Below, piece by piece: positions 1-64,000 of a stretch of 64,000 bases of DNA. Positions within the stretch are counted from its first letter, which is position 1. The number at the start of each line of letters is the position of its first letter. The DNA is from a phage. The position numbers and the translations under genes were made by a program. The stretch is taken from the NCBI GenBank assembly GCA_021469345.1, contig GCA_021469345.1_3049.1; one strand, 5' to 3'. The notes beneath the pieces are model-generated. The model saw nothing but the letters and a program-made list of their open reading frames with translations. It made no database searches and was not told the DNA's origin.

Positions 1-19
1 AAAAAAAAAAATTCACAAA

Positions 20-58
20 ACAGTTTACATACCACAAGGACTGTGGTACTATACAACT
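20..58 (+). promoter_or_regulatory. T4-type early promoter (GTTTAC -35 at 23-28; TGGTACTATACAAC -10 region)
   Basis: Conserved ~40-bp motif that recurs upstream of early ORFs on the + strand; followed by GGAGG SD and ATG at 80. Confidence 0.6.
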
Positions 59-79
59 ATCAGCTACGGAGGAGTAAAA

Positions 80-343
80 ATGAAATTTAAATTTTATTAC
101 GCTAAACATAAAATTACCGGTGAATTTATTGCATTTACGACTTCAACTACAGGTGAAGGAGATATTTTTACTGCAGTATTTTTATCAAAATGGGAATCAG
201 ATCAACCTTACTTATCATCACGTGAAGATCTCCAACGATTAGTTAATGGAGAATATAATGATTCATGGTCATATTTAGTCCATGATTGTGTTAAAAAGGC
301 AATAAAACAAAAACACCTGGAAATCGTTGAGATTGAACTATGA
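80..343 (+). CDS. hypothetical early protein (87 aa)
   Basis: ORF track; strong SD; lies in the ndd-distal early region. Confidence 0.5.
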   Translation: MKFKFYYAKHKITGEFIAFTTSTTGEGDIFTAVFLSKWESDQPYLSSREDLQRLVNGEYNDSWSYLVHDCVKKAIKQKHLEIVEIEL

Positions 344-525
344 GTTCACTGTGGTGGTGTTTTGTTTGGTTAATTAGTATTCCAGTAATTTGTTTAACAT
401 TTACTTTTGTGATGAGGTTATTATGAAAATTTTGAATTCTGTACTTATTGCTTGTGCGTGGTGGGTTGCACAGGTTTCAGCGGTAGTAGTTGGTATTCAC
501 ATTTATTACGAATATTTTTAAAAAA

Positions 526-562
526 GTTGTTTACAAGACTGTTCCTCTGTGGTACTATTACC
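526..562 (+). promoter_or_regulatory. T4-type early promoter (GTTTAC at 529-534; TGGTACTATT -10 region)
   Basis: Same conserved motif as 20-58. Confidence 0.55.
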
Positions 563-586
563 CTATCAACTACGGAGGAACAGAAA

Positions 587-700
587 ATGAAAAAGATTGT
601 TAAAGCTATATGGAATGTAGTTATAATACTAATAGTTTTGAGTATATTCCCAATCGTTTTAATGATTGATGTATTAAACGTTTACTTTGGATTTATGTGA
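587..700 (+). CDS. small hydrophobic protein (37 aa)
   Basis: ATG at 587 after GGAGG SD; the track ORF 452..700 is an upstream extension running through the promoter. Confidence 0.4.
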   Translation: MKKIVKAIWNVVIILIVLSIFPIVLMIDVLNVYFGFM

Positions 701-707
701 GGAAAAT

Positions 708-905
708 ATGAAACGTAAACGCAGTGCTTTTACATTTATTGAATGGTTTTTCGATAATATTTTTCCGGCTTTATTCATTTTCATGCTGATTTTTGCCTTA
801 GGTTCAGTTGTAGTTGGAATCTATTTGATGACAGTAGTCGGAATTGATATTCATCAAAATGGTTTAAAATCCGTAGTTGAAACAATTTGGAATGGTGTAA
901 AATGA
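708..905 (+). CDS. hypothetical membrane protein (65 aa)
   Basis: ATG at 708 with SD GAGGAAAA; hydrophobic core. Confidence 0.4.
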   Translation: MKRKRSAFTFIEWFFDNIFPALFIFMLIFALGSVVVGIYLMTVVGIDIHQNGLKSVVETIWNGVK

Positions 906-1012
906 TGAATTTACTAAACATTTGGTTTTATATTCTCATGTTTTACATTGGTGCAAATTTCCCATATTGGATGGGATGGTCAACAACTGCATTTGGATTT
1001 TATACTCCTTGA
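902..1012 (+). CDS. small hydrophobic ORF (36 aa)
   Basis: ATGA overlap with preceding ORF; manually translated; below the track size cutoff. Confidence 0.3.
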   Translation: MMNLLNIWFYILMFYIGANFPYWMGWSTTAFGFYTP

Positions 1013-1020
1013 GGTGAATT

Positions 1021-1236
1021 ATGAAAAGTTTTAAAGATGTAAAAGTTGGTGAAATTTTTTGTTTAGATAACGGTGATCAGTTAATTCGTATTTCACCTCT
1101 TAAGAGCACTAGCGAGAAACCGACAGTTAACGCTACTTTAGCAAATAACAGTAATGAACGTTTCTGTATTGAAAATGATACTGAAACTTATACCGTAGAA
1201 GAGTTTTGGGAATTGAGCGTCGACTGCGACGATTAA
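1021..1236 (+). CDS. hypothetical early protein (71 aa)
   Basis: ORF track; SD GAGGTGA; hairpin GGCCGC/GCGGCC downstream at 1242-1261. Confidence 0.5.
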   Translation: MKSFKDVKVGEIFCLDNGDQLIRISPLKSTSEKPTVNATLANNSNERFCIENDTETYTVEEFWELSVDCDD

Positions 1237-1293
1237 TTTAATGGCCGCGTATTCATGCGGCCTTGGAGTAGAAAATAATTAGAGGAAATTAAA

Positions 1294-1752
1294 ATGAAAT
1301 ATATGACTGTTACTGATCTGAACAATGCAGGCGCAACTGTTATTGGTACAATCAAGGGCGGTGAATGGGTTTTTGGAACTCCGCATAAAGATATTTTATC
1401 TAAACCTGGATTTTACTTTTTAGTAAGTAAATTAGATGGTCGTCCATTTAGTAATCCATGCGTGTCTGCACGATTTTATGTAGGCAATCAGCGTTCTAAG
1501 CAAGGATTCAGCGCAGTTCTAAGTCATATTCGTCAACGCCGGTCTCAGCTTGCGCGTACTATTGCAAATAACAATGTTCCATACACAGTATTTTATCTGC
1601 CTGCTTCTAAGATGAAACCTCTGACGACTGGATTTGGAAAAGGACAGTTAGCTTTGGCGTTTACTCGTAATCATCATTCTGAGTATCAAACGCTTGAAGA
1701 AATGAATCGTATGTTGGCTGATAACTTTAAATTTGTTTTGCAGGCATATTAA
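1294..1752 (+). CDS. ndd: Ndd nucleoid disruption protein
   Basis: 152 aa; sequence and position next to stp/ac match my recollection of T4 Ndd (151 aa). Confidence 0.75.
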
Positions 1753-1832
1753 TGAGTAATTTCCACAATGAACACGTGATGCAGTTCTATCGTAACAATC
1801 TTAAAACCAAAGGCGTCTTCGGACGCCAGTGA
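1752..1832 (+). CDS. stp: Stp peptide (26 aa), activator of host PrrC anticodon nuclease
   Basis: Manual translation [26 protein letters not shown]; ATGA overlap with ndd stop. Confidence 0.8.
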
Positions 1833-1839
1833 GGAAAAT

Positions 1840-1998
1840 ATGAATATCGCAAAATTATTAGGAGTTATTTCATTTATTTGTTGGATAGTAGCATGTGTTT
1901 TAACTATCTGTATCGATGCTAGCAGTGTGTTTTCGCAGGCTTTAGCTCAGGGTATGTGTGCATATTTAACATTTGTGTTGTTATCTACTAATGATTAA
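1840..1998 (+). CDS. ac: Ac (acriflavine sensitivity) small membrane protein, 52 aa
   Basis: Manual translation MNIAKLLGVISFICWIVACVL...; position between stp and gene 52. Confidence 0.65.
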   Translation: MNIAKLLGVISFICWIVACVLTICIDASSVFSQALAQGMCAYLTFVLLSTND

Positions 1999-2131
1999 GA
2001 AAATCTTGGGCTATTCATTAGCCCTTGCTACTTTATTGGTAGCATTATATTACGGAATAATGTTCGGATTAATTCAAGTCGTGCTTTTCATTTCTGATGT
2101 TATTATGGCACTACATTCACTAGTATGGTAA
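1991..2131 (+). CDS. small membrane ORF (46 aa), positional equivalent of T4 52.1
   Basis: Manual translation MIKKILGYSLALATLLVALYYG...; ends 4 nt before gene 52. Confidence 0.4.
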   Translation: MIKKILGYSLALATLLVALYYGIMFGLIQVVLFISDVIMALHSLVW

Positions 2132-2135
2132 ATTT

Positions 2136-3464
2136 ATGCAACTGAATAATCGCGATTTAAAAAGTATCATTGATAATGAAGCATTGGCTTATGCTATGTA
2201 CACGGTTGAAAATCGTGCTATTCCAAATATGATTGATGGATTTAAGCCAGTTCAACGATTTGTTATTGCTCGAGCTCTTGATTTGGCACGAGGAAATAAA
2301 GATAAGTTTCACAAACTCGCTTCTATCGCAGGTGGTGTAGCGGACCTTGGATATCATCATGGTGAAAAATCTGCGCAAGACGCAGGTGCTTTGATGGCTA
2401 ACACTTGGAATAATAACTTTCCTCTGTTAGATGGTCAAGGAAACTTCGGTTCTCGTACTGTCCAAAAAGCAGCAGCGAGTCGTTATATTTTTGCTCGTGT
2501 AAGTAAAAATTTCTATAACGTATATAAAGATACTGAGTATGCTCCGGTACATCAAGATAAAGAACATATTCCGCCTGCTTTCTATTTGCCTATTATTCCT
2601 ACTGTTCTTCTTAATGGCGTTTCCGGTATTGCAACTGGTTATGCAACTTACATTCTTCCTCATAGTGTTTCTTCTGTCAAGAAAGCTGTACTGCAAGCTC
2701 TTCAAGGAAAGAAAGTAACTAAACCGAAGGTAGAATTCCCAGAATTTCGTGGTGAAGTCGTTGAGATTGACGGTCAATATGAAATTCGTGGAACGTACAA
2801 GTTTACTTCACGAACTCAAATGAATATCACTGAGATTCCGTATAAGTATGATCGTGAAACTTATGTGAGTAAAATCTTAGACCCGCTTGAAGATAAAGGC
2901 TTCATTACATGGGATGATGCTTGTGGTGAGCATGGCTTTGGCTTTAAAGTTAAATTCCGCAAAGAATACGCTTTGAGTAATAACGAAGAAGAACGCCATG
3001 CAAAAATCATGAAAGACTTCGGGTTGATTGAGCGTCGTTCCCAAAATATTACAGTCATTAATGAGAAAGGAAAGCTGCAAGTTTACGATAACGTAGTTGA
3101 TTTAATTAAAGACTTTGTTGAAGTTCGTAAAACTTATGTCCAAAAACGAATTGATAACAAAATCAAAGAAACTGAATCAGCATTTCGTTTAGCCTTTGCC
3201 AAGGCACATTTCATTAAGAAAGTAATTTCAGGTGAAATTGTTGTACAGGGTAAAACTCGTAAAGAACTGACCGAAGAACTTTCGAAAATCGACATGTATT
3301 CTTCTTATGTTGATAAACTAGTTGGAATGAATATTTTTCATATGACTTCCGACGAAGCAAAGAAACTTGCTGAAGAAGCTAAAGCTAAGAAAGAAGAAAA
3401 CGAATATTGGAAAACTACTGATGTAGTTACCGAATACACCAAAGATTTAGAGGAAATCAAATGA
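2136..3464 (+). CDS. 52: DNA topoisomerase II medium subunit gp52
   Basis: 442 aa; GyrA-like N-terminal region (GFKPVQRF); length equals T4 gp52. Confidence 0.9.
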   Translation: MQLNNRDLKSIIDNEALAYAMYTVENRAIPNMIDGFKPVQRFVIARALDLARGNKDKFHKLASIAGGVADLGYHHGEKSAQDAGALMANTWNNNFPLLDGQGNFGSRTVQKAAASRYIFARVSKNFYNVYKDTEYAPVHQDKEHIPPAFYLPIIPTVLLNGVSGIATGYATYILPHSVSSVKKAVLQALQGKKVTKPKVEFPEFRGEVVEIDGQYEIRGTYKFTSRTQMNITEIPYKYDRETYVSKILDPLEDKGFITWDDACGEHGFGFKVKFRKEYALSNNEEERHAKIMKDFGLIERRSQNITVINEKGKLQVYDNVVDLIKDFVEVRKTYVQKRIDNKIKETESAFRLAFAKAHFIKKVISGEIVVQGKTRKELTEELSKIDMYSSYVDKLVGMNIFHMTSDEAKKLAEEAKAKKEENEYWKTTDVVTEYTKDLEEIK

Positions 3465-3610
3465 GTCCATTCATAGGTATTACAAGCGCTGCATTAGTAT
3501 CTGGTAGCATTTTACTAGCGGGCTTAGGTGTTGTTCCAGCCGTAGCAGGAGGTCTTCTTGCTTTTGGTATTCAGCGTGTTATCATGATAGTTATCACGGT
3601 CATGCAGTAA
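3461..3610 (+). CDS. small membrane protein (49 aa), motA.1 position
   Basis: ATGA overlap with gene 52 stop; hydrophobic; manually translated. Confidence 0.4.
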   Translation: MSPFIGITSAALVSGSILLAGLGVVPAVAGGLLAFGIQRVIMIVITVMQ

Positions 3611-3615
3611 TTTTT

Positions 3616-3640
3616 GGGGAGCTTCGGCTCCCCTTTTTTA
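3616..3640 (+). terminator. rho-independent terminator (GGGGAGC-TTCG-GCTCCCC + T-run)
   Basis: Perfect GC stem with tetraloop followed by T6. Confidence 0.7.
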
Positions 3641-3662
3641 TTTCAAAAATTTTTTTCACAAA

Positions 3663-3702
3663 ACGGTTTACAACCAAAGCATACTGTGGTACTATACAAC
3701 TA
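3663..3702 (+). promoter_or_regulatory. T4-type early promoter (GTTTAC at 3666-3671)
   Basis: Near-identical to the promoter at 20-58. Confidence 0.6.
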
Positions 3703-3736
3703 TCAACTACTGATACAGAATTACGGAGATTAGAAA

Positions 3737-4372
3737 ATGTCTAAAGTAACTTACATCATCAAAGCTTCTAACGATGTTCTGAATGAAAAAACTGCTGCGA
3801 TTTTAATTACCATTGCTAAGAAAGATTTCATTACAGCTGCAGAAGTTCGTGAGGTGCATCCAGATTTAGGTAACGCAGTAGTTAATAGTAATATTGGGGT
3901 ATTGATTAAAAAAGGCCTGGTGGAGAAATCTGGTGATGGATTAATCATTACTGGTGAAGCTCAAGATATTATTTCAAATGCAGCAACTTTATACGCGCAG
4001 GAAAATGCTCCGGAACTGCTGAAAAAACGAGCAACTCGTAAAGCTCGTGAGATTACTTCTGATATGGAAGAAGATAAAGACTTCATGTTAAAACTTTTGG
4101 ATGAAAATGGATTTGTTCTTAAAAAAGTTGAAACTTATCGTAGTAACTATCTTGCTATTTTAGAAAAACGCACTCACGGAATTCGTAATTTTGAAATTAA
4201 CAACAATGGAAATATGCGAATTTTTGGATACAAAATGATGGAACATCATATTCAGAAATTTACTGATATCGGAATGTCATGTAAAATCGCTAAAAACGGT
4301 AATGTGTATCTTGACATTAAACGCTCGGCAGAAAACATTGAAGCTGTAATCGCTGTAGCATCTGAACTGTGA
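3737..4372 (+). CDS. motA: MotA middle-transcription activator
   Basis: 211 aa; length and position between 52 and asiA match T4 MotA. Confidence 0.85.
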   Translation: MSKVTYIIKASNDVLNEKTAAILITIAKKDFITAAEVREVHPDLGNAVVNSNIGVLIKKGLVEKSGDGLIITGEAQDIISNAATLYAQENAPELLKKRATRKAREITSDMEEDKDFMLKLLDENGFVLKKVETYRSNYLAILEKRTHGIRNFEINNNGNMRIFGYKMMEHHIQKFTDIGMSCKIAKNGNVYLDIKRSAENIEAVIAVASEL

Positions 4373-4382
4373 GGAATAAATA

Positions 4383-4712
4383 ATGAACAAGTTAGAAATT
4401 GTTAATGAACTTCGTCGTTGTGCAGAACCTACTCAAGAGGGTTGGGATATTTGGTACCATGGAGCTTATCTTGGAACTATCGTAAAGATTAAGACTGGTA
4501 AATACATGATTATTCGTGAAAGTAAAGATGCTCCAGTAGGTATTCGCAATAATTTTATGGCAGCAATAAGTTCATTTACGGATGCAGCTTACGAAATTTA
4601 CCTTGCCGATTATAAAGAATTCCAGGAATCTCAACCGGTTATTCGTTCAATTGGTGTTAACAAAGCTCAACAGAAAACTTTGTGGCAACGTATTAAAGGG
4701 TGGTTTAAATGA
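4383..4712 (+). CDS. hypothetical protein (109 aa), arn.4 position
   Basis: ORF track; tightly packed between motA and arn. Confidence 0.5.
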
Positions 4713-5170
4713 ACCCATTTATCAATCGTTTAAAAATGTTAAATGTTCCTTTATCTCGTGAAACTCCAGAAAGTCTTGTTGAAAAATTTAAAGCGCATGG
4801 TTATAAATGCACAGAAGAAGATATTCTGAAAGAAGTTCCTGAAATCTGTTGGCAGACTGCGTATTGGGATGAAAACCAAAAGTATCAACGACGAATTGTC
4901 TGCGCAGCCAACCGTTTTAAATTAAAAGATGGACGAACTCTTATTATTCCAGGTGCTCGTCATTATTCTAAAGATATGGCAGAAGTTTTAGATGTAGTTA
5001 AACCTCAATTAGTTACTCAACAAGTTTGTGATGATGACCAAGGGTTTATTGACCAATATAGTAATTATTGGACACGTGAAGAAGCAATGATTATTGCAAC
5101 TTACGCTGGACAAGTACGTATTGAACGTGGTGGTAGTGAAAAAGAACTTTATTCTGAGGACCTTTACTAA
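4709..5170 (+). CDS. hypothetical protein (153 aa)
   Basis: ORF track; ATGA overlap with the upstream ORF. Confidence 0.5.
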
Positions 5171-5466
5171 TGAATATTAAACAGTTTCAAATTGATGGAA
5201 TTATGAATCAAATCCAGGCGCTGGAATATGCTAATAAAATGATGTCAACCAAATGGGGAATTTATGCCAATGAACCGGCATTTCAGTTCTGTAATATGGA
5301 ATTCACTAAAAAGCTCGTAGGAAAAGATTATGTATGTCCATTTAGTTCTCCAGTAAATGGAATGCTAAAACCTGCTTTACGCGATCTTTATATTGCGATG
5401 AACGAAGAAATGATAAAAGAGTTAAAACGTCAACTGAAGGTGATTCAATTTGGCCAGGGAAATTAA
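5170..5466 (+). CDS. hypothetical protein (98 aa)
   Basis: ORF track. Confidence 0.45.
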   Translation: MNIKQFQIDGIMNQIQALEYANKMMSTKWGIYANEPAFQFCNMEFTKKLVGKDYVCPFSSPVNGMLKPALRDLYIAMNEEMIKELKRQLKVIQFGQGN

Positions 5467-5668
5467 TTCAAAATCCGATTATTTTAATTCTCTCAATGAT
5501 AAAGATAAAAATCTAATACGGCATTTTATCGTTGAGATGGGATATACTGATACACGTGATTTAAGAGAACATATATTTGAATGTGGTGTAGCTAAAAAGT
5601 TTTCATTCACATGCAAATGTTTAAGAGAGGTAATTCAGCACTATGAACAATTTAGTCGCAAAACATAA
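5450..5668 (+). CDS. hypothetical protein (72 aa)
   Basis: ORF track. Confidence 0.4.
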   Translation: MAREINSKSDYFNSLNDKDKNLIRHFIVEMGYTDTRDLREHIFECGVAKKFSFTCKCLREVIQHYEQFSRKT

Positions 5669-5751
5669 TTTTAATAAAGCTTCTGTTCATAAGGATAAGA
5701 AGAAAGCGTTTAAAGAATCTAATCGCAAACAGAAACATAAGGGGAAGGTCT

Positions 5752-6030
5752 ATGATTATTGATTCTCAGTCCGTGGTTCAATACACAATCAAAATTGATA
5801 TTCTAGAAAAGCTATATAAGTTTTTACCAAACCTATACCATTCAATTGTTAATGAATTAGTTGAAGAACTACATCTTGAGAATAATGATTTCTTGATTGG
5901 AACTTATAAAGACCTCTCAAAAGCAGGATATTTTTACGTAATTCCAGCTCCAGGAAAAAGTATTGATGATGCATTAAAAACTATAATGATTTATGTCCAT
6001 GATTACGAAATTGAAGATTATTTCGAATGA
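5752..6030 (+). CDS. arn: Arn anti-restriction protein (McrBC inhibitor), 92 aa
   Basis: Length, acidic C-terminus and position upstream of asiA match T4 Arn. Confidence 0.6.
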   Translation: MIIDSQSVVQYTIKIDILEKLYKFLPNLYHSIVNELVEELHLENNDFLIGTYKDLSKAGYFYVIPAPGKSIDDALKTIMIYVHDYEIEDYFE

Positions 6031-6179
6031 GTCATAATCTTGAAAAAGTAATCGAGCATAATGTAGCTCAGGAACGTAAGTCGTTCAAAGAATTCGTAGA
6101 AAAAATTTTTGAAGAAAATAACACAGACCAGTTTACAAATCAAGCGTCTGATGATATTATAATAAAGTCAACTAATTGA
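6027..6179 (+). CDS. small ORF (50 aa), asiA.1 position
   Basis: ATGA overlap with arn; manually translated MSHNLEKVIEHNVAQERKSF... Confidence 0.4.
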   Translation: MSHNLEKVIEHNVAQERKSFKEFVEKIFEENNTDQFTNQASDDIIIKSTN

Positions 6180-6191
6180 GTGGTATAGTTA

Positions 6192-6464
6192 ATGAATAAA
6201 AATATTGATACAGTTCGTGAAATTATTACTGTTGCGTCTATTTTGATTAAATTTTCCAGAGAAGATATTGTTGAAAATCGTGCTAATTTTATTGCATTTC
6301 TGAATGAGATTGGAGTAACGCATGAAGGTAGAAAATTAAATCAGAATTCATTCCGTAAAATTGTTTCTGAATTAACTCAAGAAGATAAGAAAACCCTCAT
6401 CGACGAATTCAACGAGGGTTTTGAGGGTGTATATCGATATCTAGAGATGTATACGAACAAATAA
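6192..6464 (+). CDS. asiA: AsiA anti-sigma-70 factor
   Basis: 90 aa; MNKNIDTVREIITVASILIKFSRED... matches T4 AsiA. Confidence 0.9.
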   Translation: MNKNIDTVREIITVASILIKFSREDIVENRANFIAFLNEIGVTHEGRKLNQNSFRKIVSELTQEDKKTLIDEFNEGFEGVYRYLEMYTNK

Positions 6465-7121
6465 TTATTTAGCCCTTCCTAATATTCTGGCCGCCTGAGC
6501 ACATATTGATTCAAGGCGGTCATTACTTATATGATCATTTCTATACCAGTACATGGTTATTGTTCCAGCATAGATATTATCCAAATTGAAATATGGACAA
6601 CTGTACATGTAATTTATTTCGGGAGTAGGCTTTTTAGTTGGTAAAAAAGCAAATTTTGAGTTGGAATAATAATGACGTCCATTTAAATGAACTGTATATT
6701 CATCCATAGTTTTATCAACAGGATATCCTCCAAGTGATTTTTCACTTATTGTTGAAGGTAATTTTCCTTCGTATGCTATAATATCAACAAAATAGTTTAA
6801 GTTTTTAGGGCGGAAAGAATACACCGCACTAAAGTCTGCCTCAGATGATATATGAACTATCTGGAGTTGTTCCAGGGCGACAGATTCAAAGCGTGCAGTT
6901 CTTTCCTTTTCAATAATTTCACTGTATGTTTCATACTTTGATTGCTTATAGTACTCAAAGAAACTATCTCCCCTATACCAAACAATCGCCATTATAAACA
7001 AAAGAATTACGACAGCTACCCGGGAAGCAAGAACTTTCCCGGTAGCGTTATCTTTGAACAAGCGATCTAGAACACCAAATAGAATATCAGAGGGCGAAAA
7101 TGATATTCTAGGTGCTGCCAT
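6465..7121 (-). CDS. t: holin T
   Basis: 218 aa; N-terminal TM segment and large C-terminal domain; length equals T4 T. Confidence 0.9.
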   Translation of the reverse strand: MAAPRISFSPSDILFGVLDRLFKDNATGKVLASRVAVVILLFIMAIVWYRGDSFFEYYKQSKYETYSEIIEKERTARFESVALEQLQIVHISSEADFSAVYSFRPKNLNYFVDIIAYEGKLPSTISEKSLGGYPVDKTMDEYTVHLNGRHYYSNSKFAFLPTKKPTPEINYMYSCPYFNLDNIYAGTITMYWYRNDHISNDRLESICAQAARILGRAK

Positions 7122-7152
7122 AGACCCTCCTTTTAAGGATATTTATTCAAAA

Positions 7153-7959
7153 TTATACTCTTGAACCGTATATTGTACCAACTTTAGTCCAAGTTGGAGC
7201 ATTACCAGTAACAGCTTTACCCGCTGCACCAGCACCACTGGTATTATAGTTTAATGTACGGACAGCAGCGCCGCCAGCAGAACCAACATTACCACCTGCA
7301 CCACTCATGTTATTACCGTCAACGGTTACTTTACCACCTGCGGCGGTTAACGATGCATTACCACCATTACCTCGACCACCTCGACCACCAGTACCGAAAG
7401 GACGTCCGCCTCCACCACCAGCAACATTACCTAATGTGAAGTTATAATCTACGGACCAACCACCGCCGCCACCGCCACCGCCAGCAATTGCACCATTATT
7501 CGTAATACGTAAGCGTGTACCAATACCATTATTAATCGCTGTACCACCAGCAGTTGCTCGAACTAAAGCATCTCCAGAACCTCCACTAGATCCAGATCCA
7601 TTACCTCCTCGGCCATAAACAGTAACGCCAGAGTTAATAATCAATGTCACATATTCATTAGTTAATGAACTAGGAAAATCTAAGCACGGAATAGTTGAAG
7701 AACTAGAAACAATATCTCCTGTTATTGTTACAACAGCAGGAGCTGTTCAAATTGATTTAAGCCAATTAATTAAAGTATCTTTATTATATGAATGATTTGA
7801 GCCAATTGAATAAGCTTTTTCAACTGACTTTCCTGCCATTGAACTCATCCAACCGGGAACTGAAACACGAACTGCTCTCATCGCAGCATCCATCCAACGT
7901 TGTCCAGTTTCATTCACGGCAGATTCGCCAATCCAGCCAGGAACACCTACAATTGCCAT
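7153..7959 (-). CDS. 38: gp38 receptor-binding adhesin (T2-type, glycine-rich), interrupted by an in-frame TGA at 7747..7749
   Basis: N-terminal MAIVGVPGWIGESAVNETGQRW... (7959..7750) and glycine-rich C-terminal part (7650..7153) are in the same frame, separated by one TGA and 33 sense codons. Confidence 0.7.
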
Positions 7960-7970
7960 TAAAAATCCTT

Positions 7971-7988
7971 AGAGGGCCGAAGCCCTCT
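7971..7988 (-). promoter_or_regulatory. GC hairpin (AGAGGGC-CGAA-GCCCTCT) between genes 37 and 38
   Basis: Perfect 7-bp stem immediately upstream of the gp38 SD (AAGGA). Confidence 0.35.
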
Positions 7989-7989
7989 T

Positions 7990-10900
7990 TTACATAAGTT
8001 TAGATTCAAGTTCTTTTACACGAGAAGAAAGTGTTTTCACAGCTTCAACTAGAAGAGCAATCTGGGCTTGAGAAGAAACAGTGAGTATTTTATTACCCTT
8101 GCTATCTTCTGTTTCACGGACAGCTTCTGGTAAAACGTCTTGTAACGTTTGAGCCACAATACCCGCTTCAGTTTCAATTGCCTCTCCACCGATGTATTCA
8201 GCTTTATCGTAAATGACACCGTTAAGTTTTTCAACTTTATCAAGTGCATTTTCGATAGGCTTAAAGTTGGATTTTAAGCGAATATCAGAACGAATATAAA
8301 CGTTTGGAGCATTTATATTTTTGTATGAGTACAAATCACCGTTTTGGAAACGGAACACTTGCACGTTGTTCGCATATATGTCTAATAATCCATCGCCATT
8401 TTGCTTAATACCAGTATCAGTATCACCAAATGTTATACTGTTTCCACCAAGTGCGTTTGTTGTGTTAACACCAAATTGATTACACTGTGTTAATCCAGAA
8501 AGTGTAGCACTATTGAATGAAACTTGGTTTTGACCACCAGGTAATTTTTGGAAGTAAGCAATATAGTTTGTTTCATCAGCAATTTCAATGCGATTACCAC
8601 GAGTGCCATCACCTGCATGGAATATACGCATGTTTCTTGGGTTCGCACCGGCTTTTGTCCAACTTATGCTTCCATTTCCAGAAATATTAATATTATTTCC
8701 AAATGTTACTTCACCTGAAGTCATATTAATTTGGAAAGGTCGTTTACTGTTCCAATCACCTTCTGTAGCCGTTGTATTTCCATCTGCTGCATTTTTATCA
8801 GTTAAAAGAATATAAAACGTAGATCCATCGTTTCTGAATAATACTGAATTTGAACCAGATTTATCTCCATTACTTGTAATGCGTAATCCAGTTTGGTTAT
8901 TAATAGCTATTTCAGATTCAGCAACAAAACGCTTTGTTTTTCCTGAATCAACTAAGTTAGTCAATACATCTGCTACCTGTCCTTTAACATTTGTTTCCGG
9001 TAATGTATCAACAGGACTTTGAGCTGAGCTAAATGCGCCAATTATTTGAACTGTTGCATTATCAACAGAACTGTAATTGAATATTAACTGATTAGCATAT
9101 GTTCCCATATTGACATAAATGTCATATGTATCGCCAGATGTATTAACCCAAGCAATATTTCTAAATGAATTTAATCCTCTTCTGTATAAAACGGCATTTA
9201 ATCCCTTAGGAGTATTATTTCCCGTACGAAGAACAATTTCAGAAATTGCGCATTGATTAAATGAACCAGAATTAAATCCATTTCCACCAGTAACTGTAAT
9301 TGAAACCGTTGATGTAGCTTGAGGCATTGTTACTGTTGCAAACTTGTACCAACCTGCAGTTTTTCCATAAGTAATAAATCCAGAATTAACTTTACGGTTT
9401 AACGTGGTATTTAAGTTGGCAAAATTACCAGAACCACCAGTGATATTACCGTCAGTACCAATACGAACCGTACCCGCACCCAATTTACCAGGAGAGTAAA
9501 AATCCCCATTACGTTTAAATTCCCAGGAAATATCTTTTATAACTGCACCTGTTGAAGAACCGTCACCACCTTCATGGTATTGTAAACGGAAATCACCACC
9601 ATTAATTAGAGTTCCTAAAGAATAACAGCTATTTCCTTGAACATAACGTTGTTTTAAAATAGGAACATACATACTAGTATCAGTTCTATCAATATTCATA
9701 TAGAACGGAGCACGGACGTCTTCATTATTCTGGGAAGCAAATGAACCTGCACCAGCCGGTCGAACAGTATTAGTACATTCAGCATCAATATAAGATGAAT
9801 GACCTATCTGCATTCTGAAATTAGGAGAAATGCGACTATTACTAGTAACAACAACAAGTTTGCTGTCATTGTCCACGGTAATCATATTTCCACCTCTGCC
9901 ATCATCGCCTAACGTGACAGAATGGCGCATTTGTACCATACCATTATTAAGAGCAATACTTAACGGGCGGAGATTACTTATTCCACCATTTTCACCAGCA
10001 TCTTTAGGAGTCGGGATAATATGTAATGCTGTTTCTGAACGACGGAAAATTGCGCCATATTCAGCATTCCAAATTCTTAATGCATCTCTTGTTCCGCCAA
10101 TTTTAACTTGGCCGGTAATAGAAGAACCACCTTGAACAAACAAACCGTTCTTCATTGTAACATTACCGTTTAAAGTGCTTAAACCATCAACTTTAAGATT
10201 TCCTGCAGTGCTAATAGAGCCGTTAGCATTAACTGGTCCATTGAACTGGGTTACAACGGGCCCAACAGTTTCAGAACCTTCTGGGCGCTGGCGTTGTGAA
10301 TAAAAATAATAACCTTGTGAATCATATACTTCAAATACAGTTTCTCTAATACCGGGAACTGAGTTAAAGGCATTACCCCATGCTTTAATTGAAACAGTAT
10401 TTTTATTCTGTCCGTTACGAGTGCCTGCATCCCAGTTAATGGTTTTGGTTCCGTCAACACCGGTAGGAGCTTTAAACGATAAAGCATTAGTATTATCATC
10501 ACCATTTAAAAACAAGCCCGTACGCATAGAAATACGCTGGGTGGAGTTAATTGTTCCGTCCGCTCTAATAGCAACGCTATTAGAACCAGTTTTAATGTCT
10601 AAAATACCTGGCTCAACAATTAAACCTTCTGCCATACCAACAGCCATACGACCCCTGCCACGGAAATAGTGGTACATTTTAGAATTGCTGTTATAACCGA
10701 TATGAGTCTGACCATCACCGTTATTATTACCATCAACATCAGTACGCGCAGTAAACATTGCTTGGTTGTTATTTGGGAAAACCCAAGTAGAACCGGAATC
10801 TTGACTATAACCAACCATCAATTTTTTAGTACTATTAATACCATTATTAATAATAGTCGCCGCAGAAATACCGTTAGCCATTAAGTCAATAACGCCAGTA

Positions 10901-11886
10901 CGAACCCATTTAAGTCCAGAAGCAGTATCGCCAAGAGCTAAATACCTATCTCCCATTACCCCGGTATTTCCATAATCGCTTGACGGGTATCCTTCAGTCA
11001 CAGTACCAATGGCCAAGCTATTGCGGATAATCATTCTACCGTCGTTACGAATACCGTATAGTTTAAATAATGGTTTATTACCAGTCCACCAAGAAACTTC
11101 ATCAGCTAGCCCAGTCTGAGCTGTACAAATTTCATGGTAAATAGTTCCACCTGATTTAGCTCGAACTTTACGAAGATAGTTTACACCATTTGTTTCACCG
11201 GTTCCAGGATAAACATAGTTAACCAAAGATTGTGAATCGTATTGTCCAAATGCTTTTGCATCAAATGAAATATTTTTAGTTATAATAGATGGACCAATCA
11301 AAGAACCTGTTCTTGTTTCAATATTATTCTGAGCGACTAAATACCCACCAGATACTAATAAATTACCAGAATCAACTTGGAAATTACCATTACGATTAAA
11401 AGTCCAATATTTCGAATCCCCAGATTCATTGATATAATGAATCTTAAAACTTCCTTCATTTACTAACGTACCAACAGAAAAAGTTCCATCTTTAAAGCGT
11501 TGTTTAATTATAGGATTATATTCAGATGCGGAAAGAGCTGAGCTTAAATCTACAAAAATTGGAGCTTTTGCAGCGTGTTGACCAGACCACGAGCCGCTTC
11601 CAATCGTACGATAATTAAACTCAATATATCCACCGCTTGCTACAATTTGCGGACCAATTAAATTAAATTTTCCAGTCTGTGTATAATCTCCGGTTTGAGT
11701 GATATTTCCACTGATATTACCGCCAGCGGAAATACTTAAATCAATGATATTTCCTGAATCATCTTTAGTAAAAATTGTTCTATCTTTTAAGTTTATAGCC
11801 AATTCACCTTCGGCTAATACTGAAGCAGCAGGACGTGCACCTGCGGTTTTGCTTCTTTTAAATTGTATTTGTTTTAAAGTAGCCAT
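7990..11886 (-). CDS. 37: long tail fibre distal subunit gp37 (1298 aa) with C-terminal chaperone-like domain
   Basis: N-terminal [13 protein letters not shown]... and central region match T4 gp37; C-terminus carries an SDIRLK motif. Confidence 0.9.
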
Positions 11887-11894
11887 AAGTCCTC

Positions 11895-12560
11895 TTAATA
11901 ATAGCCGAAATCTTGAACAGAATCCTTAATTACGATTTGGTCAAATCGCGGAACGTGTGAAGGTTGAGACGCAGGATTCTGCGAGAAAAAATTTGGTGCG
12001 GTTAAGTTTCCTGTCATAGTGTCACCTTTACGGAAAACTCTAGAATCCGCATTTGCCGTAACAGTATTTATTGCTCCATCGACGTAGTCCTTTCTAGTAA
12101 GGTCATTTGCTGCAATTGGCGTCGGCATATCACTTCTTACTTGACCTGCAGCGGATACAACGCCTTTTGTACTAATATCACCATTACGTGTATTGATTAC
12201 TACAGTTCTGGCTGCTGAACCCTGTGATGATTTAAAACCAATACCATACCATGAAACAATATCAATATTTGCTGTAGCAAAAGTAGCTGCATCACCGTTA
12301 CCAGGAAAAATACCACTTTGGTTTGTATTGTTTATAGCATATGGTACTTGAACACCAGCATTAAATGTTACCTTTGATGCATAAGTACCACCATTAGCTT
12401 TAGAAACGAAATCGTTATCAGCAGCTTGTGGTTTATTATATTCTGAATATATTTTAAATGATTTATAGAGTACATCGTCACCGGCCGGATTCAATGGAAA
12501 ATTTCCTTGATGCCAAATGACAGAGCCTCCAGTTGTTGAACCTACTTTTAAATCAGCCAT
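11895..12560 (-). CDS. 36: long tail fibre subunit gp36
   Basis: 221 aa, the same length as T4 gp36; position between 35 and 37. Confidence 0.85.
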
Positions 12561-12583
12561 TGTATGCCCCTTTATTTTAATAG

Positions 12584-12591
12584 TATTTATA
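12584..12591 (-). promoter_or_regulatory. late promoter TATAAATA for gene 36
   Basis: Exact TATAAATA on the - strand about 25 nt upstream of the gene 36 start. Confidence 0.6.
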
Positions 12592-12618
12592 AAGAAAAAA
12601 GGGAACCCGAAGGCTCCC
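12592..12618 (-). terminator. terminator after gene 35 (GC stem + T-run on the - strand)
   Basis: GGGAGCC-TTCG-GGTTCCC followed by TTTTTTC on the - strand. Confidence 0.5.
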
Positions 12619-12623
12619 TCAAT

Positions 12624-13739
12624 TTATACTTCTCTAAATTCTTGCCCAAACACTTTACCAGTTTTAGACGATGCTTGCGTAGGAAGTACCATTATATCCG
12701 GAGGTGAAGCAGATTCACAAATATAATTAACACGAATACCATTGACGCCAAATTCAGCAGGTTTTGAAATACCGCCGTTTCTTGATACTTCAGAAAAGCT
12801 TAAATTTCTCATGCCACCTTGGCCAGCTTGTGCAGTTCTTTGTGCATATATCGTAAATCCTACTGCGTTTTCTGGAACAACTACATAATCTTCCTTTAAT
12901 TCCCATGACCCAGCTTGCCCAGTAAATTCAGCTTGTGTCGAGGAAATATATCCGTTAGATGCATTATAAAATCGAATGGATATATTCGTAGTTCCAAGCG
13001 CAAGTAAATCGGCATCGGCGTATAGCTGTGTTTTAAGATAAAGAACATCACCAGGAATTAAATTATAATCAGAGAGTTTACTTATAGCAGCTGAAGTTGG
13101 TAGACGCGCAATTTCGTTATTAGTTCCACCAACTGCTGACATAAATTGCTCAACGCTTTCATACGTTCTTCTTGGAAACCCGGTAGCTCCGACGTCTTCT
13201 AAACTGTCAAATACAACATCTAAAATAGTTTGATAATCATCTGTGCTTTTTCTATTACTTAATTTAACATGCTCTAATGCAATAGCTCTTTTAGAAGAAG
13301 TATAAAAAGCAGCATATGATACGTCAAATCTTGACAATATAGAGTCAGATGGAAAAGCAGACGTTCCGGCGGTTCTTAGCCAAGATACTACTTCAGGAGG
13401 AAAATTAACCTTTCCATTAGTTAATATAGCAACAATTCGATTATTCGTCAAAGAATTCATGAAACTAACAAAAGCAGCTGATGTAGTATCATTTGAAGTC
13501 GAAAAAGCATATGACTTACTATCAACTAATGCTCCTGTAGAAGGGTCAAAAACTCTTAAATGAAGGCCTGCGCTAAATGTTTGATTTCCGATAGGATTAT
13601 CCTGAAATTTAACGTATGGTCCTGCTGTAGAAAGCGGGCAAGAACCCGCTATGCTTATTTTGTATCTTACTGAATTACTTTCCGATAAAAATGGCGTTTG
13701 GACATATCCTTGTCCAAACTTTGCCATAAATTTTTCCAT
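12624..13739 (-). CDS. 35: long tail fibre hinge protein gp35
   Basis: 371 aa; position between 34 and 36. Confidence 0.85.
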   Translation of the reverse strand: MEKFMAKFGQGYVQTPFLSESNSVRYKISIAGSCPLSTAGPYVKFQDNPIGNQTFSAGLHLRVFDPSTGALVDSKSYAFSTSNDTTSAAFVSFMNSLTNNRIVAILTNGKVNFPPEVVSWLRTAGTSAFPSDSILSRFDVSYAAFYTSSKRAIALEHVKLSNRKSTDDYQTILDVVFDSLEDVGATGFPRRTYESVEQFMSAVGGTNNEIARLPTSAAISKLSDYNLIPGDVLYLKTQLYADADLLALGTTNISIRFYNASNGYISSTQAEFTGQAGSWELKEDYVVVPENAVGFTIYAQRTAQAGQGGMRNLSFSEVSRNGGISKPAEFGVNGIRVNYICESASPPDIMVLPTQASSKTGKVFGQEFREV

Positions 13740-13747
13740 AATACCTC

Positions 13748-16700
13748 TTATTCAACCCATTCAAATTTAACCGTTTTATTCACTGGGTCAGGAACAATGC
13801 GAACATTACCAATTCGCAAGAAATCACGAATAGTAAGATTTCCCATTGTAGCATTATCAGATGGTAAAGCACCAATATCAGATGGTTGAGGAGGGTTACC
13901 TCCGTCAAATACCTGAACAAAACTTGACCAAGAGTTTTTGGTTTTCTGCCATGTACGTGTCCAGCGAGTGGTACGTGCTTCTGGAGTCGTTGGATAAGTA
14001 ATCCAATCTTGGTAAAGCGAATCAAGTGTGTTACCAAACTGAGTCAATGTACCAGGAGATTTAACTTCTTCGCCGCGTTCTAAGTATGGAAGCCCAGTCA
14101 CTTCATTAGTTTTTTCAACCATTTTAAAATAACCCGGGAACTGGTTATAAGTGGCTGAATCGTTAATATCAATTGACCAAAATCCTACTGTATCAGATGT
14201 TGGCGCACGGGTATATAAATCAGATGTTTTATTACCCTGAGAACGAATTCTCGAGTTAACAGTCAAACCGCCTGAATTTATAGTAGCACCTTTGGCAATA
14301 ACAAGACCTTCGGCAATAGTTACTAAACCGGAGGAATTATTAATAGCTAAAGGACGTAATCCATTAAAACCACCTGTCTGGTCACCTGAATTAGTTAGCA
14401 GAAAATAGATATTAGCACTATCATTACGAATAAAGAATCCGTAATTACCATTTATTGCTCTGAAAGCATTTGCAGACTTGCTAATGAATTCACCATTGGC
14501 TGTAACTGAACGGCCGAATGTTGCAACACCATTCACATTCATCAAGCCGGAAGCATTAATGTTTATTGGCATTACAGTACCATTAATGCTAAACGCTATA
14601 TTCCCGTCTTCTTTATTACGTTGAGAATAAAAGTGATAAGATGTTTCATCACCAACTTCAAATACAGTAGAACGTGCTGTATTTGATCCGCCACCAAACT
14701 GATTTCCCCAAACTTTGATAGTCATCGTCTGTGCTGGGTTAGTTCCAGTTTGAGGTCCTTTCTCAAAAATCAGACGAGTTGCCGTTCCAGTATTAGAAAT
14801 AGTTAATGTGCTGTTTGCCGAAACTGATCCACCAAACGTAGCAGTACTAGATGATACAAGAGGGGCACTCAGATTCGTTTGTTGAGTTAAGGTTAGTGAA
14901 CCATTAACCGTCTGTGCAATATCCCTACGAATGAACTGAGATGAATCTAGACCATCCAGTAAATTACTATCTACAGCTTTTGCTTTTAACGGCAAATAAT
15001 TTGCTAATACACGGTTTAATTCATATGGTGATACCGCATAGCTATTTTTCTCATATGATTCTAACGGTTGCGTTGAACCTACCGTATCATTACCAACGAA
15101 TGTAATTGAACCAGATGAAGTTTTAACAAAACCTCTTATCGCAGTAGTAGCTGCCCAGGTAGGTTCACTCTGCACAATCCACTTTAAATTTTTTGGAGAT
15201 ACAGCAGTATTTGCTGATGTTCCAGTCACAGTTTCAGACTGGGTTGCAACTTTAATAACACCTTCCTGTGCTTCAGTAGATTTAGTACCTAAAAGCTTTT
15301 TAGGAGTTATTAAAACATTATCTAATTTTCCTGCAGCAGCTTCAACTTGTGTAGCTACACGAAGTGTACCACGCTGTGTCTCATTTGCTTCAAGAATATT
15401 AAGGGTATAATGGTCCCAGAGAGTTCCTGATTCAACTAATCCAGATAGAGCAACAACAGAAGTACGATCAGTACTATTAAATCTGGTTTTAATTTTTAAT
15501 GGTGTAGAGATACGAGTATCGTCGACGCCTGCGTCGAATTCAACTTGTGTAGCAATTTCAGCTATACCACTTAAACTTTCAGTTGCTTTACGGTCATTTA
15601 AAGTTTTAGGAGTGACTGCACGAGTATAATCAGTTCCTGTATTAACTTCACTTTGCGTAGCAATTTCAATTAAACCAATTCTTCCATCAGTTGATGTCTT
15701 TTTATGTAACGTTTCTGGCGTTACAACAGCATTTGCCCATCCTTGCTGACTTTGTCCAGCAATTACTTCACTTTCAACTGCTAAAATTACTGCACCCTGT
15801 TGAGTAGGCGTAGCTTTATACTGATCCAAAGCTTTAGGTGAAACAACTAAATTATTAGTGTTTTTATTATAAACATTCGTACCATTTAATTCACGGCTAG
15901 AAGCCGGAGTAGCACCTGCAGTAGATACAAAAGTTACAATACCAGATAATGATTCAGAACCTTGACGAGCTTGAAGTTTTTTAGGAGTGATGATTGTAGT
16001 GTCATCAGTACCTGCATTAGTTTCTTGCTGCGTAGCAATTTCAGCAACACCTCTACGAGTTTCAGTAGCAGTTCTTTCATTCAGCTTTTTAGGAGTAATG
16101 ATAAGGTCATCTGCAAAAGAGAATGTGGTGTTCTGATTCACTTGAGCAGTAGTTGCTATTCTTGCAATACCTCTGCGAGTTTCTGTAGCAGTACGGTTAG
16201 CTAATGTTTCTGGAGTAATTGCTAATTCTTTTTGTGGAGAATTTTCTAAATCGACGTTAGCTTGAGCTTGTGTAGCTAAAGCAATTACGCCTAATCTTGC
16301 TCTAGTAGAATCATTTAAAGAATCAACTCTTTCTACAGTTGGAACGTTTTGCTGTACAACCCAATATTTTCCATCAGAATCTTCAATATAAGCAAGTTGC
16401 AAAACTGGAACATAATTAGTTTCACCGTTAAAAACTAATTCTTGGACTGTAACCCATTCAGCTTCAGGCGGATATTCTGAGCGTTTTGGGAATTGCAACA
16501 ATTGAACTGAAGAAGCAATTTTATCTTCGCCCGCAGCTTTGATTTTAACTGTTTGTCCTTTTCTCATGTAATTCATGGAAATTTTAACAGTATCACCAAC
16601 AGAAATATTAGTTGGAAGCTGAAGCTCAATTGTTTGAGTTGTTCCGTTATTCGCACCAAATACCATAACTTCTTCATTTGGACGAATGTTTGAATTAGTC

Positions 16701-17620
16701 GTTATAATGCGTAAACGCGCTTTACTATCCCCGTCAAACAATCTCCACAATTTCTCATTATCATCAAACATCAAGAAACCATCAATCGTTGTACGGCCTT
16801 CAATGGAATGAGTTCCAACTTCTTGTATTGAAGTCGTTTCATCGTATGTAGTAACAATTGTATGATAAAGCGGATTTAGTTTATCTAAATCGACGAAATT
16901 AATAATATCGCCATGATTAGCAAATCTTGGAAGTTTAACATTAATTGGTGCAGCAGAAGTAAATCTACGTACGATAAAATCGTTGGATTGCGCTTGATAA
17001 GTATTCGCTGGTGTTACAACTATAGCTTCTCTACTATAATCAGCAACATACATTTGCCACAGACGATTACTAAAAATTAAAACTAGCTGTGACTTTGGAT
17101 GAGTCATTAGTACTGAACGTACTTGTTCACCTCTAAAGTTTACAATACTTTGCACTGGAGCTACAATTAAAACTTGGTTAACTCCAGGTTTTCCTCCAAT
17201 ATCTTGGAGAATGATAGTATCACCATCAATTGGAGAAGACGGTAAAGTAAACGTAATGTCATTTCCAGCTGCAGTGTTAACCGAAATTGCTTCACCAGAT
17301 TTTAATTGATATGAACCAGATGAAACCGTAATCCAGTTTGCATCGGTACGTAATGCTCTCCAGCGTCCGCTATTAAAAGCTCCTGCTGGTTTTGGAATAT
17401 CATTTATAGCAGCCCAAAAGCGGTTATCATAAATGATTACAAAATCTTTTAAATATCCACGAGTTGGATCATATTGTTGAACTGTGTTTTCTTGAATTAG
17501 ATAATCAACGTTAACACCGTCAGTTCCTACGGTACGATCAGCTAAAGCTACGTTGATTATTTTATCACCACCTGCGTCCAGACCATCTTCTGCTCTGAAC
17601 TTTCTTTTAATCTCGGCCAT
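13748..17620 (-). CDS. 34: long tail fibre proximal subunit gp34
   Basis: 1290 aa (T4 gp34 is 1289 aa); first gene of the fibre operon. Confidence 0.9.
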   Translation of the reverse strand: MAEIKRKFRAEDGLDAGGDKIINVALADRTVGTDGVNVDYLIQENTVQQYDPTRGYLKDFVIIYDNRFWAAINDIPKPAGAFNSGRWRALRTDANWITVSSGSYQLKSGEAISVNTAAGNDITFTLPSSPIDGDTIILQDIGGKPGVNQVLIVAPVQSIVNFRGEQVRSVLMTHPKSQLVLIFSNRLWQMYVADYSREAIVVTPANTYQAQSNDFIVRRFTSAAPINVKLPRFANHGDIINFVDLDKLNPLYHTIVTTYDETTSIQEVGTHSIEGRTTIDGFLMFDDNEKLWRLFDGDSKARLRIITTNSNIRPNEEVMVFGANNGTTQTIELQLPTNISVGDTVKISMNYMRKGQTVKIKAAGEDKIASSVQLLQFPKRSEYPPEAEWVTVQELVFNGETNYVPVLQLAYIEDSDGKYWVVQQNVPTVERVDSLNDSTRARLGVIALATQAQANVDLENSPQKELAITPETLANRTATETRRGIARIATTAQVNQNTTFSFADDLIITPKKLNERTATETRRGVAEIATQQETNAGTDDTTIITPKKLQARQGSESLSGIVTFVSTAGATPASSRELNGTNVYNKNTNNLVVSPKALDQYKATPTQQGAVILAVESEVIAGQSQQGWANAVVTPETLHKKTSTDGRIGLIEIATQSEVNTGTDYTRAVTPKTLNDRKATESLSGIAEIATQVEFDAGVDDTRISTPLKIKTRFNSTDRTSVVALSGLVESGTLWDHYTLNILEANETQRGTLRVATQVEAAAGKLDNVLITPKKLLGTKSTEAQEGVIKVATQSETVTGTSANTAVSPKNLKWIVQSEPTWAATTAIRGFVKTSSGSITFVGNDTVGSTQPLESYEKNSYAVSPYELNRVLANYLPLKAKAVDSNLLDGLDSSQFIRRDIAQTVNGSLTLTQQTNLSAPLVSSSTATFGGSVSANSTLTISNTGTATRLIFEKGPQTGTNPAQTMTIKVWGNQFGGGSNTARSTVFEVGDETSYHFYSQRNKEDGNIAFSINGTVMPININASGLMNVNGVATFGRSVTANGEFISKSANAFRAINGNYGFFIRNDSANIYFLLTNSGDQTGGFNGLRPLAINNSSGLVTIAEGLVIAKGATINSGGLTVNSRIRSQGNKTSDLYTRAPTSDTVGFWSIDINDSATYNQFPGYFKMVEKTNEVTGLPYLERGEEVKSPGTLTQFGNTLDSLYQDWITYPTTPEARTTRWTRTWQKTKNSWSSFVQVFDGGNPPQPSDIGALPSDNATMGNLTIRDFLRIGNVRIVPDPVNKTVKFEWVE

Positions 17621-17653
17621 TCTCCCGGGCTCCTATTGTGTTTTCAATAATAA

Positions 17654-17661
17654 GTATTTAT
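17654..17661 (-). promoter_or_regulatory. late promoter TATAAATA for gene 34
   Basis: Exact TATAAATA on the - strand about 35 nt upstream of the gene 34 start. Confidence 0.65.
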
Positions 17662-17724
17662 ACTTGTCTACTTTAAGATTTGGATGGTATATAATAGAAA
17701 TCTCACTAATTGAACGAGGTTCAT

Positions 17725-18642
17725 ATGGATTTAGAAATGATGCTGGATGAAGATTACAAAGAAGGAATCTGCTTAATTGACTTTAGTCAAATTGCGCTTT
17801 CAACTGCTCTGGTAAACTTCCCAGATAAAGAAAAAATTAATTTATCAATGGTTCGTCATTTGATATTGAACTCAATTAAGTTTAATGTCAAAAAAGCAAA
17901 AACGCTTGGATACACTAAAATTGTACTGTGTATTGATAACGCGAAATCTGGATACTGGCGTCGTGATTTCGCGTATTATTACAAGAAAAACCGTGGAAAA
18001 GCACGAGAAGAATCTACTTGGGACTGGGAAGGTTATTTTGAATCCAGCCATAAAGTTATAGATGAATTGAAAGCTTATATGCCATACATCGTTATGGATA
18101 TTGATAAGTATGAAGCAGATGACCATATTGCTGTTCTTGTTAAAAAGTTCTCTTTAGAAGGACATAAGATTTTAATCATTTCGTCGGATGGTGACTTTAC
18201 ACAGCTTCACAAATATCCAAATGTTAAGCAATGGTCACCGATGCACAAGAAATGGGTTAAAATTAAAAGCGGTTCTGCTGAAATTGACTGTATGACTAAA
18301 ATCCTTAAAGGCGACAAAAAGGATAACGTTGCTTCAGTTAAAGTACGATCTGACTTTTGGTTTACCAAAGTTGAAGGTGAACGAACTCCTTCAATGAAAA
18401 CTTCAATCGTTGAAGCTATTGCTAATGACCGTGAGCAAGCTAAGGTGCTTCTCACAGAATCTGAATATAATCGTTATAAAGAAAATCTAGTTCTAATTGA
18501 TTTTGATTATATTCCTGATAATATTGCTTCAAACATTGTGAATTACTATAATTCATATAAATTACCACCGCGTGGCAAAATTTATTCATATTTTGTAAAA
18601 GCGGGTCTTTCTAAATTAACTAATAGCATTAATGAATTTTGA
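17725..18642 (+). CDS. rnh: RNase H (5'-3' exonuclease)
   Basis: 305 aa from ATG 17725 (SD GAGG 5 nt upstream); MDLEMMLDEDYKEGICLIDF... matches T4 RNase H. Confidence 0.9.
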   Translation: MDLEMMLDEDYKEGICLIDFSQIALSTALVNFPDKEKINLSMVRHLILNSIKFNVKKAKTLGYTKIVLCIDNAKSGYWRRDFAYYYKKNRGKAREESTWDWEGYFESSHKVIDELKAYMPYIVMDIDKYEADDHIAVLVKKFSLEGHKILIISSDGDFTQLHKYPNVKQWSPMHKKWVKIKSGSAEIDCMTKILKGDKKDNVASVKVRSDFWFTKVEGERTPSMKTSIVEAIANDREQAKVLLTESEYNRYKENLVLIDFDYIPDNIASNIVNYYNSYKLPPRGKIYSYFVKAGLSKLTNSINEF

Positions 18643-18650
18643 GGTGAATA

Positions 18651-18920
18651 ATGGCTAAAAAAGAAATGGTTGAATTTGATGAAGCTATCCATGGCGAAGA
18701 CTTGGCTAAATTTATTAAAGAAGCATCTGATCATAAACTGAAAATTTCCGGTTATAATGAACTGATTAAAGATATTCGAATTCGTGCTAAAGATGAACTT
18801 GGCGTTGATGGTAAGATGTTTAATCGTCTATTAGCTTTGTATCATAAAGATAACCGTGATGTGTTTGAAGCTGAAACTGAAGAGGTAGTTGAACTTTATG
18901 ACACAGTTTTCTCTAAATGA
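18651..18920 (+). CDS. dsbA: DsbA dsDNA-binding protein
   Basis: 89 aa; position between rnh and 33. Confidence 0.8.
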   Translation: MAKKEMVEFDEAIHGEDLAKFIKEASDHKLKISGYNELIKDIRIRAKDELGVDGKMFNRLLALYHKDNRDVFEAETEEVVELYDTVFSK

Positions 18921-19236
18921 TATTCGTCCGGTCGATGAGACCGGTCTTTCAGAAAAAGAACTTTCAATTAAGAAAGAAAAGGATGAAATTGCAAAGCTTC
19001 TTGATCGTCAAGAAAATGGATTTATTATTGAAAAAATGGTAGAAGAGTTTGGAATGAGTTATCTTGAAGCTACGACAGCATTCTTGGAAGAAAACTCTAT
19101 TCCTGAAACTCAATTTGCTAAATTTATTCCTTCGGGTATAATTGAAAAAATTCAGTCAGAAGCTATCGACGAAAATCTTTTACGTCCTTCTGTTGTTCGT
19201 TGTGAAAAAACTAATACATTAGATTTTCTGCTATGA
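18898..19236 (+). CDS. 33: gp33 late-transcription co-activator
   Basis: 112 aa from ATG 18898; acidic. Confidence 0.8.
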   Translation: MTQFSLNDIRPVDETGLSEKELSIKKEKDEIAKLLDRQENGFIIEKMVEEFGMSYLEATTAFLEENSIPETQFAKFIPSGIIEKIQSEAIDENLLRPSVVRCEKTNTLDFLL

Positions 19237-19886
19237 TTAAACTCCGCATGCCTGCTGGTGGTGAAAGATATATTGATGGTAAATCAGTTTATAAATTATA
19301 CTTAATGATAAAACAACATATGAATGGAAAGTATGATGTAATTAAGTATAATTGGTGCATGCGGGTGTCTGATGCCGCTTATCAAAAGCGAAGGGATAAG
19401 TATTTTTTCCAGAAGTTATCAGAAAAATATAAATTAAAGGAACTTGCTTTAATCTTTATAAGCAATCTGGTTGCTAACCAAGATGCTTGGATTGGTGACA
19501 TCTCTGACGCTGATGCACTTGTGTTTTATCGTGAATATATCGGACGCTTAAAGCAAATTAAATTTAAGTTTGAAGAAGATATTCGCAACATTTATTATTT
19601 TAGTAAAAAAGTTGAAGTTTCTGCTTTTAAAGAAATTTTTGAATATAATCCAAAAGTTCAATCAAGTTATATTTTTAAACTACTTCAATCGAATATAATT
19701 TCGTTTGAGACGTTTATCTTGCTTGATTCGTTTTTAAATATAATTGATAAACATGATGAACAGACTGATAATTTAGTCTGGAATAATTATTCTATAAAGT
19801 TAAAGGCTTATAGAAAAATTTTAAATATTGATTCACAGAAAGCTAAAAGTGTTTTTATTGAAACTGTGAAATCTTGCAAGTATTAA
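19233..19886 (+). CDS. 59: gp59 helicase loader
   Basis: 217 aa; length and position match T4 gp59. Confidence 0.9.
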   Translation: MIKLRMPAGGERYIDGKSVYKLYLMIKQHMNGKYDVIKYNWCMRVSDAAYQKRRDKYFFQKLSEKYKLKELALIFISNLVANQDAWIGDISDADALVFYREYIGRLKQIKFKFEEDIRNIYYFSKKVEVSAFKEIFEYNPKVQSSYIFKLLQSNIISFETFILLDSFLNIIDKHDEQTDNLVWNNYSIKLKAYRKILNIDSQKAKSVFIETVKSCKY

Positions 19887-19894
19887 TTGCTTAT

Positions 19895-19902
19895 TATAAA
19901 TA
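19895..19902 (+). promoter_or_regulatory. late promoter TATAAATA upstream of gene 32
   Basis: Exact TATAAATA on the + strand. Confidence 0.5.
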
Positions 19903-19924
19903 GATTATAATTATCTCACTGACC

Positions 19925-19995
19925 AGCTATGAGGTCATACATCGTCATAGCACCAACTGTTAATTAAATTAAATTAAATTAAAAAGGAAATAAAA
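19925..19995 (+). promoter_or_regulatory. gene 32 translational operator / 5' leader with (UUAAA)n tract
   Basis: TTAAATTAAATTAAATTAAAAAGGAAATAAAAATG directly upstream of gene 32. Confidence 0.6.
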
Positions 19996-20901
19996 ATGTT
20001 TAAACGTAAATCTACTGCTGAACTCGCTGCACAAATGGCTAAACTGAATGGCAATAAAGGTTTTTCTTCTGAAGATAAAGGCGAGTGGAAACTGAAACTC
20101 GATAATGCGGGTAACGGTCAAGCAGTAATTCGTTTTCTTCCGTCTAAAAATGATGAACAAGCACCATTCGCAATTCTTGTAAATCACGGTTTCAAGAAAA
20201 ACGGTAAATGGTATATTGAAACATGTTCATCTACCCACGGTGATTACGATTCTTGTCCAGTATGTCAGTACATCAGTAAAAATGATTTGTACAACACTGA
20301 CAATAAAGAGTACAGTCTTGTTAAACGCAAAACTTCTTACTGGGCTAACATTCTTGTTGTAAAAGACCCAGCTGCTCCAGAAAACGAAGGTAAAGTATTT
20401 AAATATCGTTTCGGTAAGAAAATCTGGGATAAAATCAATGCAATGATTGCAGTTGATGTTGAAATGGGTGAAACTCCGGTTGATGTAACTTGTCCGTGGG
20501 AAGGTGCTAACTTTGTACTGAAAGTTAAACAAGTTTCTGGATTTAGTAACTACGATGAATCTAAATTCCTGAATCAATCTGCGATTCCAAACATTGACGA
20601 TGAATCTTTCCAGAAAGAACTGTTCGAACAAATGGTTGACCTTTCTGAAATGACTTCTAAAGATAAATTCAAATCGTTTGAAGAATTGAGCACTAAGTTC
20701 AGTCAAGTTATGGGAACTGCTGCTATGGGTGGTGCCGCAGCAACTGCCGCTAAGAAAGCTGATAAAGTTGCTGATGATTTGGATGCATTCAATGTTGATG
20801 ACTTCAAAACAAAAACTGAAGATGATTTTATGAGCTCAAGCTCTGGCAGTTCATCTGGTGCTGATGACACAGACCTGGATGACCTTTTGAATGACCTTTA
20901 A
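19996..20901 (+). CDS. 32: gp32 single-stranded DNA-binding protein
   Basis: 301 aa; [23 protein letters not shown]... and acidic Ser/Asp-rich C-terminus. Confidence 0.95.
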
Positions 20902-20923
20902 CAGATTATATTACTAATTAATT

Positions 20924-20950
20924 GGGGACCCTAGAGGTCCCCTTTTTTTA
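20924..20950 (+). terminator. rho-independent terminator after gene 32
   Basis: GGGGACC-CTAGA-GGTCCCC + T7. Confidence 0.75.
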
Positions 20951-20969
20951 TTTCAAAAATTTTTTCACA

Positions 20970-21012
20970 AAGCTGTTTACATCCCTGTTCTTCCATGGTA
21001 CTATACAACTAT
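20970..21012 (+). promoter_or_regulatory. T4-type early promoter (GTTTAC at 20975-20980)
   Basis: Conserved early promoter motif. Confidence 0.6.
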
Positions 21013-21047
21013 CGGCAATACTGCTGATGATTAAAGAGGAAAATAAT

Positions 21048-21275
21048 ATGGCTAAAGTTGATATTGACATCGTTGATTTTGAATATATTGAAGAGATTAT
21101 TCGTAATCGTTATCCTGAACTTAGTATCACAAGCGTGCAAGATTCTAAGTTTTGGAGTATTCAAATCGTTATTAAAGGTCCTCTTGAAGACCTCACCCTC
21201 TTTATGGCTAATGAATATTGTGATGACATGGGTTCTGAAGACGCAGAATTTTACATGGGATTGATTGAACAATAA
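21048..21275 (+). CDS. hypothetical acidic protein (75 aa), frd.3 position
   Basis: ATG at 21048; the track ORF 20922..21275 is an extension across the terminator and promoter. Confidence 0.5.
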
Positions 21276-21305
21276 TTATCAAGGGGCTATTAAGCCCCTA
21301 TTAAA

Positions 21306-21707
21306 ATGAGGAAAATCAAAATGGAAATCGGCAAAAAATACGAGTTAAATCCACACCGTATTAAATCTTTCATTGATATTAGTTCATCAAATGCTAATAT
21401 GGTCGGCATCATTCAAGAAAATGGTGGTTGGTTTGAAGTTAAATCAATATCAAGTTTAGATGGCTTTGATTATGTAACCGAAATCATTTGTGCTAATGGT
21501 GAAATCTATAATGATGATGGTATGGGTGATGATTATTTTGAACTTAGTGAAGAAGAGTTTTATTGTTTCCGCGAATATAAAGAACCAACTTCTGAAGAAG
21601 ATGAAGTCAAAGACAAGGTTTCTGGCGTAACAAAAATTCACTGCATTGTTGACGAAAACAATGTAGATGAAATCATTGAACTTTTGCGAAAAACTTTCAA
21701 AAAGTAG
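21306..21707 (+). CDS. hypothetical protein (133 aa; may start at 21321)
   Basis: ORF track; better SD before the second ATG. Confidence 0.5.
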   Translation: MRKIKMEIGKKYELNPHRIKSFIDISSSNANMVGIIQENGGWFEVKSISSLDGFDYVTEIICANGEIYNDDGMGDDYFELSEEEFYCFREYKEPTSEEDEVKDKVSGVTKIHCIVDENNVDEIIELLRKTFKK

Positions 21708-21742
21708 TTTACAGCAGGGTAGTAGTGTGATACTATTACCCT
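21703..21742 (+). promoter_or_regulatory. T4-type early promoter (GTTTAC at 21707-21712)
   Basis: Conserved early promoter motif. Confidence 0.5.
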
Positions 21743-21845
21743 ATCAAAACTAATGGAGAAAAGAAAATGTTAGCACCTTATATTATGGCAGCAGTTATGT
21801 TGGTTTGTTTATATCTTTTGATTAAAGCTTGCTAAGGAGAATAAA

Positions 21846-22088
21846 ATGAGATTACAACGTCAGAGCATCAAAGATTCAGAAGTTAGAGGTAAATGGTATT
21901 TTAATATCATCGGTAAAGATTCTGAGCTTGTTGAAAAAGCTGAACACCTTTTACGTGATATGGGATGGGAAGATGAATGCGATGGATGTCCTCTGTATGA
22001 AGACGGAGAAAGCGCAGGATTCTGGATTTACCATTCTGACGTTGAACAGTTTAAAGCTGATTGGAAAATTGTGAAAAAGTCTGTTTAA
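21846..22088 (+). CDS. hypothetical protein (80 aa)
   Basis: ORF track; SD AAGGAGA. Confidence 0.5.
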   Translation: MRLQRQSIKDSEVRGKWYFNIIGKDSELVEKAEHLLRDMGWEDECDGCPLYEDGESAGFWIYHSDVEQFKADWKIVKKSV

Positions 22089-22098
22089 GGAAAATAAT

Positions 22099-23295
<1,197 letters not shown>

Positions 23296-23340
23296 TTATT
23301 TAGCTTCATAAAATGTATTATAATTTATATAAGGTACTAA

Positions 23341-23889
23341 ATGAAACAATACCAAGATTTAATTAAAGACATTTTTGAAAATGGCTATGAAATCGATGAC
23401 CGAACAGGTACAGGAACAATTGCTTTGTTCGGTACTAAATTGCGTTGGGATTTAACTAAAGGTTTTCCTGCAGTAACAACTAAGAAGCTCGCCTGGAAAG
23501 CTTGCATTGCTGAGCTAATATGGTTTTTATCAGGAAGCACAAATGTCAATGATTTACGATTAATTCAACACAATTCATTAATTCAAGGCAAAACAGTCTG
23601 GGATGAAAATTACGAAAATCAAGCAAAAGATTTAGGATATCATAGTGGTGAACTTGGTCCAATTTATGGAAAACAATGGCGTGATTTTGGCGGTGTAGAC
23701 CAAATTATAGAAGTTGTTGATCGTATTAAAAAACTACCAAATGATAGACGTCAAATTGTTTCTGCATGGAATCCAGCTGAAATCAATCAAATGGCATTGC
23801 CGCCCTGTCATATGTTCTATCAGTTTAATGTGCGTAATGGTTATCTTGATTTACAATGGTACCAGCGTTCTGTGGATGTATTCTTAGGT
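23341..23889 (+). CDS. td: thymidylate synthase, exon 1
   Basis: 183 codons ending ...QRSVDVFLG; 5' exon ends in U before the intron. Confidence 0.9.
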
Positions 23890-24904
23890 TAATTTAGGCC
23901 TGGGTATAAGGTGACTTATACTTGTAATCTATCTAAACGGGGGACCTCTCTAGTAGACAATCCCGTGCTAAATTGTAGGACTGCCCTTTAATAAATACTT
24001 CTATATAAAAGAGGTATTTATGAAAAGTGGAATTTATCAGATTAAAAACACTTTAAATGGTAAAGTGTATGTTGGAAGTGCTAAAGATTTTGAGAAAAGA
24101 TGGAAGAGACATTTTAAAGACCTTGAAAATGGTGTTCATTCTTCTATAAAATTTCAAAGGTCTTTTAATAAATACGGTAATGTTTTTGAATGCTCTATAC
24201 TGGAAGAAATTCCATATGAGAAAGATTTGATTATTGAACGAGAAAATTTTTGGATTAACGAGCTAAATTCTAAAATTAATGGATATAATATCGCCGATGC
24301 GTCCTTTGGTGATACATTTTCAAATCATCCATTAAAGGAAGAAATTGCTAAGAAACGAGCTGAAACGGTTAAAGCCAAGATGCTTAAGCTTGGATCTGAT
24401 GGTCGAAAAGCTATTTATGGTAAACACGGAAGTAAAAATGGTAGATGGAATCCGGAAAACCACAAGTTTTGTAAATGTGGTGTTCGTATACCAACTTCAG
24501 CCGACACCTGTGGAAAGTGTCGAAAACGTTCAGGTGAAAATAACCCGTTCTTTAATCATAGGCATTCAGAAAAAACTAAAACTAAACTATCAGAAAAGAT
24601 GAAAGGCAAAAAGCCATCTAACATCAAAAAGATTTCATGCGATGGGATTATTTTTGAATGTGCAGCCGATGCAGCTAGACATTTTGAAATTTCATCCGGA
24701 TTAGTTACTTACCGTGTAAAATCTGATAAGTGGAATTGGTTCTACATAAATGCCTAACGACTATCCCTTTAGGGAGTAGGGTCAAGTGACTCGAAACGAT
24801 AGACAACTTGCTTTAACAAGTTGGAGATATAGTCTGCTCTGCATGGCGACATGCAGCTGGATATAATTCCGGGATAAGATTAACGACCTTATCTGAACAT
24901 AATG
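23890..24904 (+). mobile_element. td group I self-splicing intron (1015 nt) with homing endonuclease ORF
   Basis: Starts TAATTTAGGCCTGGGTATAAGG..., ends ...CTGAACATAATG; exon 2 resumes LPFNIASYA. Confidence 0.85.
24020..24757 (+). CDS. I-TevI GIY-YIG homing endonuclease
   Basis: 245 aa; GIYQIKNTLNGKVYVGSA N-terminus and zinc finger CKCGVRIPTSADTCGKC. Confidence 0.9.
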   Translation: MKSGIYQIKNTLNGKVYVGSAKDFEKRWKRHFKDLENGVHSSIKFQRSFNKYGNVFECSILEEIPYEKDLIIERENFWINELNSKINGYNIADASFGDTFSNHPLKEEIAKKRAETVKAKMLKLGSDGRKAIYGKHGSKNGRWNPENHKFCKCGVRIPTSADTCGKCRKRSGENNPFFNHRHSEKTKTKLSEKMKGKKPSNIKKISCDGIIFECAADAARHFEISSGLVTYRVKSDKWNWFYINA

Positions 24905-25216
24905 CTACCGTTCAACATTGCATCATATGCTGCGTTAGTTCATATTGTAGCTAAGATGTGTAATCTTATTCCAGGAGATTTGATATTTTCCGGTGGTAAT
25001 ACTCATATCTATATGAATCATGTCGAACAATGTAAAGAAATTTTGCGTCGTGAACCTAAAGAGCTTTGTGAACTGGTAATAGGCGGATTGCCTTATAAAT
25101 TCCGTTATCTTTCTACTAAAGAACAATTGGAATATGTTCTTAAACTCAGGCCTAAAGATTTCGTTCTCAAAGATTATCAGTCCCACGGTGTTTTGAAAGG
25201 AAAAATGGCGGTGTAA
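24905..25216 (+). CDS. td: thymidylate synthase, exon 2
   Basis: 103 codons; joined product is 286 aa. Confidence 0.9.
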
Positions 25217-25224
25217 TTTTATTA

Positions 25225-25500
25225 TTGCGAGGATGTATGATTTTACGATTTAAAGATACTTCTGGTGTTGTTCTTTTTACACTTCCTAACCCAAGCGAGT
25301 TAGAAGTTCCAGGACCAGAACAGCCTATTACCATTTATGGTAAAAAATACTATACTCATAAAATGACTCGTGAGTATTTTGACAATAAAATTTCCACAGT
25401 TAAAACTTCTTCTGACTGTTACTACGATATTACTGTTTTAACGGAAGAACAATATGAACACCTACAACCGCGCGGGCCGTCTATGCCGGGTAGTGAATAA
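25225..25500 (+). CDS. hypothetical protein (91 aa)
   Basis: ORF track. Confidence 0.45.
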
Positions 25501-25780
25501 ATATAAATCCGACTTTGATGTTAATATTCACCGTGGTACATTTTGGGGAAATTACGTCGGTAAAGATGCTGGCAGCCGGGAGGCTGCCATTGAATTATTC
25601 AAAAAAGATTTTATACGTCGAATTAAATCTGGAGAAATAACTAAAGCACATTTAGAGCCTTTACGTGGAATGAGGCTAGGATGCACATGTAAACCAAAGC
25701 CGTGTCATGGTGATATAATAGCTCATATAGTTAACCGATTGTTTAAAGACGATTTTCAAGTTGAGGACTTATGCAATTAA
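25454..25780 (+). CDS. hypothetical Cys/His-motif protein (108 aa; [13 protein letters not shown])
   Basis: ORF track; overlaps the preceding ORF by 47 nt in another frame. Confidence 0.45.
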
Positions 25781-28035
25781 TTAATGTTATCAAAAGTAGT
25801 GGTGTTTCTCAGAGCTTTGACCCGCAAAAAATTATTAAAGTTTTATCTTGGGCAGCTGAAGGAACATCAGTCGATCCTTATGAATTATATGAAAATATTA
25901 AATCTTATCTCCGTGATGGAATGACAACTGATGATATTCAGACTATTGTCATTAAGGCTGCTGCGAATTCTATTTCAGTTGAAGAGCCTGATTATCAATA
26001 TGTAGCTGCACGTTGTTTAATGTTTGCTCTTCGTAAGCATGTTTACGGGCAGTATGAACCGCGTTCATTTATTGACCATATTTCTTACTGTGTAAATGAA
26101 GGTAAATACGACCCTGAATTATTGTCAAAATATTCAGCAGAAGAAATTACATTTTTAGAATCAAAAATTAAGCACGAACGGGATATGGAATTTACTTATT
26201 CCGGGGCGATGCAATTAAAAGAAAAATATCTAGTTAAAGATAAAACCACTGGTCAAATTTATGAAACTCCGCAGTTTGCATTTATGACTATTGGAATGGC
26301 ATTGCATCAAGATGAACCTGTTGATAGATTAAAACATGTTATTCGTTTTTATGAAGCAGTATCTACTCGACAGATTTCACTGCCAACTCCTATTATGGCT
26401 GGTTGTCGTACTCCGACTCGACAGTTTAGTTCATGCGTTGTTATTGAGGCAGGAGATTCATTGAAGTCTATCAATAAGGCTTCCGCTTCAATTGTTGAAT
26501 ATATCTCTAAACGCGCTGGAATTGGTATTAACGTTGGTATGATTCGTGCTGAAGGTTCTAAGATTGGCATGGGTGAAGTACGCCATACTGGTGTTATTCC
26601 TTTTTGGAAACATTTTCAGACTGCTGTTAAATCATGCTCACAGGGTGGAATTCGTGGCGGCGCTGCTACTGCTTATTATCCTATTTGGCATTTGGAAGTT
26701 GAAAATCTTCTCGTTTTGAAAAATAACAAAGGCGTAGAAGAAAACCGTATCCGTCATATGGATTATGGTGTTCAGCTGAATGACCTGATGATGGAACGTT
26801 TTGGAAAGAACGATTACATTACTTTGTTCAGTCCACACGAAATGGGTGGAGAGCTGTATTATTCTTATTTTAAAGACCAAGACCGTTTCCGTGAATTATA
26901 CGAAGCAGCAGAAAAAGACCCTAATATTCGTAAAAAGCGTATTAAAGCCCGTGAACTATTTGAATTGCTCATGACTGAACGTTCAGGAACAGCAAGGATT
27001 TATGTGCAGTTCATTGATAATACAAATAACTACACTCCGTTTATTCGTGAAAAGGCACCTATTCGTCAGAGTAACTTGTGTTGTGAAATTGCTATTCCAA
27101 CAAATGATGTGAATAGCCCTGATGCTGAAATTGGATTGTGTACCCTTAGCGCATTTGTGTTGGATAACTTCGATTGGCAAGACCAAGATAAAATTAATGA
27201 ATTGGCAGAAGTTCAAGTTCGTGCTCTTGATAATCTTTTGGATTACCAAGGATATCCAGTTCCTGAAGCAGAAAAAGCTAAAAAGCGTCGTAACCTCGGT
27301 GTAGGTGTTACTAACTATGCAGCTTGGCTGGCAAGTAACTTTGCTTCTTATGAAGATGCTAACGATTTAACACATGAACTATTTGAGAGATTACAGTATG
27401 GACTCATTAAAGCATCCATTAAGCTCGCCAAAGAAAAAGGACCTTGCGAATATTATTCAGACACTCGTTGGTCTCGAGGCGAATTACCTATCGACTGGTA
27501 CAATAAAAAGATTGACCAAATCGCAGCTCCAAAATACGTTTGTGACTGGTCGTCGCTGCGGGAAGACCTTAAGCTCTTTGGCATCCGTAATAGCACATTA
27601 TCAGCACTTATGCCATGTGAGTCATCTTCCCAAGTTTCTAACAGTACAAACGGTATCGAGCCTCCACGTGGACCAGTCTCTGTTAAAGAATCAAAAGAGG
27701 GCTCCTTTAATCAAGTCGTGCCCAATATTGAGCATAACATAGACCTCTATGATTATACATGGAAATTAGCTAAGAAAGGTAATAAACCTTATCTTACGCA
27801 GGTAGCTATTATGCTGAAATGGGTATGTCAATCAGCTTCAGCGAATACATACTATGACCCACAGATTTTTCCAAAAGGAAAGGTTCCAATGTCAATAATG
27901 ATTGATGACCTTTTGTATTTTTGGTATTTTGGCGGAAAAAATTTCTATTATCATAATACCCGTGATGGTTCTGGTACTGATGATTATGAAATAGAAACTC
28001 CAAAAGCTGAAGATTGTTCATCCTGTAAATTATGA
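25771..28035 (+). CDS. nrdA: ribonucleotide reductase large subunit
   Basis: 754 aa; N-terminal ATP-cone; length equals T4 NrdA. Confidence 0.95.
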   Translation: MQLINVIKSSGVSQSFDPQKIIKVLSWAAEGTSVDPYELYENIKSYLRDGMTTDDIQTIVIKAAANSISVEEPDYQYVAARCLMFALRKHVYGQYEPRSFIDHISYCVNEGKYDPELLSKYSAEEITFLESKIKHERDMEFTYSGAMQLKEKYLVKDKTTGQIYETPQFAFMTIGMALHQDEPVDRLKHVIRFYEAVSTRQISLPTPIMAGCRTPTRQFSSCVVIEAGDSLKSINKASASIVEYISKRAGIGINVGMIRAEGSKIGMGEVRHTGVIPFWKHFQTAVKSCSQGGIRGGAATAYYPIWHLEVENLLVLKNNKGVEENRIRHMDYGVQLNDLMMERFGKNDYITLFSPHEMGGELYYSYFKDQDRFRELYEAAEKDPNIRKKRIKARELFELLMTERSGTARIYVQFIDNTNNYTPFIREKAPIRQSNLCCEIAIPTNDVNSPDAEIGLCTLSAFVLDNFDWQDQDKINELAEVQVRALDNLLDYQGYPVPEAEKAKKRRNLGVGVTNYAAWLASNFASYEDANDLTHELFERLQYGLIKASIKLAKEKGPCEYYSDTRWSRGELPIDWYNKKIDQIAAPKYVCDWSSLREDLKLFGIRNSTLSALMPCESSSQVSNSTNGIEPPRGPVSVKESKEGSFNQVVPNIEHNIDLYDYTWKLAKKGNKPYLTQVAIMLKWVCQSASANTYYDPQIFPKGKVPMSIMIDDLLYFWYFGGKNFYYHNTRDGSGTDDYEIETPKAEDCSSCKL

Positions 28036-28051
28036 TATAATTACCACAAGG

Positions 28052-29644
28052 ATGTGGTTAACTAAGAATAACGCTATGTTTGATAATATATACAAAAACG
28101 GAAAGTTTCTTCCATTTGGAGAAGAAAAACTTAAATCTAGACTAACAGAAGAAGATAAAGCTCTTCTAACTGATGGAATAGATTTTAAGCTCAATGTGTT
28201 TCAAATTATGGAAGGCATTGACATTAACGATCTAAAATGTGCAGTTTGTGGAAATTTCATTTCTCTGAAAACAGCAAAGAAACGTGTATTTCCAGCAACA
28301 TGTAGTAAATCCTGCTCAGGGATATTTTTCGCGGATAAGAGAATTCAAAGCCGTGATACAAATTTTGGCGGAAAAGAAAAATATAAAAAATATTTGTCTG
28401 AACTTCAACACAAAAATTCTTTAGAAAAATATGGAACAACTCATCAAAAAATTTCAAGAAATAAAAATAGAAAAACTTTAATTGAACGATATGGGGTAAC
28501 GCATAATTCACAATTAGAAAGTGTGAAAGAAGCGAGAAAAGTTATAGAAAACGGTAAATCAGTTGATATTCTGCATTCTAAAAAATCTCGCGAAAAATCT
28601 AAGAAGACTAAATTAAATTGGACTGAAGAATATAAGGCATCGTTATATTCATCTATAGGAAAATCTATTAAAAATAACGGTCATATTAATCATGATATAC
28701 TAGATAAAATCAATTACAAAATTTCTATAGAAGAACTACAACAATTAGCAAATTGTTCTCGGATGACGGCTTATAGAGCTCTTTCATCCAAAGGACTAAT
28801 TGACGTTCATTATACTCAAAGTTCTATAGAGCAATTCATTTTAGATCTAGGATTTGATTGCGTAGAAACTAGAAAAATTATTCCTCCGTATGAATTAGAT
28901 ATTTACATTCCTGAGAAAAAATTGGCTATAGAATACGATGGAATTTATTGGCATTCTAGCGGGTCAAAGGAAACAGATAAAATTAAAGAAACTTATCATT
29001 TGATGAAGACAGAGATGTGTGAAGCACAAGGAATTCAATTACTTCACATCTTCGAAAATGAATGGATTGATGATACAAAAAGAGAGATCTGGAAATCCAT
29101 TATAAAGCATAAATTAGGATTATCAGAAAGAATACCAGCCCGAAAATGCAAAGCGCGTTTTGTTAATAAGGATGAGGCAAAAGAATTTATTAATAAGAAT
29201 CATCTTCAAGGATTTTGCTCGGGAGCTCATACGTATAAAGGACTTTATTACAATAATGAGTTAGTTCAAATTATTTCTATCGGTAAATCTAGATATAGCA
29301 CAGGTGATGAACTTTTAAGGATGTGTTCAAAATTGGGGGTTTGTGTTGTAGGAGGAGCCTCAAAATTATTAAAAGGAATTAATTGTCTATCTTATGGCAA
29401 TCGAAGATGGTGCAGTACATTATCAAATGTTTATGACTCTGTCATGGAATTTAGTCATATCTCTGAGCCATGTTATTGGTACGTCGATAAAGGAGAGGTA
29501 TTTCACCGCTCAAGCTATATGAAACATAAGCTTAAAAACAAGCTTAAAAATTATGATGATACAATAACTGAAGTAGAAAATTGTTATGCAAATGGTCTTA
29601 GAAGAATCTGGGACTGTGGAAATTTAGTTTACAGGACAAAATAA
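28052..29644 (+). CDS. 530-aa putative freestanding homing-endonuclease-like protein (zinc ribbon + Vsr/DUF559-like nuclease motif)
   Basis: CAVCGNF...CSKSC ribbon, repeated YG(T/V)THxxQ motifs, and YELDIYIPEKKLAIEYDGIYWH; sits where T4 carries mobE. Confidence 0.5.
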   Translation: MWLTKNNAMFDNIYKNGKFLPFGEEKLKSRLTEEDKALLTDGIDFKLNVFQIMEGIDINDLKCAVCGNFISLKTAKKRVFPATCSKSCSGIFFADKRIQSRDTNFGGKEKYKKYLSELQHKNSLEKYGTTHQKISRNKNRKTLIERYGVTHNSQLESVKEARKVIENGKSVDILHSKKSREKSKKTKLNWTEEYKASLYSSIGKSIKNNGHINHDILDKINYKISIEELQQLANCSRMTAYRALSSKGLIDVHYTQSSIEQFILDLGFDCVETRKIIPPYELDIYIPEKKLAIEYDGIYWHSSGSKETDKIKETYHLMKTEMCEAQGIQLLHIFENEWIDDTKREIWKSIIKHKLGLSERIPARKCKARFVNKDEAKEFINKNHLQGFCSGAHTYKGLYYNNELVQIISIGKSRYSTGDELLRMCSKLGVCVVGGASKLLKGINCLSYGNRRWCSTLSNVYDSVMEFSHISEPCYWYVDKGEVFHRSSYMKHKLKNKLKNYDDTITEVENCYANGLRRIWDCGNLVYRTK

Positions 29645-30319
29645 TGAGTACAGTTTTTAATACTAAACAGGTTGATGTTTTAACAGAACCCATGTTTTTT
29701 GGGTCTGGTCTTGGAATTGCGCGTTATGATATTCAACGACATAGGGTATTTGAAGAACTTATTGAACGTCAGCTCTCGTTTTTCTGGCGTCCTGAAGAAG
29801 TAAACTTGATGATGGATGCTACTCAATTTAATAAGCTTCCTCAGTATCAACAAAATATTTTTACTAATAATCTGAAGTATCAATCATTACTTGATAGTAT
29901 TCAAGGACGTGCGCCGTCTGCTGTACTTATGCCATTGCTTTCAGACCCAAGCCTTGATACATGGGTTGCTACGTGGACTTTTAGTGAAACTATTCACAGC
30001 CGTTCATATACACATATCATGCGAAATCTTTATACTGATCCATCGAAGGTATTTGATGAGATTGTATTAGATGAAGCTATTATGAAACGTGCTGAATCCA
30101 TTGGACGTTATTATGATGATGTTCTGATTAAAACCCGTGAATGGGAAAATGCTAAAGAATTTGTAGAACTAGCTAAAGAATCTCCTGATGCTGATTTTCG
30201 TTTAAACCGAGCTATTAAACAAGAAGCCGAAGCTAAACGTGCTTTAATGAAGTCTCTTTATCTCTGTTTGCACGTTATTAATGCCTTAGAAGCTATTCGT
30301 TTTTATGTATCTTTTGCGT
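29644..30319 (+). CDS. nrdB: ribonucleotide reductase small subunit, exon 1 (splice site inferred)
   Basis: Ends ...EAIRFYVSFA plus T; the in-frame stop begins the intron. Confidence 0.8.
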
Positions 30320-30402
30320 AAAATGCGCCTTTAAACGGTAACGTTTATCGAAAACTCCTTTAATTGCTGGAAAGTCCTTTATAGGAAAACTAGCAGCCAA
30401 GG

Positions 30403-30437
30403 TTTTGCTTGCACCTTTAATTAGTATAATATAAATA
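30403..30437 (+). promoter_or_regulatory. intron-internal promoters for I-TevIII: MotA-box-like TTTGCTTG + TATAAT, then late TATAAATA (30430-30437)
   Basis: TGCTT 14 nt upstream of TATAAT; exact TATAAATA overlapping it. Confidence 0.5.
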
Positions 30438-30464
30438 TGATTATACTTTTAAGAGGATGCACAA

Positions 30465-31274
30465 TTGAACTATAGAAAAATTTGGATAGATGCTAACGGA
30501 CCTATACCTAAAGATTCTGATGGAAGAACATACGAAATCCATCATAAAGACGGTAACCGTGAAAATAATGATTTAGATAATTTGATGTGCCTTTCTATAC
30601 AGGAACATTATGATATACATTTAGCTCAAAAAGATTACCAGGCTTGTCATGCTATAAAGCTTAGAATGAAATATTCTCCTGAAGAAATTTCTGAATTAGC
30701 TTCTAAAGCCGCAAAATCTAGAGAAATCCAGATTTTTAATATCCCTGAAGTACGAGCTAAAAACATTGCCTCTATTAAATCTAAGATAGAAAATGGTACA
30801 TTTCATCTTTTAGACGGTGAAATACAGCGTAAATCTAATTTAAATAGAGTTGCATTAGGTATACATAATTTTCAACAAGCTGAGCATATTGCAAAAGTTA
30901 AAGAACGCAATATTGCAGCTATAAAAGAAGGTACTCATGTATTTTGCGGTGGTAAAATGCAGTCAGAAACTCAATCAAAACGGGTAAATGACGGTTCACA
31001 TCATTTCTTGTCAGAAGACCATAAGAAAAGAACATCAGCAAAAACATTAGAAATGGTTAAGAACGGGACCCATCCTGCACAAAAAGAAATCACATGTGAT
31101 TTCTGCGGTCACATTGGTAAAGGTCCTGGATTTTATCTAAAACATAATGACAGATGTAAATTAAATCCAAATAGAATTCAATTGAATTGTCCATATTGTG
31201 ATAAGAAAGATTTATCACCATCAACATATAAACGATGGCACGGCGACAATTGCAAAGCAAGGTTCAACGACTAG
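30465..31274 (+). CDS. I-TevIII-like H-N-H homing endonuclease, full length (269 aa)
   Basis: H-N-H-like YEIHHKDGNRENNDLDNLMCL and C-terminal CDFCGH...CPYCDKK zinc motifs; apparent TTG start after SD AAGAGGA. Confidence 0.75.
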   Translation: MNYRKIWIDANGPIPKDSDGRTYEIHHKDGNRENNDLDNLMCLSIQEHYDIHLAQKDYQACHAIKLRMKYSPEEISELASKAAKSREIQIFNIPEVRAKNIASIKSKIENGTFHLLDGEIQRKSNLNRVALGIHNFQQAEHIAKVKERNIAAIKEGTHVFCGGKMQSETQSKRVNDGSHHFLSEDHKKRTSAKTLEMVKNGTHPAQKEITCDFCGHIGKGPGFYLKHNDRCKLNPNRIQLNCPYCDKKDLSPSTYKRWHGDNCKARFND

Positions 31275-31410
31275 TCTTCGGACGTAGGGTCAAGCGACTC
31301 GAAATGGGGAGAATCCCTCTGGGATTGTGATATAGTCTGGTCTGCATAGTAATATGTAGCAGTTCATAAGAGAACGGGTTGAGAATTAGCGAGCTCAATC
31401 GAACATAACG

Positions 31411-31913
31411 GTACCTTTAACTTCCACAAGAATATGGAAATCATGGAAGGTAATGCCAAGATTATGAAGTTCATTGCACGTGATGAGCAGCTTCACCTTA
31501 AAGGCACCCAATATATTATTCGTCAGCTTCAATCCGGTACTGATGGTGATGAATGGGTTAAAATTGCTCAAGAGTGTGAACAAGAAGCAGTTGATATTTT
31601 CATGGAAGTTAACCGTCAAGAAAAAGATTGGGCAGTTCATTTATTTAAAGATGGTGATGTTCCTGGATTAAATACAAATAGCATGTGGAGCTTTATTGAT
31701 TACTTAACTGTATCTCGTATGAAACAGTGCGGTCTTCCATGCCCAATTACCGATGCTCCGGTTAAACATCCATATCCTTGGATTCGTGAATATCTTAATT
31801 CTGATAATGTTCAATCTGCGCCACAAGAAGTAGAACTGTCATCTTACCTTGTTGCACAGATTGATAATGATGTTGATGATAAAGTTATGATGAGTTTTAA
31901 AAAATATTTTTAA
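31411..31913 (+). CDS. nrdB: ribonucleotide reductase small subunit, exon 2
   Basis: ...MEIMEGNAKIMKFIARDEQLHLKGTQYII...; joined product about 392 aa. Confidence 0.8.
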
Positions 31914-31917
31914 GGAG

Positions 31918-31940
31918 TGGGCCGCAAGGCCCATTTTATT
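31918..31940 (+). terminator. hairpin after nrdB (GGGCC-GCAA-GGCCC + ATTTTATT)
   Basis: GC stem followed by a T-rich tract. Confidence 0.4.
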
Positions 31941-33528
<1,588 letters not shown>

Positions 33529-33531
33529 GCT

Positions 33532-33585
33532 GTTTACAAGTCCCTCGTGTTGTGTTATAGTAGTCTTACTGACATAACATGAGGA
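33532..33585 (+). promoter_or_regulatory. T4-type early promoter, copy A of a 54-bp exact repeat
   Basis: GTTTAC at 33532-33537, TATAGT at 33556-33561; identical to 46740-46793. Confidence 0.6.
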
Positions 33586-33589
33586 CTTT

Positions 33590-34096
33590 ATGATGGATTT
33601 ACAACTTATTACTACTGAAATGGTCGTTGAAGCATACGGTGATACTACAGATGGGATTTCTGTATTCAAAGGAAATCGTCGAGTTGGATATATCACCGAT
33701 CTTAAGAAAGATTTAGCTAAGCAAGTCAAGCGGAAAACGACCATTAAAGAATATCGAAATCGTCGTCTTGAGCAAGCCCGTGATATGCTTCCTGATGCGG
33801 TTGAAGAGATGAAAGTCTTTTTAGAAAATCAGCTTGCGAAATATGATTGTGAAGTATTCATTAATCAGACTCAACCTAATGTTCATATCAATAACTGTAA
33901 ATGCTATATCATCGTTAATCCTTTGACGGGAAAACACCGCCTTGGGATTAGTAATCCAAATCGTAGTGCATCGGATATGGCAGAAGATGTTGAGGCGTGC
34001 TTTAAAATTTCTAAATCTCCGGCTGAACATCATATTTTAATTAACGGTCTTTCTCAAGACGATATTGTAGAGGTTATTAAAACTTTATGCATGTAA
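33590..34096 (+). CDS. alc: Alc (blocks transcription of cytosine-containing DNA)
   Basis: 167-168 aa; position between rnlA and the pseT cluster. Confidence 0.8.
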   Translation: MMDLQLITTEMVVEAYGDTTDGISVFKGNRRVGYITDLKKDLAKQVKRKTTIKEYRNRRLEQARDMLPDAVEEMKVFLENQLAKYDCEVFINQTQPNVHINNCKCYIIVNPLTGKHRLGISNPNRSASDMAEDVEACFKISKSPAEHHILINGLSQDDIVEVIKTLCM

Positions 34097-34440
34097 GTAA
34101 TTTTACAGCTGGATTGCTATTACTTGTAATAGCATTTGGCGGAACATCTATTATTTTAAAAAATAAGGTAGAAAGATTAGAAACATCGGTTACTGAAATT
34201 ACAAAAACGGCCAATGAAAACGCTTTAGCATTAGATAATTTGCGAATTCAATATAATTATATTGATGCGATGAATAATAAAAATCGTGAGGCAATTGCTG
34301 CTATTGAGCGTGAAAATGAAAAACTGCGCAAAGACGCAAAGAAGGCGGATGTGGTGGCTCATAAGCCAGGATTGGTTGAAAAACAAATCAACAACTCCTT
34401 CAACAAGTTCGCAGAAGACATCCAGGACCTTTCTAAATGA
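34087..34440 (+). CDS. i-spanin (Rz-like), pseT.3 position
   Basis: 117 aa; N-terminal TM helix FTAGLLLLVIAFGG and coiled-coil-like remainder. Confidence 0.6.
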   Translation: MHVSNFTAGLLLLVIAFGGTSIILKNKVERLETSVTEITKTANENALALDNLRIQYNYIDAMNNKNREAIAAIERENEKLRKDAKKADVVAHKPGLVEKQINNSFNKFAEDIQDLSK

Positions 34441-34736
34441 TTAAACTATCAGCAGTAATATTATCTATTGGACTTCTAGTTGGTTGTTCTACAAAGCCTC
34501 TAGAAGTAAAGAAAGAAACAGTTCATCCTAATTGGCCTGTACAAATAAAGTCATATGACGAAGCTAAACTATCTTGGCAAGTTAAAGTTATCGATGGTAA
34601 AGCTTGGGTCGGTATGCCATTTGAAGATTCCCAGGAATTTCGTATTTGGCTTAATGATGTAAAACGATATGTACATGACCAGAAAACTATGATATGTTAT
34701 TATCGTCAAGAGTTAAAAGAGGATAAATGTAAATGA
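34437..34736 (+). CDS. o-spanin lipoprotein (Rz1-like), pseT.2 position
   Basis: 99 aa; signal peptide with lipobox LLVGC. Confidence 0.6.
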   Translation: MIKLSAVILSIGLLVGCSTKPLEVKKETVHPNWPVQIKSYDEAKLSWQVKVIDGKAWVGMPFEDSQEFRIWLNDVKRYVHDQKTMICYYRQELKEDKCK

Positions 34737-34957
34737 TTTCATGGCATCAATTTGAACATCTCAAAGGATTGATTTATGAATCCGAGATGGCTGCAATGAT
34801 TTATGGACGCCAGATTCAGCGATTAGAATCTTTACCTCCAACTAATGATGTTTTATTAGCTCAATCACGTGCTAATCTCAAAAATGAATATCAAAATAAG
34901 TGGGGTAAAGCATCTAAAGACCTACATGATTATATTCAATCATTGGTTGAGAAATAA
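34733..34957 (+). CDS. hypothetical protein (74 aa)
   Basis: ORF track. Confidence 0.5.
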   Translation: MISWHQFEHLKGLIYESEMAAMIYGRQIQRLESLPPTNDVLLAQSRANLKNEYQNKWGKASKDLHDYIQSLVEK

Positions 34958-34960
34958 TAA

Positions 34961-36168
<1,208 letters not shown>

Positions 36169-36232
36169 TGGCGTGGCATCATGAAACTTGGGATATTATT
36201 AATTGGCTTGAAGAAAATTATGTGAGGTAAAT

Positions 36233-36508
36233 ATGTTTCCGACTTATTCTAAAATCGTAGAAGTAGTGTTTAGTCAAATTATCGCTAATAATATGTTTGA
36301 AAAGCTTGATAACGCAGCCGAACTTCGAATCCACGCTCAAGTGACTCATGTATTGAACACTTTGCTTCCAGACCAGGTGGATTCTGTTGCCATTACGCTG
36401 TATCCAGGTTCCGCGCATATCATTGTCGTATTCGATCTTGATGCTGAGTTAGTTATCAAAGGCGATATTCGTTTTGAATCACAGACATCAGAATTCAAGG
36501 CAATTTAA
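36233..36508 (+). CDS. hypothetical protein (91 aa)
   Basis: ORF track. Confidence 0.45.
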   Translation: MFPTYSKIVEVVFSQIIANNMFEKLDNAAELRIHAQVTHVLNTLLPDQVDSVAITLYPGSAHIIVVFDLDAELVIKGDIRFESQTSEFKAI

Positions 36509-36545
36509 CAGTTTACTTTACGGTAGAGTTGTGATATTATAGCTC
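36507..36545 (+). promoter_or_regulatory. T4-type early promoter (GTTTAC at 36511-36516)
   Basis: Conserved early promoter motif. Confidence 0.5.
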
Positions 36546-36569
36546 TACCAAACAAATGAGGAAAACAAA

Positions 36570-36806
36570 ATGCTAAGTGAAAAACCAATTACTGTTAAAG
36601 AATTCCAAGAAAAAGTTAAACTATTTGCTCAGGAATTGGTAAATAAGGTTTCTGAACGATTTCCAGAAACATCGGTTCGTGTTATTACCGAAACTCCTCG
36701 TTCAGTATTAGTAATTGTGAATCCAGGTGATGGCGATCAAATATCGCATCTTAAATTGGATTTTGATGGATTAGTTGAAGCACAAAGGGTGTATGGCGTA
36801 CTATGA
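36570..36806 (+). CDS. hypothetical protein (78 aa)
   Basis: ORF track; SD GAGGAAAA. Confidence 0.5.
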   Translation: MLSEKPITVKEFQEKVKLFAQELVNKVSERFPETSVRVITETPRSVLVIVNPGDGDQISHLKLDFDGLVEAQRVYGVL

Positions 36807-37141
36807 TGAATTTAACTGATATAATTGATAATTGTCTTGAAAACGATACTGGTGATCATAGAGCGCTTGACTCTGAAACAGCAAAGTTCATTAGAATAAC
36901 TTTAATGAATGATACTCTGGTGAATAGTATTCATCCTTCTGTGTATGATGCTATTATTGTGACGAAGTATCCAGTTGAGCTTCACAAAAAGATGACTGGC
37001 GCAGTTTTTATTGATAAGAAAAACCGCTTTAAAGATGGGCAGAATATAATTAGTTCTGTTATTAAAAGTATAACTAAACTTCGTCACGAAATTTATCGTG
37101 TTGAAACTACTAAATCTGCTTATCTGGTGGTTATGAAATGA
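36803..37141 (+). CDS. hypothetical protein (112 aa)
   Basis: ORF track. Confidence 0.5.
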   Translation: MMNLTDIIDNCLENDTGDHRALDSETAKFIRITLMNDTLVNSIHPSVYDAIIVTKYPVELHKKMTGAVFIDKKNRFKDGQNIISSVIKSITKLRHEIYRVETTKSAYLVVMK

Positions 37142-37719
37142 AAGCGAGTACAGTACTTCAAATTGCATATTTAGTATCACAGGAATCAAAATGTTGCTCC
37201 TGGAAGGTAGGAGCAGTAATTGAAAAGAATGGACGTATTATTTCTACTGGGTATAATGGTTCACCCGCAGGGGGTGTGAACTGTTGTGATTATGCTGCTG
37301 AGCAAGGATGGTTGTTGAATAAGCCTAAACATACTATCATTCAAGGCCATAAGCCTGAATGCGTATCATTTGGTTCAACTGATCGTTTTGTCTTGGCGAA
37401 AGAACATCGTAGTGCTCACTCGGAATGGTCATCTAAAAATGAAATTCATGCTGAACTAAATGCAATTTTGTTTGCTGCACGAAATGGTTCTTCTATTGAA
37501 GGTGCTACTATGTATGTAACACTTTCTCCTTGTCCAGATTGCGCAAAAGCGATAGCTCAATCTGGTATTAAAAAGCTAGTTTATTGTGAAACATATGATA
37601 AAAATAAACCTGGCTGGGATGATATTCTGCGAAATGCAGGTATTGAAGTGTTTAATGTTCCTAAGAAAAACTTGAATAAGTTAAACTGGGAAAATATCAA
37701 CGAATTCTGCGGTGAATAA
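37138..37719 (+). CDS. cd: dCMP deaminase
   Basis: 193 aa; zinc-binding HAE and PCPDC motifs. Confidence 0.9.
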   Translation: MKASTVLQIAYLVSQESKCCSWKVGAVIEKNGRIISTGYNGSPAGGVNCCDYAAEQGWLLNKPKHTIIQGHKPECVSFGSTDRFVLAKEHRSAHSEWSSKNEIHAELNAILFAARNGSSIEGATMYVTLSPCPDCAKAIAQSGIKKLVYCETYDKNKPGWDDILRNAGIEVFNVPKKNLNKLNWENINEFCGE

Positions 37720-37955
37720 TGAAATTTCGTTTGGTAAAGCTCACAGCAATTAGTTCTTATTCTAATGAGAACATCTCGTTTGCTGTAGAGTATAAGAAAT
37801 ATTTTTTCTCTAAATGGAAACAGTATTATAAGACAAATTGGGTTTGTATTGATAAACCATATAGTTGGAAATCTGATTTAGAAAAATGCCAAAAATTGCT
37901 TTCCACTCTTAAAGAACGCGGAACAACTCATATTAAAACTGTGATAGGTAAATAA
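37719..37955 (+). CDS. hypothetical protein (78 aa), 31.2 position
   Basis: ORF track. Confidence 0.5.
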   Translation: MKFRLVKLTAISSYSNENISFAVEYKKYFFSKWKQYYKTNWVCIDKPYSWKSDLEKCQKLLSTLKERGTTHIKTVIGK

Positions 37956-38264
37956 ATGAAACTGACAACTGAGCAGAAAGTAGCAATTCGTGAAATTTTG
38001 AAAACTAAATTGTCCATGGGTATTTCAAACGTAGTTTTTGAAAAGTCTGACGGTACTATTCGTACTATGAAAGGTACTCGTGATGCAGACTTTATGCCAA
38101 CCATGCAAACTGGTAAATTGACTGAATCTACTCGGAAAGAATCTACTGACATGATTCCAGTATTTGATGTTGAGCTTGGTGCATGGCGAGGTTTTTCTAT
38201 TGACAAATTGATTTCCGTTAATGGTATGAAAGTTGAGCATTTGCTTCAATTTATTGGTAAATAA
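37956..38264 (+). CDS. hypothetical protein (102 aa), 31.1 position
   Basis: ORF track. Confidence 0.5.
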   Translation: MKLTTEQKVAIREILKTKLSMGISNVVFEKSDGTIRTMKGTRDADFMPTMQTGKLTESTRKESTDMIPVFDVELGAWRGFSIDKLISVNGMKVEHLLQFIGK

Positions 38265-38320
38265 ATGCTTTAAGAATTATTTGTTATTATTAATTCATCT
38301 GTTAACAAAAAGGAAAAACG

Positions 38321-38656
38321 ATGTCTGAAGTACAACAGCTACCAATTCGTGCTGTAGGTGAATATGTTATTTTAGTTTCTGAACCTGCACAAGCCGGTGA
38401 TGAAGAAGTTACAGAATCAGGACTTATTATCGGTAAACGTGTTCAAGGTGAAGTTCCTGAACTGTGTGTAATTCACTCTGTTGGTCCTGATGTTCCTGAA
38501 GGTTTTTGTGAAGTTGGTGATTTGACTTCTCTTCCAGTTGGTCAAATTCGAAACGTTCCGCATCCTTTTGTAGCTCTGGGTCTTAAGCAGCCAAAAGAAA
38601 TTAAACAAAAATTCGTTACCTGTCACTATAAAGCTATTCCGTGTCTTTATAAGTGA
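38321..38656 (+). CDS. 31: gp31 co-chaperonin (GroES-like)
   Basis: 111 aa; [29 protein letters not shown]... matches T4 gp31. Confidence 0.9.
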
Positions 38657-38663
38657 TATAAAT
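38656..38663 (+). promoter_or_regulatory. late promoter TATAAATA upstream of rIII
   Basis: Exact TATAAATA on the + strand. Confidence 0.4.
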
Positions 38664-38803
38664 AATAATATGAATTGGGTGTCGGAATAATAAGTTAACC
38701 GAACAATTCTACGTGGTAGTCTACAACTGAGAGATCTGTCGAAAGAAGATGAAATTCAGAAGAACGTGACTACCGAGTTTTAATCTCTAACGAGAATTTT
38801 TAA

Positions 38804-39052
38804 ATGATTAAACAATTACAACACGCTCTTGAACTGCAACGAAACGCATGGAATAATGGTCACGAAAACTATGGCGCATCTATTGATGTTGAAGCCGAAG
38901 CTCTTGAAATCCTGCGTTATTTCAAACATCTGAATCCTGCTCAAACTGCATTAGCTGCTGAGCTCCAGGAAAAAGATGAACTTAAGTATGCTAAGCCTCT
39001 GGCTTCTGCTGCACGAAAAGCAGTTCGTCACTTTGTGGTAACACTGAAGTAA
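38804..39052 (+). CDS. rIII: RIII lysis-inhibition accessory protein
   Basis: 82 aa; position downstream of gene 31. Confidence 0.75.
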   Translation: MIKQLQHALELQRNAWNNGHENYGASIDVEAEALEILRYFKHLNPAQTALAAELQEKDELKYAKPLASAARKAVRHFVVTLK

Positions 39053-39297
39053 TTTATTGGAGATTCACTGCCTTAGTGTGAGCTAAAATCGAGGAGCCGT
39101 CGAACTGTCTGATTAATGATTTGCGAATCATTATAGTTTTAAGACCCCGGCAGTTTTACGGTGTACCTCTTGAATGTGAATGATGACGGGTTTATGGTTA
39201 TCCTGGTCGTTAAATATCCAAAAACCTATGTTCCCCTTGAGGGCTTGCGCAGGCAATGCCAATAAGTCCTGCATTTTCATTTAAAAGAGAATTTATA

Positions 39298-39474
39298 ATG
39301 GCAAAACAAGCTAAAGCAAAGAAAGCAGTTGAAAAGAAAGTTGGTGATTCTAAACGCGCTGGCTACAAGCGTGGGTCGAACTCTCGTATCAATCAAACTG
39401 TTGAGAAGATCATGCGCCGAGCACGTGCGGTTCTTCGAGATGATGCTTCTCGTTTTGGTAAGCAGAAAGCATAA
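39298..39474 (+). CDS. small basic protein (58 aa), 30.9 position
   Basis: MAKQAKAKKAVEKK...; ATG 39298; the track ORF 39256..39474 is extended upstream. Confidence 0.45.
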   Translation: MAKQAKAKKAVEKKVGDSKRAGYKRGSNSRINQTVEKIMRRARAVLRDDASRFGKQKA

Positions 39475-39477
39475 GTT

Positions 39478-39504
39478 GAGGACTCCTTCGGGAGTCCTTT
39501 TTTA
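39478..39504 (+). terminator. rho-independent terminator (GGACTCC-TTCG-GGAGTCC + T6)
   Basis: Perfect stem with tetraloop and T-run. Confidence 0.75.
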
Positions 39505-39523
39505 TTTTCCAAAGATTGCATAA

Positions 39524-39562
39524 AGTTGTTTACAGTATGGTTCCTTTGTGATAGTATTATTT
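39524..39562 (+). promoter_or_regulatory. T4-type early promoter (GTTTAC at 39528-39533)
   Basis: Conserved early promoter motif. Confidence 0.55.
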
Positions 39563-39584
39563 TACACAAACAAAGGAGAATAAA

Positions 39585-39917
39585 ATGAAAACGATTAATC
39601 TGAACGCTGCAGTTAAAACTAAATGCTTCAATGGTAAATATGATGAAACTATGTGGTTCTTAATGGCAGTTGAAGGTGATATTATTGAAGTAGAAACAAC
39701 AGAAGGTATGGGAACAGATTTCACCTTTACAATTCAAGTTCATAATTTCTTTACTGGTTGGATTTATGAATTGAATACAGTAATCGTTGGAAAAATTGAA
39801 CAAAATGAATTAGGTGAATGGTATTATGTTACAGCTCGCCAACGTGCCGAACGCTTAATTGAGAAGATGAAAAAAGTTGGTAAACTTGACATGAAGCACT
39901 GGAAAGTAGTAAAATAA
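39585..39917 (+). CDS. hypothetical protein (110 aa)
   Basis: ORF track; SD AAGGAGA. Confidence 0.5.
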   Translation: MKTINLNAAVKTKCFNGKYDETMWFLMAVEGDIIEVETTEGMGTDFTFTIQVHNFFTGWIYELNTVIVGKIEQNELGEWYYVTARQRAERLIEKMKKVGKLDMKHWKVVK

Positions 39918-39955
39918 TTGTTTACTTTGGTACAGGATATGATATTATATACCTG
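39916..39955 (+). promoter_or_regulatory. T4-type early promoter (GTTTAC at 39920-39925)
   Basis: Conserved early promoter motif. Confidence 0.55.
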
Positions 39956-39972
39956 TACCGCAATTAAACATC

Positions 39973-40350
39973 TTGGAGAATAAAATGAACTACATTAACT
40001 TTGAACGTAAATATGTTTCTAATGGTATTGCAGGTTCTATTGATACTATTTGCCTTTGGAAACATCAAAATGGATCAGTATGCGAAATCGATCAGTATAT
40101 GACTCCTAATTACGTTTATATGCGATTTGAAAATGGCATCACGGTTTCAATCACAATGGAAGGTTCCAACTTTAAAATCGCTCTGGATGATGATTTTCGT
40201 CAACGCGATTTAGGGACTCATCCTTGCTGGAATGGTGCTAATCGCAAGCTTTTGGTTAAAACTTGGATTCGTCATATTCTGAGTAACAGAGCTAAACCTA
40301 AGCATCTTGAAGCAATCTTTGATGTAGTTCTTAACGAATTTGATATTTAA
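39973..40350 (+). CDS. hypothetical protein (125 aa)
   Basis: ORF track; SD GGAGAA. Confidence 0.5.
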   Translation: MENKMNYINFERKYVSNGIAGSIDTICLWKHQNGSVCEIDQYMTPNYVYMRFENGITVSITMEGSNFKIALDDDFRQRDLGTHPCWNGANRKLLVKTWIRHILSNRAKPKHLEAIFDVVLNEFDI

Positions 40351-40390
40351 AATAAATGAGGGGCTTCGGCCCCTTACTGAGGAAAATACT

Positions 40391-40678
40391 ATGTTTATGA
40401 CTACTTATTTTGATACCCGTAAAAATTTCTGTGAAGTGGTTTTCTCAAAGGCACCCAAAGACCTTCCTGCTCATTTGCAACCTACCAGTGAATCGATTAA
40501 AAATTATGTTAATGTAGTCTGCCCTTTAGAGTTCCGTACTGTAAATGGGCGCGATACTTTAGCTATCACTAAACTTAATCGTGAAATTGACATTGATCCT
40601 TCAATTGCGCGTGAAATTAACATTTCTGATATTGGCGGCGGTAATGTTAAATCGCACGGTTTTCAGATGAGGTTCTAA
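40391..40678 (+). CDS. hypothetical protein (95 aa)
   Basis: ATG 40391 after SD GAGGAAAA; the track ORF 40340..40678 is extended through a hairpin. Confidence 0.5.
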   Translation: MFMTTYFDTRKNFCEVVFSKAPKDLPAHLQPTSESIKNYVNVVCPLEFRTVNGRDTLAITKLNREIDIDPSIAREINISDIGGGNVKSHGFQMRF

Positions 40679-40875
40679 TGAAATTCTTTTTAGGTCAAAC
40701 TGTTGAATTAAAGGGAGTTGGTATACCTGGATTAATTTCTAAGGTTCTACCTCCATTTAAATGGAGCGATGTTCAAATAAAAGAGGCTTATATTGTTTCC
40801 TGGGTAGATGGAAATGAAGACCTTCGTATGGGTGATGAATTATCTCCTATTTACGGATTAAAGGAATTAGTATGA
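40678..40875 (+). CDS. hypothetical protein (65 aa)
   Basis: ORF track. Confidence 0.45.
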   Translation: MKFFLGQTVELKGVGIPGLISKVLPPFKWSDVQIKEAYIVSWVDGNEDLRMGDELSPIYGLKELV

Positions 40876-41078
40876 ATATAATTAATAAGATTTTTGGAAT
40901 TCAGTACATTAAGGTCACATATAAAGTAACAGATAAAAATCCGTATACTGATGAACATGAAGAACCACAAGTTAAGTCTATTATATTAGAAAAGGACCCT
41001 AACTGGCCAGTTGAATTTCGTCTTCCTTGCTATGGTCATTGGGCTGATGTTGAAATTATAAGTATTGAAAATGCCTGA
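40872..41078 (+). CDS. hypothetical protein (68 aa)
   Basis: ORF track. Confidence 0.45.
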   Translation: MNIINKIFGIQYIKVTYKVTDKNPYTDEHEEPQVKSIILEKDPNWPVEFRLPCYGHWADVEIISIENA

Positions 41079-41529
41079 GTTAGAGATTAGAAGCAATTTT
41101 AGATGGCCATCATGCGCATTAAGCAATTTCGCCCAATGGCCTTTCGTTATGGATGGTATCCAATTTGGAGGTCTCGAAGGATTCCTCCAAGGATGTAAGG
41201 TGAAAAATGTTGAACAACAAAGACGTATATTTGGGTTGTCTGGATTGGCTGCACAGCAAGCTGGAAGGTCTTATGCAAGAGCTCAGGACCGTGGAACTCT
41301 CTTCTGGTTAGGAGTTCCGTTTTCAAGATACTCCGAAGCGTGGAAAGAATTATACACAAATGCATATTTTGAAGCCGCGATCCAAAATAAGGGGTTTCGT
41401 GATGCCTTACAAGCCTCTAAAGGAAAAATTTTGAAGCACAGCATGGCCAGCCACCTAACAAAAGATGATACAATACTAACTGAAGCTGAATTTATTGATG
41501 TGTTAAACCTATTAAGAGACTCTTTATGA
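41065..41529 (+). CDS. NADAR-like (YbiA/DUF1768-type) protein, candidate ADP-ribose-processing enzyme; 30.3 position
   Basis: LSNFAQWPFVMDGIQFGGLEGFLQGCKV resembles the FSNFxxWP...DG...SEHYFQAxKF core of E. coli YbiA, as recalled. Confidence 0.55.
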   Translation: MKMPELEIRSNFRWPSCALSNFAQWPFVMDGIQFGGLEGFLQGCKVKNVEQQRRIFGLSGLAAQQAGRSYARAQDRGTLFWLGVPFSRYSEAWKELYTNAYFEAAIQNKGFRDALQASKGKILKHSMASHLTKDDTILTEAEFIDVLNLLRDSL

Positions 41530-42365
41530 AGCCTACTATTTTAACTGATATTGATGGAGTATGTTTAAGCTGGCAATCAGGCCTTCCTTATTTTGCTCAG
41601 AAATATAATCTTCCGTTGGAACATATTTTAAAAATGATCCAAGATGAAAAATTTATTTCTCCTGGTAAACTTTTTAATTGTGATGAAGAACTTGGCGTCA
41701 AGTTAATTGAAAAATACAATCGTTCGGATTTTATTCGTTACTTGTCTCCATATAAAGATGCTCTGTGTGTAATTAACAAATTAAAAGAAGATTATAATTT
41801 TGTAGCTGTTACAGCATTGGGTGATTCTATTGACGCTCTGTTGAATCGTCAATTTAATTTGAATGCTCTTTTTCCTGGTGCCTTCTCAGAAGTAATGATG
41901 TGTGGTCATGATTCTTCAAAAGAAGAGTTGTTCAAAAAGGCAAAAGAGAAATATAACGTAATTTGTTATATTGACGATCTCGCTCACCACTGCGATCATG
42001 CGAGTGAAATATTAAATGTTCCTGTTTATTGGATGGCTCGAGGGGAGCGTGACAGTATTCCAAAAACTGCTCAGCGAGTTTATACATGGAACGATGTAGA
42101 GAATAAGCTTTTTTCACCAAAGGAAAATAAAGAAAGTTTTGATCGTGAAAAAGCTATAAAAGATGCAATCGAGAAGATGATTAAAAACGATTCTTTTCGT
42201 TGGAACACTACTTGGAGAACTCCTGGATTTAATCCTTATAATCATCTATATCATCCATATCAGACGCATCCGTTTCAGACATGGAACTATATTAAACCCG
42301 GCGGTATAGAGTATTTGTATAATAGACCTACTTGTGGTGATAATATTTTCCAAGGAGCATTCTAA
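41526..42365 (+). CDS. HAD-superfamily hydrolase-like protein (279 aa), 30.2 position
   Basis: N-terminal LTDIDGV motif I of HAD phosphatases. Confidence 0.55.
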   Translation: MKPTILTDIDGVCLSWQSGLPYFAQKYNLPLEHILKMIQDEKFISPGKLFNCDEELGVKLIEKYNRSDFIRYLSPYKDALCVINKLKEDYNFVAVTALGDSIDALLNRQFNLNALFPGAFSEVMMCGHDSSKEELFKKAKEKYNVICYIDDLAHHCDHASEILNVPVYWMARGERDSIPKTAQRVYTWNDVENKLFSPKENKESFDREKAIKDAIEKMIKNDSFRWNTTWRTPGFNPYNHLYHPYQTHPFQTWNYIKPGGIEYLYNRPTCGDNIFQGAF

Positions 42366-42634
42366 TGTTTGTTGTTCACACTATTTATGAAAATGAAGGT
42401 AATACTACACGTGATTACGGTCACGTAAATCAATTTTTTAGATGCAATCCAGAATTCCGATCTCAAAAAGACGAACGAATTTTTAAAAAATGCGTAGAGC
42501 AAGGTTTCATTTATATCAAGCACTGGATGCAAGGAAATAAAGTTAGAACTACATATCATAAGTCTTTGCCTGAGCTTAATGATGAATTGATTTATAATAG
42601 AGCTGTAAACCAAACTCTAAAGGATGAACAATGA
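42365..42634 (+). CDS. hypothetical protein (89 aa), 30.1 position
   Basis: ORF track. Confidence 0.5.
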   Translation: MFVVHTIYENEGNTTRDYGHVNQFFRCNPEFRSQKDERIFKKCVEQGFIYIKHWMQGNKVRTTYHKSLPELNDELIYNRAVNQTLKDEQ

Positions 42635-44094
42635 TTCTTAAAATTCTGAACGAAATAGCATCTATTGGTTCAACTAAGCAGAAGCAAGCAATTCTTGAAA
42701 AGAATAAAGATAATGAATTGCTTAAACGAGTATATCGTCTGACTTATTCTCGTGGGTTGCAGTATTATATTAAGAAATGGCCTAAACCTGGTATTGCTAC
42801 CCAGAGTTTTGGAATGTTGACTCTTACCGATATGCTTGACTTCATTGAATTCACATTAGCTACTCGGAAATTGACTGGAAATGCAGCAATTGAGGAATTA
42901 ACTGGATATATCACTGATGGTAAAAAAGATGATGTTGAAGTTTTGCGTCGGGTGATGATGCGAGACCTTGAATGTGGTGCTTCAGTATCTATTGCAAACA
43001 AAGTTTGGCCAGGTTTAATTCCTGAACAACCTCAAATGCTTGCAAGTTCTTATGATGAAAAAGGCATTAATAAGAATATCAAATTTCCAGCTTTTGCCCA
43101 GTTAAAAGCTGATGGAGCTCGGTGCTTTGCCGAAGTCAGAGGTGATGAATTAGATGATGTTCGTCTTTTATCACGAGCCGGTAATGAATATCTAGGATTA
43201 GATCTTCTTAAGGAAGAATTAATCAAAATGACCGCTGAAGCCCGCCAGATTCATCCAGAAGGCGTGTTAATTGATGGCGAATTGGTATACCATGAGCAAG
43301 TTAAAAAGGAACCAGAAGGCCTAGATTTTCTTTTTGATGCTCATCCTGAAAACAGTAAAGTTAAAGACTTCACAGAAGTAGCTGAATCACGTACTGCATC
43401 TAATGGCATCGCCAATAAATCTTTAAAGGGAACCATTTCTGAAAAAGAAGCTCAATGCATGAAGTTTCAGGTCTGGGATTATGTTCCGTTGGTAGAAATA
43501 TACGGTCTTCCTGCATTTCGTTTGAAATATGATGTACGTTTTTCTAAACTAGAACAAATGACATCAGGCTATGATAAAGTAATTTTAATTGAAAACCAGG
43601 TAGTAAATAACCTAGATGAAGCTAAGGTAATTTATAAAAAGTATATTGACCAAGGTCTTGAAGGTATTATTCTCAAAAATATCGATGGATTATGGGAAAA
43701 TGCTCGTTCAAAAAATCTCTATAAATTTAAAGAAGTAATTGATGTTGATTTAAAAATTGTAGGAATTTATCCTCACCGTAAAGACCCTACTAAAGCAGGT
43801 GGATTTATTCTTGAATCAGAGTGTGGAAAAATTAAGGTAAATGCTGGTTCAGGCTTAAAAGATAAAGCCGGTGTAAAATCGCATGAACTTGACCGTACTC
43901 GCATTATGGAAAACCAAAATTATTATATTGGAAAAATTCTAGAGTGCGAATGCAACGGTTGGTTAAAATCTGATGGCCGCACTGATTACGTTAAATTATT
44001 TCTTCCGATTGCGATTCGTTTACGCGAAGATAAAACTAAAGCTAATACATTTGAGGATGTATTTGGTGATTTTCATGAGGTAACTGGTCTATGA
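42631..44094 (+). CDS. 30: ATP-dependent DNA ligase
   Basis: 487 aa; adenylation-site KADGAR; length equals T4 ligase. Confidence 0.95.
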   Translation: MILKILNEIASIGSTKQKQAILEKNKDNELLKRVYRLTYSRGLQYYIKKWPKPGIATQSFGMLTLTDMLDFIEFTLATRKLTGNAAIEELTGYITDGKKDDVEVLRRVMMRDLECGASVSIANKVWPGLIPEQPQMLASSYDEKGINKNIKFPAFAQLKADGARCFAEVRGDELDDVRLLSRAGNEYLGLDLLKEELIKMTAEARQIHPEGVLIDGELVYHEQVKKEPEGLDFLFDAHPENSKVKDFTEVAESRTASNGIANKSLKGTISEKEAQCMKFQVWDYVPLVEIYGLPAFRLKYDVRFSKLEQMTSGYDKVILIENQVVNNLDEAKVIYKKYIDQGLEGIILKNIDGLWENARSKNLYKFKEVIDVDLKIVGIYPHRKDPTKAGGFILESECGKIKVNAGSGLKDKAGVKSHELDRTRIMENQNYYIGKILECECNGWLKSDGRTDYVKLFLPIAIRLREDKTKANTFEDVFGDFHEVTGL

Positions 44095-44279
44095 AAGCTT
44101 ACTTAGAAACAATTGTCATTGCTCAAAAAGAAGGTGGAGATGTTTCTACTTCTGTATCACAAGTCATTCTCGAATTTGTAGATGCATATGCTTATAATAA
44201 ATTCACAGAAACATTTGATGCCTATGAAAAAGGTCCAAAGTTTGAAATATACCGTACTCTCTTACCACTAGATTATTAA
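44091..44279 (+). CDS. hypothetical protein (62 aa)
   Basis: ORF track; followed by hairpin AGGCC-TTCG-GGCCT. Confidence 0.45.
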   Translation: MKAYLETIVIAQKEGGDVSTSVSQVILEFVDAYAYNKFTETFDAYEKGPKFEIYRTLLPLDY

Positions 44280-44300
44280 AGGCCTTCGGGCCTTTAATTT

Positions 44301-44308
44301 TATAAATA
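44301..44308 (+). promoter_or_regulatory. late promoter TATAAATA upstream of alt
   Basis: Exact TATAAATA about 20 nt upstream of the alt SD. Confidence 0.5.
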
Positions 44309-44331
44309 GAATAAACACTAGAGAGGTTATG

Positions 44332-46380
44332 ATGGAACTTATTACAGAATTATTTGATGAAGATACTACTCTTCCGATTACAAACTTAAATCCAAAGAAG
44401 AAAATACCACAAATTTTTTCAGTTCATGTTGATGACGCAATTGAACAACCAGGCTTTCGTTTATGTACCTATACATCTGGAGGTGATACTAATCGTGATT
44501 TAAAGATGGGCGATAAAATGATGCATATTGTTCCTTTTACATTAACCGCTAAAGGTTCAATTGCTAAATTGAAAGGTCTTGGTCCAAGCCCAATTAATTA
44601 TATCAATTCGGTTTTTACTGTTGCAATGCAAACAATGCGTCAGTATAAAATTGATGCCTGCATGCTTCGTATTCTTAAGTCTAAAACCGCCGGTCAAGCT
44701 CGACAAATTCAAGTTATTGCTGATAGACTTATCCGTAGTCGTTCAGGTGGCAGATACGTCCTTCTTAAGGAACTCTGGGATTATGATAAAAAGTATGCAT
44801 ATATTCTTATACATCGCAAAAATGTATCACTAGAAGACATTCCAGGGGTTCCGGAAATTAGTACCGAGCTCTTTACTAAAGTTGAATCGAAGGTCGGTGA
44901 TGTTTATATCAATAAAGATACTGGAGCTCAAGTAACTAAAAATGAGGCAATTGCAGCATCTATTGCACAAGAAAATGATAAACGTTCTGACCAAGCTGTA
45001 ATCGTTAAAGTTAAAATTTCCCGTAGAGCAATTGCACAAAGTCAGTCATTGGAATCTTCTAGATTTGAAACACCGATGTTTCAAAAATTTGAGGCTTCAG
45101 CGGCAGAATTAAATAAACCAGCGGACGCGCCTTTAATTTCTGATTCTAATGAATTAACGGTAATTTCTACTTCAGGATTTGCACTAGAGAATGCTCTTAG
45201 CAGTGTTACAGCTGGGATGGCATTCAGAGAAGCTTCTATAATTCCTGAAGATAAAGAATCCATTATTAATGCAGAAATAAAAAATAAAGCTTTAGAAAAA
45301 TTACGAAAAGAATCTATTACTTCAATAAAAACTTTAGAAACTATTGCTTCTATCGTCGATGATACTTTAGAAAAATATAAAGGTGCTTGGTTTGAAAGAA
45401 ATATTAACAAACATTCGCATTTAAATCAAGATGCTGCAAATGAGTTAGTACAAAATTCTTGGAATGCAATAAAAACAAAGATTATTCGAAGAGAATTACG
45501 TGGATATGCTCTTACCGCTGGATGGTCATTACATCCTATAGTCGAAAATAAAGATTCATCTAAATACACACCAGCGCAAAAACGCGGAATTCGTGAATAT
45601 GTAGGTTCAGGATATGTAGACATGAATAATGCTCTTTTGGGATTATATAATCCAGATGAGCGTACAAGTATTTTAACAGCATCTGAAATAGAACAAGCCA
45701 TTGATAATTTAGATTCAGCCTTTAAAAATGGTGAACGATTACCAAAAGGTATTACTTTGTATCGTTCACAACGAATGTTACCTTCAATATATGAAGCAAT
45801 GGTAAAAAATCGAGTTTTTTATTTTAGAAACTTTGTGTCAACATCATTATATCCAAATATTTTTGGTACTTGGATGACTGATTCATCTATAGGTGTTTTA
45901 CCAGACGAAAAGCGTCTAAGTGTTTCTATTGATAAAACTGATGAAGGACTAGTAAATTCTAGCGATAATTTAGTTGGAATTGGATGGGTTATTACTGGGG
46001 CTGATAAGGTCAATGTTGTTTTACCCGGTGGAAGTTTAGCGCCTTCAAATGAAATGGAAGTCATTTTGCCACGTGGATTAATGGTCAAAGTTAATAAAAT
46101 AACCGATGCATCTTACAACGATGGAACAGTTAGAACTAACAACAAGCTTATTCAAGCTGAAGTTATGACCACAGAAGAACTCACCGAATCGGTAATCTAT
46201 GACGGAGACCATTTAATGGAAACTGGTGAATTGGTTACAATGACAGGTGATATAGAAGACAGAGTTGACTTTGCATCATTTGTTTCATCAAATGTTAAAC
46301 AGAAAGTAGAATCATCTCTTGGAATTATTGCGTCTTGCATAGATATTGCAAACATGCCTTACAAGTTCGTTCAAGGATAA
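44332..46380 (+). CDS. alt: Alt ADP-ribosyltransferase (packaged; modifies host RNA polymerase)
   Basis: 682 aa from ATG 44332; MELITELFDEDTTLPITNLNPKKK... matches T4 Alt. Confidence 0.9.
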   Translation: MELITELFDEDTTLPITNLNPKKKIPQIFSVHVDDAIEQPGFRLCTYTSGGDTNRDLKMGDKMMHIVPFTLTAKGSIAKLKGLGPSPINYINSVFTVAMQTMRQYKIDACMLRILKSKTAGQARQIQVIADRLIRSRSGGRYVLLKELWDYDKKYAYILIHRKNVSLEDIPGVPEISTELFTKVESKVGDVYINKDTGAQVTKNEAIAASIAQENDKRSDQAVIVKVKISRRAIAQSQSLESSRFETPMFQKFEASAAELNKPADAPLISDSNELTVISTSGFALENALSSVTAGMAFREASIIPEDKESIINAEIKNKALEKLRKESITSIKTLETIASIVDDTLEKYKGAWFERNINKHSHLNQDAANELVQNSWNAIKTKIIRRELRGYALTAGWSLHPIVENKDSSKYTPAQKRGIREYVGSGYVDMNNALLGLYNPDERTSILTASEIEQAIDNLDSAFKNGERLPKGITLYRSQRMLPSIYEAMVKNRVFYFRNFVSTSLYPNIFGTWMTDSSIGVLPDEKRLSVSIDKTDEGLVNSSDNLVGIGWVITGADKVNVVLPGGSLAPSNEMEVILPRGLMVKVNKITDASYNDGTVRTNNKLIQAEVMTTEELTESVIYDGDHLMETGELVTMTGDIEDRVDFASFVSSNVKQKVESSLGIIASCIDIANMPYKFVQG

Positions 46381-46382
46381 AT

Positions 46383-46739
46383 CATGGAACTTATTACATA
46401 ATTATTTGACGGCGCTTCGGCGCCGGTTGTTAACTTAAATCCTAAGCATAAAATACCACAAATTTTTGCTATTCAAGCCGGCGAAGAAAGCGTGCTTCCT
46501 GGATTTAGATTTTGTACATACACCTCTGGCGGTGATACAGATAAAACGTTAAACCAGGCGACAAAATGATGCATATCGTAATGATAGGTGTTAATGAGAA
46601 ACTATCATTAGTTAAGCTTAAAAACTTGGGTGGAAATCCAATTGGTGTCATTAATGCTGTTTTGATACTGCTCTTCAAACAATGAAACAGTATAAAATCG
46701 ACGCATGCCTATTACGCGTACTAAAAAGTTCAAAATGTG
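46383..46739 (+). pseudogene. decayed partial duplicate of the alt 5' region
   Basis: ATGGAACTTATTACATAA (MELIT-stop), then LFDGASAPVVNLNPKHKIPQIF...FCTYTSGGDT..., frameshifts, ...QYKIDACLLRVLKS; parallels the Alt N-terminus. Confidence 0.65.
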
Positions 46740-46793
46740 GTTTACAAGTCCCTCGTGTTGTGTTATAGTAGTCTTACTGACATAACATGAGGA
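46740..46793 (+). promoter_or_regulatory. T4-type early promoter, copy B of the 54-bp exact repeat
   Basis: Identical to 33532-33585. Confidence 0.6.
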
Positions 46794-46800
46794 ACACAAA

Positions 46801-47091
46801 ATGAAATCTTCTTTACGCTTTTTAGGTCAAGAACTTGTAGTTGAAGGCGTTATTCCTGCTGATAACGCTTTTAATGAAGCAGTTTATGATGAATTTATCA
46901 AAATTTTCGGAACAGATAAAAAGTTTGGAATTTTTCCTTCTGAAAATTTTTCAAAGCCAGAACAGACTGAAAGTATTTTTCAGGGTGTAGTAACAGGTAA
47001 ATTTGAGTCAGAAGCTCCGGTAAAAATTGAAGTTTATATTGAAGACAGTTTAGTTGCTTCAGTTGCTGCTTTTATTTCATTCCGTAAATAA
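46801..47091 (+). CDS. hypothetical protein (96 aa)
   Basis: ORF track; SD GAGGAACA. Confidence 0.5.
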   Translation: MKSSLRFLGQELVVEGVIPADNAFNEAVYDEFIKIFGTDKKFGIFPSENFSKPEQTESIFQGVVTGKFESEAPVKIEVYIEDSLVASVAAFISFRK

Positions 47092-47093
47092 AA

Positions 47094-47120
47094 ACATGGG
47101 GACCGAAAGGTCCCCATTGT
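47094..47120. terminator. bidirectional terminator hairpin (GGGGACC-GAAA-GGTCCCC) between convergent genes
   Basis: Perfect GC stem flanked by A-rich and T-rich tracts. Confidence 0.6.
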
Positions 47121-48085
47121 TATATTGCTCCTAATATTTTACTTTGCGAATTGACAATTCCTGTCATAGTATTAATGTTTGAAATGCTTCCTGCAGTTCC
47201 CCCTAATCTACTGAGTCGTGAAAGCGAATTAGATAGTCCAGTAACACCTCCACTATTTCCGAGAACGCTTTGAATACCATTTATAGCAGCAGATTCAAGC
47301 CATTCAAGCGCAGCTTGCCTATCAACTGCTCCAGCCTGCATCACTCTATATGCAAAAGTAACATCAAATGTAGTTATTTGGTTATCTCCATCATATGATA
47401 GCTCAGGAGCGCTCACTGATATTGGAATGCATCCGGTGAACATCACCGCAGTATGAGGCAATCCATTGCGAGAATGAAGATTAACCTGAATATCTGCCTC
47501 GACATCTTGCGGCAAAGCACGCAGTCCAGTTACTGGGTCTTGAACAGAGTTAACCCAGTCTTGCATTGCACGATAGTTACAAGCTTCTGAATCCATTCTA
47601 AATGAAATAACCAAAGGGTCTAATTCTCTCCCAGTTATACGAATATTAGGAGAATTATAGTTCCAGTCAGTTTCATAGGATAATCTATTCTCTGGCATTT
47701 TTACAGAGTATATCATCAATCCAGATGAGTTATATGCCATGTTAAAGAAGTCAATTAAATATGTACCAACTGTAAATGAGCCTAATAAACTTTGAACTGT
47801 ACGTTGACTCATGGCACCAATAAGATATTTACTAACCCCTGATTTTCTTATCAGTTTTTGTGTGCCAGCTGTAATTAGCGTGGTAATTCCCTGATTAATA
47901 TCACCTTGAGTTAATCCTAACCAATTTGAATTTAGGCCCAAGTTATTATAAGAAAAGTTGCTAATTGAACTTATCAACGAAGAGCTTTTAGTTGATGGAG
48001 TTGTTGCAAAAACGCAGCTAAACATATTATTACGTTGGAAATCTGCGTTTATTGCTTGATTATTAAATTCCTCTAAAGAATACAT
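47120..48085 (-). CDS. 54: gp54 baseplate tail-tube initiator
   Basis: 321 aa; gene order 48-54 and length match T4. Confidence 0.85.
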   Translation of the reverse strand: MYSLEEFNNQAINADFQRNNMFSCVFATTPSTKSSSLISSISNFSYNNLGLNSNWLGLTQGDINQGITTLITAGTQKLIRKSGVSKYLIGAMSQRTVQSLLGSFTVGTYLIDFFNMAYNSSGLMIYSVKMPENRLSYETDWNYNSPNIRITGRELDPLVISFRMDSEACNYRAMQDWVNSVQDPVTGLRALPQDVEADIQVNLHSRNGLPHTAVMFTGCIPISVSAPELSYDGDNQITTFDVTFAYRVMQAGAVDRQAALEWLESAAINGIQSVLGNSGGVTGLSNSLSRLSRLGGTAGSISNINTMTGIVNSQSKILGAI

Positions 48086-49179
48086 TAAAAAGTCCCCGCA
48101 TATAAAGAAGCACGGTTTAACGTGATAATTTCTCTCATAGTAATCTCGAGAGTAAATGTACTAGGGAGGTTTGGAGCAATAGCTAATCCGTTAAAGTTAC
48201 CATTAGGTGTTTTATCAAATCTGATGCTCTGTATTTGGCATGGACCAAATATTTCCGTTTTTCCATCAAACTTAGATGTTGCACCAAAGTTTTTCACCAT
48301 CCAAACTGTCGGGTTTGAAACTACAAGAACGTTCGTTAAACTTGCTGTCATTTTCTCAAATAGTGTTTTATTTTTAGCTGCGTCTTCCGGAGATAAAGGT
48401 TCAATTAACGTAGAACGATACCAATCATCTAAATACCCCTTTATTTCAGCAGCGTATTGAGATTTACCTGTTTCACCATAAGAAAGATAGTTAAAATATT
48501 GATAGATATTAATAATAGCCATTAAATCTTCTGTTGAACGTGGAGTCAAATCCCATGTAAACACTTTAGTTCTATTTTCAGCACCACCATACATACTTCT
48601 GGCTGTCGTATAAATCTGTTCATTATTATCAGCCATTATACCTTGTGTTATACTTTCCAGTGCCCCAAATACTGCGGTTGAAGCAATATTACTTAGCACA
48701 CCGGTAGCAGTACCTCCGCCTCTACTGATAAGGCTTTCTTGAACATCATTAAATCTATGTGATGATGTGTCAACATCAGATTTAGATCTCGGTAAAAGAA
48801 TGTTTGCGACAGGAGCTTTACTTATTGTTCCTGAATTATTATTTGATATTAATCCATTTGATAGTTTTGATACTGTACTACTAATAGTGTTTCTAGCTGT
48901 ACTTAAAATACTCGAAGATGAAGAAGAGTAGTTAGATCTCATCGATCTAAGACTTCCAGAATCCCTAGATGACATATTGTATGCAGTAAATAATAATCCA
49001 TTCTTATATAGATCTGTTACCTGGAAGTCCCCTGTAGTGTCATTACCACTAGCACGCCCAGTTGGAAACTGGGCAGTGTATGTTTTAGTTACTACTTCTG
49101 ATTTAGTGCTCTGTCCGGCTGAAATTTTCTCACCGGACTTTTTAATTAAATCGGTAGTCATTTCTTTAACAATTGCCAT
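48085..49179 (-). CDS. 48: gp48 baseplate-tail tube junction protein
   Basis: 364 aa, the same length as T4 gp48. Confidence 0.85.
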   Translation of the reverse strand: MAIVKEMTTDLIKKSGEKISAGQSTKSEVVTKTYTAQFPTGRASGNDTTGDFQVTDLYKNGLLFTAYNMSSRDSGSLRSMRSNYSSSSSSILSTARNTISSTVSKLSNGLISNNNSGTISKAPVANILLPRSKSDVDTSSHRFNDVQESLISRGGGTATGVLSNIASTAVFGALESITQGIMADNNEQIYTTARSMYGGAENRTKVFTWDLTPRSTEDLMAIINIYQYFNYLSYGETGKSQYAAEIKGYLDDWYRSTLIEPLSPEDAAKNKTLFEKMTASLTNVLVVSNPTVWMVKNFGATSKFDGKTEIFGPCQIQSIRFDKTPNGNFNGLAIAPNLPSTFTLEITMREIITLNRASLYAGTF

Positions 49180-49187
49180 ATTATTCC

Positions 49188-50960
49188 TTAATTAACTCCA
49201 GTCGCATCAAATACACCAGGAGCAGTTGTGCTTGTGACAGGTGTCATATTATGAACGACAGTATTTTTCTTAATAACATTATTAGTATTATTGATTGAAG
49301 GAGATGCTTGCTGAACAGGAGCTTGCTGTGCTTTGTTCTTTTCAATAACCTGGACCTGTTTCGCTTCTGGCGATTTAGCAGAAGTTTCAGGTTTGGCATT
49401 AGGCTGATTTTTCTTGAGCTCTTGATAAGTAGCATCAATTTTAGAAAATCTAGCAGCAAGTTCTTTTTTAACTGCCGGTGAATTGTTTAAATCCGGGTCA
49501 TCCATCCGTTTTTTAAGGTCTTCATAGGCAGATTCAACAGATTTAACCGTTGAGTCTTTACTCATATCAGCTGAATCAGCATATTTTTCAAAACGAATCA
49601 TCGCGGCACGTGCTTCATTAGCCTTCATTAAAGCATTTTTTCTTTCTTCAGGTGAAAGCTGCTTTAATTTTTCTTCTTCTGCTGCACGTTCTTCGTCGGT
49701 AGTTAGTGCTTCTTTATTATCAACACCGCGAATCCAATTAGATGCACGAGTTTTCCAATTAGCAATTTTATCTAATCCTTTTGCTATCGGACCAAGGTCT
49801 CCGTTCATTCGTTTATCTTGATAATTTGCAGCTTTTTCCTGGTCTTCTTTATTGAGAGATGCTCCAGTAGAATTTTGGAAATTTTCTAGTGCTCTTCCTT
49901 CTACTTCATCAGCAGTATCTTTCATACCAGGAATAACTCGAAGAATTGCCGCAGATAATTTAGCCATACCTAATTGAATAAGCTCTCCTAAATTAAAAAG
50001 AACCTTTCCAAGCCCTTCAACAATAGCTACTGTTAATCCACCCCAATCTCCCGCTTCCCAGAACTTTTTAATTTCATCAATAGAACTAAAGATGCTCTGT
50101 AATAAAGGACCCCATGTTCCGGTTTCGCTAGAGAATTTAGTAAAGTCTGTATTAAACAAATCCCAAGCCTGTGAAAATTTATCTGACCAATATTTAAAAT
50201 GAACCATCAACAGGTCTATTCCAACAACAACAGCCAATATCATTGCAGTCATTTTAGCAGCTTCAATAGCAGCACTGACGGTATACTTAAATAGCATGCT
50301 TGATATTTTATCAGTAATTGAAATGGATTTCTTAAATCCAAAATCAACAGTCTTTGTTAATTTATCTAAAGCTTGTGATAATTTTAAGTTAAATGCTTCT
50401 TTTTTCTGTTTTTCTTCTGGTGATTCTTGCTTTGGCTCAACTGGCTGAGGGGTCGGGAAAAAATCAGCGTCAGGATCATTATTAACTGCTTCAGGAGCTG
50501 GTAATAAAGGACCCACAGATTCGGCAGTATCATCCTCAACGACTTTAACAGGAATAGCGCTTTCAACTGTAGCTAAACTAGTTCCTGTTTGTTGAATTCC
50601 AGCTGTCTGGATTTTTTGCTCTAGTAAACTTGTTAATTTATCTAATTTGCTTCCGAGTGATTCACCGATTTCTTTATTAATATTGTTGCCAATTTCGACA
50701 GTTTCAGCAATTAACTCAGAACCGGCAGTAGTATCACTCACTGCGCTTTCTACGTTATCAATTGCTTCAATTATTTCATTCGATTTTTCTTCGACAGTTT
50801 GAGCTATTAATTCAGAGGCAGCTTGAGCATCATCCAATTTCGTAGATATATCATTAAGTCCAGATAAAGTATTAGAAGCGGATTTAGCCGCTTCCTGTGT
50901 TGGTTTATTATCTGAAATAACTTTTCTACGCATCGTTTGCATTTCTTGTGGCTTTTTCAT
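49188..50960 (-). CDS. 29: gp29 tail tape-measure / baseplate hub protein
   Basis: 590 aa, the same length as T4 gp29. Confidence 0.85.
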   Translation of the reverse strand: MKKPQEMQTMRRKVISDNKPTQEAAKSASNTLSGLNDISTKLDDAQAASELIAQTVEEKSNEIIEAIDNVESAVSDTTAGSELIAETVEIGNNINKEIGESLGSKLDKLTSLLEQKIQTAGIQQTGTSLATVESAIPVKVVEDDTAESVGPLLPAPEAVNNDPDADFFPTPQPVEPKQESPEEKQKKEAFNLKLSQALDKLTKTVDFGFKKSISITDKISSMLFKYTVSAAIEAAKMTAMILAVVVGIDLLMVHFKYWSDKFSQAWDLFNTDFTKFSSETGTWGPLLQSIFSSIDEIKKFWEAGDWGGLTVAIVEGLGKVLFNLGELIQLGMAKLSAAILRVIPGMKDTADEVEGRALENFQNSTGASLNKEDQEKAANYQDKRMNGDLGPIAKGLDKIANWKTRASNWIRGVDNKEALTTDEERAAEEEKLKQLSPEERKNALMKANEARAAMIRFEKYADSADMSKDSTVKSVESAYEDLKKRMDDPDLNNSPAVKKELAARFSKIDATYQELKKNQPNAKPETSAKSPEAKQVQVIEKNKAQQAPVQQASPSINNTNNVIKKNTVVHNMTPVTSTTAPGVFDATGVN

Positions 50961-51490
50961 TCAAATAATCCAATAATATTGCCAATTCCAGTTATTGGAC
51001 CATTAGGGCCAGGAATTGCTAAAGTTGTAAAAATATCATTTGCCCATTTTAAAACGAATGCTGGCATCTCAAGAAAATTAATTTCTTTAACTTCATCGTT
51101 GACCTTAAGCAAGCATTTAGATAACATATCGCTCACCGTTAAAAATTGTTCAAATTTTCCAGGAGGTCTAAAATAAAATGTATTTCCTTGGTATTGAAAT
51201 TCTAATCTTTGGCATACATAGACATCATTAATGTCATAAGTATAGCCATCTATTTCTTTACGAGATTTAATCTTTCCATTAAATTCCAATAAATGAATAG
51301 AAACGAAATCAACTTCTGCCGGTGATAAATTCGGACAAATAGAATCAATAAGAAGTTTTAAATTTTCATCAGGACCTTTAACATCCTTTAAAATGTTATA
51401 ATGTTTAAGACCCATTTTAGGAATAGAAACTTCTTTATTGCTTATTGGAAGAACTACTTTCTTCAGTGGTAGTATCAGATTTAAATTCAT
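50957..51490 (-). CDS. 28: gp28 baseplate hub distal subunit
   Basis: 177 aa; synteny. Confidence 0.8.
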
Positions 51491-52610
51491 TTTTAACCTT
51501 AACTGGGTCTATTGTTTCCAGTTTCGTTGCATTAGTGAACATATATAGATGAGTTACTGAATTATTATTGGATAATTCATGGATAACTTCATCAACGTAA
51601 AATTCTGTTTTAAATTGGTTTTTACTATCATTAAAAATAATTTTAACACCAGGAGTCAAGTTAAAATTACCGACAGTAGAACATTTAGCATAACCGTCAT
51701 ATTGTGCCATAGTTTGAAGACGAATAGCTTCTTCATATCCATTCCTATAAGTCATTTCAGAATAAGCACCTGACCTTGACACTACAATAGAGTTTTCGCC
51801 CTTTCCTGTAGTAATCATTGGCAGTGAAGAATCTAAAAATGAATGAGCATAGATAGTAGCATTTTTCATTGGGTCACGTTTGTGAGGATTCGATTTAGTC
51901 AACCAAACAAAATCATATGCTAATGGATATTTTAATTCTTGGATGAATTGACCTATTAAAGATGGCTCACCGACAATCATTGGATATGGTTCTTGATTTA
52001 TCATCATATCATAGTCCATCATGTTAACTCCCATGATGTCTTGCCACACAAATACAAATTTGTCGCTTTCTACAGCTAGAGCAACTTCTCTTACATATGA
52101 CAAATAGTTTTCAAATGTGCTAGTCCATGGAATATCAGGAACATAAGCATTTATAGCATTTATTGCTGGAGTTAATAATGTGCGATCCTGATAAATGACG
52201 CCAAGCATTTCCTTTATAGATTCACCTGCATCAGGGAAAAATGGTCTACCAAATTTAAGATTTTCTATAGAATGAATAGTTCCCAATTCAATAGCAATGA
52301 TGTTATCACCTTTTGAATCTACTGACACGGAAAAATGCTTACATCCATAAATTCGTGTTTTAACATTATTAATATCATTTGCATTAGCTACAGAAATCTG
52401 AATTATTTCATTTCCATCCATTTTTGTATGGATGTTTTTAGAATCATAAAACTGCAGCATTCCTTCATTTCGGCCATAAAGAGAATCCCGCATAGTTAAT
52501 GTAGTAATAGTAGCAGCTAATTCAACAAATCTATTATTACTCCAAGCGTCGTAGCTATCAAATAATTTAACGCTGAGATTTGGATATCCGGGGCGTTGCA
52601 ACATACTCAT
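51435..52610 (-). CDS. 27: gp27 baseplate hub subunit
   Basis: 391 aa; synteny. Confidence 0.85.
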
Positions 52611-53359
52611 TATTGTTTATCCTTCTCAATCAGTTTTAATACGAATCCGCGCTCAGCAGGAATCATTTTCATTATTGAATTTAAGCTATAATTACTTTTT
52701 ACGAGTGTGTGATTAATTTGATAAAAAGTAAATATCTCATCTGGGTTAACTAATAGCTTAAACACGTCTACTATATCAGTGTATTTTTTAATGTACTTAT
52801 TACAGCATGACATATGTAGAGTTAAATTAATAGGATTCATTGCATCGAGAATTTTTTCTAATGTTTCTATTTCGATGGCGTCAACGAGTTCTATTTGACT
52901 GGACTCGCTAATTTCCTTCCAATCATACCAAGCTTCATCTACTTGAACAGAATGAATATTTTCAGTAATCATCTTTGCTTTATTTTCATAAAACTCAGAA
53001 GGAAACTTTAATTTAATTTTAACATTAGCTACATCAAAAACAGGTTCCTTTAATTCTTTTTGATATATTTCAAATGGAACTGTCTTTTCTTTTTTACATT
53101 TTGGACATACAAATGTGACTGGTACTTTAGTTTTACCTATTGACCCTACAAATACCTGCAAAAATATAAATGGTTGCCAAGTCTTTGGATAGTCTCCAAA
53201 ATAATCAGCAATTAAATCAGCAATTACTTCTTTTTGTTCTTGTGGTGACCGATGTTCTATATCGTTTCGAACTAACAAAAAATCTCGATAATCTTCTACC
53301 GTAAATGGTTTAAAACGATGAACACCATCTGGTAATTTACAACGAATAATGTTTGCCAT
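52610..53359 (-). CDS. 51: gp51 baseplate hub assembly catalyst
   Basis: 249 aa; synteny. Confidence 0.8.
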
Positions 53360-53376
53360 AGATGCTCCTTTTATTC

Positions 53377-53388
53377 TATTTATAAATA
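53377..53388. promoter_or_regulatory. divergent overlapping late promoters (TATAAATA on both strands) for genes 51 and 26
   Basis: + strand TATAAATA at 53381-53388; - strand TATAAATA at 53377-53384. Confidence 0.55.
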
Positions 53389-53409
53389 TGATAAATAAAG
53401 GAGCTAAAT

Positions 53410-54036
53410 ATGTATGAATACAAATTTGATGTGAGAGTTGGTTCTAAAATAATCAATTGTCGCGCATTCACGCTTAAAGAATATCTAGAACTTATTACTG
53501 CCAAAAATAATGGTTCTGTAGAAGTAATTGTTAAAAAGCTAATCAAAGACTGCACAAATGCAAAAGATTTAAACCGCCAAGAATCAGAACTATTGTTGAT
53601 TCATTTATGGGCGCATTCTCTTGGAGAAGTTAATCACGAAAACTCCTGGAAGTGCACCTGTGGAACTGAAATACCAACCCATATAAATCTATTACATACA
53701 CAAATAGATGCACCAGAAGACCTCTGGTATACACTGAGTGACATTAAAATTAAATTCCGATACCCTAAAATTTTTGATGATAAAAATATAGCCCACATGA
53801 TAGTATCATGCATAGAAACGATTCATGCTAACGGGGAAAGCATTCCAGTTGAAGACTTAAATGAAAAGGAACTAGAAGATTTATATTCTATCATCACAGA
53901 GTCAGATATTGTAGCTATAAAAGATATGCTTTTAAAACCTACCGTTTATTTGGCTGTTCCAATTAAGTGTCCAGAGTGTGGAAAAACCCATGCTCACGTA
54001 ATAAGAGGCCTCAAAGAGTTCTTTGAGTTACTATAA
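53410..54036 (+). CDS. 26: gp26 baseplate hub subunit
   Basis: 208 aa; SD AAGGAG. Confidence 0.85.
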
Positions 54037-54434
54037 TGGCAAATATTAATAAGCTTTATTCTGATATTGACCCGGAAATGAAAATGGATTGGAACAAAGA
54101 TGTTTCCAGATCACTTGGATTAAGGTCAATTAAAAACAGTCTTTTGGGAATTATTACAACAAGAAAAGGTTCAAGACCGTTTGACCCTGAATTTGGATGT
54201 GATTTATCAGACCAGCTTTTTGAAAATATGACTCCTCTTACTGCTGACACAGTTGAGCGCAATATTGAAAGCGCAGTAAGAAACTATGAACCACGTATTG
54301 ATAAATTATCAGTTAATGTGATACCAGTTTATGATGATTATACTCTGATAGTAGAAATACGCTTTTCGGTCATCGATAACCCTGATGATATTGAGCAGAT
54401 AAAACTGCAGCTGGCTTCCAGTAATAGAGTATAA
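54036..54434 (+). CDS. 25: gp25 baseplate wedge / sheath initiator
   Basis: 132 aa; ATGA overlap with gene 26. Confidence 0.85.
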   Translation: MANINKLYSDIDPEMKMDWNKDVSRSLGLRSIKNSLLGIITTRKGSRPFDPEFGCDLSDQLFENMTPLTADTVERNIESAVRNYEPRIDKLSVNVIPVYDDYTLIVEIRFSVIDNPDDIEQIKLQLASSNRV

Positions 54435-54460
54435 TGCTTCACGTTAAAACGTGGTATAAT
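54432..54460 (+). promoter_or_regulatory. MotA-dependent middle promoter for uvsY (MotA box AATGCTTCA + TATAAT)
   Basis: TGCTT at 54435-54439; TATAAT at 54455-54460. Confidence 0.5.
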
Positions 54461-54500
54461 GAATCTAAGTCCATCCAATAACAATTGAATAGAGAACAAT

Positions 54501-54914
54501 ATGAAATTAGAAGATCTTCAAGAAGAATTGAAGAAAGATGTGTTTATAGATTCGACTAAATTACAGTATGAAGCAGCTAATAATGTGATGTTATATAGTA
54601 AATGGCTTAATAAGCATTCAAGTATTAAAAAGGAAATGCTTAGAATTGACGCACAGAAAAAAGTTGCTCTTAAAGCTAGATTAGACTACTACTCGGGACG
54701 AGGAGATGGTGATGAATTTAGTATGGATCGTTACGAGAAATCAGAAATGAAGACAGTTCTATCAGCTGATAAGGATGTTTTAAAGGTTGATACCTCGTTA
54801 CAGTATTGGGGGATTTTATTAGATTTCTGTAGCGGAGCTCTTGATGCTATCAAATCACGAGGATTTGCTATTAAGCATATTCAAGACATGCGAGCATTTG
54901 AGGCTGGAAAATAA
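54501..54914 (+). CDS. uvsY: UvsY recombination mediator
   Basis: 137 aa; length and position match T4 UvsY. Confidence 0.9.
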   Translation: MKLEDLQEELKKDVFIDSTKLQYEAANNVMLYSKWLNKHSSIKKEMLRIDAQKKVALKARLDYYSGRGDGDEFSMDRYEKSEMKTVLSADKDVLKVDTSLQYWGILLDFCSGALDAIKSRGFAIKHIQDMRAFEAGK

Positions 54915-55138
54915 TGAGATACAGCATTGATGATGCTTTTAATTATGAAGAAGAATTTGAAACGGAAATTCAATTCTTAATTAAAAAGCATAATCTTAAG
55001 CGTCAGGATATTCGTATCCTGGCCGACCACCCGTGTGGTGAAGATGTCCTTTATATTAAAGGAAAATTTGCCGGATATCTTGATGAATATTTTTATTCTA
55101 AAGATATGGGCATTGATATGCATATGAGAGTTGTATAA
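54914..55138 (+). CDS. hypothetical protein (74 aa), uvsY.-1 position
   Basis: ORF track; ATGA overlap. Confidence 0.5.
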   Translation: MRYSIDDAFNYEEEFETEIQFLIKKHNLKRQDIRILADHPCGEDVLYIKGKFAGYLDEYFYSKDMGIDMHMRVV

Positions 55139-55169
55139 ATAAGATATATATAATTCAGAGGAGACAATC

Positions 55170-55337
55170 ATGTCAGATAAGATTTGTGTTGTCTGTAAAA
55201 CTCCAATCGATTCTGCATTGGTTGTTGAAACAGACAAAGGTCCTGTACATCCTGGGCCTTGTTATAATTACATTAAAGAACTACCAGTTTCAGAAAGTTC
55301 GGAAGAACAATTAAATGAAACACAACTTTTGCTATAG
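55170..55337 (+). CDS. small zinc-ribbon-like ORF (55 aa), uvsY.-2 position
   Basis: Manual translation MSDKICVVCKTPIDS...PGPCYNY; SD GAGGAGA. Confidence 0.35.
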   Translation: MSDKICVVCKTPIDSALVVETDKGPVHPGPCYNYIKELPVSESSEEQLNETQLLL

Positions 55338-55360
55338 TGTGACCTTTAGTCTATAGTTTT

Positions 55361-55390
55361 GGCCCTTCCTTTTTGGTTGGGCCTTTTTTA
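55361..55390 (+). terminator. terminator-like hairpin + T-run
   Basis: GGCCC...GGGCC stem followed by T6. Confidence 0.45.
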
Positions 55391-55392
55391 AT

Positions 55393-55635
55393 TTAAAAGC
55401 TTTCTTCTACTTCATCGTCTGAATCTTCTAATTCAGCTCTTTTTCCTGCCAAAGCATCTCTGACTGAGATGTCATCAGTATCTTTTAATTCAGTTTCTTT
55501 GACTCTTTTCTTATAATAAGCTTCAAGTTCTTCTAAACCTTCTAATGTTTGACAAGAGGCAATTTTACCCATAAATTCATCAATAGAAGCTTCATAAAGA
55601 AATTGTTTAAATTTTAGTAACATCTTTTTCTCCAA
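55393..55635 (-). CDS. small acidic protein (80 aa), uvsW.1 position
   Basis: ORF track; directly downstream of uvsW. Confidence 0.55.
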   Translation of the reverse strand: MEKKMLLKFKQFLYEASIDEFMGKIASCQTLEGLEELEAYYKKRVKETELKDTDDISVRDALAGKRAELEDSDDEVEESF

Positions 55636-55648
55636 AGGGCCGAAGCCC

Positions 55649-57160
55649 TTATAAATTAACTGTTTTCATTACGTAATTAAATTTTTCATCTGCGTAGCGC
55701 TGAATACGATCAATGCCGTGTTTTAAAAGATAGTTCAAATGAACATATTTCTTTTTCGTATTAGCAGATTTTGGTTTAACGCCACAATCATCTATGAGGT
55801 CCCAGACTGTTGCGATTGTTTTAGAACCATGCTTACGTAATACACGACCGATTGTTTGTAATACAATGATTTTTGATTTAACGCCGTGCGCTAAAACAAC
55901 ATGATGCAGATTTTTAACTGAAATACCAGTAGAAAATACACCATAACTCGCTACTATAATTATTCCTTTACCATTTTCAGCTAAGGTTTTCATTACGTTG
56001 CGTGTTTCAGTATCAACTTCCCCTGATACGTAATAAACTTTATCGTATTCATTTTTAATTAAATCGAAAATAGCTTTACCATGCGATACATGTTTAAACA
56101 TGACAAAAGCGTTTTCATCTTTTTGCGCAAGCTTAATAGCTAATTTAGCGATCCATTTATTTCTTTTACTAAGCCCAGTAATAATTTTTATTTCTTCTTG
56201 ATAAGTTTTTCCCTTTAATTTAGTAGTGAACTCATCGGGATAGCGAAGAAAAATACTATTAATTTTTAGCTCAGTTACTTGTCCATCTTCCATTAATTTA
56301 GAAGTCGTTACTGGCTTAAATATTTCACCAAACATTCCAACATACTGCATGATATTGGCTTTGCCATCACGTAATGAACCAGACAAACCGAATTTGAACA
56401 TGCAGTTATTTAAACCTGATATGATAGATGAAATACTTTTTCCTGTAGCAAGATGGCATTCATCATTCATCATCATTCCAAATTGGGAGAACCATTCTTT
56501 CGGTTGTTTTACTACAGTTTGCCATGTACCAACAACGACTGGTGCATCATTTTTATATTTATCATCTTTTGATGCTCCGCCACCAATTTTCTTTATCATT
56601 GCATGGCTGAATAAACGATAGTCGACGAAGTCATCAGCCATCTGAGTTGTCAGAGCAGTTGTTGGAACAATGATAAGAATTTTACCTTCATAATTTTCCA
56701 AATAATATCGCGCAAGCAAAGCTTGGATTAACGATTTACCAGCGGATGTTGGAAGATTAAGAATTCTACGACGATTAACTAATCCTTCGAACACTGCATC
56801 TTTTTGATACCAGTGCGGTTCAATTCTTTTATTTCCTGAATAGATTTCTAATTTAGAAAGCCATTCATCAAAATCTTTTCTTGATAATTCTTCTTTTTCG
56901 TTAATTTGTGGGTCAATCCAGGCTTTATAGCCAAAGTTATCACAGAACTTTTTAATTTGCCCGACTAAGCCGAATGGAAGAAGACGATTATAATCTAAAA
57001 GACGGATTCGTCCATCCCAGTGGCCATATCTGTATTTCGGATTAAAACGATACCCATCAGCTTCAAAGCTAAAGAAATCACGGAGTTCATGAAATGTACT
57101 TTCTTCACAGTCAATTCTCACGTGACTAAAATCATAAAAATGTACTTTAATGTCAGTCAT
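55649..57160 (-). CDS. uvsW: UvsW DNA/RNA helicase
   Basis: 503 aa; Walker A GKS and DECH helicase motifs. Confidence 0.9.
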   Translation of the reverse strand: MTDIKVHFYDFSHVRIDCEESTFHELRDFFSFEADGYRFNPKYRYGHWDGRIRLLDYNRLLPFGLVGQIKKFCDNFGYKAWIDPQINEKEELSRKDFDEWLSKLEIYSGNKRIEPHWYQKDAVFEGLVNRRRILNLPTSAGKSLIQALLARYYLENYEGKILIIVPTTALTTQMADDFVDYRLFSHAMIKKIGGGASKDDKYKNDAPVVVGTWQTVVKQPKEWFSQFGMMMNDECHLATGKSISSIISGLNNCMFKFGLSGSLRDGKANIMQYVGMFGEIFKPVTTSKLMEDGQVTELKINSIFLRYPDEFTTKLKGKTYQEEIKIITGLSKRNKWIAKLAIKLAQKDENAFVMFKHVSHGKAIFDLIKNEYDKVYYVSGEVDTETRNVMKTLAENGKGIIIVASYGVFSTGISVKNLHHVVLAHGVKSKIIVLQTIGRVLRKHGSKTIATVWDLIDDCGVKPKSANTKKKYVHLNYLLKHGIDRIQRYADEKFNYVMKTVNL

Positions 57161-57189
57161 GTCTAAATACCATGTAATAAATATATCTA

Positions 57190-57197
57190 TATTTATA
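57190..57197 (-). promoter_or_regulatory. late promoter TATAAATA for uvsW
   Basis: Exact TATAAATA on the - strand about 30 nt upstream of the uvsW start. Confidence 0.5.
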
Positions 57198-57210
57198 CTG
57201 AGGAAATATT

Positions 57211-57891
57211 ATGATAGATAAAGATTATATTGCAGAGCTGAAGGCTCTTGATGATAACAAAGAAGCTAAAGCTAAATTAGCTGAATACGCTGAACAGTTT
57301 GGTATAAAGGTCAAAAAGAATAAATCTTTTGATAATATCGTTGCTGATATTGAAGAAGCCCTCCAGAAGCTCGCTAGTGAACCTATGCCAGAGACTGATG
57401 GGTTATCTATTAAAGACTTAATTAATGCTGCTGATGCTGCAGAGGGGTTAAAATATGACGATGAAGAAGTCAATCCAGAAGCAGCACTTCTGATTGATTC
57501 TCCGGTTAAATCTGACATTAAAATTGAAGTAGTAGAAACGGATAAAATTCCTGAAAATACCGATGTTTTGATTGAAGATACTCCTTTTGTTGAAGAAAAA
57601 TTTGAACAGGCTGTAGCTGAGATTATCGAATCTGAAAAGCCGTCTGTATTTACTCTTCCGGAAAACTTTAGCCCAAATCTTCAGCTGATTGGAAAAAATC
57701 CAGGATTCTGCACTGTTCCTTGGTGGATTTATCAATGGATAGCTGAAACTCCGGATTGGAAATCTCACCCAACTAGTTTTGAACACGCATCGGCACACCA
57801 AACTTTATTTAGCTTAATTTATTACATTAACCGCGACGGATCAGTTTTAATTCGTGAAACACGCAATTCTTCTTTCGTAACATTAAAATAA
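57211..57891 (+). CDS. inh: acidic protein (226 aa), positional equivalent of T4 Inh
   Basis: Position upstream of hoc; assignment from synteny only. Confidence 0.5.
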   Translation: MIDKDYIAELKALDDNKEAKAKLAEYAEQFGIKVKKNKSFDNIVADIEEALQKLASEPMPETDGLSIKDLINAADAAEGLKYDDEEVNPEAALLIDSPVKSDIKIEVVETDKIPENTDVLIEDTPFVEEKFEQAVAEIIESEKPSVFTLPENFSPNLQLIGKNPGFCTVPWWIYQWIAETPDWKSHPTSFEHASAHQTLFSLIYYINRDGSVLIRETRNSSFVTLK

Positions 57892-57900
57892 GGATAACTT

Positions 57901-59021
57901 ATGGCTTTTACAGTTGATATAACTCCTAAAACACCAACAGGGGTTATTGATGAAACCAAGCAGTTTACTGCTACACCCAGTGGTGAAACTGGAGGTGGAA
58001 CTATTACCTATGCTTGGAGCGTAGATAATGCTCCCCAAGAAGGATCAGCAGCAACTTTTGATTATGTATTAAAAGGACCTGCCGGTCAAAAGACCATTAA
58101 AGTAGTTGCAACAAATACACTTTCTGAAGGAGGTCCGGAAACGGCTGAAGCGACAACAACTATCACAGTTCAAAACAAGACACAAACGACTACCTTAGCC
58201 GTAACTCCTGATAGTCCTGCGGCTGGAGTGATTGGAACAGCTGTTGAATTTACTGCTGCTTTAGCTTCGCAGCCATCAGGTGCATCTGCTACGTATCAGT
58301 GGTATGTAGATGATTCACAAGTTGGTGGAGAAACTAACTCTACATTTAGCTATACTCCAACTACAAGTGGAGTAAAAAGAATTAAATGCGTAGCCCAAGT
58401 AACCGCGGCTGATTATGATGCAAAGGAAGTTACTTCTAATGAAGTATCATTAACGGTTAATAAGAAGACAATGAATCCACAGGTTACATTGACTCCTCCT
58501 TCTATTAACGTTCAGCAAGATGCTTCGGCTACATTTACCGCTAATGTTACTGATGCTCGCAAATTACTTATTCATGGAAGAAAGATTCTTCTCCTGTAGA
58601 AGGGTCAACTAACGTATATACTGTCGATACCTCATCTGTTGGAAGTCAAACTATTGAAGTGACTGCCGTCGTTACTGCAGATGACTATGATAGCAAAACT
58701 ATTACAGCAGAAGGTCAAGTTCAAGTAACCGATAAAGTTGCTCCGGAACCAGAAGGTGAACTACCTTATGTTCATCCTCTTCCACATCGTACTTCAGCTT
58801 ACATCTGGTGCGGTTGGTGGGTTATGGATGAAATCCAAAAAATGACCGAAGAAGGTAAAGATTGGAAAACTGACGATCCAGATAGTAAGTACTACTTGCA
58901 TCGTTACACTCTCCAGAAGATGATGAAAGAATATCCAGAAGTTGATGTTCAAGAATCGCGTAATGGATACATCATTCATAAAACTGCTTTAGAAACTGGT
59001 ATCATCTATACCTATCCATAA
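57901..59021 (+). pseudogene. hoc: hoc (outer capsid Ig-like protein), disrupted by a frameshift near 58558-58563
   Basis: Track ORFs 57901..58599 and 58659..59021 are in different frames; together they encode a Hoc-like protein. Confidence 0.7.
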
Positions 59022-59025
59022 TCAT

Positions 59026-59055
59026 AAGGGGCTTCGGCCCCTTTCTTCATTTTGA
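59026..59055 (+). terminator. rho-independent terminator after hoc (AGGGGC-TTCG-GCCCCT + T-rich)
   Basis: Perfect stem with tetraloop and T-rich tail. Confidence 0.6.
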
Positions 59056-59110
59056 AAGCACACAAAACACAATCAGAAAATGATGTATATAATGGCACCA
59101 ACTCGATAAC

Positions 59111-59326
59111 ATGAGATTGATTATGAGAACTGAGGTTGTGGTGTTTACTCTTCATGAGTCTGGAAAGTCATTCATTGAAATTGCTCGTGAATTAAACTTA
59201 CAGGCGAAAGAAGTGGCTGTATTATGGGCTCGAGCTATGACTGCTAAGAATAAATTTGAGACTCGAGAAAAAGTTGTCTATAGAAAAAGACATATTAATA
59301 AAAAGGTGAAAAATGGAACAGTATGA
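59111..59326 (+). CDS. hypothetical protein (71 aa), 24.3 position
   Basis: ORF track. Confidence 0.45.
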   Translation: MRLIMRTEVVVFTLHESGKSFIEIARELNLQAKEVAVLWARAMTAKNKFETREKVVYRKRHINKKVKNGTV

Positions 59327-59591
59327 TCTTTATGAAAATGAATCTTTTGCTAATCAATTACGCGAAAAAGCACTTAAAAGCAAACAGTTCAAGCTAGAGT
59401 GTTTTATTAAAGATTTTTCGGAACTTGCTAATAAAGCAGCTGAACAAGGTAAAACATATTTTAGTTATTATTGCACTGCTCGCGATAAATTGATTACTGA
59501 AGAAATTGGTGATTGGCTGAGAAAAGAAGGATTTAGCTTTAAAGTCAATAGTGATCAGCGTGATGGTGATTGGTTAGAAATTACATTTTGA
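59313..59591 (+). CDS. hypothetical protein (92 aa), 24.2 position
   Basis: ORF track. Confidence 0.5.
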   Translation: MEQYDLYENESFANQLREKALKSKQFKLECFIKDFSELANKAAEQGKTYFSYYCTARDKLITEEIGDWLRKEGFSFKVNSDQRDGDWLEITF

Positions 59592-59600
59592 GGATTAATT

Positions 59601-60605
59601 ATGTTTAAAAAGTATAGCAGTCTTGAAAATCATTACAACTCTAAATTTATTGAAAAACTTTATAGCCTGGGATTGACTGGCGGCGAATGGGTAGCTCGTG
59701 AAAAAATTCATGGAACAAACTTTTCTTTGATTATTGAGCGTGATAAAGTAACTTGCGCTAAACGTACTGGACCGATTCTTCCTGCTGAAGATTTCTTTGG
59801 GTATGAAATTATTCTAAAGAATTACGCTGATTCCATTAAAGCAGTACAAGATATTATGGAAACTTCAGCGGTTGTATCTTATCAAGTTTTTGGCGAATTC
59901 GCTGGACCTGGCATTCAGAAGAATGTTGATTATGGTGATAAAGATTTTTATGTATTTGACATTATTGTCACTACAGAAAGTGGTGATGTAACTTATGTTG
60001 ATGATTACATGATGGAATCGTTTTGTAATTCATTTGGGTTTAAAATCGCTCCACTTTTGGGTCGTGGTAAATTTGAAGATCTTATTAAACTTCCAAATGA
60101 TTTGGATTCTGTTGTTCCGTCTTATAATTTTACCGTAGATAATGCAGGTTTAATTGACGCTAACAAATGTGTTTGGAAAGCTGAAGCAAAAGGCGAAGTA
60201 TTTACCGCTGAAGGATATGTATTGAAACCTTGTTATCCTTCTTGGATGCCTAATGGCAATCGTGTAGCAATTAAATGCAAGAACTCTAAATTTAGCGAAA
60301 AGAAAAAGTCTGATAAGCCTATTAAAGCTAAAGTTGAGCTATCAGAAGCTGATAATAAATTGCTGGGAATTTTAGCTTGTTACGTTACACTGAACCGGGT
60401 AAATAACGTTATTTCTAAAATTGGCGAAATTGGTCCTAAAGATTTTGGAAAGGTGATGGGACTAACTGTTCAAGATATTTTGGAAGAAACTTCTCGTGAA
60501 GGTATTACTCTAACTCAAGCGGATAATCCTTCTTTGATTAAAAAGGAATTAGTTAAAATGGTACAAGATGTACTTCGTCCGGCTTGGATTGAATTGGTAA
60601 GTTAA
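59601..60605 (+). CDS. rnlB: RNA ligase 2
   Basis: 334 aa; nucleotidyltransferase motif KIHGTN; matches T4 Rnl2. Confidence 0.9.
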
Positions 60606-60608
60606 ATA

Positions 60609-60634
60609 AAAAGGGACCGAAAGGTCCCTTTGTT
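60609..60634. terminator. bidirectional terminator (AGGGACC-GAAA-GGTCCCT) between rnlB and gene 24
   Basis: Perfect stem flanked by A-run and T-run. Confidence 0.65.
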
Positions 60635-61918
60635 TTATTTATCAACAATAATTTTTGGTAGCTTAACACCTAATAAAACAGACAAATCTGAACGACCCGC
60701 CATTTTATCCATGTCTCCACCATCAATTACTCTTGCTTCTTTTTCATCTTTTGCTACGGTATAAGGATTTGCCGATAAAGCATATCTAACTAATAAACTG
60801 ATAGACGGTTGTAAGCTTTCTGGGTCAACAACAACTTTAAATGCACCTACATGTTCAGGGTCATCTAAGTCGAGACCTTCTGTATACGGAGCATAGAAAA
60901 TTGATCCAACAATTTCTTTTTCACCGATATTTTCTACTACGCCAACGATTACATAATCTAATGGGCTGTTAGTATCGCAATAAAGCGGTAAACCATTAGC
61001 TAATAACCCGTAGGCATTTTGTGAAAGATATTTGTCATCTTCTGGTTTATGTTTTAACCAACCTGATGCAGCAAGAATCGCAGCAGCACGAGCTGAAGCT
61101 ACACAAAATGTTGCTGTATAAGTTGATTCTTTTTGGATATGCGAAACCATTTCACACACCATTCGGTATAATGAACGACCAGCTTCAGGTGCAGATGCAT
61201 AACTCAAATCAATGAATCCAGTATCAGTAATTCCTGTAACTTTATAACGTTTTGATACTGTAATCAAAGACTGCAGAATATCTTTATTGATTTCATCTGC
61301 CATTTCAGTTGCAAGCAAATCTTCTAGGAAATTAGGAGCGTCGAATCCGTTTGCTTCTAAATCTTGAGCCAATTCAACTGTGATGCCAGTTTTAAGTTTA
61401 CGAGATTTAACGGCGGTTTGCCATTTATTAATCTGGAATCTAGCATCTGCAATTTCGCTATCAGAGCTTTCAAATTTGCTTGTTGATGCTGCATCAGAAA
61501 ATAGACGAACCTTTAAAAGAACAATTGCAATCTGAAGAGCTAATTCTAGATCGCTTTCTTCAATATCAGCAAACGGTGTATCTTCTAATACTTTATAAAC
61601 GATATTATTATATTTGAATAAATCGCCTTTATTGAGAGTTAATTTAGACTCTTCTGTTAATTCTGTGATTTGTTCTCGGTCTACATATCCGGCTTCGCCA
61701 GCGTAAGTAGCACCAGTTTTAAATGTAAATTCATTGTCTGGGTTAAGGTATTTGATACCATAAAAAGCAGCAACAGGTTGATTAGTTCTTTGCGTTGCTA
61801 CAATGTCAGAATATATTAATTTAGTGGTAGCGCGAGTCAAAGCAACGAGATTTGGGCGACCGATTGAGTTGCTGTTCGTTGTGGTTGATTCGCGCAGAAG
61901 TTCGTTGATTTTAGCCAT
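60635..61918 (-). CDS. 24: gp24 head vertex protein
   Basis: 427 aa; paralogous fold to gp23; synteny. Confidence 0.9.
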   Translation of the reverse strand: MAKINELLRESTTTNSNSIGRPNLVALTRATTKLIYSDIVATQRTNQPVAAFYGIKYLNPDNEFTFKTGATYAGEAGYVDREQITELTEESKLTLNKGDLFKYNNIVYKVLEDTPFADIEESDLELALQIAIVLLKVRLFSDAASTSKFESSDSEIADARFQINKWQTAVKSRKLKTGITVELAQDLEANGFDAPNFLEDLLATEMADEINKDILQSLITVSKRYKVTGITDTGFIDLSYASAPEAGRSLYRMVCEMVSHIQKESTYTATFCVASARAAAILAASGWLKHKPEDDKYLSQNAYGLLANGLPLYCDTNSPLDYVIVGVVENIGEKEIVGSIFYAPYTEGLDLDDPEHVGAFKVVVDPESLQPSISLLVRYALSANPYTVAKDEKEARVIDGGDMDKMAGRSDLSVLLGVKLPKIIVDK

Positions 61919-61945
61919 TGCGCTTTCCTTTTGGTTTATATGATT

Positions 61946-61953
61946 TATTTATA
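61946..61953 (-). promoter_or_regulatory. late promoter TATAAATA for gene 24
   Basis: Exact TATAAATA on the - strand about 28 nt upstream of the gene 24 start. Confidence 0.6.
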
Positions 61954-61961
61954 CCATAAAA

Positions 61962-61990
61962 ACAACTAAAGGGACCCGAAGGTCCCTTAA
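61962..61990 (-). terminator. terminator after gene 23 (GC stem + T-rich on the - strand)
   Basis: AGGGACC-TTCG-GGTCCCT followed by a T-rich tract on the - strand. Confidence 0.55.
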
Positions 61991-62001
61991 ATCGTCAAAG
62001 A

Positions 62002-63567
62002 TTAGATACCTTTAACATATACACGGCGGAAGTAAGCGTTTTTACCAAGGCTATTCAGAATAGAAGGCATACCGCTCTGGATGCGAGAAGCCGGAGCCTG
62101 AGCAGCGGATTCTGCAAATGGGTTGATACCGATACCGTAACGAGTTTTGAATCCCATTACCGGTTGGAAGTTCTTCGGATCGGAACCACGCAGCGGAGTC
62201 AGAGCTACATATGGAGCGTAGTAAATACCAGCATCCATTTCGTTCGGACCTTTATAACCTACAGTGAAATAATCCTGTTTAGCATACTGGTCGATATATA
62301 CACGGTATTTACCACCCAGAACACCAGCAAATACTGACTTGGTAGTATCAGTGTTAAAGCCGGTAGCCAGACCCTGTGCAGCATAAGAAATGCCGGTATC
62401 AACTGAAGCCAGAACGTTAACTACGTTACGGGAAGCGATAATGAAGTTACCTTCACCACGACCGGTCTGACGAGCAATTTCAACTGCTTCTTTGTCAATC
62501 TGGAACAACAGAGCTTTAAAGGATTCACCTGCCCAGCGAGCACCACGAATATCGATTGGGTCCTGGAAGTCAAATACACCAGCTTTAGAACCCGGAGTCA
62601 GGGTCATACCAGATTTACCAACCTGGGCTGAGTAGTTAATCCAATCAACAACTTCACGGTTGATTTCCAGCATAATTTCTGTAGCCAGAATACCAGACAG
62701 TTCAGCGTCAGCATCCATACCGTGAACAGCGCGGAGGTCTTGTGCTAATTCGATAGAGTAAGCAGCTTTCAGCTGGCGAGATTTAGCTTCGATAACTTGT
62801 TTATCGATACGGAAGCCCATTTCATTCCATGGGTTATCGGTAGAACCATTGAAACCTTCCTGAAGTTCAGCGATAGAAGTAGCCATACCTTCAGCGATTT
62901 CTACCAGTGCACCAGCTTCCATTTGTTTCTTAATTTCAGCATCTAATTTAGCTGCATCATCGGCACTTGAACTAATTGTTACTACAGCGGAAGCTTGCAG
63001 ATACACAGTACCAGTGTCCTGGAAGAAGTGAGTATAGATATCACCTACAACGGTTTGTGTGCTAGCAGCCAGAGCTGTGAATTTCTTAGCAGCACCCTGA
63101 CCAGAGAACATTGCATCTGGACCATACATTGGGTGGAATGCTTCTTTAGCACCGGAAGCGACCGGGTCTTTACCGTATACTGCGCGCAGTGCGAATACCT
63201 GGCCAGTCGGGCTGTTCATCGGCTGAACACCGCAAATATCGAAAGCAATCAGGTTAGGAATAGCACGACGTACCATACCCATAACAGCTGGGCCAATCTG
63301 AGTTACTGCGCCAGAAGTCTGACCTGCAGCGATGTTAGTAGCATTGTAACCGTGGTCACCACCGATTTCAGCTTCTGTTAAGAAAGAACCGAATGCCTGA
63401 GCAATTTTTTCGTCTTTATATTCCGGAGCTGTCTGGAAATCTTTTTCCTGGTTTTCAAAGATTTTAGCGATAATCGCTTGTTTGCTATTAGCAATTTCCG
63501 GTAAACCTTCACCTTCCAGTAATGGCTTCCATTTGTTCAAAAGTTCAGCTTTAGTTTTGATAGTCAT
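62002..63567 (-). CDS. 23: gp23 major capsid protein
   Basis: 521 aa; MTIKTKAELLNKWKPLLEGEG... matches T4 gp23. Confidence 0.95.
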   Translation of the reverse strand: MTIKTKAELLNKWKPLLEGEGLPEIANSKQAIIAKIFENQEKDFQTAPEYKDEKIAQAFGSFLTEAEIGGDHGYNATNIAAGQTSGAVTQIGPAVMGMVRRAIPNLIAFDICGVQPMNSPTGQVFALRAVYGKDPVASGAKEAFHPMYGPDAMFSGQGAAKKFTALAASTQTVVGDIYTHFFQDTGTVYLQASAVVTISSSADDAAKLDAEIKKQMEAGALVEIAEGMATSIAELQEGFNGSTDNPWNEMGFRIDKQVIEAKSRQLKAAYSIELAQDLRAVHGMDADAELSGILATEIMLEINREVVDWINYSAQVGKSGMTLTPGSKAGVFDFQDPIDIRGARWAGESFKALLFQIDKEAVEIARQTGRGEGNFIIASRNVVNVLASVDTGISYAAQGLATGFNTDTTKSVFAGVLGGKYRVYIDQYAKQDYFTVGYKGPNEMDAGIYYAPYVALTPLRGSDPKNFQPVMGFKTRYGIGINPFAESAAQAPASRIQSGMPSILNSLGKNAYFRRVYVKGI

Positions 63568-63585
63568 TTGTGTTAACCTTTAAAA

Positions 63586-64000
63586 TTAGAAACGAGATGC
63601 GACTTTCGCATATACACTTACAATATCTTCTGCACCCTGTGCAGCTTTATCTTCTACAGCTTCAGTGACGAAATTCAGTCCGGCTGCTTCAGTATCAGGA
63701 GTATTTATACTCTCAGTAATAGTGCTTTCATCTTTATTAGACTTCTTCACCATTTCTACGATGGCACTCAATTTACTTGAGAATGCATCTGAATAATCCA
63801 TACCTTCGACCAGAGCAGAGACTTTTTCTTTTTGAGACTCAGTCAGATCTTTAGTACTTTCGCTCAATGCCACTTCACGCTGCACATAATTGATATATGC
63901 GTCGCGCATGCTGAGTTCTTCGAACAGACGAGCTGATTCTTCTTTATGTTCTTGCAGCTCTTCTTCCATTTCAGCTACAATATCAACTGATTCTTCTGGA
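63586..64000 (-). CDS. 22: gp22 prohead core scaffold protein (3' part; 5' end beyond the window)
   Basis: Acidic coiled-coil sequence ending ...VSVYAKVASRF; frame stays open to the window edge. Confidence 0.8.
   Translation of the reverse strand, partial: PEESVDIVAEMEEELQEHKEESARLFEELSMRDAYINYVQREVALSESTKDLTESQKEKVSALVEGMDYSDAFSSKLSAIVEMVKKSNKDESTITESINTPDTEAAGLNFVTEAVEDKAAQGAEDIVSVYAKVASRF

Follow-up and report, generated by a model that had tools for sequence, protein, structure and literature searches.

A truncated and decayed tandem copy of alt between alt and alt.-3 in a close relative of bacteriophage T4

Introduction

In bacteriophage T4 (NC_000866 / AF158101), the interval between the ADP-ribosyltransferase gene alt and its neighbour alt.-3 (123065-123450) is annotated with two small open reading frames (ORFs), alt.-1 (61 aa) and alt.-2 (67 aa). 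An excerpt of the T4 GenBank note states that the two 'together reflect an old duplication of the first part of gene alt, into which a stop codon and new ...', and Nolan et al. (2006, PMC1524935) likewise list the T4 locus as a paralogous duplication of the alt start. Because the T4 annotation already records the feature in the form of these ORFs, a pseudogene locus at this place is known, and is an ordinary one.

Expression of the fragment has been followed in T4. The transcripts of alt.-1 and alt.-2, like that of alt, belong to the 'middle' class. The corresponding proteins are listed as NA, i.e., not detected, which for very small proteins is weak evidence; Alt is a late protein and Alt.-3 is early in both RNA and protein, and both were detected (Wolfram-Schauerte et al. 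2022, PMC9697503 Table S2). The region is thus transcribed with alt in the published T4 data. This pattern would fit read-through of the fragment as the 3' trailer of the alt mRNA, with alt.-3 served by an early promoter of its own.

Here we compare the T4 locus with the corresponding locus in a 64,000-nt stretch of phage DNA (NCBI GenBank assembly GCA_021469345.1, contig GCA_021469345.1_3049.1), hereafter the window.

The alt region of the window

Because about 500 Tequatrovirus records match the region at 90-99.6% identity (megablast) and the gene order is T4-like, the window can be assigned to a Tequatrovirus closely related to T4. The local order is lig, alt.1, alt, the stump of a second alt-like gene (alt2), alt.-3 and gene 54, as in T4 with the map reversed. 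The genes that frame the stump, and the stump itself, are as follows.

42631-44094, + strand: DNA ligase gene
Between ligase and alt: alt.1, a 62-codon ORF
44329-46380, + strand: alt, a 683-aa ORF in the program-made ORF list (682 aa counted from the second ATG, at 44332)
46384-46729, + strand: 5' stump of alt2, equivalent to the alt.-1 + alt.-2 region of T4; codons 1 to ~116 of 685, in three frames
46801-47091, + strand: alt.-3, 96 aa, DUF5498 (Pfam PF17602, E=1.4e-64), named after the T4 annotation

The alt gene is orthologous to T4 alt and matches Pfam PF03496 (ADPrib_exo_Tox) at aa 375-615 (E=3e-34); it encodes an intact packaged ADP-ribosyltransferase and is the functional paralogue of the stump. 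Its stop codon, TAA at 46378-46380, is followed by a 3-nt spacer, ATC. On the other side of the stump, alt.-3 is an intact downstream neighbour that lies outside the pseudogene. T4 escapes the CmdTAC defence system via C-terminal extensions of alt.-3 (Vassallo et al. 2024, PMC11618068); compared with these extensions, alt.-3 in the window has the normal 96-codon form. Gene 54 is located on the opposite strand and is convergent with alt.-3. [quoted passage not shown]

The alt.-1/alt.-2 region of T4 occupies the same place between alt and alt.-3 and is identical to the window at 352 of 361 nt (97.5%). The two share a deletion junction, a frameshift in an A-run, a GC-rich hairpin and a promoter, each of which is described below. 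The window copy is, however, further decayed than that of T4, with a TAA at codon 6, an alt.-2 of 39 codons, and a TGG in place of the former stop codon TAG. With codon 6 being TAA, the window has no 61-aa alt.-1 ORF, unlike T4, and neither of the two full-length T4 ORFs is open; what is left are 5 codons of alt.-1 and 39 codons of alt.-2.

The stump is a diverged copy of the alt 5' end

A preliminary description of the window, made by a model from the letters and their ORFs, had reported a decayed tandem copy of the alt 5' end directly after alt, with the alt start repeated 3 nt past the alt stop codon. The spacing stands, whereas the coordinate shifts by one, the repeated start (ATGGAACTTATTACA) beginning at 46384 and not at 46383. 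From there to 46735, the window repeats the first ~117 codons of alt in diverged form. In a MAFFT alignment with alt 44332-44700, 231 of 362 positions are identical (63.8%). A blastn search of 46383-46739 against the whole 64-kb window returns one piece of 71% identity over 200 nt (E=5e-22) and a second piece at E=0.002, both of which are the alt 5' end; besides these, the window contains no other non-self match better than E=0.78. The similarity between stump and alt is far beyond chance, and the proposed tandem copy is confirmed by both the alignment and the search.

We note that the similarity is unevenly distributed. The first 29 nt of both paralogues (44332-44360 and 46384-46412) are identical except for the window's own G to T change at 46399, and other short blocks, AAAATACCACAAATTTTT, GGCGAYAAAATGATGCATAT and CAGTATAAAAT, are near-identical despite an overall nucleotide identity of 64%. 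It is possible that such blocks reflect patchy gene conversion, or else strong constraint on the N-terminal peptide MELITELFD, which may direct the protein to the capsid or be needed for cleavage by the prohead protease.

The reading frame of the stump is interrupted by a nonsense codon, two frameshifts and a 1,699-bp deletion, the first three of which are located within the stump.

46399-46401, + strand: stump codon 6, GAA changed to the nonsense codon TAA (T in 12 deletion alleles, the window's among them; G in T4, T2, PP01 and JB75)
46543-46546, + strand: first frameshift, A5 to A4 in a homopolymer; in T4, this change separates alt.-1 and alt.-2
46660-46663, + strand: second frameshift, T5 to T4 in a homopolymer; shortens the alt.-2 ORF from 67 to 39 codons

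The TAA at codon 6 and the two or more frame shifts read from the sequence beforehand are therefore both present, the shifts being two in number. When the intact paralogue of T2 is used as a tblastn query, its residues 1-61, 55-94 and 92-120 fall in three different frames (46384-46566, 46545-46664 and 46655-46741, respectively), with amino-acid identities of 87-95% over residues 1-94 (two frame pieces) and of 79% over residues 92-120, where the match runs past the deletion junction. Only residues 1-120 are represented, and the same search finds nothing of residues 121-685 in the window. The reconstructed stump has no Pfam match, and the PF03496 catalytic domain is absent from it.

Close relatives carry an intact second alt-like gene

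In T2, PP01, JB75 and RB32, the syntenic position 3 nt past the alt stop codon is occupied by an intact alt-like coding sequence of 2,058 nt (685 aa), followed by the same promoter and alt.-3. This full-length alt2 is labelled 'alt.-2' in RB32 and 'alt_2' in some other records. Its product matches PF03496 at aa 416-620 and is 41% identical to Alt overall, with higher identity over the first ~240 residues. The first 348 nt of intact alt2 are 93-97% identical to the window stump, hairpin included (95.6% for T2). Set against these four genes, which are intact and retain PF03496, the window lacks codons ~117-681. The segment is thus what it had been taken for, the remnant of an inactivated and truncated tandem alt-like ADP-ribosyltransferase gene, of which relatives carry the complete version.

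The complete version is also the common one. The translation of the T4 stump, reconstructed by removing the frameshift, matches ~430 records of a phage collection as one uninterrupted piece at 90-95% identity (tblastn), and these records are annotated as Alt-like ADP-ribosyltransferase. The body of alt2 (C-terminal 446 aa) is found at 95% or higher amino-acid identity in 402 phage records. Full alt2 is accordingly present in ~400 of the ~500 Tequatrovirus records, or about four fifths, and is about four times commoner than the short allele; four of the ~400 intact alleles (T2, PP01, RB32 and JB75) were sampled at the sequence level. Literature searches on the deletion and on the function of the second Alt paralogue yielded nothing mechanistic; their one find was a passing statement, from 2026, that one Tequatrovirus has two Alt-like paralogues.

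The short allele lacks 1,699 bp between two 9-bp direct repeats

Aligned with the T2 locus (L003) by blastn, the window breaks into two pieces, 46300-46729 with T2 4917-5348 at 95.6% identity and 46721-46898 with T2 7039-7216 at 93.8% identity, which overlap by 9 nt in the window. The overlapping 9-mer, CTAAAAAGT, occurs twice in long alleles, 1,699 bp apart (positions 5340 and 7039 in T2 L003; 2841 and 4540 in JB75 L015), and once in the window. The short allele of the window and T4 is therefore the long allele minus the 1,699 bp between two 9-bp direct repeats. The elements around the junction are as follows.

46721-46729, + strand: deletion junction, the sole retained copy of the 9-bp direct repeat CTAAAAAGT, placed by the blastn overlap
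46730-46740, + strand: the final 11 nt of what was alt2 (...TTC AAA ATG TAG in relatives), placed by alignment with the right flank of T2/PP01 and 18 other deletion alleles
46740-46769, + strand: alt.-3 early promoter, GTTTAC / TTTACA, 17-nt spacer, TATAGT

In intact alt2, the left repeat covers codons ~114-116 and reads CTA-AAA-AGT, and the right repeat, 9 nt before the stop codon, reads T-CTA-AAA-AGT-TC. Because the two are read in different frames, the join is out of frame. The deletion removes the middle and the catalytic part of alt2 and joins the stump to the last 11 nt of the gene, and the C-terminus of T4 Alt.-2 (...SSKCSLQVPRVVL) is an out-of-frame read through the alt.-3 promoter. 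The former stop codon TAG (46738-46740) is TGG in the window by an A to G change at 46739 that occurs in no other sampled sequence; this change directly abuts the -35 hexamer, GTTTAC, of the promoter.

An early promoter had been placed at 46740, and this assignment holds: TTTACA-17-TATAGT at 46741-46769 is of the sigma-70 type and is the best promoter match of the region (10/12, with a TG extension), and the record of phage Lutter annotates a promoter at the same place. Phages with intact alt2 keep this promoter, where it overlaps the alt2 stop codon. With the right breakpoint 11 nt ahead of the -35 hexamer, it survives the deletion.

The junction is spanned by ~90 records (91 in megablast; it is also seen in the first 11 of 60 evenly spaced rows). 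Exact-pattern scans of IMG/VR return 2 contigs with the junction and 1 with the intact left repeat, numbers too small for an estimate of frequency. The same junction is found downstream of at least three length classes of alt (2049/2052, 2088 and 2094 nt; window 44329-46380 and loci L002, L005-L014 and L019-L023), an arrangement more suggestive of mosaic recombination in the surroundings of the locus than of simple clonal descent.

The opposite polarity, in which only the first part of alt was duplicated and the long gene of T2, RB32 and others arose later by insertion into alt.-2, agrees with the wording of the excerpted T4 note ('old duplication of the first part of gene alt') and with the RB32 record (L025, DQ904452, 2602-4659), where the 685-aa 'alt.-2' carries the remark 'apparent insertion in alt.-2; similar to alt'. 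We consider this order of events extremely unlikely. From start to stop, the long allele is complete and colinear with alt, catalytic domain included, all of which an insertion would have had to reconstitute precisely. The 9-bp repeat bears the signature of a deletion, with two copies in long alleles and a single one in short alleles, and the frameshifts and the stop codon of the short alleles are absent from the long ones. In addition, it is the long allele that prevails among the records, with a body conserved at 95% amino-acid identity or more.

Deletions between short direct repeats and frameshifts in homopolymers are classical in T4, from rII and lysozyme genetics and Streisinger slippage, and both are reportedly treated by Singer and Westlye in work of 1988. 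The deletion in the window resembles this classical mutagenesis, in that a 9-bp repeat flanks the lost segment with one copy kept, and in that both 1-nt frameshifts fall in five-base runs. Unlike the laboratory mutants of T4, the window deletion is a natural allele, fixed across several Tequatrovirus species. From the sequence we infer that the deletion and the frameshifts would have arisen by mechanisms of this kind.

Short alleles form a graded decay series

Of the ~90 alleles with the deletion, 19 distinct ones were aligned with 3 long alleles. Besides those of the window and T4, the 19 comprise alleles from 15 further GenBank phages and from 2 IMG/VR contigs, one of which appears to be phage G8, with an identical stump sequence. 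The junction is the same in all 19, which points to one deletion event. Beyond it, the short alleles carry seven different secondary lesions, distributed as follows.

AV121: no secondary lesion (A5, GAA at codon 6, open 128-codon ORF)
All short alleles except AV121 and SG1: A5 to A4 frameshift
T4, G8, Lv5cm, HMD9 and one metagenomic contig: A5 to A4 as the only lesion
12 of 19 alleles, window included: GAA to TAA at codon 6
Window, IME537, CE1 and PD112: T5 to T4, 39-codon alt.-2
HY03: 7-nt tandem duplication
F1: 9-nt deletion
F25: 1-nt deletion in the A-run of the junction
SG1: C replacing the first A of the run (frame kept), with the codon-6 stop
Window alone among sampled alleles: A to G at 46739, TAG to TGG

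The A5 run is found in T2, PP01, JB75 and AV121; every remaining deletion allele, including those of the window and T4, has A4, with the exception of SG1 (AATCAAAACG). As both SG1 and AV121 keep the frame at the A-run, the order of lesions is not strictly linear, and recombination or recurrent homopolymer slippage is needed to account for it. The T5 to T4 change is common only to the four alleles listed, and the records of IME537, CE1 and PD112 annotate a 120-nt ORF at the site of this frameshift.

Because decay differs from phage to phage, no reading frame is conserved across the 19 short alleles, and the pattern of lesions, as read from these sequences, is that of neutral decay. Lesions that vary by lineage, next to an intact orthologue at the syntenic position in relatives, are marks of a unitary pseudogene. 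Divergence of the stump, 2-7% over 348 nt, leaves too few substitutions for dN/dS, and the independent frameshifts and stop codons provide the stronger test. A conserved small protein under purifying selection, which the preliminary description had set against its own proposal, is thus not what the alleles display.

That the stump encodes selected small proteins, i.e., Alt.-1 (61 aa), Alt.-2 (67 aa) or, as in AV121, a 128-aa N-terminal Alt-like domain, is in our judgement very unlikely. The ORFs are annotated in T4 and many relatives, the Shine-Dalgarno sequence and the ATG are kept, the region is transcribed in T4, and the 67-codon alt.-2 ORF is open in most sampled alleles (12 of 19). Yet alt.-1 of the window ends after 5 codons and its alt.-2 is cut to 39, the codon-6 stop is carried by 12 of the 19 alleles, and alt.-2 has been independently broken or altered in 7 of the 19, by four different indels; the T4 proteins were not detected, and the alt.-2 C-terminus is an out-of-frame read through a promoter. 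Some slight room is left for a small-protein function in the 12 phages in which alt.-2 is open.

One short allele is unusual upstream of the stump as well. The RefSeq record of HY03 (L009, NC_031047, 1-198) has only a 645-nt 'Alt-like' coding sequence at that place, which points to an interruption of alt itself, or to a sequencing error, in this record.

Origin of the locus

Taken together, the homology to alt, the intact relatives, the junction and the lesion series are very probably explained by an old tandem duplication that gave alt and alt2, a 1.7-kb deletion between 9-bp repeats in one lineage, and decay by drift of the resulting stump, which is transcribed 3' of alt and otherwise has no function. 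The duplication would have yielded two full-length paralogues, and most Tequatroviruses retain both. In the lineage to which T4 and the window phage belong, a single deletion of 1,699 bp between the repeats CTAAAAAGT, by slippage or recombination, would then have stripped alt2 of its middle and catalytic part while sparing the alt.-3 early promoter that overlaps the alt2 stop codon. The stump, which we infer to be functionless, would subsequently have gained the A5 to A4 frameshift common to T4, the T5 to T4 frameshift shared with IME537, CE1 and PD112, and the nonsense mutation at codon 6. Today it most likely does no more than trail the alt coding sequence as untranslated 3' RNA; a ribosome may still start at the old ATG, using the AAGGA Shine-Dalgarno sequence in the 3' end of alt, and would halt after five codons. 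The stump has not been deleted further in the ~90 records, and its persistence could reflect recent origin or some residual use, e.g., as an RNA element.

By itself, this is textbook gene loss in a phage accessory locus, which matters little alone and will not surprise a T4 specialist. What is added here is the polarity of the truncation and its exact mechanism, the allele frequencies, and the graded decay. The polarity corrects the T4 note on a duplication of the first part of alt and the RB32 note on an apparent insertion in alt.-2, since it was T4 and the window phage that lost 1.7 kb. The alleles form a natural series from the intact gene to an open 128-codon stump, to the split alt.-1/alt.-2, and to stumps with stop codons and more frameshifts, which argues for annotating alt.-1/alt.-2 as a pseudogene, not as hypothetical proteins. 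The model phage T4 is thereby without a paralogue of an injected enzyme that purifying selection maintains in ~80% of the closely related phages sequenced, and the missing paralogue may matter for studies of ADP-ribosylation in the conflict between phage and host.

The GC-rich hairpin is native to alt2

The stump contains a perfect GC-rich hairpin close to its 5' end.

46410-46425, + strand: C(UUCG)G tetraloop hairpin, CGGCGC-TTCG-GCGCCG, six pairs, -12.8 kcal/mol, at codons 9-15 of the intact paralogue

The hairpin had been noted before and described as having replaced part of the coding sequence. Its presence is upheld, with six pairs, but the replacement is not, as the hairpin corresponds to native codons 9-15 (D-G-A-S-A-P-V) of intact alt2. 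It is only in comparison with the paralogue alt that a segment, GATGAAGATACTACTCTTCCGATT, appears 'replaced' by GAC-GGCGCTTCGGCGCCGGTT. Since the hairpin is native to intact alt2 and is the same in long and short alleles (3 of 3 intact and 19 of 19 deleted alleles aligned), it was not inserted into a dead gene.

Two further interpretations of the hairpin were considered and rejected. As an intrinsic terminator it lacks a U-tract, the stem being followed by GTTGTTAACTT, and the terminator scan that finds the 47096-47117 hairpin does not report it. Its invariance is likewise no evidence of function, the flanks being equally invariant.

A role as RNA, in which the C(UUCG)G hairpin 30 nt past the alt stop codon protects or processes the 3' end of the alt mRNA, or weakly attenuates transcription before the alt.-3 promoter, would be compatible with a pseudogene. 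The hairpin is stable (z = -2.3) and invariant in the 22 aligned sequences, similar GC-rich UUCG hairpins lie at other intergenic sites on the same strand, including one just before alt, and the region is transcribed with alt in T4. On the other hand, the hairpin pre-exists in the coding sequence of the intact paralogue and so was not acquired for an RNA role; it has no U-tract behind it and goes unreported in the terminator scan, conservation is uninformative next to equally invariant flanks, with no covariation available, and in its 81-nt context the fold is unremarkable (z = -1.3, dinucleotide shuffles). We regard maintenance as RNA as unlikely. More doubtful still is co-option in a specific form, either of the hairpin and its flanks, which would stabilise the late alt mRNA at its 3' end or form a barrier to processing there, or, in 128-codon alleles like that of AV121, of a free Alt N-terminal domain that is packaged or competes with Alt for capsid targeting.

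GC-rich stems capped by UUCG recur in the window at 1814, 3619, 39483, 40361, 44281, 46410 and 59029, all on the + strand, which is the strand of ligase, alt and alt.-3. Hairpins of the UUCG type were reportedly first described in T4 intercistronic regions, by Tuerk et al. in 1988. The hairpin at 44281-44296, AAAGGCC-TTCG-GGCCTTT (-13.5 kcal/mol), lies between alt.1 and alt and is followed by AATTTT, and the JB75 record annotates a terminator there.

Follow-up and report, generated by a model that had tools for sequence, protein, structure and literature searches.

A 10-bp deletion splits the hoc gene of a T4-like phage genome and probably makes it a loss-of-function allele

Is a hoc gene that is read in two different frames a genuine null allele of a wild phage, an intact gene misrepresented in its sequence, or a gene whose two parts are still put to use? 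This question is raised by a T4-like (Tequatrovirus) genome, part of which makes up the 64,000-nt stretch of DNA analysed here (the window). The 19 kb around hoc are 97.6% identical to vB_EcoM_FN and F1, and about 97% identical to T4. Hoc is composed of three N-terminal Ig-like domains and a conserved C-terminal domain, through which it attaches to gp23 hexamers at their centre, and 155 copies of it are found on the capsid (PMC10385173). It is dispensable (PMC3012670).

Identity of the split gene

The initial annotation had described a Hoc-like product divided between two ORFs in different frames (57901..58599 and 58659..59021). Both are present as described (Table 1), but the second, a 120-aa ORF that begins at GTG, is a mechanical call, and the homologous frame is already open from 58554. 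The gene order around the locus, from the ORF list and from comparison with relatives, is uvsW (- strand), inh, hoc, 24.3, 24.2 and rnlB, the same as in T4. The position of hoc between inh and 24.3/24.2/rnlB is common to T4, Ozark and Bas41, and in all three hoc starts 10 nt past the end of inh, a layout that matches the window. Downstream, the intrinsic terminator is intact, and phage OE5505 has a terminator annotated at the equivalent place 3' of hoc.

At the DNA level, the gene is 91.6% identical to T4 hoc. In alignments to solved structures, the upstream product matched T4 Hoc residues 1-219 (E 3e-128), and the downstream frame matched residues 225-376 (PDB 5vf3 and 8t1x, E 4e-97), so that the two frames jointly account for the whole length of the protein. 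Judged from these alignments, the Hoc homology of both frames is far beyond chance, and by homology and position together the split gene is identified as hoc.

The 232-aa upstream ORF consists of 219 native Hoc codons followed by 13 out-of-frame codons and a TAG stop. The native part comprises Ig domains 1 and 2 and roughly 27 residues from the start of Ig domain 3; it runs to ...TANVTDA and then reads RKLLIHGRKILLL before the stop. From 58563, the -1 frame reads ITYSWKKDSSPVEG... and continues through to the usual Hoc C-terminus (...GIIYTYP, then the stop codon); what remains of Ig domain 3 and the complete C-terminal capsid-binding domain (residues 225-376) are thus encoded there. PKD/Ig matches were found in the upstream product, and the third Ig (I-set) domain of T4 Hoc is assigned by Pfam to residues 193-283. 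As the frame breaks at residue 219/220, within this range, Ig domain 3 is cut after roughly 27 residues, and the three Ig-like domains are not joined to the capsid-binding domain in a single polypeptide. Since the capsid-binding domain lies in the other frame, the locus is a hoc pseudogene or null allele rather than a functional hoc.

Table 1. Features of the window, and lesions in other interrupted hoc genes
Feature	Position	Strand	Description
gp38, T2-type long-tail-fibre adhesin	7153..7959	-	Pfam PF05268 (GP38), E 7e-38
Hef ORF	28052..29644	+	530 aa, between nrdA and nrdB
nrdB	29644..31913	+	two pieces, 29644-30321 and 31434-31913
HNH endonuclease ORF	30465-31274		269 aa, between the nrdB pieces
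alt.-1/alt.-2 region	46384..46765	+	remnants
uvsW	55396..57160	-	503-aa ORF and separate small ORF uvsW.1
inh	57211-57891		directly upstream of hoc
hoc ribosome-binding site TAAGGA	57889..57894	+	6 nt before ATG; overlaps inh stop codon; read from sequence
Broken hoc frame	57901..58599	+	ATG, 232 aa, frame 1; ORF list and translation
hoc remainder, -1 frame	58554..59021	+	155 codons open; native stop 59019-59021; translation and frame analysis
Deletion junction	58557..58558	+	10 bp, CCAGAAGAAG, missing (T4 hoc nt 658-667); DNA alignments
Out-of-frame tail RKLLIHGRKILLL and premature TAG (58597-58599)	58558..58599	+	translation and codon listing
Mechanical 120-aa ORF	58659..59021	+	GTG, first start codon in -1 frame; frame 3; ORF list
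Intrinsic terminator after hoc	59026..59053	+	AAGGGGC-TTCG-GCCCCTT, then T-run; intact; terminator scan
Bas41 FriedrichZschokke hoc	T4 hoc nt 827		1-nt deletion
vB_EcoM_FN hoc (5696-6827 of compared FN locus)	T4 hoc nt 473		1-nt insertion
ECCR664 hoc	T4 hoc nt 474 and 947		1-nt deletion at each
PM105 and PM108 hoc	near codon 162-164		stops
JK42 hoc	T4 hoc nt 1004		2-nt insertion
OE5505 hoc	codon 226		CAA to TAA

Elsewhere in the window, the ORF between nrdA and nrdB is Hef, a free-standing homing endonuclease of the HNH type that was first described in phage U5 (99.9% DNA identity; PHROG 3339, E 5e-151), which stands in place of T4 mobE/nrdB.1. The nrdB gene itself is in two pieces, with another HNH endonuclease ORF between them. 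From its sequence, this layout is that of a putative nrdB group I intron carrying a full-length I-TevIII-like gene, compared to the truncated one in T4. The T4 homing-endonuclease genes segD and segE are absent from the window.

The deletion and its authenticity

The alignment with intact hoc that the initial annotation had proposed gave one clean gap. Compared with the intact hoc of Ozark and T4, and with Bas41 hoc, the 1121-nt locus has a single gap of exactly 10 nt, which falls between 58557 and 58558, in agreement with the frame switch originally placed near 58558-58563. The missing bases, CCAGAAGAAG, code for part of the loop APEEAQ, and their loss leaves the downstream frame at -1 (= +2) relative to the upstream frame. 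Re-inserting them in silico restored one uninterrupted 376-aa ORF, 364/376 residues of which are identical to Ozark Hoc and 348/376 to T4 Hoc. The frame is broken where this had been claimed, but the lesion is a 10-bp deletion and not a slip of 1-2 nt.

All 606 phage records that cover an 80-nt junction probe align with it over 90 nt, i.e. they keep the 10 bases. Exact searches with junction 24-35-mers gave no match in IMG/VR, JGI metagenomes or GTDB genomes; BLAST found no match to the window hoc gene among complete E. coli genomes; and an intact sister allele of >95% identity over the full length was not found. The exact allele is private to one assembly. Judged by its lesion, the gene has the features of a null allele, with the TAG at 58597 lying upstream of the capsid-binding domain and a loss of 10 bp that 606 relatives retain.

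How the deletion arose can be considered from its flanks. Its placement is ambiguous by one C, and this single nucleotide is the only flanking microhomology. Minihomology-mediated deletions in T4 use repeats of 3-13 nt (PMC8262927), and this mechanism was rejected as a poor fit, the flanking identity being only 1 nt. Deletions of 1 and 13 bp without minihomology have also been described (PMC8262927).

Could the true phage instead have an intact 376-aa hoc, with the gap arising from assembly or consensus calling? The allele is seen in a single assembly and nowhere else, and the window holds a second odd lesion, an in-frame TGA in gp38, both of which would fit an artefact. Consensus errors, however, are typically 1-nt indels in homopolymers, whereas hoc has lost 10 nt at a site that is non-repetitive and outside homopolymers. 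Moreover, frameshifts and internal stops were sought in about 90 genes, and hoc was the only bona fide gene found broken. The same protein sequences are also listed under both NCBI and Logan, where Logan support is a source label only, and Logan may have assembled the same reads. We consider an artefact unlikely. The sequencing indel put forward as the alternative in the initial annotation is kept as a rival, but a 10-bp lesion in non-repetitive sequence makes such an error much less likely than had been allowed.

The test for broken genes used tblastn with 88 T4 proteins against the 64 kb, looking for frame splits and internal stops, and flagged only hoc, the alt.-1/alt.-2 remnants and the known uvsW/uvsW.1 split. 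The 93 matching ORFs of the closest relative, FN, gave the same picture; gp38 is without a close counterpart in either query set, and its stop was found by direct inspection. The alt.-1/alt.-2 region holds remnants of an old alt duplication in T4 and is further decayed in the window, where a stop codon interrupts alt.-1 at codon 6 and alt.-2 switches to another frame near 46664. The two uvsW ORFs correspond to a 587-aa fusion annotated in the T4 reference; the T4 annotation flags sequence discrepancies in this region, and FN is likewise annotated with two helicase ORFs.

The exact 232-aa product is HBN1578453.1 and the exact 120-aa product is HBN1578454.1, the latter annotated as a hypothetical protein. 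Both come from a 167,936-bp contig, as long as an entire T4-like genome, of an NCBI third-party "Escherichia coli" assembly (sources NCBI and Logan). The assembly of a complete lytic T4-like genome from the reads of a bacterial isolate suggests a carrier culture or contamination.

The TGA in gp38 lies at 7747-7749, codon 71 (...NWLKSI, stop, TAPAVV...). In the three nearest relatives (FJ1, G8 and IsaacDaniel) this codon is GGA (Gly), so the TGA in the window is a single G to T opal mutation. In T2-type phages gp38 is needed for adsorption, and a lesion in gp38 is therefore less expected than one in hoc. Within the window, we found no suppressor tRNA able to read this TGA, and no tRNA gene. The stop may reflect unusual selection on a genome recovered from a bacterial isolate's reads, or it may be a rare sequence error. 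Likewise, the presence of the gp38 opal codon and the hoc lesion in one window could mean that the genome is under relaxed selection, or that its sequence is imperfect.

Expression of the broken gene and the expected virion

Given that both frames are open, could Hoc still be made? A -1 shift or a hop within the overlap 58554-58599 would yield a near-full-length Hoc without about 4 loop residues, and the capsid would still be decorated. The downstream frame is exactly -1 and open from 58554, giving a 45-nt overlap with the upstream frame. This overlap holds AGA-AAG-A, where tRNA-Lys could re-pair on AAA; slippage at A-AAG occurs in E. coli, and a 9-bp hairpin begins at 58584. However, this hairpin abuts the candidate site AGA-AAG instead of lying 5-9 nt downstream of it, the folding energy of the region is no better than that of shuffled sequences (z = 0.00), and an X XXY YYZ heptamer is absent from the overlap (58540-58599 searched). 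The candidate site and the hairpin, moreover, are in sequence common to intact hoc genes (with single-base differences), where they are read in frame, which argues that nothing here has evolved for recoding. The two-frame arrangement occurs in no relative, all of which read the stretch in one frame. Thus, neither of the hallmarks of programmed -1 frameshifting, a slippery heptamer and a spaced structure with a conserved arrangement, is seen at this locus, and we regard recoding as extremely improbable. A bypass of the gene-60 type, from GGA at 58576 (frame 0) to GGA at 58641 (-1 frame), was also rejected: there is no stop after the take-off codon, and a hop of this kind would remove 21 Ig-domain residues.

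The two frames might instead form a split gene with two useful products, a free two-Ig N-terminal protein and a capsid-binding stub that plugs the hexamer centres, initiated at GTG 58659 or ATG 58824. Both ORFs are open, the second contains the entire capsid-binding domain, and capsid binding resides in the C-terminal domain (PMC10385173). A recent lesion, however, accounts for the open second frame. The GTG lies 60 nt beyond the upstream stop codon and its sole Shine-Dalgarno-like motif is GGAAG, 13 nt upstream, from which we expect initiation at this codon to be probably poor and a separately expressed stub to be unlikely. A start at ATG 58824 would drop the first part of the capsid-binding domain. 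In addition, no other genome shares the arrangement, and where hoc is broken elsewhere the breaks fall at unrelated positions, which gives no hint that a split is being selected. Overall, we judge a functional split gene to be very unlikely.

We conclude that, on the evidence of its sequence, this wild T4-like phage (Tequatrovirus) probably carries a genuine loss-of-function allele of hoc, a pseudogene at an early stage. The 10 bp are missing from the loop that joins strands 2 and 3 of Ig domain 3; their loss shifts the frame and leads to the premature TAG 13 codons on, with the flanking start and terminator signals intact. Ribosomes starting at ATG 57901 would be expected to produce a fragment of 232 residues, made up of the first two Ig domains and a stub of the third. 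Such a fragment would be without the C-terminal anchor to the gp23 hexamer centre, and none of the about 155 Hoc sites would be filled; the virions are thus predicted to be Hoc-less. Frame analysis of the hoc remainder (58554..59021) found no secondary lesions. That 155 codons are still open in the -1 frame, free of any further lesion, points to a recent event, and the C-terminal part, which has no credible start site of its own, is probably still open only for this reason.

The initial annotation had called the gene hoc, broken by a frameshift, and had also held that a null allele is viable. Homology and position bear out the identity of the gene, and its frame is broken at the place given; the dispensability of Hoc (PMC3012670) and the hoc-null phages T2 (natural) and HAP1 (spontaneous) agree with viability. 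The phage would be expected to be viable, as T4 hoc mutants and T2 are, although this expectation is drawn from the dispensability of Hoc and the gp38 opal codon leaves room for doubt. Published work on T4 hoc mutants suggests that the bare capsid surface would alter antigenicity, mammalian clearance and clustering or dispersion. Such effects on antigenicity, clearance from animals and clustering of virions would matter for a phage used for therapy, display or detection. For annotation, the consequence is that pipelines label the two hoc pieces as separate proteins and not as a pseudogene.

Comparison with other broken hoc alleles

Other Tequatrovirus and Mosigvirus isolates, like the window, have an interrupted hoc, with differing lesions (Table 1). 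These lesions are mostly of 1-2 nt, and several are at an A-run; the 10-bp deletion of the window, in contrast, is not at a repeat and occurs in none of them. The OE5505 stop sits in the same Ig-domain-3 loop as the window deletion. In FN, ECCR664, PM105 and PM108, the break in hoc coincides with the A-run at nt 474-478 or lies close to it, and this run may be a hot spot either for mutation or for sequencing errors.

In an evenly spaced sample of BLAST hits to Tequatrovirus records, hoc was broken in 5 of 39 full-length records (about 13%). Among IMG/VR loci, 1-2 of 21 were broken. Several of the lesions lie at an A-run and may be sequencing errors. This small survey points to a broken hoc in about one in ten of the T4-like genomes sequenced, which qualifies the universality of Hoc in the family.

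Is hoc inactivation, then, a recurrent and selected event and not a random accident? In some settings, for example under antibody pressure in animals or during propagation in culture, selection could favour loss of the capsid's most immunogenic, surface-exposed protein. The window has fresh lesions in two virion-surface genes (the 10-bp deletion in hoc, and Gly71 to opal in gp38), and the genome comes from within the assembly of an 'E. coli' isolate; it might show a phage at a moment when it persists with its host under altered selection. We consider this reading unlikely.

The kind of allele described here, a hoc null as in T2 and relatives, is already known; from the comparisons above, this particular allele is new and private. 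T2 is reported to be without Hoc (PMC8396182), and its hoc is annotated as three fragments, with an 11-nt deletion at nt 166, a 1-nt deletion at nt 479 and a 2-nt deletion at nt 992. As in the window, the T2 gene lies in the same place after inh and is frame-broken upstream of the capsid-binding domain. It is, however, an old, decayed pseudogene with three lesions, whereas in the window the 10-bp deletion, a private one, is the only damage to hoc. In T4 HAP1, a spontaneous C496T change has created an ochre stop in hoc at 44% of the protein length; the phage is viable and has a capsid without Hoc (PMC10580926). The window allele resembles HAP1 and the laboratory hoc amber and deletion mutants in that a single lesion truncates Hoc before its C-terminal domain (PMC10580926; PMC3012670). 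It differs from HAP1, a point nonsense mutation at 44% in T4 itself, in being a 10-bp frameshift at 58% of the length in a wild phage.
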